Source: a virus (taxonomy: Duplodnaviria; Caudoviricetes). From it: a stretch of DNA of 41,203 nucleotides. The translations under genes were made by a program, and so were the position numbers. The stretch spans positions 1 through 41,203 of the IMG/VR virus record IMGVR_UViG_3300032116_000478. One strand, given 5' to 3'. This document shows, in pieces, positions 1 to 41,203 of this stretch; the first letter of the stretch is position 1, and every line of letters starts with the position of its first letter. Below the pieces are notes generated by a model. It made no database searches, was not told the origin of the DNA, and saw only the letters and a program-made list of their open reading frames with translations.

Positions 1-229
1 GACCGACTTGCGCAGTGTGGACGGCATCGGCCGTCTTCGGATGCGTATCGACCCTACGCTGTACCATGCCTGGGGCACGAAGTACGGCTACGACTGCTGG
101 AAGGACTCGCAGTTCCTGAAGGAGATCGAGCGCGACAACCCGGAGGTTAGGGTTAAGTGCGGGGGTACACGCTTGCAGGTCGGTTGGCAAGGTGGCACAA
201 AGAGGAGCAGTCAGAAGTTCACTTTATGA
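1..229 (+). CDS. 5'-truncated copy of the hypothetical protein downstream of the capsid gene (full copy 38329-38709)
   Basis: Identical to the C-terminus of the 38329-38709 ORF. Confidence 0.85.
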   Translation, partial: TDLRSVDGIGRLRMRIDPTLYHAWGTKYGYDCWKDSQFLKEIERDNPEVRVKCGGTRLQVGWQGGTKRSSQKFTL

Positions 230-480
230 ATGTTGGCTCTAATCGTCAGCTCGCCGGCGAGTTCGGCGGCAAATACATCACCGCGGCCGACGGTACGGTG
301 AGCGGCAACTGGATGGAGATCCATGCCGTCTCGACGTCGATCCTGTCGGGCTGCACGTCCAACATCACCGGCTTGGGCTCTGGCGTGACCATACAGGCCG
401 GCGATTCGATCTCCGGTGTGTTCACCTCGCTCGCTCTGAGCAGCGGCGGTATCGTGGCGTACAACCGCAAGTGGGTCTAA
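226..480 (+). CDS. Small virion/structural hypothetical protein
   Basis: ATGA overlap with upstream stop; G/S/T-rich beta-type sequence MNVGSNRQLAGEF..., in the structural module. Confidence 0.75.
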   Translation: MNVGSNRQLAGEFGGKYITAADGTVSGNWMEIHAVSTSILSGCTSNITGLGSGVTIQAGDSISGVFTSLALSSGGIVAYNRKWV

Positions 481-483
481 TCA

Positions 484-720
484 ATGAGACTGGGACTAGG
501 CCTCGGCGTTGACGTCCAGCGGTTCGCTGGCGGCGGCGGCGGTGCGGACTATCCCATACTGCGGCGTGACTTGCTGCAGGAGGACGAGTTCTTTGTTCTG
601 CTGGAGAATGGCACTGACAAGATCGTCATCACCTTCGGCACTTTCGATTCTTTGCTCTTGGAAAGCGGGGACTTCCTGCTCCAGGAGGACACAGGCAAAC
701 TGATCATCCAAGCAAACTAG
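484..720 (+). CDS. Small structural protein with two LLxExGxxLLxE-type repeats
   Basis: 78-aa ORF; MRLGLGLG N-terminus; DLLQEDEFFVLLENG and LLLESGDFLLQEDTG repeats. Confidence 0.75.
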   Translation: MRLGLGLGVDVQRFAGGGGGADYPILRRDLLQEDEFFVLLENGTDKIVITFGTFDSLLLESGDFLLQEDTGKLIIQAN

Positions 721-723
721 CAT

Positions 724-1935
724 ATGGCAGACACGAAAATCACGGCCTTGGCGGCCATCACCACCGTCGATCCCGCGGCAGACGTTCTGCCGATTGTGGA
801 CGTCTCCGATACGTCGATGGCGGCGTCGGGCACCACGAAGAAGATCACCTCCAATCAGATCCTCGGAGCCGGCGGCACCGCCACCCTCGCCTCCGCCACC
901 ATCACCGGCGACCTGACGGTTCGAACGAACAAGCTGGCGGTTACTTCGACTGGTGTGGGTGCTGGCACTGCGAGTCCGACCAATCTGTTTACAATCGGCA
1001 CTGGCACTTATTCAGTAGCTGCTGCTTCCGGTACAGCGTCGATGTATGCAACGGTTGCTCAAGGGTTGGTGGTGCTTTCGGATGCTGTCACTTTTGCATC
1101 TAGGACTGGAGGCGACAAACTTCTGCTCGACTCCTCCGGCAACGTCGGCGTGGGGGTTACGCCGAGTGCGTGGCATAGCACTTACAAGGCGTTCCAGATT
1201 GGTGCTGGTGGATCTGTTGCATACACGACTGATACCACTGGATATTCGTTTCTCCTTAACAATGCGTATTACGATGGAACAAATTGGTTGCGATTGATCG
1301 GAACCGCTGGAACTCCTGTTGCTGCTACCGCATACAGCCAAAATCAGGGACAACATCAATGGCTTTACGCAGGAACCGGGACGGCAGCATCTACGATCAC
1401 CTGGACAACCGGGATGACGCTGGATGCGAGTGGGAATCTGTTGGTGGGGAAGACGGCTCTTAGCGATACCACTGTTGGTTGGTATGTCAGACCGAATGGC
1501 ATCACAACCGCAACGATGTCTTCTTCTGTTAATACTGATACAAGCTATCAACTTTATTCAACTGGTGCATCAGCTTATCGTTTCTATGTCGGAATGGGAG
1601 GCACTGTGTACGCCACCAACACGACGATTTCTGCAATCTCAGATGCTCGCTTGAAGGAGAACGTGCAGGACATCGACGTTGGTCTTGATGCCATCCTCGC
1701 CCTCAAGCCCCGCAAGTTCGATTGGAAGACTGGAAAAGGTAAGAACATCAAGGGAGACCGTGGTTTCATCGCTCAGGAGTTTGAAACCGTGTTCCCGAAC
1801 CTGATCGACGAGTGGAAAGATCCTGCCCCTGAAGGAGAGGCTCCTTACAAGTCCGTTCGCCAAGACCTCATTCCTGTGCTGGTGAAGGCCATCCAAGAAC
1901 TCGCCGCTGAAGTCAACGCTCTGAAGAACGCCTAA
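724..1935 (+). CDS. Tail fibre/spike with C-terminal intramolecular chaperone (peptidase S74-like), allele A
   Basis: T/G/S-rich fibre repeats (GNVGVG, GNLLVG); SDARLKENV autocleavage motif, GFIAQE, terminal coiled coil LVKAIQEL. Confidence 0.9.
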   Translation: MADTKITALAAITTVDPAADVLPIVDVSDTSMAASGTTKKITSNQILGAGGTATLASATITGDLTVRTNKLAVTSTGVGAGTASPTNLFTIGTGTYSVAAASGTASMYATVAQGLVVLSDAVTFASRTGGDKLLLDSSGNVGVGVTPSAWHSTYKAFQIGAGGSVAYTTDTTGYSFLLNNAYYDGTNWLRLIGTAGTPVAATAYSQNQGQHQWLYAGTGTAASTITWTTGMTLDASGNLLVGKTALSDTTVGWYVRPNGITTATMSSSVNTDTSYQLYSTGASAYRFYVGMGGTVYATNTTISAISDARLKENVQDIDVGLDAILALKPRKFDWKTGKGKNIKGDRGFIAQEFETVFPNLIDEWKDPAPEGEAPYKSVRQDLIPVLVKAIQELAAEVNALKNA

Positions 1936-1939
1936 TCTT

Positions 1940-2353
1940 ATGACTCCCCTCTGGAAAATCGAAACCCTGTGGGTCAAGCCTGTCGAAGGCTCTCTGACCG
2001 ATGTCGTCGTCACCGCCGCTTGGCGTTGCTCTGCTACGGATGGTCAGTACAGCGGATCGGTCTATGCGACGGTCTCGTTCTCACCGCCTGATCCGTCGAG
2101 CTTCATCGCGTTCAATAGCCTGACGCAGGAGGAAGTGCTGAACTGGGTGTGGACTTCTGGCGTGGACAAAACCGCTGCCGAAGCCGCTGTGGCCCAGCAG
2201 ATCGAGAATCAAAAGAATCCTCCGATCACCACTCCTCCGCTGCCGTGGGGCGACTCGGTTGTCGATGGAACCACCATCCAGGCTCCGGTGATCGCTCCTC
2301 CCGCGCCAGACTTGAGCGAGCCGGTGGCTCCGGTTATCGTTCCCGCCGAATGA
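1940..2353 (+). CDS. Tail-fibre-associated/assembly protein, allele A
   Basis: Directly follows the fibre gene; FIAFNSLTQEEVLNWV...PPLPW motif; homologous to 40419-40895. Confidence 0.75.
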   Translation: MTPLWKIETLWVKPVEGSLTDVVVTAAWRCSATDGQYSGSVYATVSFSPPDPSSFIAFNSLTQEEVLNWVWTSGVDKTAAEAAVAQQIENQKNPPITTPPLPWGDSVVDGTTIQAPVIAPPAPDLSEPVAPVIVPAE

Positions 2354-2496
2354 TTACCATCGAACTGACTCAGGAGGAGATTCAGCAACTGCTGCAACTG
2401 ATCGACATCAGCGTCAAGGCTGGTGGCCTACAGAACGCCAAGGTTGCTCTGCCTATCGTGGACAAGATCGTAAACGCTGCGAACAAGCCCGAGTAA
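2350..2496 (+). CDS. Small helical hypothetical protein (48 aa), allele A
   Basis: ATGA overlap; MITIELTQEEIQQLLQLIDISVKAGG...; clear homolog at 40916-41095. Confidence 0.8.
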   Translation: MITIELTQEEIQQLLQLIDISVKAGGLQNAKVALPIVDKIVNAANKPE

Positions 2497-2499
2497 ACC

Positions 2500-2676
2500 A
2501 TGGACTCAACCAATCACTCTGGAAATAACAGCCCGATTGTTTCGCTCACCGCCGCTGCCGGGGTTACTGCTGCCTCGTTCATTCCGGTGCTGACAGATTG
2601 GGTGCGTTTAGCAACTGCTGTGATCGGCTTGATCTGTGCGCTCTACGGAGCCTACAAACTATTCTTCAAAAGATGA
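2500..2676 (+). CDS. Small membrane protein, holin-like (58 aa)
   Basis: Read manually: MDSTNHSGNNSPIVSLTAAAGVTAASFIPVLTDWVRLATAVIGLICALYGAYKLFFKR; 1-2 hydrophobic helices and a basic C-tail. Confidence 0.7.
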   Translation: MDSTNHSGNNSPIVSLTAAAGVTAASFIPVLTDWVRLATAVIGLICALYGAYKLFFKR

Positions 2677-2864
2677 AAAACACCAAGACCACGCTGGCCG
2701 GTATCGGCGCAATTCTCGTCGCCATTGGCGGTGCGCTGAAGGCTATGTTTGATGGCGATCCTGCGACCTCCGTTGATATCGCGTCGACCATTGCTGCGGC
2801 TACGGCAGGATTCGGACTTATCATGGCGAAGGATGCCAAAGAGGCCGACAAGAAACCCGAGTGA
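2673..2864 (+). CDS. Two-TM membrane protein, holin-like
   Basis: ATGA overlap; MKNTKTTLAGIGAILVAIGG...IAAATAGFGLIMAKD; charged C-terminus. Confidence 0.72.
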   Translation: MKNTKTTLAGIGAILVAIGGALKAMFDGDPATSVDIASTIAAATAGFGLIMAKDAKEADKKPE

Positions 2865-3031
2865 ACTGGATTTACCAGATTCTCAAGGCGTTCCTTGATT
2901 GGTTCCGAGAAACTCCTCCACCAGACGTTCAACACGGCAATGCACCCAAGCCTCTCAAGAATGATCTGGCTGCTCGTATTGCCGATCTGCCTGGGTTGCC
3001 GGACAAAGGTGGTGATGGTCCCGCACGGTGA
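2861..3031 (+). CDS. Small protein, possible inner-spanin-like partner (56 aa)
   Basis: GTGA overlap; MNWIYQILKAFLDWFRETPPP...; overlaps the downstream lipoprotein ORF in another frame. Confidence 0.55.
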   Translation: MNWIYQILKAFLDWFRETPPPDVQHGNAPKPLKNDLAARIADLPGLPDKGGDGPAR

Positions 3032-3155
3032 CCCGGTGCTGATCGCTAGGCCGGTGAAGGCCAGCGTGTATGCCTTCGACCGTGACGGTAAGCTCTCCGG
3101 GCCTTCCAAGGTCGAGATCCCTGCCGGGTGGTATGCTCTACCGAAAGCCAAATGA
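2961..3155 (+). CDS. Small lipoprotein, outer-spanin (Rz1)-like
   Basis: MIWLLVLPICLG-C lipobox-like signal; Pro-rich mature part; lysis-cluster context. Confidence 0.6.
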   Translation: MIWLLVLPICLGCRTKVVMVPHGDPVLIARPVKASVYAFDRDGKLSGPSKVEIPAGWYALPKAK

Positions 3156-3400
3156 TCAACTACAAGGGCAACAAGTTCAGCGGCTACAACAAGCCGAAGG
3201 CAACTCCCGGAGAGTCGAAGAAGTCCGCGGTGCTCGCCAAAGAAGGCGACAAGGTTGCCTTGGTTCGCTTCGGCGATCCTGAGATGACGATCAAAGCTCA
3301 TTTGCCGGAGCACAAGAAGTCGTTCCGTGCCCGTCACGGTTGCGACAATCCGGGATCGAAACTATCGGCCAAGTATTGGTCGTGCGCAGCGTGGAAATAA
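3152..3400 (+). CDS. Conserved basic phage hypothetical protein
   Basis: ATGA overlap; GYNKPK...RFGDPEM...KSFRARHGC...SAKYWSC motif, which I recognise from aquatic phage proteins. Confidence 0.75.
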   Translation: MINYKGNKFSGYNKPKATPGESKKSAVLAKEGDKVALVRFGDPEMTIKAHLPEHKKSFRARHGCDNPGSKLSAKYWSCAAWK

Positions 3401-4327
3401 ATGAGAACCGTAACCTACGACTACGTCCTGCAACGCGCCTGTGAGCTCACTGGGCGCGTTTTCTCTACGCTGACGACCGAGGAGTCCAACTTCTTCCGTA
3501 CGTTCATCTCGATGTCATTACGGAGCGCCTGGGAGTGCTTCGACTGGCCCGAGCAGACCGTGTATCAGCAGGAGTTCTTTGCGGCCGACTACAGCGCCGT
3601 GCAGGTCTACTCGGCCGGCATGGTTGTGTACTATCCGACCGAGGAGAAGTACTACCAGTACGTCGGGTCGATCAACAGCGGCAATCCTCCGACGCTGAAT
3701 GGCCCGAATGGCACGCTGAACGCGCAGTTCTGGGCTGAAGCCAAGCCTGACTACGGCAACAGCGATGGAAACTGGGATAGCACAACGACCTACACCATCG
3801 GTCAGATCGTGCTGTATCCTGAAACTCAGGAGTACTACCAGCTCTTCGCCACTGCTGCTGCAGGCACTGTCCCGACCAATGCGACGTATTGGGGCAAACT
3901 GAACAAGTTCCTGCGCAACATCTCGCAGACGCTGGAGCCCGATGGCAGCGATCGCACTGTTGAGATCGGCGAGACGTTCTCGGTGTGGCCTTCCGACCCT
4001 CGGGTGACGTGGCGCCAGCAGGAGGTCACCTACACCTTCACCGACGACGGCATCCTCGTTGAGAACGAGCTGCCTTATGTGTGGCTGGAGTTCCGCAAGG
4101 TGCCGCCGTTGCTTTCGAATGCTGCCGAGGCTAGTGCCTATGCCTTCCCGTATCGGTTCGTGGAGATCTGCTCGCTGAAGGCTGCCGGCCAGATGCTGCG
4201 CGTCGACGGCAAGATCGACTTGGGTAACCAGTTCTTGGAGTTAGGCGAGGCTGAACTCACCAAGGAGATCGACAAGGTTGCCACTCAGGAGAAGTATGTG
4301 CGGCAGATAATCGTGCCCAACCGCTGA
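3401..4327 (+). CDS. Head-tail adaptor (tail tubular protein A-like) with inserted carbohydrate-binding-like repeats
   Basis: Position before the nozzle gene; AWECFDWPE motif; helical termini; two Y/W-rich inserts. Confidence 0.6.
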   Translation: MRTVTYDYVLQRACELTGRVFSTLTTEESNFFRTFISMSLRSAWECFDWPEQTVYQQEFFAADYSAVQVYSAGMVVYYPTEEKYYQYVGSINSGNPPTLNGPNGTLNAQFWAEAKPDYGNSDGNWDSTTTYTIGQIVLYPETQEYYQLFATAAAGTVPTNATYWGKLNKFLRNISQTLEPDGSDRTVEIGETFSVWPSDPRVTWRQQEVTYTFTDDGILVENELPYVWLEFRKVPPLLSNAAEASAYAFPYRFVEICSLKAAGQMLRVDGKIDLGNQFLELGEAELTKEIDKVATQEKYVRQIIVPNR

Positions 4328-4328
4328 T

Positions 4329-7148
4329 ATGCCTGACCTGCCTCAAATCGGTGCAATCGACGATGGATTCGTTGGAGTGGTATCACGCATTGACCCTGCG
4401 CTGATCCCGGCCTCCTACGTTTCCAACGCCGTCAACCGACGCTTCGAGGATCAGGTCATCAAGAACCGCTGGGGCATTGTGCAGCCCAAGTGGGGTGGTA
4501 AGTGGGAGCTGCTGAACCGCGTGGTGACGGTGACCTCCAACTCTGTTTCCACAGTCCCTGTCAGCGGCACGCCCATCCCTCAGAACGCAAGCATCTCCTC
4601 AGACCCAGTCGCCAACGTGCTGGTCTTTTCCAACGGCACCCGATGTCTCTTGGATGATGGGACCAACTGCGTGATGTCGACCGCAGCACTGGCTTTCACA
4701 GGGGCTCCGGTCAACCGCACTGTTCAGTTCTACAACCAGACGCTGCCCTTCGAGGACATCCTCGGCGTCCTGCCCTACCGCGACCCGGACACCGGGGCCA
4801 ATGCACTTCTGGTGGCAGTCAATGAGGCACGGACCTCCGACGGTGGCCAGGGCAAGGTCTGGTGCATCCGGCCCAACCAGTCGCCCGTCGAGGTGCCCAT
4901 GAACGGGCACGACATCTACCTGCCGGTGCGCCTCATCCAGGCCACCAACGGCGTGGTCATGCTGCGCCCGGGCAACGCCCGATACTACTTCTCAAGTGCC
5001 TCAGGAATCTACGACAACATCCTGATGGAGAACGGGAGCAATATCCTGTGCGAGGACTCCACGGTGCTTTCGGACGAGGACTCCACACAGGTCAACCTAA
5101 ACGTGGTGCCCGACCTTACCACGGGCGACATCGTGACCATCGGCGGTGTGGGCGACGTGGCCCCCCTCTGGACTGCAACACCGGGTTCTGGTCAAGGCTT
5201 CCAGTTCTTTGTAAACGTGGTCAACGAGGAGGTCTCGCTCCACCTGACATTGGTTGATGCTCGCGCCGGCACAAACGCCTTGCCGCTCAGTCCTGAGAAC
5301 AACGCCCGCTACTACATTGAGCGCTCTGCCAACCTGACCGGCTACGACCTGGCGCAAGACATCGTCGACAACCTGAACGACGGGATGCCCATCCTGATGC
5401 AGGGCAACGCCACGTTCCCGTCGGCGCTCGACGCCGGGTTCGACCGCATCCCGTCTACGCTGTCCATCGTTGGCTCTGACTCCACCGGAGACACGCTGAC
5501 GGTCTACAACCACAACTTCATCCCGGGCGACCAGGTCTCGATCTCGAACGTGGTTGGAAGCGCCACGGTCAACAACCAGATCTACTACGTCTACCCGGTC
5601 GACAACAACACGCTGAAGCTCTTCAGCGGCACGACCGAGGAGACCGACTCGCTAAACGACGCTGGTCGCGCCATCATCCAGCTCACGACCACTGGCACGT
5701 CGCCTAACATCACGATCAGCGCGGTCACGATCCTCAATCAGGGCTCCGGCTACCTCTCGGCCCCGGTGATCACGGTCTCTGGAACATCCAGTGTGGCCGC
5801 AAGCCTGACTGCAACAGTCACCAACGGAATCGTCAGCTCGGTAGCAATCGTCAACGGCGGCACCTACTCGACCACACCCACGGTCTCGGTGGCCATGCCC
5901 TCCACGCTGGTCGACGTGGACAACAACAACATCACCGGCAGCATCAAACGCTCGAGTGCTTCCGGTTCCTCGGTGCCCCCGGGCCGCGAGGGCCTGTACT
6001 TCCAGAACCGCCTGCTGCTGCTCTACGGCAACGACTACCTGGCCGTCTCCGACGTGCTGGATCCGCTGCACTACAGCCCGGTGCTCAACGAGTTCAAGCT
6101 CAACACCGGCAGCAATGACCGCGTGGTGGCCCTGTACCCGTTCAACACCACCACGCTGCTGGTCTTCAAGGAACGCTCGGTGCTGGCTGTGGAGAACCTC
6201 TACGGCGACCTGTCGACCACCCGGCTGACCGAGATTACCCGGGAGTTCGGCTGCGTGTCTCAGGCTTCCATCGCAGGCACAGGCTCCGACGTCATCTTCC
6301 TCTCCCAACGCGGCATCATCAGCCTGCGCCAGACCGAGTTTGGTATTAGTCAGTCGGTGGTTCTGCCCCTCTCCGACCAGATCCAGAACATCGTCGACGA
6401 CATCGATCAGGCCTTCTGGGGCAACGCCTGTGCGACCTACTTCGCCAACCGCTACATCCTGAGCGTGCCCGTCGAAGGCGGTGACGGCAGCAACCAGCGC
6501 ACGCTGGTCTACAACTTCCTGAACAAGGCCTGGGAGGGTTACTGGGAGGGCTCGCTACTGGTTCCGCGGTTCTGGTGCCGTGTCATCGTAGCAGGCACCG
6601 ACACGCTCTGCTGGGCCGATGAGAGTGGCCTGATCCACCAGTTCGACCCGCTCGGTCTCGTGGACGTCAACCTGGCCGGAAACCTCATCCAGATGTCGAC
6701 CGAGGTTCGCTTCCGCGGCTACACCGGGGAGGACAACGTCGACCACAAGCAGTGGACCGATATCCAGTTCGAGTTGGGCAACTGGAACACCCGCTATTCC
6801 ATCACCGCGCAGTTCGACGGTGTGAACGAGTCCTATGTGGTCGCCACCGACCAGACCAAGGATCGCACGGCCTACTACACCTACGGCAGCGGCACCTACA
6901 ACACGAACAACACCGGCGACAACTTCTTGGCCCCGTACCGCGAGGACTACTCGGTTACCACCCAGTTCCGCTGCGGCAACAACGGATGGAAGGCCGGTCT
7001 GCACCAGTTCTTCAGCCACAAGGCCCGACTGCGCAAGCATTCGGCCTCTGTGCAGCCGCTGATCACCACCGATCAGGGCTCGCTCGACATCTACAGCGCC
7101 AAGGTCATCGGCATCGCATTCCGACTCTACGGCAAGAACGACGTCTAA
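4329..7148 (+). CDS. Tail nozzle/DNA stabilization protein (tail tubular B / P22 gp10-like) with inserted beta domains
   Basis: 939 aa; beta-propeller-like C-half (YFQNRLLL, LLVFKERS, FGCVSQASI, VIFLSQRGI, LVYNFLNKAW); podovirus synteny. Confidence 0.72.
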   Translation: MPDLPQIGAIDDGFVGVVSRIDPALIPASYVSNAVNRRFEDQVIKNRWGIVQPKWGGKWELLNRVVTVTSNSVSTVPVSGTPIPQNASISSDPVANVLVFSNGTRCLLDDGTNCVMSTAALAFTGAPVNRTVQFYNQTLPFEDILGVLPYRDPDTGANALLVAVNEARTSDGGQGKVWCIRPNQSPVEVPMNGHDIYLPVRLIQATNGVVMLRPGNARYYFSSASGIYDNILMENGSNILCEDSTVLSDEDSTQVNLNVVPDLTTGDIVTIGGVGDVAPLWTATPGSGQGFQFFVNVVNEEVSLHLTLVDARAGTNALPLSPENNARYYIERSANLTGYDLAQDIVDNLNDGMPILMQGNATFPSALDAGFDRIPSTLSIVGSDSTGDTLTVYNHNFIPGDQVSISNVVGSATVNNQIYYVYPVDNNTLKLFSGTTEETDSLNDAGRAIIQLTTTGTSPNITISAVTILNQGSGYLSAPVITVSGTSSVAASLTATVTNGIVSSVAIVNGGTYSTTPTVSVAMPSTLVDVDNNNITGSIKRSSASGSSVPPGREGLYFQNRLLLLYGNDYLAVSDVLDPLHYSPVLNEFKLNTGSNDRVVALYPFNTTTLLVFKERSVLAVENLYGDLSTTRLTEITREFGCVSQASIAGTGSDVIFLSQRGIISLRQTEFGISQSVVLPLSDQIQNIVDDIDQAFWGNACATYFANRYILSVPVEGGDGSNQRTLVYNFLNKAWEGYWEGSLLVPRFWCRVIVAGTDTLCWADESGLIHQFDPLGLVDVNLAGNLIQMSTEVRFRGYTGEDNVDHKQWTDIQFELGNWNTRYSITAQFDGVNESYVVATDQTKDRTAYYTYGSGTYNTNNTGDNFLAPYREDYSVTTQFRCGNNGWKAGLHQFFSHKARLRKHSASVQPLITTDQGSLDIYSAKVIGIAFRLYGKNDV

Positions 7149-7154
7149 ACCACC

Positions 7155-8060
7155 ATGCCACTCTTTGTAACTGTCACCCCGGGCACCACGATCAGCTCAA
7201 CCACCACGCTGTCGGCCTCGACGCTCAACCTCTTGGGCACGCCCAGCATCGACATCACCGGCTCGGTCGATGGCGGCACGCTCTCGGTGGCCGATGGTTC
7301 GCTGACTCTTGCCAAGTTCGCATCGATCTCCGGCAGTCGGCTTATCGGCAACGGCAACGCCGTGTCGGCCTATCCAGCGGAACTTTCCTCGACCGACTTG
7401 GCGTTCACTGCAAGCACGGTGAACATCGGCACCGGGGCTGTGACCACCGCCAAGCTGGCCGACTCCTCGTCAACCACCACCGGCGTCACATACGCCAAGA
7501 TCCAGCACGTCACCGATGCTCGTCTGATCGGTCGCTCTGCTGGCACCAACGGCGTCGCCCAGGAGATCACTGTCGGGTCCGGGCTGTCACTGGCCAGCGG
7601 TGCGCTGACCAACGGCATCCTGCGGTATACCACCAGTGCCAAGAGCATCCCGCTGATTGCTTCCGGTAGCCAGGCCGTTCAATGGCTGACCACTTCAACG
7701 GAGCTGCCATCGCTGTCGGTTGCGCCTCAGATGGTGCGTGTGGTCCTGGAATGCTTCACCAACGACGGCCCGTTCGTTGTGGGTAATGAAGTGGACATTC
7801 AGAGTGTTGTGATGCAGGGGTTCCAGAATAACTTCCCAATTTTCAACTACGTCCCAACGGTTTCATCTGGCGTTGTTTCAGGTTCCAATATCTTCCTGAA
7901 TGTCTGGTTCAGTAGCCAGACCCCGGGCAACCCAACGCCTTTTGCGTCGGCTTCAACCTCTCGGCTTTTTGTCCTGACCAGCGCTGGTGCTTACCAAGAG
8001 CTGACTCGGGCCAACTGGAAGGTGAAGGCCTACCTGCTCTACGCCTCGACCTGGGCATGA
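7155..8060 (+). CDS. Short tail fibre/needle-like protein
   Basis: T/S/G-rich; AVTTAKLAD and VTYAKIQ repeats shared with the 17951-20455 fibre. Confidence 0.65.
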   Translation: MPLFVTVTPGTTISSTTTLSASTLNLLGTPSIDITGSVDGGTLSVADGSLTLAKFASISGSRLIGNGNAVSAYPAELSSTDLAFTASTVNIGTGAVTTAKLADSSSTTTGVTYAKIQHVTDARLIGRSAGTNGVAQEITVGSGLSLASGALTNGILRYTTSAKSIPLIASGSQAVQWLTTSTELPSLSVAPQMVRVVLECFTNDGPFVVGNEVDIQSVVMQGFQNNFPIFNYVPTVSSGVVSGSNIFLNVWFSSQTPGNPTPFASASTSRLFVLTSAGAYQELTRANWKVKAYLLYASTWA

Positions 8061-8470
8061 TCCCCGCCATTACAGACTACCTGCTGCGTAAGCTCCCGGA
8101 CAGCTTCAATGGCTGGACCCGTGAGGCCGTGGAGGACTATGTGCTGTTCCACGCGCAGCAGGGCACGCTCAAGATCGCCACTCAGGACGATCAGGTGGTT
8201 GCCGTGCTTGTAGGCTGGCGCCAGATGGGTGCAGAGCCGAAGGCATGGGAGTGGCAAGCAACCGATCCCAATGGCGACCACTGGTACTGGCATCAATTCG
8301 CCGCGGATTGCGCGGTGTTTGCCATGGCAGTAGCGGCTAAGTTCTTCCACGACCGGCCTGAGTCGGCGATTCTGCCGGCCATCGGTTATCGAAACGGTAA
8401 ACTGACCACCTACAAGAAAGGCTCTATGCCGATCTACAGGGTGGCGGACAAAAAATATGGCATCAGTTGA
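8057..8470 (+). CDS. Hypothetical protein, possibly GNAT-fold virion assembly protein
   Basis: ATGA overlap; position between tail and ejection genes like T7 gp13/P22 gp14; DQVVAVLVGW beta motif. Confidence 0.5.
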   Translation: MIPAITDYLLRKLPDSFNGWTREAVEDYVLFHAQQGTLKIATQDDQVVAVLVGWRQMGAEPKAWEWQATDPNGDHWYWHQFAADCAVFAMAVAAKFFHDRPESAILPAIGYRNGKLTTYKKGSMPIYRVADKKYGIS

Positions 8471-9251
8471 GGCACCAGCACCACGGGACTACGGCAAGGA
8501 GACTGCGGAAACCCTCCGCGCCCAGATTGACCTAGCGCCCGAGAAATACGCAGCCGAGGCGCAATACGCCCCGAAATACCAAGCACTGCAGCTCGGTCTG
8601 CTGCGTAGTGCAACCCCGGAACTGTTGTCGCTCTACAAGGAGCAGATCGCGCCGACCATGGGCGAGGTCGAGGCGGCCGCCCGTAGCCGTTCCCGTGCTG
8701 GCGACATTGCCGACATCGAACGACTCGGGCCGCAAGCCCGTGCTGCGATCAAGGCTGCCTCACCGGAGCAGGCTGCCTTGGCCGACACGCTGACCGCACA
8801 GGCCACATCGGCCTTGCGTGCAGGATCGCGTTTAACGCCCGAGCAGCAGCGCCAGCTTGAGCAGCAGACCCGAGGCAGCCTAGCGGCCCGTGGACTCGCT
8901 GGCAGCCCCACAGGAGCGCTGCAGGAGGCTGTCCGTTCTCAGATGGTTGGTGCCGGCCTTCAGCAGCAGCGTCAGCAGCAGGCAATGGGCGCTCTCGGGG
9001 CGTCACAGGGCGTCTATGGCGACGTCTTCCAGCAGGTGCTTGGACGGCCTTCGCAGGCCTTTGGCGCCTCGCAGGGCTTTGTCGGGCAGGCTCAAGGATT
9101 CAACCCTGGCCAGCTCTTCAACCCAGAGAGCCAGTATGCCGCCAACCTGATTGGTGGTAACCAGCAGGCCCAGCTTGCCGCCCGTACCGCTTCTGCCGCC
9201 AACACCACCGCGCTGATCGGCGCCGGTATGTCTGCCGCTGCCAGCCTATGA
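8457..9251 (+). CDS. Putative DNA ejection/internal virion protein
   Basis: A/Q/G-rich helical; APAPRDYGKE N-terminus; LAARGLAGS motif; Gly/Ala C-tail. Confidence 0.65.
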   Translation: MASVEAPAPRDYGKETAETLRAQIDLAPEKYAAEAQYAPKYQALQLGLLRSATPELLSLYKEQIAPTMGEVEAAARSRSRAGDIADIERLGPQARAAIKAASPEQAALADTLTAQATSALRAGSRLTPEQQRQLEQQTRGSLAARGLAGSPTGALQEAVRSQMVGAGLQQQRQQQAMGALGASQGVYGDVFQQVLGRPSQAFGASQGFVGQAQGFNPGQLFNPESQYAANLIGGNQQAQLAARTASAANTTALIGAGMSAAASL

Positions 9252-9574
9252 ACTACGGATACCAAGGTGCGATGCCTTACGGTCAGGGCGGCATGACGCA
9301 GTTCGCTCCTCAGATGACTGCCATGATGCCGGGCACCGGATATGGCGCCCAGATGCCGCAGATCAACGTCGCCAACACCGCCGCCGAGGTTGAGCAGCAG
9401 CGCAAGCGGCTGAAGGCTTTGGGTCTCGACGACACCATGATCGACGACGCCTTGTCGTTCAAACAGGGCCTTTTCGAGAAGCGTGACGAGATGCAGGGTC
9501 AGGCTTTGGAGGCTATCGGTGGCGGTATCAAGTCTGCAGGTGCAGGCCTCAAGGGCCTTGCTTCCTCTCTGTGA
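9248..9574 (+). CDS. Hypothetical protein (possible small ejection protein)
   Basis: ATGA overlap; M/G/Q-rich; amphipathic Gly-rich C-terminus. Confidence 0.65.
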   Translation: MNYGYQGAMPYGQGGMTQFAPQMTAMMPGTGYGAQMPQINVANTAAEVEQQRKRLKALGLDDTMIDDALSFKQGLFEKRDEMQGQALEAIGGGIKSAGAGLKGLASSL

Positions 9575-9900
9575 TCAACAGGTTCCAGCGATGCATTGGG
9601 GTCACGCTGTTCAGGTTCGGTTCCTGGCAGCTTGAGGCTTGGTGCTGCCCCGCTGGAGAGGTCATCCCGTCGCACGTCCATCACGGCTTCGGTTCGCGCA
9701 TCATTCACATCCTTGGGACGATGCATTGGACGATGGGCGGAAAGTCCAAGGTTGTAACCACATGGCGCTGCGGCTGGTCTAAGCCCGTTCCTGCCGGAGT
9801 CAGCCACTCTGCAGTCGCAAAGAGCTTCTCGGTATTCCTGAACCTTGAGCGGTGGCAATCCAAGCCGACCTCGGCTTCCATCGACTTCCACCCGGCGTGA
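9571..9900 (+). CDS. Cupin-fold protein
   Basis: GTGA overlap; cupin motifs PAGEVIPSHVH and VPAGVSHSA. Confidence 0.65.
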   Translation: MINRFQRCIGVTLFRFGSWQLEAWCCPAGEVIPSHVHHGFGSRIIHILGTMHWTMGGKSKVVTTWRCGWSKPVPAGVSHSAVAKSFSVFLNLERWQSKPTSASIDFHPA

Positions 9901-10319
9901 ACAAGCTCGGCCAGCTCTACTTCGATGCAGCCGGTGGTAACCACAACGCCGTGGTGTTCATCACGGCATTCCATGCCTATTGCCACGCCATCGACGACCT
10001 GATCGACGGTGATGTCGCTTTCAGTCCCGAGGCCTTCCTCGACGTGCTGATGCAAGCCAACAGCCTCTACTCGACCCCGTTCTACATCGAGAACTGGTTC
10101 CGGCTGCAGCCTGTGATCGCCCAGATCACCAGCACCTATGCCGACTCTGTGGCTTGGGAGAAGGCCGACGAGGAGTGGAAGCGTCAGACATCAGATGTCC
10201 TACGGCTATGCGGTAACGACATGATCATCCAAGTGGCTTGGATCATTGGGGGTTACAAGCACATGAGGGCTATCAGCTTGAAACTGCGGGAGTTCGCGTA
10301 TCATTCTCAGCACAGCTAA
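9897..10319 (+). CDS. All-helical DDxxD protein (isoprenoid-synthase-like fold)
   Basis: GTGA overlap; HAIDDLIDGD motif. Confidence 0.6.
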   Translation: MNKLGQLYFDAAGGNHNAVVFITAFHAYCHAIDDLIDGDVAFSPEAFLDVLMQANSLYSTPFYIENWFRLQPVIAQITSTYADSVAWEKADEEWKRQTSDVLRLCGNDMIIQVAWIIGGYKHMRAISLKLREFAYHSQHS

Positions 10320-10323
10320 ATCT

Positions 10324-12165
10324 ATGGCAACCTACGGCTATTCCACACCATACACCGGACAGCAGGTGCAGACGCTGCCACCCGGCTATCTGGAGGCCGC
10401 AACCGCTCCTGGACGCAACCTGGCGATGGGCATTGCTGCCATGGGTCAGGGCCTCGGGAAGGCCATCGAGCAGTATCGCACCAAGAAGGCTGAGACCGAG
10501 GCTGCCACACAGAGCTGGGAGACTGTCTCCGGGCTGATGCAGCAGCAGTTGGCTTCGGACCCCAAGTACCTTGCCATTCAGCAGTACATGGAGACCGGTG
10601 CGCTCCCACAAGGCGTCACCGAGCAGGATATCCCGCGGTACACCCAGCAGGTGCAGGCCGACCGGGAGATGCTCAACAAGTTCTCGGCTCTCGGTGAGAA
10701 GTTTCCGGACATGAGCCTTGCCAAGAAGAAGGCGGCTCTTGGGGACGCTGTGATGGTGCTGAACCAGTACCGGACGGATCAGCAGAATCAGGTGCGCGAT
10801 GCGGCGGCTAGGCAGCAGTTGAGACTCGTTGAGTTGCAGTTGCAGGAGGCTCAAGACAAACGCAGGCAGAATGAGATCCTGACCAGTGCCATCAGATACG
10901 GCTTGGAACAGCCGACGACGACCACTCAGACGCAGCAGGTCACCGATACGATTGAGTTCCCACCGATGCCGGGTGTTCCTACGCCTGCCGTTCAATCAAC
11001 TCCGTCTCAGGCTGAAGCCACTGCTGCACGCTATTTCATGGGGCGCTACGGTCAGGCAGCTCAACAGCTTCAGCAGTACGGTGCCGGACTTGGAAGACAG
11101 GCAAACGCATTGAACGTGTCTCAAACGCCAAGATTTACTGGGCCTATTTCACTCGGCCAGGAAGACAATGAGGCGTATCTCAGTCAGCAGTTTGAATCTC
11201 CTATTGAGGCTGCGGCTAGGGCTGAAGCAAACACCCGCCTGAAGGAACAGCAGCTTGCCGAGTCTCAAGCGGCTCTTCAGCAGGCTGGAATCATGTCTAG
11301 GTCGCCTGCATTGAAGACGATTGGGCCTCGGACTTTGCAGCCTGCTCAAGAGACTGCTCCTATGCAGCAGCCTCCCGAGACGATCACGCGCAATGTTTCG
11401 ACTCAGGTTCCTATCAGCTATGAGGACCAGTCAAAGAGGCTGACGCAGTTCTTGGTTCAACAGGGTGCCAAGCCTGAGACGATTGCCATGGTTCCGCAGA
11501 TTCTGTCTATGGTCGGACAGCAGAGGCCTACCCGCGTTGAGCAGGTTGGAAACATTGGTTCTGTGGTTCGCTTTGGTAATGACAAGGAGCAGTTCGTTCC
11601 TGCAAAGGAGGCGAACATTGGAGATATGCTGAAGGTCAGGGGCCTGACCATCGACTTCCCTGAGTTCCGCGGAACTGCTCCTACTGAAGCCGAGGCTTCC
11701 AAGTTCCGCGAACAATATTCCAACGTGCTTGATAGCCGTAAGGCAATCGCTGAACTGTTGGACATCGCAAAAATGGGTACTGCTATGCAGCAGACCCCTG
11801 AGGTGAGGGCACGAGCCAACTCATTAGCTTCAGGTCTTCGAGGAATTGAACGCATCAACATTATTGGTCCGGGAACCATAACTCCTGAAGATTTCAAGCT
11901 GCTGAATAGCGTGATTCCAGATCCGACTTCAATTTTCTCGCTGAAGAAGTCGAACATTCAGGCGTTTGAGACGATGCTGCAAAAGTCTGCTAGGGCTATT
12001 GAATCAAGAGCCAAATCCATTGGACTTGAGGTGCTGAAGCCTGATCAGCAACAGACTGTTTCATCACTGTTGAACGACCCGAGAGTGGCTTCTATTCGCG
12101 CCCGAGCAGCTTCTGGCGCGATCACCCGCCAACAAGCCGCTCAAGAACTTAAATCTATCCAATGA
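10324..12165 (+). CDS. Putative DNA ejection/internal virion protein
   Basis: 613 aa; Q/A-rich helical with Gly-rich amphipathic N-terminus; precedes the giant ejection protein. Confidence 0.7.
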   Translation: MATYGYSTPYTGQQVQTLPPGYLEAATAPGRNLAMGIAAMGQGLGKAIEQYRTKKAETEAATQSWETVSGLMQQQLASDPKYLAIQQYMETGALPQGVTEQDIPRYTQQVQADREMLNKFSALGEKFPDMSLAKKKAALGDAVMVLNQYRTDQQNQVRDAAARQQLRLVELQLQEAQDKRRQNEILTSAIRYGLEQPTTTTQTQQVTDTIEFPPMPGVPTPAVQSTPSQAEATAARYFMGRYGQAAQQLQQYGAGLGRQANALNVSQTPRFTGPISLGQEDNEAYLSQQFESPIEAAARAEANTRLKEQQLAESQAALQQAGIMSRSPALKTIGPRTLQPAQETAPMQQPPETITRNVSTQVPISYEDQSKRLTQFLVQQGAKPETIAMVPQILSMVGQQRPTRVEQVGNIGSVVRFGNDKEQFVPAKEANIGDMLKVRGLTIDFPEFRGTAPTEAEASKFREQYSNVLDSRKAIAELLDIAKMGTAMQQTPEVRARANSLASGLRGIERINIIGPGTITPEDFKLLNSVIPDPTSIFSLKKSNIQAFETMLQKSARAIESRAKSIGLEVLKPDQQQTVSSLLNDPRVASIRARAASGAITRQQAAQELKSIQ

Positions 12166-15100
12166 CCCTATCCCAAGCGGACATCGACTCGTTGCTCGGG
12201 CCTGAACCAGCAGACAGCGTCGAAAGCCTGCTGGATGCCCCATTGACCGGCGAGGACATCTCGCTGGCGATGCAAGACCCGTCATTCACTCCTAGCAAGA
12301 GTGACTACCTGAAGTACGAGGAGTACGCCAAGACCAAGCAGACCGATTGGATCAACACTGCTGCTCAGGCCGCTGATGCTGCCATCGGAATGATTGGCAG
12401 TGCTGTTTCTCAGGGAGCTCAAGGAGCTGCTGCAAACCCTCTGAACTACATTGAGGGATTTGCCCAAGGAACTCGCCAGCTCTATGGCCTTGCGGCTCAG
12501 TCGCAAGACCCATCGTCACCGCTCTTCAAGTTCAAGGATCTAGTGGCAGGCACTGGCACCGAGGAATCGCGCTATCAGCAGTTCCTTGATGCGCGAGACT
12601 TTGCCAACACAACCGCCCGTCTTGAGCGTGGTGAAGAGGGTGTGATTGTTCCGCCTGAGTACACCAACCCGGAGTATGTGCAGGGCGTGTCGCTGATTCT
12701 CGACCCGACCCTGTTCGTTCCAGGTGTTGGTGAGATCCTTGGTGCTGGCAAACTGTCGGCAAAAGCTGTCGGCAAGGGCGCACAGCTTGCGGGACGTGCT
12801 GTTGCTGGCGTTGCAAAGCCTCTGGAGCGCTTTGCAGGCGCTGCCGAGCGCATGACAGCGGAAGCGCTTGGAATGACGCCAGAAGCGCTTCGCACCGCTG
12901 CTTCAACAGCCGGTGTTGCTGGTGCTCTTGGAATTGCTCCAGAGGCCGCAGCTTTTGCCGCTATCCCTGCCGGTATCCGTACCGCACGCGAGGCTGGTGA
13001 AGCACTGGCAATGGCCGGCGAGAACCTGATGACCCAGCCTTCCCGTGTTGGTCCATTGCAGGCCATCGGTGCCGCTCCGGGCGCCAACCTGCGCCAGCGT
13101 ATGCTGGGTGTGATCGGTCAGTACGGCGGAGATGCCGCGGTCGACGCTGCTCTGCGAGGCACTGCCGGTGGACTAGAGGGTGCCGTGTTGGGAACCGGCA
13201 TCGGATACCTTTCCGGTGGCGAGGAAGGCGCTGCTGCTGGACTCGGATCTGGTGCTGCTCAAGGTGCTCTTGGTGCTCTCGGTGGCCGTGCTTACCAGAA
13301 GCTCACCGGCAAGGCTGCCGCGGAAGCCCGTGCTGGAGACTTGGGGCGATTCATTGAAGGCCTGCAAGATCCGACGACCAAAGGCCTTTTCGAGCGTGTC
13401 CGAGATACGCACGGAGTCGATGCAGCCTCGGCGCTGATGGATGTTGAAGGACTGGTCAAAGGCCGGTTCGGTGATGTCGACATCAAGTACCTGTCGGACG
13501 TTGACTTCGTTGATCAGTACAAGGGCCGTGCCCGTGGCGTGCAGGTTGAGATTGGAGACCGACCGACCATCGTCATCAATGCCGACATCCTCGGCAAAGG
13601 CAAAGGCGACAGCCCCCTCTACACGCTGGGCCATGAGCTGTTCCATGCTCTTGAAAAGAGCGAGCAGCTCTCAGGTGGTGCCACCGAGATCAAGAACGCT
13701 CTTGTCGGTCGCTGGATTCAGGAAGGCGACGTCATTCGAAAGCTGGCCGATGGCGTTTTTAATGACGCCGAGATTGAGGCTAGGTTCAATGAGTACCGCG
13801 ACAAGCTGGCTGCTGGTAATGCCCAGCGTGCTGCAGAACTTGCCCAGTTCGACACGATCAACAAGAAGGCCGACTACATCGCTTCGGAGCTGGCTGCGGA
13901 ACACTTCGCAGCACTGATTGCTGGTCAGAAGCCTGATGCGATGCTCAAGGGCTTCTCAGGTCTTACTAGGCAGCTTCTTGACGCTGCGCTGACTCAGAAC
14001 GCCAGCAAGGCAATCGCCAACGCTGCCGCGGCTATTGAGCGCACCTTCGGCGTGAAACCGACAGACTCGGTGCTGTTCCCGGATCTGAAGCAGGCCTCGC
14101 CTCAGATCAACGCCATGCTGCGTGACCTGGTGCGTGCCCGTCGCAAGCTGGACGAGAAGATCATGCTAGACGACAGCCGCGGTGGCCGCGTGCTGAAGCC
14201 GGAGGATGTTTCTAACCCGTTGGCGGCTAAGGAACTGGTCGACCTTGGATTGGCCGAGCAGATGCCCGATGGAAGCATCAGGAACCTTTCTAGCGAAGAG
14301 ATCCGAGCACGCGACGACAAGGATCTGACATCGTTGCGATCCATTACCGAGAAGATTCCTGGAGCCAGACTTGTCGACGGTGAAATCACTGGTCGATTCA
14401 GCCCCGAGCAGCTCAGTGCCATCGAGCAATCGCAGACGATCAGCTCCCGGATGAAGGACAAGATCCGTGCCGTCAATTTGGCAATGGAGAATGGCAACAG
14501 CTTGTTCGTCACTTACTTTGCAGCACTTCGCCGAGTGAGGAATAGGCTCACTGGTAAGGATTCGCCCAAATACAGCAGCGGAATCAAAGTCAGCGAACGG
14601 GAGTTCTCTCCGTACAGTTTCTGGATCACAAAGGCTGACAATCCGGTGGTCAGGGCCATCGACATCACCAAGGTCCGAAACGAACTCAGCAAGCTGCTGA
14701 AGAAGGATGGAAGCATCGGTGGCCTGTGGAGCAACACAGATGGATTTATGACCGATCTGGCGAGGTACTTCACCAACCTCGACCAGAAAGAAGGTGCTCG
14801 CCGTTCCGCTGAGATCTTCGGAGTTGAGAAGGCCAAGTTCCTCGGTGACTTCGTAGGCGCTGCTGAGAAGAGCGGAAGCAAGTTCGTTCGCAGCTTCCGG
14901 CTGGATCGTGTTGGCTCGATGACTCCGATGGACTTCAAAGCGAAGTTCTCCGAGGAAGCCTACCAGCTATCGAAGCAGCGCTGGATGCCTGCCGAGACCA
15001 TCGGAGACAAGCTGGTCACCAACTCCGACGAGGGCTACCGCATTGTCAGCGGCGCCAAGCACCGACTCTACGGTCCCGACGGCAAGCTGATCGGGATCTA

Positions 15101-17954
15101 CGACACCCAAACCCAAGCAGAAAGGAAAGCAGATGCCACTCAAGCAAGGCTACAGCCAGAAGTCGATCAGCAGCAACGTGTCCCGGGAGATGAAGGCCGG
15201 CAAACCGCAGAAGCAGGCGGTGGCAATCGCGCTCTCGGTGGCACGGAAGGCGGCCAAGAAGGCCGGCAAGCCGACCGGACGGTTCGACAAGCGGGGGATG
15301 TGAGGTTCATGCCGATGTCGGATCTTGAACGGTCTGACATCGACTTGCGCATCAGCACCCGCAACCCGTCTGCCAAGAAGGCGACCGAGAACCCACTTAC
15401 ACAGCAGTTGTCGATTGACCTTGAGTCGATCACGCGCACTCCAGGTGCTTTGCCAGAAATCATCAACACGGTTGGGAAGTATCCTGGAATCAAGTTTGAG
15501 CGGTCTGGCTCAATGAACCGTGCGAAAGACTTCATTCGGTTCGTTGCAGACAACCTGATTTACCTGCACGACAGCGTTCAGCCTGAGATCAGGGATAGGT
15601 CGAAGCTCTGGTATGATGGAGCCAGAAAACTGACCGAGGATTGGTCGAAGCGATTCGACACCACCCGCGAAGGTGTTGCCGGAGTGATCGCATCGTTGTC
15701 TCCTCAGAAGGACTGGTATCAAAACGTGACCCTTGCGGAGAGGGTTTTCGAGGTTGTCAAAACCAAGCAGAACGAGGCGTTTACTGGGCCACTGGAGCAG
15801 TGGGCACGCAGCAAGATGACCTCTGGTCAAAGCCCGAAGCGCTTGGTTCAGGATGAGGTTATCAACGGCATGGCTGGGAAGAAGTTCTCTCAGCTTTCAG
15901 ACTATGAAAAGGCGGTCTTCGTTCGTGCATTTGATGAGGTCAACAACACCAGGACCTATCCAATCGTGTCTCCCGAAGGCAAGATGCTGGATATCGCTAG
16001 GAAGGCCGATGGAACGCCTGCAACCTATGCTTGGGGCGACTTCAATTCGATAGCCAAAGCGGTCAAGATTGCCGGAGATCCGACGAAGAAAACGATCTCT
16101 GAATCGCTAGGATACGAGCACAAGGTCCGCTCGTTCTACGACAACATCCTGCTCCCAAACAACCCGGAGCATGGAGATGTCACCATCGACACGCACGCCG
16201 TGGCCGCAGCGTTGATGCTGCCGCTTGCTGGTTCGGACGTGTATGTGGCGCACAACTTTGGACAGGGAGTCCCTGGAAGCAGCGTTTATGGAACCAGCGG
16301 CACCTATGGCATCTACGCTGATGCCTACAGACTTGCAGCCAAGGAACGCGGAATCCTTCCCCGTGAAATGCAGTCGATTACCTGGGAGGCAGTCCGAGGG
16401 CTGTTCACGCCAGAGTTCAAGACTGCTGGAAATAAAAAGTTGGTTGAAAACATCTGGAAAGAGTACAAGTCAGGAAAGGCCACCATTGATGAAACAAGAC
16501 AGCGCATCGTCGACACGGCAGGCGGAATCCGCAACCCAAGCTGGTTCGGATCCGGTGGTGCAGCAGTTGCGGAAAATGCGCCTGCCGTTAACCCGCGCCA
16601 ACTACCTGGCGCTGGCAATATGGGAGAATCGGGAGCCAACGCCGGAGGAGGAAGCAACCTTTCCAGAGCAGGTGCGCCGGAAGTAGGCAGCCAGCGCTTC
16701 ATGCCATCCGACACCGACTACCTGTCCGCGGTGAAAGCTGGCGACACGGCTGCCGCGCAGCGGATGGTCGATGAGGCGGCTAATGCGGCGGGGTACACGG
16801 TTGGGCCGGTGTGGCATGGTGGAGCAAAGCCGACGGTGTTCAACGTTCGCGCCGGAGAGAAGACATCAAGGCACGAATCGTCAGCACTTGGTTCATTTTT
16901 CTCTGATTCAGAAGAAACCGCGTCTCAATACGGAAACACTGCTCCGTATTTCCTGCGCATTGAAAACCCAATTGAACTCTCAGAAAGAGAGCAGTCCGCA
17001 TTGGATACCGTAGCGAAGGCGAGACTGTTCAGAATGAAGGCAAAGCAAGATGGGTTTGATGGGGCTATTATTAGGACTCAGGATGCGCCTGGATTCAAAG
17101 GAGGTACAGAATACGTTGCCTTCGACCCAACCCAGATCAAATCCGCCGAGCCAATCACCCGCGACAATCAAGGCAACGTCATCCCGCTCTCGCAGCGCTT
17201 CCAGACGAGCAGCGCGGATATCCGGTTCATGCCGGAGTCCATCCAACGCGACATCGGCCGCAATCAGGACTTCGCCAACCCGCCTACGGACACCGAGGCT
17301 GTCGATGCTTTGAGCTCGGAGAAAAAGGCAAAGTTTGGTGCTGCCAGAAACATCAAACCGGGCACTCAGGTGGCAGCACGCATCGACATCCCGGCCTTCC
17401 TGAGAACCGGAAAGTATGTGGTCGCTGTGCACGAGCCTGATGGCGCTGCTGGTGGACCTGGTAAGGTGATCGGATACGATACCGTGACCCGTTTGCAGAA
17501 CCCGAAGTTTGTGGTCAAACCCGGCGTGCAACGGATCTACGAGGGCAAGTCCGCCAAGTTCCCGGTGGCAACTGTCGACGGCAAGATCATGGCCGACAGA
17601 TCCATCCCGGATGACTTGGAGAACTATGTGCCAGTCGGTATGGACCCGAAGGAACACGCCTACTTCTACGACAAGCGCACCGATCAGCCCGTCATCGGTG
17701 GCTCTGAGTCTGTGAGCGTAGGCAACACGGTGTTCGTGAAGAACCCGGTGTATGGCGATCCCAGCCAGTTTGCCTTCATGCCCTCCCCCGACTCCTCGAT
17801 GCCCGGCGCCTACTCGTTCACCGGAGGCTACCGCGCACTTCCAGGAAAATCGAAAGGCAGCCTGCGGATTTACAGCCCTGCCGGCAGCCTGATCGGCATC
17901 GCGGCCAGCCTTGACGAGGCGCAGCGCATCATCCGAAAGAAGGCCAAGCAATGA
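12162..17954 (+). CDS. Large polyvalent ejection protein: Gly/Ala membrane-type region, zincin metallopeptidase-like domain, HhH-glycosylase-like domain, ADP-ribosyltransferase-like (ART-PolyVal) domain, unknown domains
   Basis: 1930 aa; LGHELFHALE (13632-13646) plus downstream ELAAE; WY...ASLSPQ..W..NV...KVRSFYDNI...VTIDTHA...MQSITW; AQRMVDEAA..AGY..VWHG...GFDG..EYVAFDPTQIKSA...IPLSQRF. Confidence 0.85.
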   Translation: MTLSQADIDSLLGPEPADSVESLLDAPLTGEDISLAMQDPSFTPSKSDYLKYEEYAKTKQTDWINTAAQAADAAIGMIGSAVSQGAQGAAANPLNYIEGFAQGTRQLYGLAAQSQDPSSPLFKFKDLVAGTGTEESRYQQFLDARDFANTTARLERGEEGVIVPPEYTNPEYVQGVSLILDPTLFVPGVGEILGAGKLSAKAVGKGAQLAGRAVAGVAKPLERFAGAAERMTAEALGMTPEALRTAASTAGVAGALGIAPEAAAFAAIPAGIRTAREAGEALAMAGENLMTQPSRVGPLQAIGAAPGANLRQRMLGVIGQYGGDAAVDAALRGTAGGLEGAVLGTGIGYLSGGEEGAAAGLGSGAAQGALGALGGRAYQKLTGKAAAEARAGDLGRFIEGLQDPTTKGLFERVRDTHGVDAASALMDVEGLVKGRFGDVDIKYLSDVDFVDQYKGRARGVQVEIGDRPTIVINADILGKGKGDSPLYTLGHELFHALEKSEQLSGGATEIKNALVGRWIQEGDVIRKLADGVFNDAEIEARFNEYRDKLAAGNAQRAAELAQFDTINKKADYIASELAAEHFAALIAGQKPDAMLKGFSGLTRQLLDAALTQNASKAIANAAAAIERTFGVKPTDSVLFPDLKQASPQINAMLRDLVRARRKLDEKIMLDDSRGGRVLKPEDVSNPLAAKELVDLGLAEQMPDGSIRNLSSEEIRARDDKDLTSLRSITEKIPGARLVDGEITGRFSPEQLSAIEQSQTISSRMKDKIRAVNLAMENGNSLFVTYFAALRRVRNRLTGKDSPKYSSGIKVSEREFSPYSFWITKADNPVVRAIDITKVRNELSKLLKKDGSIGGLWSNTDGFMTDLARYFTNLDQKEGARRSAEIFGVEKAKFLGDFVGAAEKSGSKFVRSFRLDRVGSMTPMDFKAKFSEEAYQLSKQRWMPAETIGDKLVTNSDEGYRIVSGAKHRLYGPDGKLIGIYDTQTQAERKADATQARLQPEVDQQQRVPGDEGRQTAEAGGGNRALGGTEGGQEGRQADRTVRQAGDVRFMPMSDLERSDIDLRISTRNPSAKKATENPLTQQLSIDLESITRTPGALPEIINTVGKYPGIKFERSGSMNRAKDFIRFVADNLIYLHDSVQPEIRDRSKLWYDGARKLTEDWSKRFDTTREGVAGVIASLSPQKDWYQNVTLAERVFEVVKTKQNEAFTGPLEQWARSKMTSGQSPKRLVQDEVINGMAGKKFSQLSDYEKAVFVRAFDEVNNTRTYPIVSPEGKMLDIARKADGTPATYAWGDFNSIAKAVKIAGDPTKKTISESLGYEHKVRSFYDNILLPNNPEHGDVTIDTHAVAAALMLPLAGSDVYVAHNFGQGVPGSSVYGTSGTYGIYADAYRLAAKERGILPREMQSITWEAVRGLFTPEFKTAGNKKLVENIWKEYKSGKATIDETRQRIVDTAGGIRNPSWFGSGGAAVAENAPAVNPRQLPGAGNMGESGANAGGGSNLSRAGAPEVGSQRFMPSDTDYLSAVKAGDTAAAQRMVDEAANAAGYTVGPVWHGGAKPTVFNVRAGEKTSRHESSALGSFFSDSEETASQYGNTAPYFLRIENPIELSEREQSALDTVAKARLFRMKAKQDGFDGAIIRTQDAPGFKGGTEYVAFDPTQIKSAEPITRDNQGNVIPLSQRFQTSSADIRFMPESIQRDIGRNQDFANPPTDTEAVDALSSEKKAKFGAARNIKPGTQVAARIDIPAFLRTGKYVVAVHEPDGAAGGPGKVIGYDTVTRLQNPKFVVKPGVQRIYEGKSAKFPVATVDGKIMADRSIPDDLENYVPVGMDPKEHAYFYDKRTDQPVIGGSESVSVGNTVFVKNPVYGDPSQFAFMPSPDSSMPGAYSFTGGYRALPGKSKGSLRIYSPAGSLIGIAASLDEAQRIIRKKAKQ
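15133..15303 (+). CDS. Nested +1-frame gene: small basic protein MPLKQGYSQKSISSNVSREMKAGKPQKQAVAIALSVARKAAKKAGKPTGRFDKRGM
   Basis: Read manually (56 aa, not in the ORF track); AAAGGA at 15121-15126 before the ATG; matches the MPLKxGxSxxxISxN...GKPQKQAVAIALS pattern of stand-alone small phage genes. Confidence 0.8.
   Translation: MPLKQGYSQKSISSNVSREMKAGKPQKQAVAIALSVARKAAKKAGKPTGRFDKRGM
16489..16686 (+). CDS. Nested +1-frame gene: 65-aa protein ...DPVVQQLRKMRLPLTRANYLALAIWENREPTPEEEATFPEQVRRK
   Basis: AGGAAAGG ~9 nt upstream of the ATG; protein-like C-half while the host frame is a G/A-rich linker; stops 5 nt before the QRFMP junction. Confidence 0.68.
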   Translation: MKQDSASSTRQAESATQAGSDPVVQQLRKMRLPLTRANYLALAIWENREPTPEEEATFPEQVRRK

Positions 17955-20455
17955 GCTACGATTCACAGACCAGCACAATCCTGATCAACAAGCTGCGCAA
18001 GGACGTCGACTCGTTGACGCTCAAGATCGCGGTGCTGCAGGACATCAAGGACAACAACGTCGCAGGCGGCACCGCGGTGACCGCTGTGTGGACTGCTAGG
18101 ACGCTGAACACAGTCTCCAGCGATCCGAATGGCCTGATCATCGACCTTGCTTCCAACGAGTGGAAGGTGGCTGCCGGAGCCTACCAGGTGAAGGTGCTTG
18201 CCCCGTTCCACCACACCCGCGGCACCCGGCTGCGGCTGTACGATGTGACCAACTCGGTGGTCATCGGGTACGGCCCGTCGCTCTACATCAACAACGGTGT
18301 GGACATGGAAGTGTCCTTGAACGTGCGCATCACGCCGCACAAGGACAACGTCTACCGGCTGGAGTACTACTGCGAGCGCGGCGGCCATGCTGACGGCTTG
18401 GGTCTGGCTGCCAACGTCGGGCAGTCCGAGATCTACACCACGCTGGAGCTGACGAGGCTCGATACCGGCCTGACCAAGCCGCTCGGTGCTGGTGGTCTGC
18501 AGGGTCCGCAAGGGCCTCCCGGACCGACTGGCCCTGCCGGACCTGCTGGCCCTACTGGCGGCGGTGTGACCAGCGTCAATGTCTCTGGAGGACTGACCGG
18601 CCTTACGACCTCGGGCGGCCCCATCACCAGCAGCGGCACAATCACGCTAGGAGGGGTTGTAGCCGTGTCAGCAGGCGGAACTGGAGCGACCACCGAGGCG
18701 GCTGCCTTGACGAGCCTTGGGGCCTATCCTGCGTCGAATCCGAATGGCTACACGTCGAACGGCGGCACGGTGACGTCCTTCGGATTTACCAATGCCAACG
18801 GTGTGAGCGGTACGGTCACCAACTCGACGACCACGCCCAACCTGACCGTGTCATTGGGCGCCATCACTCCGACTTCGGTGGCAGCCTCTGGCACGGTTAC
18901 CGGCAGCAACCTGTCTGGCAGCAATACCGGCGACCAGACCATCACGCTGACCGGGGATGTGACAGGGTCAGGCACTGGGTCCTTTGCGGCCACTATTGCC
19001 AACAACGCTGTGACCTTCGCCAAGGTGCAGCAGATTGCCACAGACAAGATCCTAGGCCGCGATTCCTCAGGAACGGGTGTTGTTGAGGAATTGGCGGTAA
19101 GCGGCGGTGTGGAGTTCACAGGCTCCGGCGGCATCCAGACCAGCGCGTTCACCGGGGACGTCACCAAGGTTGCCGGTGGTACGGCCCAGACCATCGCCAG
19201 CAGCGCTGTGACCTACGCCAAGATCCAGGACATCTCTGCTGCCTCCCGACTGCTTGGCCGCGGTGCTGGTGCTGGTGCTGGGGTTACGCAGGAGATCAGC
19301 CTAGGCACCGGCCTGTCGATGTCGGGCACCACGCTGTCGGCCTCTGCTGCCGGCACTGTGACGTCGGTGGATGCTTCGGGCGGTACGACAGGCATGAGCT
19401 TCTCGGGCGGCCCTGTGACGACCACAGGCACGCTGACGCTGGCCGGTACGCTCGCTGTGGCCAACGGTGGCACCGGAGCGACTACGGCTGCAGGAGCACT
19501 GACCAACCTCGGGGCCTACCCCAACAGCAACCCGGCTGGGTACACCAGCAACACAGGCACCGTGACCAACGTCTCGGCTTCGGGCGGCGCCAACATCTCG
19601 GTGGCTACCGGCAGCACCACTCCGGTGATCAGTCAGGTGCCGGCTACGACCACGCAGAACGGCTACATGACCTCCACGCAGGCCACCAAGCTCGACGGCA
19701 TTGCCGCGGGGGCTTCGGTGACGTCTGTGAGTGTGTCCGGTGGAACGACAGGCCTGACCACTAGCGGCGGCCCGATCACGTCGTCTGGGACGATTACGCT
19801 GGCTGGTACGCTCTCGGTTGCAAACGGTGGCACCAGCAGCACCTCGGCGCAGTCGGCAATCGACTTCCTTGCGGGTGCAACGACCAACGGCACCTACCTC
19901 CGAGGCAACGGCACGAACAACGTGATGTCGGCCATTCAGGCCGTTGACCTGCCTCTGATTGCCTTGGGTTCGATGGTCTCCGGTACGCTGGCAGTGACCA
20001 ACGGCGGCACAGGCCAGACCAATAGCTTCACCAACGGCGACCTGCTGATTGGCAACACCACGGGTGGCACGCTCAACAAGGCTAAGCTGACGGCAGGCAC
20101 CGGCATCACAATTACCAATGGCGCAGGGTCGATCACCATTGCCAACAGCGGTTCAGGCAGCGGAGACGTCACTGGGCCTTCCAGCAGCACCGACGGCACC
20201 TTTGCCATCTTCGACGGTACGACAGGCAAGGTTATCAAGGAAGCGAGCTGGGTGCAGGATGCCGGCGACTTTATCGGCCCGACCGGAGCCAACAATATGG
20301 TGGACGGGTTCGTGTACATACCTGCCGCAAGCAGCGGACCTTCAGGCACTCCGACCAACGTCACCGGATTGAACGTGCCGATGTTCTTCAACACCAACAG
20401 CAACACGCTGCACATTCACAACGGAACAACTTGGAAGTCCGTGACGTTGACCTAA
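17951..20455 (+). CDS. Long tail fibre with collagen-like segment and internal repeats
   Basis: GLQGPQGPPGPTGPAGPAGPTG; three VTSVxxSGGxTG...GPITSSGTITLxG.L.V..GGT repeats; LGAYPxSNPxGYTSN repeats. Confidence 0.85.
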   Translation: MSYDSQTSTILINKLRKDVDSLTLKIAVLQDIKDNNVAGGTAVTAVWTARTLNTVSSDPNGLIIDLASNEWKVAAGAYQVKVLAPFHHTRGTRLRLYDVTNSVVIGYGPSLYINNGVDMEVSLNVRITPHKDNVYRLEYYCERGGHADGLGLAANVGQSEIYTTLELTRLDTGLTKPLGAGGLQGPQGPPGPTGPAGPAGPTGGGVTSVNVSGGLTGLTTSGGPITSSGTITLGGVVAVSAGGTGATTEAAALTSLGAYPASNPNGYTSNGGTVTSFGFTNANGVSGTVTNSTTTPNLTVSLGAITPTSVAASGTVTGSNLSGSNTGDQTITLTGDVTGSGTGSFAATIANNAVTFAKVQQIATDKILGRDSSGTGVVEELAVSGGVEFTGSGGIQTSAFTGDVTKVAGGTAQTIASSAVTYAKIQDISAASRLLGRGAGAGAGVTQEISLGTGLSMSGTTLSASAAGTVTSVDASGGTTGMSFSGGPVTTTGTLTLAGTLAVANGGTGATTAAGALTNLGAYPNSNPAGYTSNTGTVTNVSASGGANISVATGSTTPVISQVPATTTQNGYMTSTQATKLDGIAAGASVTSVSVSGGTTGLTTSGGPITSSGTITLAGTLSVANGGTSSTSAQSAIDFLAGATTNGTYLRGNGTNNVMSAIQAVDLPLIALGSMVSGTLAVTNGGTGQTNSFTNGDLLIGNTTGGTLNKAKLTAGTGITITNGAGSITIANSGSGSGDVTGPSSSTDGTFAIFDGTTGKVIKEASWVQDAGDFIGPTGANNMVDGFVYIPAASSGPSGTPTNVTGLNVPMFFNTNSNTLHIHNGTTWKSVTLT

Positions 20456-20468
20456 TCTGCAGTCCCCA

Positions 20469-20729
20469 ATGAAACACACCTTTCCGTGCGTCGAGTCGAT
20501 GCGGCGCGTGAACCTCAGCAACGGCCGTGTTGTGCGCGTCTGGCGCGACCGTACCAAGGATCTCTTGGCTGCCTCCTACGACGACGCCGACATCGTCTCC
20601 ACCTGCATTGCCAACGCCAACAACGACACGCAGCTCCTAGCTGCACTCGGCAAGCTCAAGGGCGTGAACGCTGTGGAGCTGGTGGACGCCAATGGTCAGG
20701 GCACTGTGGTCTACACGAGCTGGCCATGA
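20469..20729 (+). CDS. Hypothetical protein
   Basis: 86-aa ORF coupled to the next gene by ATGA. Confidence 0.7.
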   Translation: MKHTFPCVESMRRVNLSNGRVVRVWRDRTKDLLAASYDDADIVSTCIANANNDTQLLAALGKLKGVNAVELVDANGQGTVVYTSWP

Positions 20730-20908
20730 TCTACCGCAACCGCGCAAACCCGGCCATCGAGGTCGAGGTGCTGCATCCGGAGGCCGAGCTACGGCTGGCC
20801 GAAACCAAGCGCCAGGCAATCGTCTATCGGCGTATCTCGACAGGCACGATCCACATCCGTCCGAGGGCCGAGTTCTTCCTGAAGTTCGCCGCGCTCACGG
20901 AAAAGTGA
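20726..20908 (+). CDS. Small SH3-like protein (DUF1653-like)
   Basis: ATGA overlap; IYRN..., AIVYRR..TG.I.IRP..EF..KF pattern. Confidence 0.65.
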   Translation: MIYRNRANPAIEVEVLHPEAELRLAETKRQAIVYRRISTGTIHIRPRAEFFLKFAALTEK

Positions 20909-20944
20909 CCCTCGTTTCACCCCTGCAAACATTGGGGTTTCTGC

Positions 20945-21001
20945 AAAAAGAGGGAAAAATAGTAAAATTGTGTTGCAGGTGTTTGGGTGATGGTGCAGAT
21001 T
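20945..21001 (+). promoter_or_regulatory. Putative sigma70-type early promoter with A-rich UP element
   Basis: A-tracts at 20945-20967; TTGCAG (20973-78), 17 nt, CAGATT (20996-21001); lies at the structural/early module boundary. Confidence 0.45.
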
Positions 21002-21025
21002 GATCCCGTCAACGAGATCAACACC

Positions 21026-21421
21026 ATGAGCAACACGATCAAAATCACCACCCGCTACTCCAACCTGACCGAAGCCGTCGCAGCGACTGGAATGGACCTG
21101 AGCTACAACGAGGCCGACGCTCGCCAGACCATCCGCATCATGGAACGCGATCAGCGGTTGAAGCTGGTGGCGATCTTCTCCGACGAGAACAACCAGATCT
21201 GGTACGTCATTAACAGCGTCGGCGAGAACCTGAACCTCCTGCACAAGTTCTACCCGTTTGGCTCGATGATGAGCGATTCACCGTTCAACGGATACATTGC
21301 GATGAAGAGCGGTGCTATGTGCGGTTTGAACGACTGCGAGACACTCAACCGCATCGGAAGCTATCCGAAGACGACCCAGAACCGCCGACTGATGGCCAAG
21401 GCTGGCGTGATCGCAGGCTGA
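21026..21421 (+). CDS. Hypothetical early protein
   Basis: First ORF after the putative promoter; AACACCATG start. Confidence 0.7.
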   Translation: MSNTIKITTRYSNLTEAVAATGMDLSYNEADARQTIRIMERDQRLKLVAIFSDENNQIWYVINSVGENLNLLHKFYPFGSMMSDSPFNGYIAMKSGAMCGLNDCETLNRIGSYPKTTQNRRLMAKAGVIAG

Positions 21422-21429
21422 AGATTTCA

Positions 21430-21506
21430 GGGCCGGTGGCGCCCATTAAGCCACACCTTCCGCCTGAGAGGAAACACAGGCCCAGGGGCGCGACTGGTCA
21501 ACGCGC
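21430..21506 (+). ncRNA. Three tandem compact H-type pseudoknot-like elements
   Basis: Interleaved complementarities GGGC/GCCC + GTGGC/GCCAC; TTCC/GGAA + CCTG/CAGG; CCAG/CTGG + GCGCG/CGCGC. Confidence 0.45.
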
Positions 21507-21518
21507 AACTTCCTCAAC

Positions 21519-21773
21519 GTGATGACCAGAAGACAAGTCGCTGAGTTCGATTCCGAAATCCTTCTGATGGATGGATTCGATGACTGCATCGCAGGAGTGG
21601 CGACCAGGTGCGGCGGTGAACAGTTCGCGGTGTACGACTACGAACTGGTGATCTCCAAGCTGCAGTCCGACGGGATGACTTATGAGGAAGCCGTAGAATA
21701 CCACGATTTCAATCAACTGGGTGCCTGCAGCAAAGAACGGATGCCGGCATTCATCAGAACCAAACAACCATGA
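21519..21773 (+). CDS. Conserved phage hypothetical protein
   Basis: DGFDDCIAG...AVYDY...GMTYEEAVEYHDFNQLGA motif common in aquatic phages. Confidence 0.75.
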   Translation: MMTRRQVAEFDSEILLMDGFDDCIAGVATRCGGEQFAVYDYELVISKLQSDGMTYEEAVEYHDFNQLGACSKERMPAFIRTKQP

Positions 21774-22102
21774 CCACCATCTCCAACCTCATCAGCGCCC
21801 TGATCATCGTCGAAAGCTCCGGCAACGACATGGCCATCGGCGACAACGGACGCGCCATCGGGCCGCTGCAGATCCACAAGGCCGTTGTGCTTGATGTGAA
21901 CCGGATCACCGGCAGCCACTATCGCTGGGAGTCGATGACCAACCGTGCACAGGCCCGAGCCGTCTGCGAGGCCTACCTGAAGCACTACGGCCGCGGCGCC
22001 AGCACCGAGCAGCTCGCCCGTCGATGGAATGGAGGCCCGTCTGGCGATAAGAAGCAGGCCACCGAGGCCTACTGGAACAAGGTCCGCAAGCATCTCAAAT
22101 GA
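21770..22102 (+). CDS. Lysozyme-fold muramidase/lytic transglycosylase (SLT / i-type-like)
   Basis: LIIVESSG (catalytic Glu), GPLQI, ARRWNGGP, T.AYWNKV. Confidence 0.8.
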   Translation: MTTISNLISALIIVESSGNDMAIGDNGRAIGPLQIHKAVVLDVNRITGSHYRWESMTNRAQARAVCEAYLKHYGRGASTEQLARRWNGGPSGDKKQATEAYWNKVRKHLK

Positions 22103-22236
22103 GTAAAACCAAGACCATCAACGTGAACCCAGACATCCACAAACTGCTCCGAGACTACTGCAAGGCTGCAGGCCTGAAGGTTGGTGCCGTCACCGAGCAG
22201 GCGATCAAGGCGTGGCTAAGGAGGAACGCCAAGTGA
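22099..22236 (+). CDS. Ribbon-helix-helix DNA-binding protein (45 aa)
   Basis: Read manually: MSKTKTINVNPDIHKLLRDYCKAAGLKVGAVTEQAIKAWLRRNAK; ATGA/GTGA coupled on both sides. Confidence 0.75.
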   Translation: MSKTKTINVNPDIHKLLRDYCKAAGLKVGAVTEQAIKAWLRRNAK

Positions 22237-22688
22237 AACGCATTCTGGCTATCGACCCCGGCCTGTCCGGCGGCCTGGCGCACTTCGCCAACAACCGGGT
22301 GACCCTAGAGCCCATGCCGTCGACCGACGGCGACGTCCGGGAAGTGCTGATCAACTACCTGTCGCAGTCGGATGTGGTCTACATTGAGAAAGTGGGCGGA
22401 TACATCGGCGGCAAGGGCGCCCCGGGTAGCGCGATGTTCCAGTTCGGCCGCAACGTAGGATTTATTCACGGCCTGATAGCTTCGATGCTCACCAGGTGCA
22501 TTGAGGTGCCGCCACAGCGCTGGCAGAAGACGATTGGGGCAGGCACCAGCAAGACCCATGGAACGCGCTGGAAGGCCCACCTGAAGGGTTTGGCGCAGCA
22601 GCGGCAGCCTAGCCTCAACATCACACTGAAGACCGCGGATGCGGTGCTCATCCTGGAGCACGCGATGCTGGCGGAGGGACTGAAATGA
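22233..22688 (+). CDS. RuvC-like Holliday junction resolvase
   Basis: ILAIDPGLSGG, VYIEKV, SAMFQFG, VPPQRWQK, TADAVLI; AAGGAGG RBS before GTG. Confidence 0.85.
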   Translation: MKRILAIDPGLSGGLAHFANNRVTLEPMPSTDGDVREVLINYLSQSDVVYIEKVGGYIGGKGAPGSAMFQFGRNVGFIHGLIASMLTRCIEVPPQRWQKTIGAGTSKTHGTRWKAHLKGLAQQRQPSLNITLKTADAVLILEHAMLAEGLK

Positions 22689-22909
22689 GCGAGCAACGAA
22701 TCAACGACGGAGGACCGGCGTTTCCGGTCGAATGTTTGAGCATTGGAATGACCCTTCGCGACTACTTCGCGGCGGCGGCTTTGCAAGGGAATCTAGCAGG
22801 ACAATCAATCGATGTTGGCTATTACGAAGGCAAAGATGCATGGAATAAAGCTGCCAAAGATGCATACGCAATGGCCGACGCGATGCTCAAAGCGAGGGGG
22901 GTCAAATGA
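22685..22909 (+). CDS. Widespread small phage protein (GGPAFP...GMTLRDYFAA family)
   Basis: NDGGPAFP, GMTLRDYFAAAALQG, AYAMADAMLKAR. Confidence 0.82.
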   Translation: MSEQRINDGGPAFPVECLSIGMTLRDYFAAAALQGNLAGQSIDVGYYEGKDAWNKAAKDAYAMADAMLKARGVK

Positions 22910-23325
22910 GCGATCATATTCCTGACGCCACGAAAATGATCGGCGATACACCGAGGACGGATGAGCAGATCAACGGCAAACCATGCACTCGGTTTGCAAT
23001 ACTCGCTGGAGATTCACTGCGAGATGCTTTGGTTCAATCTGAGTTCTCCCGCCAACTCGAACGCGAACTCAACGCGGGCAACGAGCGCATCCATCTACTC
23101 ATCGCAGAGCGCGACACGGCGCGACGACAGGCTGATCAGAATTACAAGATCCGCGAGGAGTTTCGAGAACTACTAGGAACCGATGATGTCGAGCAGGGAG
23201 TGGCTGTGGTGCGTGAGATGAAGGAGCGCATCAAGCGGCTGGAGGAGGTGGGCGATAAGATGGAGATTTATTGCGATACAATCTTAGCGCGTGACTGGAA
23301 GGAAGCTAAGGAGGCCAAGCCGTGA
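22906..23325 (+). CDS. TPRTD-motif coiled-coil hypothetical protein
   Basis: DTPRTD...FSRQLERELN; paralog of 23648-23989. Confidence 0.78.
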   Translation: MSDHIPDATKMIGDTPRTDEQINGKPCTRFAILAGDSLRDALVQSEFSRQLERELNAGNERIHLLIAERDTARRQADQNYKIREEFRELLGTDDVEQGVAVVREMKERIKRLEEVGDKMEIYCDTILARDWKEAKEAKP

Positions 23326-23651
23326 GAAGCTCAACCGAAACACTGATCGCAGCCATGCGGATATTGTCTCAGGATATTCAATCCGAGGATGGCGCGGCCA
23401 ACGCGGCAGTCGCTGAAGCAGCGGAGCGACTAGCGGAGCAGCATATGCGCATCAAGCAATGGCACGACGCTCTTACGCCGCTCATGCCGAGCGACTTCAA
23501 ATGCTGGCATGAGAACAATCCAAACGAATGGCCTGAAGTGGCTGCACGGGTCATCGCATCTCAGCGTGAGCGCATCGCCCAACTAGAGCGTGAGAACGAC
23601 GCTCTCCGCGCCGATCTGCTGCTGTGGCGTGAGCAGGAGGCCAAGCCATGA
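23322..23651 (+). CDS. Coiled-coil hypothetical protein
   Basis: GTGA overlap with AGGAGG RBS; EAAERLAE, RIAQLERE. Confidence 0.75.
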   Translation: MRSSTETLIAAMRILSQDIQSEDGAANAAVAEAAERLAEQHMRIKQWHDALTPLMPSDFKCWHENNPNEWPEVAARVIASQRERIAQLERENDALRADLLLWREQEAKP

Positions 23652-23989
23652 ACCATCATCTTCGTGACGGCACGAAAATGATCAGCAAAACCCCGCGCAC
23701 AGACCGGCAGGCGGTTGTCACCGTGGCTTTCCAGCAGTTCGTGAAGATCGGATTCGCAAAGCAGCTAGAGCGGCAACTCAGAGGTGCGAACGGTCGTGTG
23801 CTTGAGCTGGAATTGGACGTTCAAGCCTACAAAACAAGGCTCATCGAGGATGGAGAGCGCATCTTCGAGCTTGGCACTAGATCAGACAACTATCGCGCCG
23901 AGCTGCTCAAAGCCCGTGAGCGGATCAAGAAGCTGGAAGCCAAAGCCGACGAGCTTCAAGACCTCAAGAAATGGTTGGAGGGACGATGA
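23648..23989 (+). CDS. TPRTD-motif coiled-coil hypothetical protein
   Basis: KTPRTD...FAKQLERQL; AGGAGG RBS, ATGA overlap. Confidence 0.78.
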   Translation: MNHHLRDGTKMISKTPRTDRQAVVTVAFQQFVKIGFAKQLERQLRGANGRVLELELDVQAYKTRLIEDGERIFELGTRSDNYRAELLKARERIKKLEAKADELQDLKKWLEGR

Positions 23990-24135
23990 ACAAAGCAGAC
24001 AAACTACGACACGAAGGCACAGGCCACTACCGCTTCCGCAAGGGCGAGATCAGCGAGATCGTAGCGGCAACCAAGGCTAAGAAGATGGAATACACGTCCT
24101 ACTGGACGCGCAAACGTGGAAAGGGAACCAAGTGA
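23986..24135 (+). CDS. Small basic hypothetical protein (49 aa)
   Basis: Read manually MNKADKLRHEGTGHYRFRKG...; GGAGG RBS; coupled by ATGA and GTGA. Confidence 0.65.
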   Translation: MNKADKLRHEGTGHYRFRKGEISEIVAATKAKKMEYTSYWTRKRGKGTK

Positions 24136-24329
24136 ACGTCACCGATCGAGATGTGGCCAGGACGATGCAGGAGTACGGCGGCAGCTTCGTGCGTGCCTTG
24201 GGCGCAGCGGCATTGGCTGCAGACCCTGTGAACCTGAAGAAGCTGCGGGATGCCTTCCCGGACTATTGGGCGAACTACATGAAGATGGCCCAGCAACTTT
24301 CCGAGGTCGAAAAGCAGGCCTCGAAATAA
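24132..24329 (+). CDS. Conserved small phage protein
   Basis: YGGSFVRAL..A..AAD..N..KL..AFPD motif. Confidence 0.75.
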   Translation: MNVTDRDVARTMQEYGGSFVRALGAAALAADPVNLKKLRDAFPDYWANYMKMAQQLSEVEKQASK

Positions 24330-24362
24330 CACAACAACAACAACACAACGTAAGACGATAGC

Positions 24363-25085
24363 ATGATCATCAGCGCAAGTTGCGGTAAGAAGGACTACGC
24401 ACCGTGCCCGGAATACACCGGCAAGGCCGTGTGCGTCGACGTGACTCCGCTCAAGGAGTACGAAACGGAGTACGGCACCAAGAAGAAGTTCAAGTTCGCC
24501 TTTGAGATCGACTTGATCGACGACACCCGTGACCCGGTGCAGCCCTGGGTGGTGTTTACCAAGCCCATGGTGCCCTCGTTGCACGAGAAGGCAGCCCTGA
24601 CCAAGTTCCTCAAGGACTGGTTCGGCCGGGCGCTCACGCCCCAAGAAAACAAGGCCCTCGACATCGAGAGCCTCATCGGCAAGTCGGCTACCTTGGTGAT
24701 CGCTCACGAGCAGAGCGCGGACGGCACCAAGACCTACGCCAACATCAAGCTCATCATGCCTTTGAAGCAGGGCGAGCTGAAGCCCAGCGGCCAGTGGGTG
24801 CGATTGAAGGACAGGCCTCCCAAGGACGAGCAGGGCCAGACCCAGGCGCCCGCCAAGCTCGACCTGAGCAAGATTCAGGTGCACGTCGGTAAGTTCCGCG
24901 GCACGCCTGTCTCAGAGCTGACCGAGACCGCGGTGAACGGCCTGGCCGAGGTGTGGGTGCCGAAGGCCATGGCCAACAAGGACATCACGGCCGAGGACAA
25001 GCGACTCATCGCCGCAATCAACGCTCGGCTGGAAGAGATCAAGGCCAACAAGGAGATTACTGATTCAGACGACCTGCCGTTCTAA
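24363..25085 (+). CDS. Single-stranded DNA-binding/replication protein (NGO0469-like)
   Basis: YTGKAVCVDV, SLHEKAAL.KFL..W.G, YANI; acidic SSB-type tail DSDDLPF. Confidence 0.75.
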   Translation: MIISASCGKKDYAPCPEYTGKAVCVDVTPLKEYETEYGTKKKFKFAFEIDLIDDTRDPVQPWVVFTKPMVPSLHEKAALTKFLKDWFGRALTPQENKALDIESLIGKSATLVIAHEQSADGTKTYANIKLIMPLKQGELKPSGQWVRLKDRPPKDEQGQTQAPAKLDLSKIQVHVGKFRGTPVSELTETAVNGLAEVWVPKAMANKDITAEDKRLIAAINARLEEIKANKEITDSDDLPF

Positions 25086-25131
25086 AACGATTCTTGTCAT
25101 TGATCGTTTTAACCGGTAAGTGGTAGCACCG

Positions 25132-25722
25132 ATGACAAGAAAGACTTGGACAGAGGCCATGATCGCAGACCGAATCATGGAGAACTACCGCAACACCGGG
25201 CTCATGCCCACCAATCAGTACCTTCGCTCAACAGGACAAGGAGATCTGGCGAATCAGATTTCGAAGAAAGGTGGGTTCTTCAAATGGGCAGACAGGCTTG
25301 GCATTACAAGAGCACCTTCCGACTCAGACACTGGATGGAATGGTGAAAAGAGAGTGCAGACGATACTGGAATCAGCAGGGTTTCAGGTGGAGAGAAGCAT
25401 CGCCGTGAAGTGGCCGTTTGACCTGCTCGTCAACAAGGTTCTCCGAATTGACGTCAAATCGGCTAACTTCGCGGTCTATGGAGCCTGCAAAGGTTGGTTC
25501 TATCGAATCGGAAAAGCGCCTCAGGCAGACCTGATGGCACTACATCAACTCGACACCGGGGAAACCTATTGGATTCCTTGGCACATCATACCTCACAGCA
25601 ACGTGACCATTTCAAAGGATGGGGGGAAATGGGCACCATACAAAGAAGCACTCTGGATCGTTCAGAGTATGTTGGAAACCCGCCAGGCAGAGGCAGAAAA
25701 GCTGTCGTTACTTTCACAATGA
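25132..25722 (+). CDS. PD-(D/E)XK nuclease with N-terminal helical DNA-binding region (homing-endonuclease-like)
   Basis: G..GEK.V...L...GF.V, PFDLLVN...IDVKS motif; lower GC than its neighbours. Confidence 0.72.
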   Translation: MTRKTWTEAMIADRIMENYRNTGLMPTNQYLRSTGQGDLANQISKKGGFFKWADRLGITRAPSDSDTGWNGEKRVQTILESAGFQVERSIAVKWPFDLLVNKVLRIDVKSANFAVYGACKGWFYRIGKAPQADLMALHQLDTGETYWIPWHIIPHSNVTISKDGGKWAPYKEALWIVQSMLETRQAEAEKLSLLSQ

Positions 25723-26156
25723 AACCAGCACCCAACGAATCTGGGAGCACCTTACATATGTCAAATCGTAGAAAACGCACACCCCTAGCCCACCTGGTAC
25801 CATCCGTGGTGCTGATGCGTGCCGAGGGTCGTACACTGCAGGAGATCGGCAACAAGCTGGCTCTGACCAAGCAGCGGATCAGCCAGGTGGTCAAGGCCGC
25901 CAAACGGTTCGAATACGTTTCCGCTCAATGGGGATTCCCGTTCAGCAACCGGACACACCGCATCCTTGATGCCTTGGCAATCCAGAGCAAGGAGGACGCT
26001 CTGGCCCTATACCGCACAGGCCACCTCTACCCGGGCGCCGTGTGGTCATTCGGCCGCAAGTCGTACAACGAGATCTGCGAGTGGCTAGGAGTCGAGCCGC
26101 TGACCAAACGCCCGATTAAGGGCTGCAACTGCCCACACTGCGGCAAGCCAATCTAA
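25719..26156 (+). CDS. Sigma70 region-4-like HTH fused to an RNA polymerase alpha-CTD-like domain and CxxC tail (alternative start 25758)
   Basis: GRTLQEIGNKLALTKQRISQV; FSNRTHRILDALAIQS...FGRKSYNEICEWL; CNCPHCGK. Confidence 0.72.
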   Translation: MKPAPNESGSTLHMSNRRKRTPLAHLVPSVVLMRAEGRTLQEIGNKLALTKQRISQVVKAAKRFEYVSAQWGFPFSNRTHRILDALAIQSKEDALALYRTGHLYPGAVWSFGRKSYNEICEWLGVEPLTKRPIKGCNCPHCGKPI

Positions 26157-26242
26157 CACTTTCCCGGCAGCCTGTTGCTGCTGGGGGACTCATGGTTCGT
26201 TCCGGGGGGTGCGCATCCGGGGACAAACGCACACCAAATTAA

Positions 26243-26563
26243 ATGAAGCTCAACCTTTCTGCAGAACGTATCGCAGCGCTTTGTGCGCCGCCTCCTGGCT
26301 ACGTCAAGCCAGCACCACAGCCTCCACCAAACCCCGACGCACTCAAGAAGCGCCGTGTGAAAACCAAGCGCCAGCCGCACTGGAAACCACCGACCCGCAA
26401 GCCATACAGCCGCTATCAGATCAACAAGGAGATGATGGCCCGTATCCAAGAATGGCGAAAAACCAACCCGTGGCACAGCTACCGGGAGATCGCCGAGCAC
26501 TTCAAAGTTTCCGTATCAACAGCCTACTACAGCCTCAACCGCCCCAAAACCAATGCCAGCTAA
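26243..26563 (+). CDS. HTH DNA-binding protein
   Basis: SYREIAEHFKVSVSTAYY. Confidence 0.7.
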   Translation: MKLNLSAERIAALCAPPPGYVKPAPQPPPNPDALKKRRVKTKRQPHWKPPTRKPYSRYQINKEMMARIQEWRKTNPWHSYREIAEHFKVSVSTAYYSLNRPKTNAS

Positions 26564-27215
26564 CCCAACCATCATATTCGACATCGAGACCGGAGCCTTG
26601 CCGTTTGGCGAGCTTGCCATACCGGCCTTCAACCCGGCCGACGTGAAGCTCGGTAACACCAAAGACCCCGACAAGATCGCCGAGCGTATCCGGCAGGCCG
26701 AGGAGAACCACGTCACCGACTACATCCGCAACGCTGCCTTGGATGCCCTGAGCGGCCAGGTGCTGTGCATCGGATACCGCCTAGAGCGCGACGAGCCTGC
26801 CATCCTGTCGTCCGACGCTGATGGCGAGGCCGCTATGCTCCGGCAATGGTGGGAGCTGCTGAACACCTGGGAGCGCCAGCCGCGGTTGATCGGGTTCAAC
26901 ATCAAGGCCTTCGACCTGCCTTTCCTCATCAAGCGCTCGTGGAAGCATCGGATCACGCCACCCTATTGGATACGCAACGGCCGGTACTGGAACGACCTGA
27001 TCGTCGACCTGCGCGAGGTGTGGCAGCTCGGGGACAACCGGGCTCATGGCAGCCTCGGAGCCATCAGCAGGCATCTAGGGCTCGGGGAGAAGACCGGCAA
27101 TGGCGCCGACTTCGCCAACCTGTGGAAAACCAACCGCCAGGCAGCCATCGACTACTGCCTGCAGGATGTCCGCCTGACCCAGCAGGTGGCGGATGTTCTG
27201 ATGCCTAGCTATTGA
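26553..27215 (+). CDS. DEDDy 3'-5' exonuclease (PolB/DnaQ-like)
   Basis: FDIET (ExoI), GFNIKAFDLPFL (ExoII), YCLQDV (ExoIII). Confidence 0.88.
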   Translation: MPANPTIIFDIETGALPFGELAIPAFNPADVKLGNTKDPDKIAERIRQAEENHVTDYIRNAALDALSGQVLCIGYRLERDEPAILSSDADGEAAMLRQWWELLNTWERQPRLIGFNIKAFDLPFLIKRSWKHRITPPYWIRNGRYWNDLIVDLREVWQLGDNRAHGSLGAISRHLGLGEKTGNGADFANLWKTNRQAAIDYCLQDVRLTQQVADVLMPSY

Positions 27216-27219
27216 AACT

Positions 27220-27552
27220 ATGAACGATAACACTTCAATCCAAGATCCGTTGCTGCAGCAAGCAATAATGGAAGCGGAAGAGCGCAGAAAACTGATACAG
27301 ATGGTTGTTGGCAGCAATGCGCTTGCAAAGGCGTGCATTGATAACTGCTTCGACTATGCTGTTAAACTCAGAACAGGTGAGGTTATTAGGTTCACAGGTG
27401 CAGAGATTATCAGCAATGAATGGATACATCTTACTTTGGATAGTTGTCTGAAACAAAAAACAGACTACATGGTGGCTTATTCTGCAGAGCGCGGCATCGA
27501 CGTACGCATCGCAGACATCGTTTGGGTCATGGATGCACCTGAAGGCAGCTAG
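27220..27552 (+). CDS. Hypothetical protein (AT-richer insert)
   Basis: 110-aa ORF; visibly lower GC. Confidence 0.7.
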   Translation: MNDNTSIQDPLLQQAIMEAEERRKLIQMVVGSNALAKACIDNCFDYAVKLRTGEVIRFTGAEIISNEWIHLTLDSCLKQKTDYMVAYSAERGIDVRIADIVWVMDAPEGS

Positions 27553-27562
27553 GAACATCGCA

Positions 27563-27727
27563 ATGACTCCAACACCCGACAACCTGTCCGAGGAGGCTGC
27601 CTACCGATACCATGAGCGTCTAGGCATCCTATGCGGCACAGACGAGCCTACACATGAGCAGCACATAAGAGCGCTCCAGGAGGCGCAGGAGTACGACAGG
27701 CTGGACAAGGCCAAGCCTGTGCGATAG
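27563..27727 (+). CDS. Small hypothetical protein
   Basis: AGGA RBS; MTPTPDNLSEEAAYRYHERLGILCG. Confidence 0.55.
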   Translation: MTPTPDNLSEEAAYRYHERLGILCGTDEPTHEQHIRALQEAQEYDRLDKAKPVR

Positions 27728-27736
27728 GGAGGCCAC

Positions 27737-27862
27737 GTCGACGTGAGCTGTAGGAGGTGAGCGTCGATACCAAACGAAGGACATGACAACTTTTATCCCC
27801 ACCACCACAGGCATTCGCAGTCCCTTCCTGCGATCTCCTACCCTGTGTCTGGTGGGGATTTT
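27737..27862 (+). promoter_or_regulatory. Structured leader/attenuator-like RNA upstream of the replication initiator
   Basis: Hairpin GTCGACG/CGTCGAT with loop GTAGGAG; long hairpin ATCCCCACCA/TGGTGGGGAT followed by T-run, with bulge CTCCTAC complementary to that loop. Confidence 0.55.
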
Positions 27863-27872
27863 CGTTTGAATC

Positions 27873-28619
27873 ATGAAAGAGACTAAACCCAAAGGAAGGG
27901 CTCCAGCCTTCCAGTTCTATGCCGACGACTTCCTAGCAGGCACAATGACTATGACCAACGAGGAGCGTGGCGCCTACATCAGCCTGCTGTGCCTTCAATG
28001 GTCGAAAGGCTTCGTTACCGAGCTCGACATCCAGCGGATGTGCCATGGTATGCCAACGCATTGCCAAGGCATATGCCAAAGTAAGTTCGAAGCTGGAGAC
28101 GATGGTCACTACCGGAACAAGCGGCTGGAGAAGGAAAGGTCGAAACAGAAGGAAAGAAGCGAAAAACAGCGGGATATTGCCAATTTGCGGTGGAACAAGG
28201 ATGCCAACGCATTGCCAACGCATTGCCGCGAAGATGCCGATGATCATGCCGAATCTGTACCAGAATCATGCTTTCCGTCTCCATCTCCTTCTCCTATAAT
28301 ACATACACCGACACCAAAGTCTCCGTGGGAAGTCGCCCATGGGATCGAACTGCCCGACAGCCTCCGCACCCAGAACTGCCTCGATGCCGTCAAGCTGTGG
28401 CTGCAGTACAAGTCGGAGAAGCGTGAATCCTACAAGAAGACCGGCCTGACCGCAGCACTGACCAAGTGGTCGCGTGAGTTCACGCCTGCGGAGTTCCCGT
28501 CTATCGTCGAGCATTCAATCGCATCCGGCTGGAAAGGCCTTTACCGACCTCAAAGCTCTGCCGGCGCCATGCCAAATCCGGTTGGGAAAAAGGAACTCAA
28601 CTGGAAGGACAGCCTATGA
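27873..28619 (+). CDS. Replication initiator, YdaU/DUF1376-like
   Basis: APAFQFYADDFLAGT..MTNEERGAYISLLCLQW, NKRLEKE, SPSPSP linker, SIASGWKGL; directly upstream of DnaB. Confidence 0.85.
   Translation: MKETKPKGRAPAFQFYADDFLAGTMTMTNEERGAYISLLCLQWSKGFVTELDIQRMCHGMPTHCQGICQSKFEAGDDGHYRNKRLEKERSKQKERSEKQRDIANLRWNKDANALPTHCREDADDHAESVPESCFPSPSPSPIIHTPTPKSPWEVAHGIELPDSLRTQNCLDAVKLWLQYKSEKRESYKKTGLTAALTKWSREFTPAEFPSIVEHSIASGWKGLYRPQSSAGAMPNPVGKKELNWKDSL
28041..28275. repeat. Iteron-like ~11-bp repeats (putative origin of replication)
   Basis: (A/T)TGCCAACGCA at 28050, 28201, 28212; degenerate TGCC units at 28041, 28062, 28074, 28178, 28224, 28235, 28247. Confidence 0.7.
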
Positions 28620-29914
28620 CCAATGACCCCTTCCACGCCAACGATGACGAATACGGCATGATCGGAGCCTGCCTGAACGGAACCATCGACACATCCTCGG
28701 ATGCCGTATCGGAAATCAGGAGCGAATGGATTCAACGGGATGAACTCAGGCTGACCTTCGATGTCATCCGCGGCATGGTTCAGGAAGGCAAAAGCCCGAC
28801 GCTCTCCGACCTGCACAAGGAATGGAAGAAAGCCTATGGCCAACTTCCTGCCCCATTCGATGCTTGGAATCAGGCCATGGAAGTCTGCCCCAGCCCGGCC
28901 AACCTGACCTACTACACCAAGGCAATCGTCGAGGCTGCCCACAGACGCCAGCTCAGAGACGCTGGGGACCGCCTGATACGCGAGTCCGCTATGTTGACCC
29001 TCCAGCCCGATCAAATCGTCTCCAATGCCGAAGCAGGGCTCAGCATTGACGTGTCCCGTGAGACGCTCACAACCAGCAAACAGGTTGCCGGGTCATTCAT
29101 CGACCAGATGCAGGATCGGTTCAACCGGAAGGGACAGCTCTCCGGCATCCCCACCGGCTTCTTTCATCTGGATGAAAAGACCGACGGTTTGCAGCCCCGT
29201 GAGATGGCCATCATCGCAGCCCGTCCGAGCATCGGTAAAACAGCCATCGCAATCGCCATTGCAGAACACGCTGCGATCAAGTCCAAGGTGCCGACTCTTT
29301 TCATCAGCCTAGAGATGAGCAAAGAGGCAATCTTCAGACGCACCATATCGACCGTTGGAAGCATCCCGATGCAGAGCCTCAAGAGCGGAAACCTGAATGA
29401 GGGAGAAATGAAGTCGATGATGCTGTCATCGGGCAAGGTGGCCAACAGCCCACTATGGTTCATTGATGGCTCCAGCATTCACAGTATCTCCAACATCATG
29501 GCCAATGTTCGACGAGCTGTGCGCAAGCACGGTGTACGTCTGGTGATCGTAGACTACCTGCAGAAGATCAAGGCAGCCGATCGCTCTGAGAAACGCACCT
29601 ACGAGGTCGCAGAGGTATCGGGCAAGCTGAAGGACATCGCAGTGCAAACAGGAGTCGCTATGCTATGCCTTGCCCAGCTCAACCGAGAGTCGGAGAAGGA
29701 AAAAGGCAGGCAGCCACGCCTCACCGATCTCGCAGACAGCGGCCAGATCGAACGCGATGCAGACCTCGTGATGCTTTTGAATCGTGACAGATCGGAAGCT
29801 TCAGGCGAAGCTGCCATCATCATCGCCAAACAGAGAGACGGCGAATGCGGAATCGTGAACCTCCATTACGAAGGCCAATACTGCCGCTTCACAGACCCAT
29901 CGCCGAGCTATTGA
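28616..29914 (+). CDS. dnaB: Replicative DNA helicase
   Basis: AARPSIGKT Walker A, FISLEMS, IVDYLQ, LAQLNRE, DLADSGQIERDAD, AKQRDG. Confidence 0.95.
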   Translation: MTNDPFHANDDEYGMIGACLNGTIDTSSDAVSEIRSEWIQRDELRLTFDVIRGMVQEGKSPTLSDLHKEWKKAYGQLPAPFDAWNQAMEVCPSPANLTYYTKAIVEAAHRRQLRDAGDRLIRESAMLTLQPDQIVSNAEAGLSIDVSRETLTTSKQVAGSFIDQMQDRFNRKGQLSGIPTGFFHLDEKTDGLQPREMAIIAARPSIGKTAIAIAIAEHAAIKSKVPTLFISLEMSKEAIFRRTISTVGSIPMQSLKSGNLNEGEMKSMMLSSGKVANSPLWFIDGSSIHSISNIMANVRRAVRKHGVRLVIVDYLQKIKAADRSEKRTYEVAEVSGKLKDIAVQTGVAMLCLAQLNRESEKEKGRQPRLTDLADSGQIERDADLVMLLNRDRSEASGEAAIIIAKQRDGECGIVNLHYEGQYCRFTDPSPSY

Positions 29915-29915
29915 T

Positions 29916-30263
29916 ATGAGCAGAACACACAACGACAACCTCAGGCTATTATCTGAAGCACCGCAGATAATCGCACGAGCCGTCAAAGCCGGTTGGATAT
30001 CCTACCCGGCAAACCAGAAGTTCCTCGAAGACGGTTCGCCGGACCCCATGCTCATCGAGGACTACGCTCAGCAAGCAGTCAGGCACCACCCCGAATCCAT
30101 GATTCGCGCCTACCAGCTCCGTAATATGGGCCTCAGCCTCGATGGCACTGCCAAGGCCTGCAATGTGCCCCGCGGTTCCATCGTCTACATGATCTCCAAA
30201 GGCCACGAACTGACCCTAGCCAGAGAACGAGAAGCAGCAGGCCTCACCCAACAATCCCAATGA
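29916..30263 (+). CDS. Hypothetical protein with HTH-like C-terminus
   Basis: GLSLDGTAKACNVPRGSIVYMI. Confidence 0.65.
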   Translation: MSRTHNDNLRLLSEAPQIIARAVKAGWISYPANQKFLEDGSPDPMLIEDYAQQAVRHHPESMIRAYQLRNMGLSLDGTAKACNVPRGSIVYMISKGHELTLAREREAAGLTQQSQ

Positions 30264-31072
30264 GCACCCCAACCAATCCAACAGTGGACGACCCGTTCCT
30301 CTACGCACCAAGGCCGAAGTCGGTGGTGCAGCCCGAGACCAAGGATGGCACCAGGCCTTCCATCCATGTCAGCCTGTATGCCTACGGAGGCATCTCAGCA
30401 GCCTGCCTCATGTCCTGGGTCGATCTGACAGCCACCTTCGCACGATCAGATCGCCAGACAGACCTACGCACCATCCGCGAGGATGCCCTGATATCCCGCA
30501 GCCGTTGCAGGGCTACCAAGTGGTTCCTCGACTCCGGCAAGGACGTATGGGTGCAGATCGACCATGACGTGGAGTTCGCCGCGGCCGACATCGTGCGTAT
30601 GGCAGAGCTCGCCCATCAGCACCAGGCAACCGTGTGCATCCCCTACCCGTGCCGCACACTGCCGCCTAGGCCAGCCCTGCGTCCGAAAGCAGAGCACCTG
30701 CAGGCCCTGAAGTTCCAAACTGCCAACGCAGAGTCGGCTAGTGAGCTGGTGCCGATTCAGATGTTCGCAAGCGGATGCCTCGCAATCCCTCGTAAACGCC
30801 TCGTAGAGACGCTAGAAAAGCTCGGGAGGGTGGACATAGCACCCCCCTATAGAATCGACTGGTGCAAGGACGTGCGCGTCGAGGAGTTCCCCACGCTGTG
30901 GATGCCGTTCGCTGTAGACACCATGCCGGGGCAACTGGAGTACCTCTCAGAGGACTTCGCTGCTGCCTTCAGGATGAGCCTGTGCGAAGTGCCGCACTAC
31001 TCGATGATGCCCAAGAAACAACTCAACCATTGGGGAGAGTTCCCCTACAGCTTTGCGCCTTATGCCGGGTAA
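30260..31072 (+). CDS. GT-A-fold glycosyltransferase-like protein
   Basis: ALISRSR, WVQIDHDVEF (DxD), SGCLAI, YLSEDFA, LNHWG. Confidence 0.75.
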   Translation: MSTPTNPTVDDPFLYAPRPKSVVQPETKDGTRPSIHVSLYAYGGISAACLMSWVDLTATFARSDRQTDLRTIREDALISRSRCRATKWFLDSGKDVWVQIDHDVEFAAADIVRMAELAHQHQATVCIPYPCRTLPPRPALRPKAEHLQALKFQTANAESASELVPIQMFASGCLAIPRKRLVETLEKLGRVDIAPPYRIDWCKDVRVEEFPTLWMPFAVDTMPGQLEYLSEDFAAAFRMSLCEVPHYSMMPKKQLNHWGEFPYSFAPYAG

Positions 31073-31694
31073 GCCCGATAAGAGAAAGCGGGAAGGCAGA
31101 GTGTCACAGAGGACCATCGCAGAGGCCTCTGGTGTCAACGAGGTGTACGTCAACCGTATCCTCAAAGGCATAAGGAGCTACCCAGAAGAGACTATTGAGA
31201 AGGTGCTCAAGACTGCAGAGAAGCTAGGATACAAGAAAACAGAGAACCCAAACCAGCACTTCAATTCGACACTGACACAGGAGAAGGCGGACGCCATTGT
31301 TGAAGGCGTGATACACAACAAGTCATTGCAGACCATCAGTCAGGAAGCTGGTTTAACAGAGGGAGCCACGTTCAAATACATAAGAGGCGTCAAGGTTCCG
31401 ATAGATTATCCCGAGACTGAGGAAGAGTGGCGTAAGGATGTCACGGGGTTCATGGAGGTAGCTATTTGGAAAGGCACTAAGCGACTTGCAGAAACATCTA
31501 TCAACTACATCGACGATAGAACACTACCCATCGCAATAGGCGTCACCTTGGATAAATTATCCATGCTGAAGGGCCAGCCTACCAGCATTCACCTCGCTAT
31601 GACAGCCAGCGTCAACCACCGGGACCTAATGAAGGACCTGAAGGAGCGCGATGTGACCCCCGTGAACGACGAGCAACTGCCCGATGCGGTTTAG
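31062..31694 (+). CDS. HTH protein, probable terminase small subunit
   Basis: N-terminal LacI-like HTH (VSQRTIAEASGV...KTAEKLGY), second HTH, IAIGVTLDK..L.GQPT motif; upstream of TerL. Confidence 0.6.
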   Translation: MPGKPDKRKREGRVSQRTIAEASGVNEVYVNRILKGIRSYPEETIEKVLKTAEKLGYKKTENPNQHFNSTLTQEKADAIVEGVIHNKSLQTISQEAGLTEGATFKYIRGVKVPIDYPETEEEWRKDVTGFMEVAIWKGTKRLAETSINYIDDRTLPIAIGVTLDKLSMLKGQPTSIHLAMTASVNHRDLMKDLKERDVTPVNDEQLPDAV

Positions 31695-31769
31695 GTAGTA
31701 GCTCCAAATGTCCTACCCCTCCACCGCGGCAACCACCGAAACACGCGAGTTTAGGCCTGTTTCGACGCA

Positions 31770-31797
31770 TTGATGCACAATCCGTATTATATTCACT
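31770..31797 (+). other. dif-like (XerC/XerD) site
   Basis: TTGATGCACAA-TCCGTA-TTATATTCACT; 11-6-11 layout, right arm 8/11 to E. coli XerD arm TTATGTTAAAT; non-coding region. Confidence 0.55.
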
Positions 31798-32069
31798 TGG
31801 TCACGCAAACACGCAGCAAACCAGCGTAAACATTGGGCCAAACGCACGTTGCACCATGAGCAGAAAGCCAGTGTCCTACCCCGTTACGACAGGTGGAACA
31901 GCAGTCACCGCGGCACCCCCCGGGGGAGGGGGTCGGCGGATTGCGGCAACGCCTAAAAGGCGACGGGTTTCCTCAAACGAAAAATATCAGGAAAGCCTCT
32001 ATCACACCGCCCTCACCCTCGCCACCCAGGACAACCTCGACCTCACCCTAGAAAACACACACCTCCGCC

Positions 32070-33800
32070 GTGAACTCCGCCTCCTCCGCCGTCGTCTCCG
32101 CACCGCGCTGCATGACCTGCAATGCGCCATTCGAAGTCATCAAACAGCACAGCGGCCCTAAGCAGAAGCGTTTCTGCAACGAGGCGTGCAACATAGCCTG
32201 GTGGAACGAACAGCCGCAGCACCCTGTCATCCCCAAGGTCGACGCCAGCCACCCCCGTGCACTGGAGCTGAAGCAGAAGCGCACCCAGCTTGTCCTACTG
32301 GAGAAGGCTGATCCGTACACCTACGGCTACATCCCGGACCACTGGGAGGTGGCCAATGCGGAGTATGGCGCCACCCAGGAGCTGCTGATCAGCGGCGGCA
32401 ACCGTGCTGGTAAGACCTTGTGGGCAGCTAGGCGTGTTGTGCAAACGCTGCTGGAGAAGGAGAACGCAAGTGTACTGTGTTGTCACACTAGCCATGCCAC
32501 TAGTGTCACTGTGCAGCAGCCTGCTATCTACAACTATCTGCCTGTCGCACTACGAGCTACCAAGAAGGGCCGTATCCACTATTTGAATTACAGCAGGAAG
32601 AATGGTTTCACCGATGGCTCATTCATTCTGCCTAATGGCTCTAGGTGCGACTTTCTGAACTACACGCAATCGGAGAACACGATTGAGGGCCGTGAGGCTG
32701 ATCTGATCTGGTGCGACGAGTTGGTGCCACAGAGCTGGGTGGAGACGCTGCGGTATCGGTTGATTACAAGGAGGGGCAAGCTGTTGATCACACAGACGCC
32801 GCTGGAGGGTGTTGCCAGTGTGTACAAGGAGTTCACTGCTGGCTCTGCTATTACGAAGTTCCACGACGCTGAGTTGCTCAAAGGCAAACAAGGACTGCCG
32901 ACGTGGCCTGTGGGTAAGGCTGCACGCACTATGGTGCAGAATCAGACCAATAGGCGGACTGTGTTCTTCTTCTCGGAGGACAACCCGTACAACCCGTTCG
33001 ACGAGATGAAGTCGAAGCTAGTGGCTTCGCCTATGGGACAGATACTGACACGGGCCTATGGGTGGGCTTCTGACAACATTGGGAAGGCCTTTGCGCGGTT
33101 CAGGCCTGAGATTCATTGCATCCCGGCTTCCTCGGTGCCTGCTGGCGGGACGCTGTACATGGTTTGCGATCCTGCGGGTGCGCGTAACTGGTATGCCTTG
33201 TGGATGCTGGTGTACGAGGATGGGAAGCGGGTGGTGGTGCGGGAGTTCCCTGACTTCAGCAATTATGGCGAGTGGGTGCTGCCTAGCGAGAAGGCTGACG
33301 GTAAGCCCGGGCCTGCGCAGACGCTGGAGGCTGGCCGGTCGATCTCGGAGTACCGGAAGCTGTTCAGGCAGATTGAGGCCGACTTGGGCTATGGCGAGCC
33401 GGTGATGCGGTTGATCGACCCGAAAGCGGGTGGATCGCCAGCATTATCGGAGGCTGGAGGCACTACGCTGATCGACCTATTGGCCGAATCCGAAGATCCG
33501 ACTGATGATGGCATGGCCTTCATACCGGCTCCGGGCGTGCCTGTGGACCAGCGGACGTCTGCGATCAACTCGCAGCTCTCCTACGATGCCACGCAGGAAC
33601 TGACGGCGATTAACGAGCCACAATTGTACGTTGTGAACGACTGCACTAACCTGATCTATGCGCTGTCGGAGCATACGGGCAGGGATGGGCAGAAGGGTGC
33701 TACTAAGGACCCCATTGATTGCCTAGGTATGTTGTTGGTCTCGGGCCTTGCCTTTGTCGGCCGTGGGGGCTTTGATAGTCGCGGCGGCGGTGGATACTAA
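32070..33800 (+). CDS. terL: Terminase large subunit
   Basis: GGNRAGKT Walker A, IWCDE Walker B, ITQTP coupling motif, nuclease VCDPAG...DPIDCL. Confidence 0.93.
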   Translation: MNSASSAVVSAPRCMTCNAPFEVIKQHSGPKQKRFCNEACNIAWWNEQPQHPVIPKVDASHPRALELKQKRTQLVLLEKADPYTYGYIPDHWEVANAEYGATQELLISGGNRAGKTLWAARRVVQTLLEKENASVLCCHTSHATSVTVQQPAIYNYLPVALRATKKGRIHYLNYSRKNGFTDGSFILPNGSRCDFLNYTQSENTIEGREADLIWCDELVPQSWVETLRYRLITRRGKLLITQTPLEGVASVYKEFTAGSAITKFHDAELLKGKQGLPTWPVGKAARTMVQNQTNRRTVFFFSEDNPYNPFDEMKSKLVASPMGQILTRAYGWASDNIGKAFARFRPEIHCIPASSVPAGGTLYMVCDPAGARNWYALWMLVYEDGKRVVVREFPDFSNYGEWVLPSEKADGKPGPAQTLEAGRSISEYRKLFRQIEADLGYGEPVMRLIDPKAGGSPALSEAGGTTLIDLLAESEDPTDDGMAFIPAPGVPVDQRTSAINSQLSYDATQELTAINEPQLYVVNDCTNLIYALSEHTGRDGQKGATKDPIDCLGMLLVSGLAFVGRGGFDSRGGGGY

Positions 33801-33811
33801 CACAAGACACT

Positions 33812-35896
33812 ATGCAAGGAGATTCCTACAAGACGGCGACAGACGTGATGGCCCGGGTCGGCGAGGAGCCCAATGTGCCGGCATTGACCGAGGAGCTACG
33901 GCGCAGTGCTACCGATTACGGTGTGTTTGCCCGTGTCGACCGTGTCGAGCAGGTGCGGTATTGCCGGTGGGCTGGGCAGACCGACGATGGCAAGAAGTGG
34001 AACGACGCCAACCGTAACAAGCCGGCGTTTCCTTGGGATGGAGCGAGCGACACGCGTATCCCGTTGGCCGATGAGGTGATCAATGGCCTTGTGGATCTGT
34101 GCTCGACGTCTTTCTGGCGCTCGATGCTCCGAGTTTCTCCGAGCAACGTGAGCCAGCTCGATCAGGCTGTTACCGCCCACAACCTGATGGACTGGGCGAC
34201 CAACGCTAAGATGTACAACGATTTGACCCGTGAGGTTGAGTTGCTGTCGCAATACCTGTGGACCTACGGGTGGGCTGGTGTGCACGTCACTTGGCAGCAG
34301 GAGCTGGGTCAGAAGGAGCAGTATCTGACGATGGACCAGATCATGGCCTTGGCTGCGCAGTCGCCCGAGGGCTCGGTTCTGGCTGACTTGCCCAACCTGA
34401 TTGCCAATCCGGAGGCCGATGATCAGTCCGCGGAGCTGCTGATGGCTGCCTTCCCGAATCTCAAGAAGCGTCGGGCTCTGAAGGCTGTGCGCGAGCTGCG
34501 CGACGAGGGCGAGTGTGACTTCCCGGTGCCCACGATGGTTACAAACAAGCCGATGATCGCGGCCTTGGCGCCGTGGGATGAGATGGTGTTCCCGCCGGAA
34601 ACCACCGATATCCAGTCGGCACGGGTGATTTTCCGCCGGTTCTACATGACCGAAGCTCAGTTGCTGAACAAGGTCGAGGTGGAGGGCTGGGACAGCGAGT
34701 GGGCGCAGGAAGCGATCAACACGATGGGACGTTTCAGCGACTACTCGGACTTCTCGTACAGCGTCGGGCTGGCTGAGAACTCGTTGCTCGACCGTGAAAA
34801 CCTGATCGAGGTGGTCTACGCCTACCAGAAGGCCGTGGATAGCGACGGTATCCCGGGTGTGTTCTACACGGTTTTCAGCCCTCAGGTGGGCGACAAGTGG
34901 GGCTACTTCGAGGCGCTGGAGTACTCGCACGGACAGTACCCCTTCGTGGTGTGGCGTTCGGAGGTGGTGCATCGTCAGATCACCGAGAGCCGCGGCGTGC
35001 CCGATATCTGCTCGACCTGGCAGCATGAGGTGAAGGCCCAGCGTGACTCGATCTTCGACTACACCAGCTTGGCGACGCTGCCGCCCATCGAGGTGCCAAA
35101 GACTCGTGGCGGCAACCTGAAGATTGGCCCGGCCGTGCAGGTGCCGGTGCTGCGCCGAGGCGAGATTGGCTTCCTAGCGCCTCCTGCTCGGGAGCCGAGT
35201 GTTGCCTTCAACCTGATCGACTCGGTGATGGCGCAGACTGATCGGTACTTCGGGCGCCCCACCGAGAAGGTGCCGCCTGCCGTGACCCAGATGCGCCAGC
35301 AGCGCCTGATCAACAACTGGCTGCACGGGTGGACCGAGGCCTTCCGCCAGGTGCTTGCCTTGACGCTGCAGTACGTCGGCCCCGCGGAGATCATGCGCAT
35401 CACGGCTTCGACCACGCCGTTGCCGGAGAACGTGCAGGACTTCGATGTGATGCTGAAGTTCGACATCCGCGAGCTGTCGACCGACTTGGTGACGGAGAAG
35501 CTCAAGGCCATCAGCACCCTGGTGCTGCCTCTCGACACTGCCGGCGTGATCGACCGGGCCAAGCTGATCTCGGTGGCGCTCCGCTCAATCGACCCCAACC
35601 TCGCTTCCGAGCTCGTGATGCAGCAGGGGCCGGCTGCGCAGAAGATGTTCGGCGAGACCAACGACGAGATTGCGCTGATCAGCCTCGGGAATCCCCCGAT
35701 GCTGCGCGAGAACGACCCGACGGCTGCGATGCGCCTGCAGTTCGCCCAGCAGGTGCTGGCGAGCAATCCGAAGTATCAGGCCCAGTTGCAGCAGGATCAG
35801 CTCTTCCAAGCCAACCTGCAGAAGTACATCGAGAACCTGCAGTTCTCGGTTCAGCAACAGCAGAATGCGGTCACTGGCCGCCTTGGAGTGCAATGA
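33812..35896 (+). CDS. Portal protein
   Basis: 694 aa after TerL; PWDGASD, YPFV...SRGV motifs; Q-rich C-terminus. Confidence 0.85.
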   Translation: MQGDSYKTATDVMARVGEEPNVPALTEELRRSATDYGVFARVDRVEQVRYCRWAGQTDDGKKWNDANRNKPAFPWDGASDTRIPLADEVINGLVDLCSTSFWRSMLRVSPSNVSQLDQAVTAHNLMDWATNAKMYNDLTREVELLSQYLWTYGWAGVHVTWQQELGQKEQYLTMDQIMALAAQSPEGSVLADLPNLIANPEADDQSAELLMAAFPNLKKRRALKAVRELRDEGECDFPVPTMVTNKPMIAALAPWDEMVFPPETTDIQSARVIFRRFYMTEAQLLNKVEVEGWDSEWAQEAINTMGRFSDYSDFSYSVGLAENSLLDRENLIEVVYAYQKAVDSDGIPGVFYTVFSPQVGDKWGYFEALEYSHGQYPFVVWRSEVVHRQITESRGVPDICSTWQHEVKAQRDSIFDYTSLATLPPIEVPKTRGGNLKIGPAVQVPVLRRGEIGFLAPPAREPSVAFNLIDSVMAQTDRYFGRPTEKVPPAVTQMRQQRLINNWLHGWTEAFRQVLALTLQYVGPAEIMRITASTTPLPENVQDFDVMLKFDIRELSTDLVTEKLKAISTLVLPLDTAGVIDRAKLISVALRSIDPNLASELVMQQGPAAQKMFGETNDEIALISLGNPPMLRENDPTAAMRLQFAQQVLASNPKYQAQLQQDQLFQANLQKYIENLQFSVQQQQNAVTGRLGVQ

Positions 35897-36135
35897 AACT
35901 CAACCAAGAACAACTGGCCGAAGCTCTGTCGGTATCCGACGAGCACCCGGTAATCGCGGCATTCCTGCAGATCATTGCAGATACGGCAGAGGACGAGAGT
36001 CGTTCTGCTATTATGCCTAACCTGTCAGCAGAAGACCGCGCCTACAACTGCGGCAGGGCTGCTGCCATACAAGATTTGGGCTTGCTAATAAGCTCGCTCA
36101 GAAGTGAGAAAGATTTGACTTCTCGTCATTCTTGA
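35893..36135 (+). CDS. Small helical protein after portal (Bbp19-like position)
   Basis: ATGA overlap; RAYNCGRAAAI motif. Confidence 0.7.
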   Translation: MKLNQEQLAEALSVSDEHPVIAAFLQIIADTAEDESRSAIMPNLSAEDRAYNCGRAAAIQDLGLLISSLRSEKDLTSRHS

Positions 36136-36215
36136 TATCTCACTACAACAACGGCTTCTTGGTGGGCCTTTAACCACCCTGGCGAACCATACCCGACTTG
36201 CAGGGTCAAAACAGC

Positions 36216-37208
36216 ATGGACATCCCGAATACGACACAGGAAGCGCAACCTGCCCAAAACACGGCACAGCCCCCAATCAACCCGATGCAGTTCGACGAAT
36301 CGGCGTTGGCGAAGCTGCTGAAGACACGATTCAGCGGGGAGGAGGAAAGGCAGCAGAGCGTCGAACAGTCGGAGCCTGAGCCTGTGGCCGCGAGTGCGGA
36401 CGAGGAACAGGCAGCGGAACCGACCGCTGAAGAAACGGAGAGTCAGGCCGAGCCGCCTGATGAAGTTCTTTCGGAATCCGAAGACAACGACGAGTCGTTG
36501 GGCTTCCGCAAGCGTATCGACAAGCTCACGCGCCAGAAGAAAGAGGCGCTGGAGAAGGCCGAGGCGCTGGAGCGTGAACTCAACGACGCCAAGAGCAAGC
36601 TGGAGCAGACTCAAGCCGAGCGGCCTGTGCCTGCGCTAGCGTCCAACGATCCATTCGCTGATGTCTGGGATGCGTCCAAACTCAACGATGAGTGGAGCAA
36701 AGCCCGTAACCTGAAGCGGTGGTGCGAGGACAACATCGACGGCTGCGAAGTAGACGGCAAGGAGTACAGCGCGGATGAGGTGAAGCAGATCAGACGGCGT
36801 GTCGAAGATGCGCTGGATCTGCACATCCCGAATCGTGCTAGATTCTTGCAGAACTATCAGCAGATCAAGCCGGTGGCCGAGCAGCTCTATCCTTGGTGGA
36901 AGGACCGTTCAAGCAACGAGTACACGGAGGCGCAGACGGTGTTGCGGCAGTTGCCGCAGCTCTCAAGCCTGCCGGAGTACCAGGTGCTCATCGGCGATTT
37001 CATTGCTGGCCGGAAGCTGCGGTTGGAGGCATCGAAGGGGAAACCCGCGGTGAAGCCCATCGTGAAGGCGCCGAGTCAGCCGGGCAAACCTACTGCTGCT
37101 CCTGTGAAAAAGGATGCGGCTACGGTCGGCCTGCAGCAGGCGAAGTCGAAGTTTTCGAAGACCGGAAGTCAAAGTGAACTGGCTCAAGTACTGAAAAGGA
37201 TGCTCTAA
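36216..37208 (+). CDS. Capsid scaffolding protein
   Basis: Acidic/Pro-rich N-terminus, KRIDKLTRQKKEA coiled coil, basic C-tail; precedes the capsid gene. Confidence 0.82.
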   Translation: MDIPNTTQEAQPAQNTAQPPINPMQFDESALAKLLKTRFSGEEERQQSVEQSEPEPVAASADEEQAAEPTAEETESQAEPPDEVLSESEDNDESLGFRKRIDKLTRQKKEALEKAEALERELNDAKSKLEQTQAERPVPALASNDPFADVWDASKLNDEWSKARNLKRWCEDNIDGCEVDGKEYSADEVKQIRRRVEDALDLHIPNRARFLQNYQQIKPVAEQLYPWWKDRSSNEYTEAQTVLRQLPQLSSLPEYQVLIGDFIAGRKLRLEASKGKPAVKPIVKAPSQPGKPTAAPVKKDAATVGLQQAKSKFSKTGSQSELAQVLKRML

Positions 37209-37210
37209 CC

Positions 37211-38269
37211 ATGCCCCTGCTCCAACCCAACCAGGGCGGCTCTGTGCCGCTCGCTTCCACCTCCGCCGCTCGTGAAGATCTGGCGGACTACATCGCCATC
37301 GTCGACGCCAAGTCGACTCCGTTTGTTTCGATGTCTCCGAAAGGAAAAGACATCGGAAATATGCAGTTTTCTTGGCTCGTTGATAATTACGGCGCTCCTC
37401 AATTGCAGGGCGTTATCGACGGCTCCGATGTGACCGTGTCCACCGCTGCCAACCCGGTGACCAACCGGACCCGCCTGAACAACTACGCCCAGGCCTTCCG
37501 CCGCGATATTCGTATCGGTTTCATCGCCGAGACTCAGGAAATTGCTGGCGTGACCGATGAGCTTGCCAACGGCATTGCTAAGACCCTCGTTTTGATTAAA
37601 CGGGATATGGAAAGTACATTTATGTGTACTAACCAGGGCGCCCAGGCTGACAACGGTTCAGTTCCCTACCTGACCGGCTCGCTTGGTAATTGGCTGACCG
37701 CTGATTCTCCGGCCAATATTGGCGCGGTGGCCGCTGGATCGCAGTTCAAGCCTGCTTCTGGAGCTGTCTCTACCACTACATCCGCCGCCTTCACCGAGGC
37801 GACCGCGCAGAACGTGCTGACTGCCATCTACGGCAACACCGGCACCTTCCGCGACTACGATTGTATCTTGGGCACCACGCTGAAGCGTGCGTTCACCAAC
37901 CTGACTGCCTCGGGCACCACCCAAGTTGCCAACACCAACACGATTGCTGCGACCTCGGTGCGCACGTTCAATCAGGAGCTGGGCAACGACACCTTCAAGA
38001 ACAGCATCGACATCTTCGAAGGCGACTTCGGCCGTCTGATCCTGCACCCCACCACCTTCATCGGTGGCAAACTTGGCGCAACTTTGGACGCGCAGGCCAA
38101 CAAGGGCTACGTCATCCCGATGGACATGGTCGAGGTGCGCTACGCCAAGCTGCCGCAGGTGAAGGCTCTGCCTGACGCTGGTGGCGGCCCTGCCCGTCTC
38201 GTCGAGGCCATTGCCGGTCTGGTTTGTAAGAACCCGTCTGGCTTCGGTATGTTCAACGGCGCGACCTAA
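37211..38269 (+). CDS. Major capsid protein (HK97 fold, DUF5309/SU10-like)
   Basis: REDLADYI..VD..STPF.SM, R.NNYAQ.F, IKRDME, FEGDFG motifs. Confidence 0.9.
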   Translation: MPLLQPNQGGSVPLASTSAAREDLADYIAIVDAKSTPFVSMSPKGKDIGNMQFSWLVDNYGAPQLQGVIDGSDVTVSTAANPVTNRTRLNNYAQAFRRDIRIGFIAETQEIAGVTDELANGIAKTLVLIKRDMESTFMCTNQGAQADNGSVPYLTGSLGNWLTADSPANIGAVAAGSQFKPASGAVSTTTSAAFTEATAQNVLTAIYGNTGTFRDYDCILGTTLKRAFTNLTASGTTQVANTNTIAATSVRTFNQELGNDTFKNSIDIFEGDFGRLILHPTTFIGGKLGATLDAQANKGYVIPMDMVEVRYAKLPQVKALPDAGGGPARLVEAIAGLVCKNPSGFGMFNGAT

Positions 38270-38282
38270 TTGCTCCAAACAC

Positions 38283-38322
38283 GGGGAGGTTGCTGGACAA
38301 ACCCGGCAGCCTCCCCTTTTCT
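38283..38322 (+). terminator. Rho-independent terminator after the capsid gene
   Basis: GGGGAGGTTGCTGG-loop-CCGGCAGCCTCCCC followed by TTTTCT. Confidence 0.85.
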
Positions 38323-38328
38323 CTGCCC

Positions 38329-38709
38329 ATGAATCAGAACGCTTCCTCAGTCATTGCAAACGCTCTGGACGATCTTCCCGGAGATCTGCGCCGTGCGGTC
38401 ATCAAGGAGTTCGAAAAAGGCATCCAGAAGGACTGGGTGCAGGCCGGCATCCAGCAGAAGCGGATCGCCAAGGACTCGCAGACCGACTTGCGCAGTGTGG
38501 ACGGCATCGGCCGTCTTCGGATGCGTATCGACCCTACGCTGTACCATGCCTGGGGCACGAAGTACGGCTACGACTGCTGGAAGGACTCGCAGTTCCTGAA
38601 GGAGATCGAGCGCGACAACCCGGAGGTTAGGGTTAAGTGCGGGGGTACACGCTTGCAGGTCGGTTGGCAAGGTGGCACAAAGAGGAGCAGTCAGAAGTTC
38701 ACTTTATGA
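38329..38709 (+). CDS. Hypothetical protein (head-module)
   Basis: ATG after the terminator; YGYDCWKDSQFLKEIERDNPE motif. Confidence 0.8.
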   Translation: MNQNASSVIANALDDLPGDLRRAVIKEFEKGIQKDWVQAGIQQKRIAKDSQTDLRSVDGIGRLRMRIDPTLYHAWGTKYGYDCWKDSQFLKEIERDNPEVRVKCGGTRLQVGWQGGTKRSSQKFTL

Positions 38710-38960
38710 ATGTTGGCTCTAATCGTCAGCTCGCCGGCGAGTTCGGCGGCAAATACATCACCGCGGCCGACGGTACGGTGAGCGGCAACTGGATGGAGAT
38801 CCATGCCGTCTCGACGTCGATCCTGTCGGGCTGCACGTCCAACATCACCGGCTTGGGCTCTGGCGTGACCATACAGGCCGGCGATTCGATCTCCGGTGTG
38901 TTCACCTCGCTCGCTCTGAGCAGCGGCGGTATCGTGGCGTACAACCGCAAGTGGGTCTAA
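38706..38960 (+). CDS. Small structural hypothetical protein (copy of 226-480)
   Basis: Within the repeat. Confidence 0.75.
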   Translation: MNVGSNRQLAGEFGGKYITAADGTVSGNWMEIHAVSTSILSGCTSNITGLGSGVTIQAGDSISGVFTSLALSSGGIVAYNRKWV

Positions 38961-38963
38961 TCA

Positions 38964-39200
38964 ATGAGACTGGGACTAGGCCTCGGCGTTGACGTCCAGC
39001 GGTTCGCTGGCGGCGGCGGCGGTGCGGACTATCCCATACTGCGGCGTGACTTGCTGCAGGAGGACGAGTTCTTTGTTCTGCTGGAGAATGGCACTGACAA
39101 GATCGTCATCACCTTCGGCACTTTCGATTCTTTGCTCTTGGAAAGCGGGGACTTCCTGCTCCAGGAGGACACAGGCAAACTGATCATCCAAGCAAACTAG
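38964..39200 (+). CDS. Small structural protein with LLxE repeats (copy of 484-720)
   Basis: Within the repeat. Confidence 0.75.
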   Translation: MRLGLGLGVDVQRFAGGGGGADYPILRRDLLQEDEFFVLLENGTDKIVITFGTFDSLLLESGDFLLQEDTGKLIIQAN

Positions 39201-39203
39201 CAT

Positions 39204-40412
39204 ATGGCAGACACGAAAATCACGGCCTTGGCGGCCATCACCACCGTCGATCCCGCGGCAGACGTTCTGCCGATTGTGGACGTCTCCGATACGTCGATGG
39301 CGGCGTCGGGCACCACGAAGAAGATCACCTCCAATCAGATCCTCGGAGCCGGCGGCACCGCCACCCTCGCCTCCGCCACCATCACCGGCGACCTGACGGT
39401 TCGAACGAACAAGCTGGCGGTTACTTCGACTGGTGTGGGTGCTGGCACTGCGAGTCCGACCAATCTGTTTACAATCGGCACTGGCACTTATTCAGTAGCT
39501 GCTGCTTCCGGTACAGCGTCGATGTATGCAACGGTTGCTCAAGGGTTGGTGGTGCTTTCGGATGCTGTCACTTTTGCATCTAGGACTGGAGGCGACAAAC
39601 TTCTGCTCGACTCCTCCGGCAACGTCGGCGTGGGGGTTACGCCGAGTGCGTGGCATAGCACTTACAAGGCGTTCCAGATTGGTGCTGGTGGATCTGTTGC
39701 ATACACGACTGATACCACTGGATATTCGTTTCTCCTTAACAATGCGTATTACGATGGAACAAATTGGTTGCGATTGATCGGAACCGCTGGAACTCCTGTT
39801 GCTGCTACCGCATACAGCCAAAATCAGGGACAACATCAATGGCTTTACGCAGGAACCGGGACGGCAGCATCTACGATCACCTGGACAACCGGGATGACGC
39901 TGGATGCGAGTGGGAATCTGTTGGTGGGGAAGACGGCTCTTAGCGATACCACTGTTGGTTGGTATGTCAGACCGAATGGCATCACAACCGCAACGATGTC
40001 TTCTTCTGTTAATACTGATACAAGCTATCAACTTTATTCAACTGGTGCATCAGCTTATCGTTTCTATGTCGGAATGGGAGGCACTGTGTACGCCACCAAC
40101 ACGACGATTTCTGCAATCTCAGATGCTCGCTTGAAGGAGAACGTGCAGGACATCGACGTTGGTCTTGATGCCATCCTCGCCCTCAAGCCCCGCAAGTTCG
40201 ATTGGAAGACTGGAAAAGGTAAGAACATCAAGGGAGACCGTGGTTTCATCGCTCAGGAGTTTGAAACCGTGTTCCCGAACCTGATCGACGAGTGGAAAGA
40301 TCCTGCCCCTGAAGGAGAGGCTCCTTACAAGTCCGTTCGCCAAGACCTCATTCCTGTGCTGGTGAAGGCCATTCAGGAACTCACCGCCCGTGTTGAAGCA
40401 CTCGAAGCCTAA
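39204..40412 (+). CDS. Tail fibre with S74-like chaperone, allele B
   Basis: Identical protein to 724-1935 except the last residues (TARVEALEA vs AAEVNALKNA). Confidence 0.9.
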   Translation: MADTKITALAAITTVDPAADVLPIVDVSDTSMAASGTTKKITSNQILGAGGTATLASATITGDLTVRTNKLAVTSTGVGAGTASPTNLFTIGTGTYSVAAASGTASMYATVAQGLVVLSDAVTFASRTGGDKLLLDSSGNVGVGVTPSAWHSTYKAFQIGAGGSVAYTTDTTGYSFLLNNAYYDGTNWLRLIGTAGTPVAATAYSQNQGQHQWLYAGTGTAASTITWTTGMTLDASGNLLVGKTALSDTTVGWYVRPNGITTATMSSSVNTDTSYQLYSTGASAYRFYVGMGGTVYATNTTISAISDARLKENVQDIDVGLDAILALKPRKFDWKTGKGKNIKGDRGFIAQEFETVFPNLIDEWKDPAPEGEAPYKSVRQDLIPVLVKAIQELTARVEALEA

Positions 40413-40418
40413 TATCCC

Positions 40419-40895
40419 ATGATTACCATCAACTGGATCATTGAACGCCTGTTGGTCAAACCGACCGAAGGCGACAAAACCGATGTCGTCATCACCGCCG
40501 ACTGGAGGTGCAACGGCACCGAAACCACCGGAACCGGCGACGACGCGAAGACCTACAGCGGCACCTGCTACGGCTCGTCATCGTTCGCTCCGCCGACCGA
40601 GAACTTCACGCCGTACGATCAGTTGACCGAAGCGCAGGTGCTTGGCTGGTGCTACGCCAATGGCGTCGATCAGAGCGCGATTGAAGCGAACGTCTCCGCG
40701 CAGATTGCTGACCAGATCAACCCTCCGATCATCGCTCCGCCGCTGCCGTGGTTGCCGCCTGTGATGATCGTTCCTCCGATGCTGCCTCAGGTGACGCCTC
40801 CTCTGCGCGACGAGCAAATCGTCGATCCCTTCAAACTTCCTACTAGCGACGTTCCGCCGAGCGTCGATGGTATGTCTACTAACATCCTCGGCTAA
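40419..40895 (+). CDS. Tail-fibre-associated/assembly protein, allele B
   Basis: Diverged homolog of 1940-2353 (VKP.EG..TDVV.TA.WRC, LTE..VL.W, PPLPW). Confidence 0.78.
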   Translation: MITINWIIERLLVKPTEGDKTDVVITADWRCNGTETTGTGDDAKTYSGTCYGSSSFAPPTENFTPYDQLTEAQVLGWCYANGVDQSAIEANVSAQIADQINPPIIAPPLPWLPPVMIVPPMLPQVTPPLRDEQIVDPFKLPTSDVPPSVDGMSTNILG

Positions 40896-40915
40896 ACATC
40901 AACACACATCCCCAC

Positions 40916-41095
40916 ATGATCAAACTCGAACTGACTCCCGAAGAAGCCAATGGCGTTCTGCAACTGATCGACATCGCAATCAAGGCTGGCGGTATCGCCA
41001 ACGCCAAGGTTGGACTGCCGATCTTCGATAAGATTCTGGCCGCTGCACAGGCGTCCGGTATCGCCCAGCCCGCCGCCGCTTCAGAGGAGAAGTAA
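40916..41095 (+). CDS. Small helical protein, allele B (59 aa)
   Basis: Read manually MIKLELTPEEANGVLQLIDIAIKAGGIANAKVGLPIFDKI...; homolog of 2350-2496. Confidence 0.8.
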   Translation: MIKLELTPEEANGVLQLIDIAIKAGGIANAKVGLPIFDKILAAAQASGIAQPAAASEEK

Positions 41096-41099
41096 AATA

Positions 41100-41134
41100 A
41101 AGGGCTAGGTGTCTATGGCATCTAGCCCTTTTTA
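41100..41134 (+). terminator. Rho-independent terminator (possibly bidirectional)
   Basis: AGGGCTAGGTGTC-TAT-GGCATCTAGCCCT followed by TTTT; A-tract upstream. Confidence 0.8.
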
Positions 41135-41142
41135 CTTTCTTC

Positions 41143-41203
41143 ATGACAAACCATAACACCACCACAGAAGCTTCAGTAGGCGCCACAGTCGGAATAATGG
41201 GCG
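41143..41203 (+). CDS. 3'-truncated ORF, positional counterpart of holin-like 2500-2676
   Basis: MTNHNTTTEASVGATVGIMG...; TNH motif and start of a hydrophobic stretch. Confidence 0.45.
   Translation, partial: MTNHNTTTEASVGATVGIMG

Follow-up and report, generated by a model that had tools for sequence, protein, structure and literature searches.

Two small genes nested in the +1 frame of a giant phage polyvalent gene, one of them the likely partner of a predicted glycosylase cassette

Results

A phage cassette-array gene contains two complete +1 reading frames

The window, by which we mean the whole stretch of DNA analysed, comprises 41203 bases, has an end repeat of 1907 nt and is complete as a phage record. 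It encodes a 1930-aa protein whose chain carries several unrelated enzymatic or conflict domains (ART-PolyVal, DUF7178, phrog_586 and HExxH), as polyvalent proteins do. The gene is a cassette array, with exchangeable units delimited by R[FY]MP, and its relatives exchange in PBECR5 and GNAT cassettes. We take its HELFH sequence to be a zincin-type metalloprotease motif, and thus a candidate processing protease. A tail-fibre-like gene comes next and the upstream genes have weak virion matches, a late, virion-gene setting from which we infer that the protein is packaged and injected. Phage polyvalent proteins, including their MPTase domains, are treated by Iyer et al. 2017 (PMC5512222). The features of the locus, all on the plus strand, are as follows.

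12162..17954, +, host polyvalent gene, 1930 aa; N-terminal part constant, then swappable cassettes between R[FYW]MP-like motifs
13632..13646, +, HELFH, an HExxH zincin-type motif by sequence; candidate processing protease
14979..14990, +, RWMP junction at the start of the small constant module in which ORF1 lies
15123..15126, +, AGGA, Shine-Dalgarno-like site of ORF1, 6 nt 5' of its ATG
15133..15303, +, ORF1, nested, +1 frame; ATG 15133, TGA 15303; 56 aa; net charge +12; phrog_2423
15303..15314, +, RFMP junction, first point of cassette exchange
15351..16544, +, cassette of DUF7178 type, predicted to fold as an HhH DNA glycosylase and ending at a P-x-W motif
16122..16190, +, invariant Lys (host aa 1321, HKVR) and Asp (aa 1343, TIDTH), kept in 97/97
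16472..16479, +, AGGAAAGG, purine tract before ORF2, a weaker Shine-Dalgarno-like site
16489..16686, +, ORF2, nested, +1 frame; ATG 16489, TAG 16686; 65 aa; candidate partner/inhibitor
16695..16706, +, RFMP junction, second point of cassette exchange
16809..17150, +, ART-PolyVal domain cassette, without a conserved nested gene

A preliminary description of this DNA had noted two ATG-started +1 ORFs in low-complexity linkers, and we confirmed their coordinates, frame and composition: both start and stop inside the host ORF, and both linkers are rich in G/A/R/Q/E. Each ORF also ends at or just before an RFMP junction, as reported. The final base of the ORF1 TGA is the first base of the RFMP Arg codon (15303), and ORF2 stops 8 nt 5' of RFMP at 16695. 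The AGGA-type ribosome-binding site claimed for each is clear for ORF1 and weaker for ORF2, where AGGA (16472-16475) and AAGG (16476-16479) lie 13 and 9 nt upstream of the ATG, with computed energies of -5.6 and -4.9 kcal/mol; an in-frame TTG sits just 5' of this ATG, at 16486. No sigma-70 promoter was found within 14500-17000. A 1482-nt contig from an independent run (X2) is identical to the window over 15285-16766, so ORF2 and the open host frame around it are not an assembly error.

Selection acts on the +1 frame of both linkers

The preliminary description had proposed comparing selection between frames, looking for interruptions of the ORFs in homologues, and searching for stand-alone relatives. 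Purifying selection acts on the +1 frames but not on the overlying host frame. For ORF1, pN/pS was 0.25 in the +1 frame (p 1e-7) versus 2.25 in the host frame, while the host frame of the 45 codons upstream gave 0.13. ORF2 behaved in the same way, with 0.26 versus 2.57 among 3 close sequences (p 9e-6 for +1) and 0.27 (p 6e-13) versus 2.90 in another clade of 26 sequences. Across 60 divergent nested loci, the same 25 codons were 47% identical when read in the +1 frame and 25% identical in the host frame. ORF1 is intact in 44 of 45 homologous segments, the remaining one being cut by a contig edge, and the AAAGGAAAGCA stretch 5' of its start is identical in 45/45. In the ORF2 family, 91% of 67 loci have a start with a good Shine-Dalgarno score, compared to 26% of 548 control windows. 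The linkers are thus shadows of real genes, as had been suggested, and the linker is the dispensable frame.

Other +1 ORFs of the host gene were discarded as candidates: homologous segments carry stops in those at 13441-13917 (25/35), 14206-14328 (14/33) and 16771-17013 (7/10), the one at 17752-17892 is open in 14/14 but has an ATG in only 4, and three more have just 1-2 homologues each. An unbiased search for nested families gave many spurious low-complexity clusters and only four that resembled proteins. We also rejected R[FY]MP itself as an internal start or frameshift signal, as its codons vary synonymously over 149 junctions.

ORF1 belongs to a family found mostly among head genes

ORF1, the sole copy in this genome, matches positions 1-44 of the 52 in the phrog_2423 profile (E 1e-19), a match of family length. 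Most loci of this family (74/80) lie outside any long ORF, and the free-standing relatives adjoin major capsid, adaptor, portal, terminase, scaffold or head-morphogenesis genes. PB1 gp20 is one such relative among head genes, and the N-terminus of the BcepB1A prohead protease is another member. The preliminary description had cast ORF1 as a possible immunity protein. A toxin-immunity gene should have a fixed enzyme neighbor; here the neighbors of the free-standing relatives vary and are mostly head or packaging genes, and the cassette downstream of ORF1 is exchanged freely among relatives. ORF1 is therefore probably not an immunity gene. Its case would be separate from that of ORF2, with a basic head-module gene having moved into the constant part of the giant gene, and its role is likely to be in head assembly or DNA packaging.

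The cassette before ORF2 is predicted to have a DNA-glycosylase fold

A structure model of the cassette reached a pLDDT of 93.9, and 18 of its best 20 fold matches were DNA glycosylases (Z 5.0-8.4; best match Z 8.4, rmsd 4.0, 184 aligned), with the first unrelated match at Z 4.5. These Z-scores are middling, and they predict by fold that the cassette belongs to the HhH-GPD DNA glycosylase superfamily. Foldseek with this model found nothing in the PDB at E<=0.001 and only uncharacterised phage proteins in BFVD, and a PDB sequence search found no relative. A model built earlier, from 3 sequences, had a poor pLDDT of 50 and gave no meaningful fold matches. We take the invariant Lys1321 and Asp1343 to be the likely catalytic pair, presumably equivalent by their spacing to that of OGG and EndoIII. 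The P-x-W motif at the cassette end is where the gene stops in non-nested relatives, and ORF2 begins within the last helix of the predicted structure.

ORF2 and the cassette are tightly paired

ORF2 directly follows the cassette, always in +1, in 128 of 159 cassette loci. It is nested with the host continuing in 53 of these and nested with a short host tail in 59; in the other 16 it is an ordinary overlapping downstream gene, because the host stops inside it. Where the host stops early, the host frame over ORF2 is riddled with stops (13 non-redundant loci listed). Starting from the ORF2 DNA motif alone, we found the cassette directly upstream in 87/91 loci; two others had too little DNA, one had the cassette 527 nt away, and one (L348) had none within 2.4 kb. 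Thus, among informative loci retrieved independently of the cassette, ORF2 adjoins or lies near it in 88/89. ORF2 still lies 3' of the gene despite an inserted domain between them in L159 and L337, and is a fully separate gene behind the cassette gene in L294 and L363. Stand-alone homologues thus exist for both ORF1 and ORF2, and both families occur as ordinary genes, so the view that they are newly arisen, overprinted genes does not hold: 74/80 ORF1 loci are outside a long ORF, and ORF2 is a downstream gene in 16/159 cassette loci and separate in the four loci just named. Copies of the pair also occur in the cultured bacteria Jannaschia seohaensis DSM 25227, Pseudofulvimonas gallinarii DSM 21944 and three Bradyrhizobium strains, those of Jannaschia and Bradyrhizobium being prophage-like.

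ORF2 is thus a small gene directly downstream of, and strictly linked to, an enzyme domain, as in toxin-immunity pairs. Such pairs would also imply that the active enzyme never lacks the small gene, and this was not the case. An ORF2 match is absent from 28/159 cassette loci, 7 of them with a visibly diverged or displaced copy, and 12 of 97 non-redundant cassettes, in three lineages on the tree, have no ORF2 within the fetched DNA. These cassettes retain all 31 invariant residues checked, the likely catalytic ones included, so the enzyme can exist without ORF2; the largest such lineage carries another in-frame extension at its C-terminus. Residue differences seen in the ORF2-less cassettes were set aside as a signal, being confounded by one clade. 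More distant cassettes in the cultured phages CRP-738 and zth2-2 are not followed by ORF2. Among genome contigs, the ORF2 HMM matched in only 22/42 loci, and visual inspection added ~13 more with a small +1 ORF of similar kind. The correlation between cassette identity and ORF2 identity is modest (Spearman 0.33). Since ORF2 shares DNA with the cassette's last helix, co-inheritance is favored by physical linkage alone.

The ORF2 family is mostly acidic (median net charge -5, pI 4.6), whereas the window's own ORF2, with a net charge of +1, is not. The family is unnamed. Searches with ORF2 gave no match in Pfam, PHROG or PADLOC and no relative in a PDB sequence search; a single-sequence homologue search found no match, and Atlas matches all scored <0.8.

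The preliminary description had supposed that each module carries its own partner. This fits ORF2, which behaves like a dedicated partner of the cassette before it, and fails for the window's ART-PolyVal and phrog_586-like cassettes, in neither of which is a nested ORF conserved. Another glycosylase-like cassette, of L085 type and weakly linked to the DUF7178-type cassette of the window, carries a +1 ORF at the corresponding position in 26/28 scorable loci, with a +1 pN/pS of 0.82 (p 0.55) and an identity of 0.34 in +1 versus 0.40 in the host frame.

Discussion

We propose that the two nested frames represent phage genes of long standing, under selection, which the giant gene likely engulfed when it came to read through them in a different frame. 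ORF2 would likely be a partner dedicated to the predicted glycosylase cassette preceding it, and most likely its inhibitor; we give this reading a probability of about 0.55. The cassette may have been captured as a two-gene operon, an enzyme gene overlapped at its end by a small gene. Once the enzyme's stop was lost, read-through to the next R[FY]MP joint would have turned the small gene's DNA into a Gly/Ala/Arg-rich linker. The pair is seen in three states, with the host stopping inside ORF2, stopping just past it, or continuing into further cassettes; the cassette tree is unrooted and does not fix the direction from overlapping to nested. ORF2 could be translated off a late transcript from its own ribosome site and may silence the glycosylase during progeny DNA synthesis, with the enzyme delivered later without it.

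The strongest competitor, which we nonetheless consider rather unlikely, is that ORF2 helps the cassette, as a chaperone, accessory subunit or packaging adaptor. The same forward and reverse pairing would result, the window's ORF2 is not acidic, and the lineages without ORF2 keep their likely catalytic residues, with the C-terminal extension of the largest as a possible replacement. However, a small, mostly acidic family resembles the DNA-mimic glycosylase inhibitors p56 and SAUGI, and a position directly downstream is that of the immunity genes described for MuF toxins (PMC5576092). Less probable still is that both genes are real and independent of the adjacent modules, ORF2 hitchhiking only through its start inside the cassette's last helix. 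This suits ORF1, with its many neighbors, and would accommodate the overlap, the losses in three lineages and L348, but a self-sufficient ORF2 would be expected in varied surroundings, like ORF1, rather than near the cassette in nearly every informative locus, and ORF2 follows the cassette even without overlap.

We give very little weight to the idea that the +1 frames are tails reached by +1 frameshifting, yielding a shortened giant protein that ends in ORF1 or ORF2. In the window the +1 frame is open upstream of both starts (14 codons for ORF1, ~90 for ORF2), and both ORFs terminate at module boundaries. Yet for each ORF a separate start codon with a Shine-Dalgarno-like site is conserved among loci, +1 stops directly precede the ORF2 start in many homologues, and both families exist as free-standing genes. 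Least credible of all is that linker composition produced the ORFs by chance. When the host ORF was shuffled synonymously 2000 times, 10% of trials had a comparable +1 ORF at junction 1, 6% had one at junction 2 and 0.5% had one at both, and most other +1 ORFs of this gene are broken in homologues. The chance of such ORFs in a single sequence is therefore not negligible, and the decisive evidence is comparative: the family matches, stand-alone homologues and frame-specific pN/pS, the last of which refutes a chance origin.

Our preferred reading, engulfed genes with ORF2 as a dedicated partner, shows how a gene can become nested with no new protein: when an enzyme gene extends by read-through across its downstream partner, the novel frame is that of the linker. 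Overlapping, short-tail and fully nested states are all present in relatives. It also yields a search rule for genes that annotation misses in giant phage proteins, namely a G/A/R/E/Q-rich linker with a conservation pattern shifted by one base, and it points to an enzyme-partner pair that lends itself to testing and has copies in cultured bacteria. If ORF2 does inhibit an HhH-type glycosylase, it would provide a new reagent, and cloning the enzyme may require that its partner be known. A wider generalization is possible, although we would sooner doubt than endorse it: giant phage genes may be shuffled arrays of protease-cut cassettes, with the glycosylase cassette a toxin-antidote operon in one frame, its antidote gene in the linker and each glycosylase subfamily having its own antidote, and low-complexity linkers of polyvalent proteins may generally hide unannotated partner genes, including a new class of HhH-glycosylase inhibitors.

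Comparison with known systems

In a literature search, we did not find this nested-partner arrangement in polyvalent genes described. The embedded spanins of lambda offer a parallel: Rz1, a lipoprotein, is encoded by a +1-frame gene wholly within that of its functional partner Rz, as a fixed two-gene unit. Here, in contrast, the host is a cassette array and the cassette-ORF2 pair alternates between overlapping and nested. The cassette shares its predicted fold and a similarly spaced Lys and Asp with the HhH glycosylases OGG2, AGOG and EndoIII (3n0u, 1xqp, 2abk), but is much larger (~390 aa), only 6-17% identical, and part of a polyprotein. Like most of the ORF2 family, the DNA-mimic uracil-DNA glycosylase inhibitors Ugi, p56 and SAUGI are described as small and acidic; they block host UDG, which has another fold, whereas ORF2 would block the phage's own HhH-type enzyme, and PDB and profile searches found no sequence link between them.

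The host gene resembles the polyvalent proteins of PMC5512222 in being large and multidomain, in lying near virion genes, and in having an HExxH motif and an ART-PolyVal domain. The main text of that paper contains 0 occurrences of 'overlap', 'linker' or 'glycosylase', and nested partner genes and R[FY]MP-bounded cassettes are features of our host gene that we did not find in it. In the actinophage ShiLan, as reported in PMC11855218, a whole out-of-frame HNH gene lies within a methylase gene and its in-frame reading is a tolerated loop, much as for the nested ORFs here; that gene is a selfish homing endonuclease, whereas ours are small and non-enzymatic, and ORF2 is tied to the preceding domain. 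Also comparable to the cassette and ORF2 are the MuF polymorphic toxins of temperate phages, which in the account of PMC5576092 place a variable enzymatic domain on a head-region protein, with a small proposed immunity ORF directly after it. Unlike these, our host gene has no MuF domain and its enzyme is an internal cassette, so that the small gene lands inside the host gene.

Host gene and its cassettes

The window, a complete 41203-base phage record, encodes terminase, capsid, DnaB and tail-fibre proteins and has a 1907-nt end repeat. The two copies of this direct repeat (1-1907 and 38481-40387) are 99.8% identical, suggesting a circular or terminally redundant genome, and the gene beyond the repeat differs in length between them (137 vs 158 aa). 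Sequencing runs containing the stretch are labeled as fungus, freshwater and riverine metagenomes. The features considered here are:

12162-17954 (+), host ORF, a 1930-aa polyvalent gene with an HExxH motif, DUF7178, ART-PolyVal and a weak phrog_586 match
15133-15303 (+), ORF1, 56 aa, nested in the +1 frame
15351-16544 (+), the DUF7178-type cassette
16489-16686 (+), ORF2, 65 aa, nested in the +1 frame

We collected 45 loci containing the constant region of the host gene and two containing the DUF7178 part, and split the host proteins wherever an R[FYW]MP-like motif occurs, yielding 37 clusters. The N-terminal part and last module are near-constant; the intervening cassettes, including ART-PolyVal, PBECR5, GNAT and DUF7178-like units, differ in kind, number and order. 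Motif-bounded cassettes are swapped freely among close relatives (window 14979-17783; loci L085-L129). The module ahead of ORF1 (14985-15135) and the last module (17778-17954) look like paralogous small domains.

The nested ORFs evolve as genes

The preliminary description of the two +1 ORFs, each with a purine-rich site upstream and a stop at an RFMP junction, is confirmed, and a contig from an independent run is identical across 15285-16766. Among 2000 synonymous shuffles, the pattern at junction 1 arose in 10%, that at junction 2 in 6%, and both in 0.5%. On a single sequence the nested pattern is thus only moderately unlikely by chance, and so the case rests on relatives.

An intact ORF1 is present in 44 of the 45 homologous segments, the remaining one being cut by a contig end; a few of these loci lie on a shared contig, and there are 35 unique sequences. 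Variable columns at host codon positions 1/2/3 number 24/15/7 over ORF1 versus 8/5/29 just upstream, and pN/pS is 0.25 in the +1 frame versus 2.25 in the host frame. Selection on ORF2 is likewise frame-specific (+1 pN/pS 0.26 and 0.27 vs 2.57 and 2.90 in the host frame). A start with a good Shine-Dalgarno score is present at 91% of 67 scored loci, drawn from 78 non-redundant ORF2-positive loci, compared to 26% of control windows. These comparisons indicate that ORF1 and ORF2 are real genes.

ORF1 is related to head-module genes

ORF1, which matches phrog_2423, also exists as a free-standing gene: 74 of 80 query-found loci are not in long ORFs, and the other six are nested in the same frame. 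We scanned 93 ORFs flanking free-standing copies at 56 loci. Named neighbors were mostly major capsid, head-tail adaptor, portal, terminase, scaffold and head-morphogenesis genes, with some lysis and DNA-metabolism genes; many had no match. The relative in PB1 is gp20, flanked by head morphogenesis and protease genes, and that in BcepB1A makes up the N-terminal end of the prohead protease (gp26; L387:2501-2647). The nested ORF1 is the sole copy in the window genome. The head-gene neighbors argue against the proposed immunity role for ORF1; the best reading is that a head-module gene has moved to this site.

ORF2 is tied to one cassette type

A search with an alignment of three cassettes returned 80 viral and 80 metagenome loci, some contigs being in both sets; after dropping two loci without the anchor motif, 159 sequences remained, window included. 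ORF2 directly follows the cassette in 128, every time in the +1 frame: 53 are nested with the host continuing for at least 60 codons, 59 are nested with a short tail, and in 16 the host stops inside ORF2. The rest comprise 28 without an ORF2 match and three that are too short. In the reverse test, using the ORF2 DNA motif alone, 87 of 91 loci have the cassette directly upstream, although a distant free ORF2 could escape a motif built from cassette-linked copies. The other four include two with too little DNA, one with the cassette 527 nt away and one with none (L348:2426-2608, no cassette within 2.4 kb upstream). At L159 and L337 an extra domain separates cassette from ORF2, yet ORF2 is still 3' of the gene. 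Among genome contigs, an ORF2 match is present at 22 of 42 loci, and visual inspection shows a similar small ORF at ~13 others. Called proteins of the family (245 matches in one search, 234 in another; some tandem repeats) included none belonging to a named family. Judged by these sequence associations, ORF2 is linked to a single cassette type.

Early-stopping hosts end at a P-x-W motif, and across ORF2 numerous stops interrupt their host frame. On a quick unrooted cassette tree (94 sequences; three short ones excluded), the early-stop state requires 6 changes (strong branches force at least 3), full nesting 13 (at least 5) and ORF2 absence 3 (at least 2), indicating that the architecture switched repeatedly while ORF2 persisted. 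Because the tree is unrooted, we infer the direction of change from the dispensable linker frame.

Other nested ORFs

Further +1 ORFs lie at the ends of three glycosylase-like cassette types, open another cassette or follow a zincin-like domain. Most cassettes have none, which does not support the idea that each module carries its own partner. A second glycosylase-like type (L085:7180-7360, L431-L459) has a candidate +1 ORF unrelated to ORF2; at L448 and L456 the host ORF ends and is followed by a small gene. Frame statistics for this family, the one further family analyzed in this way, give no clear signal of selection on the +1 frame (+1 pN/pS 0.82, p 0.55; identity 0.34 in +1 vs 0.40 in the host frame). 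L132 (5970-6250) and L449, after the cassette, have tandem nested +1 ORFs under one open host frame, the first stop adjoining the second ATG. The +1 ORF that opens another type of cassette (L088:10497-10720, L276:689-910) is conserved, and so is the separate family after the zincin-like domain (L250:3626, L265:3569, L271:3152, L274:3659). The literature searched, mainly the main text of non-subscription papers, gives no account of partner genes nested within polyvalent proteins and no mention of DUF7178.

A predicted glycosylase and its possible partner

A cassette model from 97 sequences (pLDDT 93.9) gave nothing significant in Foldseek. A wide structural search placed DNA glycosylases at 18 of its top 20 positions and queuine-salvage enzymes at the other two; the best match was 3n0u (Z 8.4, rmsd 4.0, 184 aligned). 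The cassette has an invariant Lys and Asp 22 residues apart, which, by analogy with OGG/EndoIII, are likely to be the catalytic pair.

Most likely, cassette and ORF2 were captured together as a single operon, and ORF2 was buried when the enzyme frame came to be read through as far as the next junction. Its protein would then be translated from a separate start on late mRNA and may restrain the putative enzyme in the producing cell. An obligatory antidote is argued against by the 12 of 97 non-redundant cassettes that lack ORF2 within the fetched DNA and retain the invariant residues, by distant cultured examples without ORF2, and by the window's own ORF2, which is not acidic. One ORF2-less clade (L220, L221, L224, L229, L232, L233, L251, L253, L269) has in common many surface substitutions and an in-frame C-terminal extension of a different kind.

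Codons of the R[FYW]MP motif vary synonymously across 149 junctions, so the motif is kept as protein. It is a candidate recombination joint, and may also be where the HExxH domain cleaves; processing by such a domain has been proposed in general for polyvalent proteins (PMC5512222).

Follow-up and report, generated by a model that had tools for sequence, protein, structure and literature searches.

A conserved small gene lying in the +1 frame within a phage polyvalent ejection-type gene

Which of two superimposed reading frames carries the constrained gene, and how did one come to lie inside the other? These questions are raised by a locus in the 41,203-nucleotide virus record IMGVR_UViG_3300032116_000478 (Duplodnaviria; Caudoviricetes), the whole of which is referred to here as the window. 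Wholly contained within ORF 12162-17954, and in the +1 frame relative to it, an ORF with its own start and stop (nested gene 1; 15133..15303; this and all other features discussed are on the plus strand) runs for 56 codons from an ATG at 15133 to a TGA at 15301-15303, the stop overlapping the host codons GTG AGG (V-R of VRFMP). At 56 aa it is shorter than the 60-aa ORF cut-off. An earlier note on this DNA had pointed to such a Lys/Ala-rich ORF, with AAAGGA 6 nt upstream and its TGA over the V-R codons, and the sequence bears out each of these particulars. The explanation that we favor, and consider reasonably probable, is a joint one: nested gene 1, a conserved member of phrog_2423 in the +1 frame of its host, would be translated from its own start into a head-packaged hairpin, and the nesting would have arisen through a history of read-through.

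The nested gene, its host and its family

The host gene (12162..17954) encodes a 1,930-aa protein of polyvalent and putatively ejection type, which comprises a conserved core of ~990 aa, a variable cargo region and a conserved C-terminal module. The core carries an HExxH motif (13632..13646; H491, E492 and H495 invariant in alignment A3) that we take, from the motif, to be metallopeptidase-like. It ends in module A (14952..15131), which is paralogous to the C-terminal module B (17775..17954) and at which several distant host relatives terminate. There follow the acidic host-frame linker over nested gene 1 (15132..15302; pI 4.65) and the RFMP junction (15303..15314), and from this junction onward the cargo differs between relatives, with complete tails of 513-1,620 aa. 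Further downstream lie a DUF7178 cargo domain (15357..16544) and an ART-PolyVal domain (PF18760; 16809..17150; 45.6 bits against a cut-off of 31.2). Both domains score above their cut-offs and, with the HExxH motif, provide the several conflict-related domains by which polyvalent proteins are recognized. The likeness to the large, modular phage polyvalent proteins described by Iyer et al. (2017, PMC5512222) extends to ART-PolyVal, HExxH and swappable cargo; the difference is that small genes here ride inside the linkers, and in the searched passages of that paper nested genes and the terms 'overlap' and 'stop codon' are absent. The position of the host gene among tail and virion genes, together with the proposal that phi24B gp47 is a packaged ejection protein (bioRxiv 10.64898/2026.04.10.717836), suggests that the host protein would be packaged and ejected with the DNA. 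A comparison of the host flank with cultured phage records gave no match.

The nested gene 1 product matches the phrog_2423 profile (E 1.2e-19, 71 bits, residues 1-44, 52-position profile), in keeping with the earlier expectation that a chance frame is unlikely. The same family is matched at E ≤ 0.001 by 2,937 of 3,002 candidate proteins and occurs in 380 phage records, and, as had also been supposed, its gene usually stands free (74 of 80 loci). The window holds a single copy, which is nested gene 1. Many related freshwater phages carry the nested gene. A head or packaging gene lies within 2 kb of 41 of the 74 free copies, while 33 have no reference head gene within that distance. Named members of this family of unknown function, all in a head-module context, are PB1 ORF19, which comes after the head-morphogenesis gene, SCUT-S1 ORF22 (E 1.3e-28 against phrog_2423), the N-terminus of the BcepB1A head maturation protease gp26, and Pa193 gp21, for which only synteny and an equal gene length indicate orthology. 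These are free-standing or fused in frame, whereas the window's copy is nested out of frame and is more basic.

Searches beyond the family returned little. With the small protein as query, no Pfam family was found at E ≤ 0.01, and solved-structure relatives were found neither by sequence (best E 1.1) nor by Foldseek (best E 7.9) nor by VIA-align, which gave generic hairpins (best Z 5.2); BFVD returned, with no hit at E ≤ 0.001, only uncharacterized phage relatives and two entries, annotated as a Nudix-domain protein and a prohead protease. DUF6496 (PF20106) is at most a distant relative: it scores 15.1 bits (E 0.03), below its gathering cut-off of 24, the weak similarity covers the second helix, where 18 of 35 aligned members reach E ≤ 1 and the best of them 0.0026, and an Atlas neighbor cluster is 31% DUF6496. 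Literature searches that reached few subscription papers found nothing on phrog 2423, DUF7178, DUF6496, the N-terminal motif or a nested gene in combination with a polyvalent protein, and general papers only on overlapping genes.

Upstream of the nested ATG lies an A-rich leader (15117..15132), in which AAAGGA (15121-15126) ends 6 nt before the start codon and which is the joint most A-rich among the leaders of 52 +1-frame ATGs inside the host gene. Of 109 distinct nested leaders, 69 have an AGGA element and 40 are A-rich but lack it; SD-like motifs occur at 3 of the 23 gene starts examined in the window. No sigma-70-type promoter was found in 14600-16800 (0.8 expected), and no stable RNA structure at the start or junction (z 0.29). 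Riverine RNA-library contigs from four runs with small shares, which are blind to strand, level and translation, are scattered over host and nested regions alike, and one spans 14970-15288; we base no conclusion on them. We infer that translation of the window's nested gene 1 likely begins at its own start, on a late mRNA.

Alternatively, a programmed +1 frameshift might generate a short ejection protein, consisting of the core and a basic tail, in addition to the long form with cargo. Such a mechanism would suit the +1 frame, in which no stop occurs over the 42 nt before the ATG, the existence of core-only proteins, and two proteins (P0123 and P0125, possibly with mis-called starts) in which the family is fused behind an HExxH-containing domain. 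We nevertheless regard it as very improbable, since every informative locus found by the host flank retains the ATG together with the N-terminus typical of the family, +1 stops occur 6-7 codons upstream in L245 and L268, and the junction varies by lineage, shares no slippery motif and lacks stable structure.

Selection on the two reading frames

The earlier note had proposed that the nested gene is still selected, and had named as one refutation a linker kept while the small ORF is lost. When loci were chosen by the host protein, nested gene 1 was retained in 44 of 45 viral and 74 of 79 metagenome loci, the remainder being cut by contig ends. Analysis of synonymous sites in both frames gave, over the overlap, a dN/dS (NG86; 39 sequences compared pairwise, not independent) of 0.19 for the small frame versus 2.9 for the host frame, and in an upstream control 0.185 for the host frame versus 2.0 for the +1 frame. 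The allele test, based on 102 haplotypes out of 186 redundant loci, agrees: in the small frame alleles are found at 54/82 synonymous versus 47/251 non-synonymous changes (p 7e-15) and at 0/15 stops, whereas for the host frame over the overlap the corresponding values are 22/94 versus 79/243 (p 0.11). Purifying selection therefore acts on the amino-acid sequence of nested gene 1, as proposed.

The host frame over the overlap is otherwise unconstrained and merely kept open, with the exception of one lineage. Among changes that are synonymous in the small frame, those that would stop the host frame are absent (0/8), compared with 52/72 of those whose sole effect on the host is an altered residue (p 1e-4). 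In the excepted lineage (L314/L315, 2 of 74 informative loci) a stop interrupts the host frame within the linker, and read-through is therefore not indispensable. The host-equivalent frame is open in only 14 of 72 free copies, and in 6 of 13 where GC is at least 55%. T at would-be-stop sites is also rarer in free copies (170/517 versus 419/896), and stop avoidance is therefore in part a dinucleotide bias. The linker changes length in multiples of 3 nt (49, 52 and 56 codons). Nested gene 1 is retained with the linker ~200 aa downstream in P0293 after a cargo insertion, and it is kept in L274, where cargo is absent.

These data bear on two further readings. Since +1-frame ORFs of at least 35 codons are common in GC-rich host genes (245 in tails, 181 in cores), nested gene 1 might be a chance frame or decaying relic preserved through conservation of the host linker; this we consider exceedingly improbable, given that it is the host frame that is unconstrained, that none of the 102 haplotypes has a small-frame stop, and that linker length varies by whole codons. 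Alternatively, the act of translation might be what matters, the small-ORF stop coupling ribosomes to the RFMP Met codon (15309), 5 nt further on, to yield a separate cargo protein. The intact long cargo ORF behind the host stop of L314/L315 fits such coupling, but the strong amino-acid-level selection on the small protein does not, and many relatives have extra residues before the next FMP or have the Met replaced, which makes coupling distinctly unlikely.

Candidate functions of the nested products

The nested gene 1 product is predicted to form two helices (residues 9-21 and 26-43) followed by a disordered basic tail. Many small and hydrophobic hairpin residues are among the invariant positions (A29, A31, A33, L34, A37), while tail length and charge vary. 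Pbunavirus homologs have been detected by virion mass spectrometry: SCUT-S1 ORF22, in ghost particles prepared with LiCl and DNase, with 7 peptides that cover 77% of it (PMC6521218, Table 1), and Pa193 gp21 (7.4 kDa) with a Mascot score of 288 (PMC11456595, supplement). These are myovirus proteins and match the nested gene 1 product at 55% over 38 residues only. By analogy, nested gene 1 likely encodes a 6-kDa helical hairpin internal to the head. Once packed there, it would dock through the hairpin on capsid, scaffold or portal, a partner that we infer, and the lysine-rich tail would contact DNA. In Pa193 a trimeric density of ~16 residues beneath the hexons is unassigned (PMC11456595, section 8).

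The composition of the window's copy (K+R 14 versus D+E 2, pI 11.2, net charge ~+11.5), its Lys/Ala-rich tail, and the proximity of a few free copies to DnaB (4/74) or ParB (3/74) genes could also be read in terms of a charge-neutralizing, DNA-condensing peptide or an in-cell DNA-binding regulator with no specific head docking, both of which the earlier note had entertained. We judge this unlikely. Many hairpin residues are among the invariant positions and the tail varies, the Pfam search matched no DNA-binding family, and the virion-detected homolog, which is only mildly basic (13 K+R, 10 D+E), remains in DNA-depleted ghosts; pure condensation is weakened accordingly, and nothing was found in support of regulation.

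A second small gene lies further along the host gene, again in the +1 frame (nested gene 2; 16489..16686; 65 aa, with AGGAAAGG upstream). It is tightly coupled behind DUF7178 in 72 of 75 complete loci. DUF7178 itself is predicted to have an HhH-GPD DNA-glycosylase-like fold: the best structure match has a Z of 8.8, middling for a helical protein (3n0u; rmsd 3.8 Å, 184 aligned), and the top 20 matches consist entirely of DNA glycosylases and DUF2419 queuine salvage enzymes, with a best glycosylase E of 0.34 in Foldseek. Models of nested gene 2 bound to DUF7178 score 0.84 versus 0.00 for the best control, by a measure whose mark is reached by 116 of 157 solved pairs and 2 of 215 mismatched pairs; the runs agree in at least 95% of contacts, with a partner pLDDT of 82. 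The product is thus predicted to bind the active-site face of DUF7178, which would block the enzyme domain. It has no PHROG or Pfam match, and none in cultured phage records. Nested gene 2 resembles effector-immunity and toxin-antitoxin cassettes as a small gene, with a predicted binder as product, behind an enzyme domain, but here the partner can be buried within the enzyme-bearing gene.

Origin and meaning of the nesting

Complete small genes in the +1 frame of a larger gene, such as lambda Rz1 in Rz and phiX174 E in D, are usually seen as overprinted, with both frames constrained in sequence. Nested gene 1 shares with them its complete inclusion and the maintenance of both frames. It differs in that the inner gene is old and widespread, whereas the outer frame is a spacer that needs only to be open. 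An overprinted de novo gene would be the younger and more restricted partner; here it is the linker that is confined to the host-gene group, and of the two reading frames that of the inner gene is clearly the older, with the host linker as by-product. To this extent the earlier proposal, that an existing gene was engulfed as flanking modules fused in frame, is supported. The support is partial, because the linker is present in only 16 of 143 distant host relatives and the others mostly join core to cargo without it; the core-cargo fusion therefore did not need the nested gene event.

Linker-bearing proteins fall on three separate host-core lineages in an unrooted FastTree tree of 88 of 102 picked proteins (those with the HExxH anchor), a distribution that suggests capture and then spread by recombination. 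Movement of the nested block between host lineages by recombination is likewise indicated by L346 and L347, whose small genes are 98.4% identical over 126 nt while the upstream cores are 28% identical in protein. In the likely history, an ejection gene consisting of the core alone would have been followed by a free copy that was read through in another frame, the product becoming a linker to swappable cargo at the RFMP junction, and the linker block would then have spread among core lineages by recombination. A search for a host-core stop directly before a free copy found none, and a search for the ancestral gene order found only L274, with none for the core-only P0387. Speculatively, the TAT-G junction that 19 of 66 loci have could derive from the loss of 1 nt from a TAATG overlap; no such ancestor was found.

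We tentatively suggest, as a possibility with somewhat less than an even chance, that polyvalent ejection genes grow by reading through small genes behind captured modules, so that 'flexible linkers' would be shifted-frame shadows of live genes and the giant gene a hidden operon. It would carry its own head-packaging factor, nested gene 1, and, for each harmful cargo domain, a matching inhibitor that is synthesized in the cell producing the phage and not injected, nested gene 2 being the one for a DNA-glycosylase-like effector. For nested gene 1 it is well supported that the nesting runs opposite to the textbook direction: the old gene lies inside and the new frame is the outer spacer. Calling the giant gene puts the small one at risk of omission, and annotations of abundant uncultured phages would then lack virion components and candidate enzyme inhibitors. 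DUF7178 and nested gene 2 form a predicted glycosylase-inhibitor pair that is testable in E. coli, and nested gene 1 offers a testable handle on a family of unknown function in therapeutic PB1-like phages.

Nested gene 1 and the frame under selection

The window, a GC-rich phage contig (58%) bearing genes for terminase, an SU10-type capsid, DnaB and the tail, holds a single copy of nested gene 1 (15133-15303, + strand), which occupies 56 codons inside the 1,930-aa polyvalent ejection-type ORF 12162-17954 (the host gene), in its +1 frame. As the earlier note stated, AAAGGA stands 6 nt 5' of its start and its TGA stop falls on the V-R codons of the host VRFMP junction. The note's recognition of a phage protein family is borne out by a homologue search of the 56-aa product, which matches phrog_2423 (E 1.2e-19), with 2,937 of 3,002 database candidates being relatives. 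Among the best 80 viral loci fetched with the small protein, 74 copies are free-standing, as the note had stated for many phages, and six are nested.

Loci were also fetched via the host protein, which avoids selecting for the small ORF itself. When the 90 upstream host residues are used as the query, 44 of 45 loci keep the ATG, the open small frame and the stop with the host frame open, the remaining one being cut by a contig end. Of 63 loci fetched with a wider host alignment, mostly on the same contigs but with one 27-28% lineage added, 61 retain the small gene (2 cut), and 74 of 79 metagenome loci, a set that leaves out the window's own locus, keep it (72 with read-through and 2 with a host stop; 5 cut). 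These sets overlap one another and include near-copies; in none of them does an uncut locus keep the linker (the host-frame stretch read over nested gene 1) having lost the ATG or open frame, the contrary case named beforehand. Two loci, L095 and L108, sit on one IMG/VR contig with two differing host-gene copies, each with the nested ORF, as a chimera or a duplication.

Upstream of the overlap, host third positions take 61 of 80 variable sites (pairwise dN/dS 0.185); inside it, host first positions predominate instead (24 of 42), and pairwise dN/dS is 0.19 for the small frame versus 2.9 for the host frame. In an allele test counting every allele once (102 haplotypes), 54 of 82 possible synonymous changes are seen in the small frame, as against 47 of 251 non-synonymous changes and 0 of 15 stops (p 7e-15), in keeping with the earlier suggestion of continued selection; for the host frame the values are 22 of 94 synonymous versus 79 of 243 non-synonymous (p 0.11). 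Among small-frame-silent changes, 52 of the 72 that merely exchange a host residue occur, against 0 of the 8 that would stop the host (p 1e-4); of 72 free copies, 14 have the host-equivalent frame open. On the basis of the allele test, stop avoidance and free-copy openness, the small protein is under sequence selection and the host frame is under selection for openness. Some T avoidance at would-be-stop sites is also found in free copies. A strict open-host-frame rule is argued against by L314 and L315, where the linker carries a host stop with small gene and cargo ORF intact, and by L274, where the host gene ends with the small gene, without cargo. Nested gene 1 is almost certainly a real, selected nested gene.

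The host stops in L314 (1406-1564) and L315 (3902-4060) are small-frame-silent changes in the linker, followed by a long cargo ORF. P0448, a cluster sibling of L274, has cargo. Divergent nested variants in L274 (6146-6310) and L332 (2648-2818) show Cys residues and a Tyr in the second helix.

Since an AGGA element is found in 69 of 109 nested leaders, the other 40 being A-rich, and SD-like motifs precede only 3 of 23 window gene starts, the shared start signal is probably the A-rich leader.

Origin of the nesting

Nested gene 1 separates a conserved core (about 990 or 1,085 aa) from cargo that varies among relatives. Because the C-terminal module of the host protein is similar (31%, E 2e-6) to the 60 host residues preceding nested gene 1, and several distant host relatives terminate exactly at the end of this 60-residue module, the sequence comparison makes this site plausibly a former C-terminus. 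Most relatives likewise hold two paralogous copies of the ~60-aa module (window 14952-15131 and 17742-17954).

Among 120 close host proteins the linker profile matches 115, and 3 of the 5 without a match stop short of the linker point. A FastTree tree of 88 cores requires at least 3 changes for the linker and places it on three separate lineages. Small genes 98% alike are found behind cores just 28% alike, and at the protein level P0293 retains the linker 200 residues downstream of inserted cargo. Free copies also come immediately after other large genes, one of which (in L067) gives a weak ART-PolyVal match. In the simplest account, a core-only gene would first have been read through over a downstream free copy, the product would then have joined cargo at RFMP, directly after the linker, and the nested block would afterwards have spread by recombination. 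The starting state, a core-only gene before a free copy, was looked for with the window's core and not found. The earlier idea that the gene was engulfed holds insofar as the small frame is the older one, but the module fusion does not depend on it, the linker profile matching only 16 of 143 more distant host proteins.

An R/A-F/W-M-P motif is repeated at module borders (window host aa 941, 1049, 1513, 1689 and 1872), where relatives exchange cargo, and may serve as a signal for cleavage or recombination.

Nested genes are already known, as in Rz/Rz1 and phiX174 E/D. Polyvalent proteins are described in PMC5512222 and in the phi24B preprint; a literature search for the phrog_2423 family or a nested-in-polyvalent-gene arrangement found no paper.

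Nested gene 2 and other candidate +1 ORFs

Behind the DUF7178 cargo domain lies nested gene 2 (window 16489-16686, +), a 65-aa +1 ORF. Of 80 DUF7178 loci, 72 have the same +1 partner, 3 are without the motif and 5 are cut (72 of 75 complete loci). In 42 loci the stop of the DUF7178 gene falls inside the partner, and in 30 that gene reads through it (GC 0.48 versus 0.60, respectively), such that this one gene pair shows both states of the read-through process. Between the window and L272, identity is 52/65 for the partner versus 42/65 for the host frame. The DUF7178 model is confident (pLDDT 88), with HhH-GPD glycosylases and DUF2419 as best structural matches (Z up to 8.8). Predicted DUF7178-partner binding reaches 0.84 versus 0.00 for the best control (partner pLDDT 82), a mark attained by 116 of 157 solved pairs and 2 of 215 mismatched pairs, and the runs concur in at least 95% of contacts. 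The predicted contacts take in the invariant residues P116, Q117, K234, K256, D278 and T279. The modelling suggests that the partner is a putative inhibitor of DUF7178. In L161, a tandem pair of small +1 ORFs lies downstream of DUF7178 within the read-through host frame.

Other cargo modules of relatives end in candidate nested +1 ORFs (L259 7303-7500, L230 7693-7884, L215 4173-4349, L219 7702-7902 and L223 7807-8016), most with purine-rich leaders; each is common to 3-17 loci, and none has a PHROG match at E<0.01.

A direct repeat at the window ends (1-1892 and 38481-40372) is identical over 1,892 bases and then diverges, near the 3' end of the tail-fibre gene, reflecting either a circular genome of ~38.5 kb whose fibre end comes in two variants or a two-strain assembly.

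Likely role of the small protein

The free copies are concentrated in head modules: for 41 of 74, a relative of coat, portal, terminase, Mu-F or P22 gp4 lies no more than 2 kb away. PB1 ORF19 comes after the head-morphogenesis gene, and in BcepB1A the N-terminus of the head maturation protease belongs to the family. Another member, ORF22 of SCUT-S1 (Pbunavirus), was identified in DNA-depleted ghost particles (7 peptides, 77% coverage; PMC6521218). Pa193 gp21, syntenic and equally long, was found in mature virions and is left unassigned by the cryo-EM model (PMC11456595). The product is thus likely to be virion-internal. An AlphaFold2 model (mean pLDDT 80) shows a two-helix hairpin (9-21 and 26-43) and a loose tail. 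Taken as a whole, the full proposed mechanism merits moderate credence. Because the virion-detected homologue is only mildly basic and the hairpin residues are invariant, the favoured role is that of a head-internal hairpin, which would dock on a head protein while its basic tail may contact DNA in the window's lineage.
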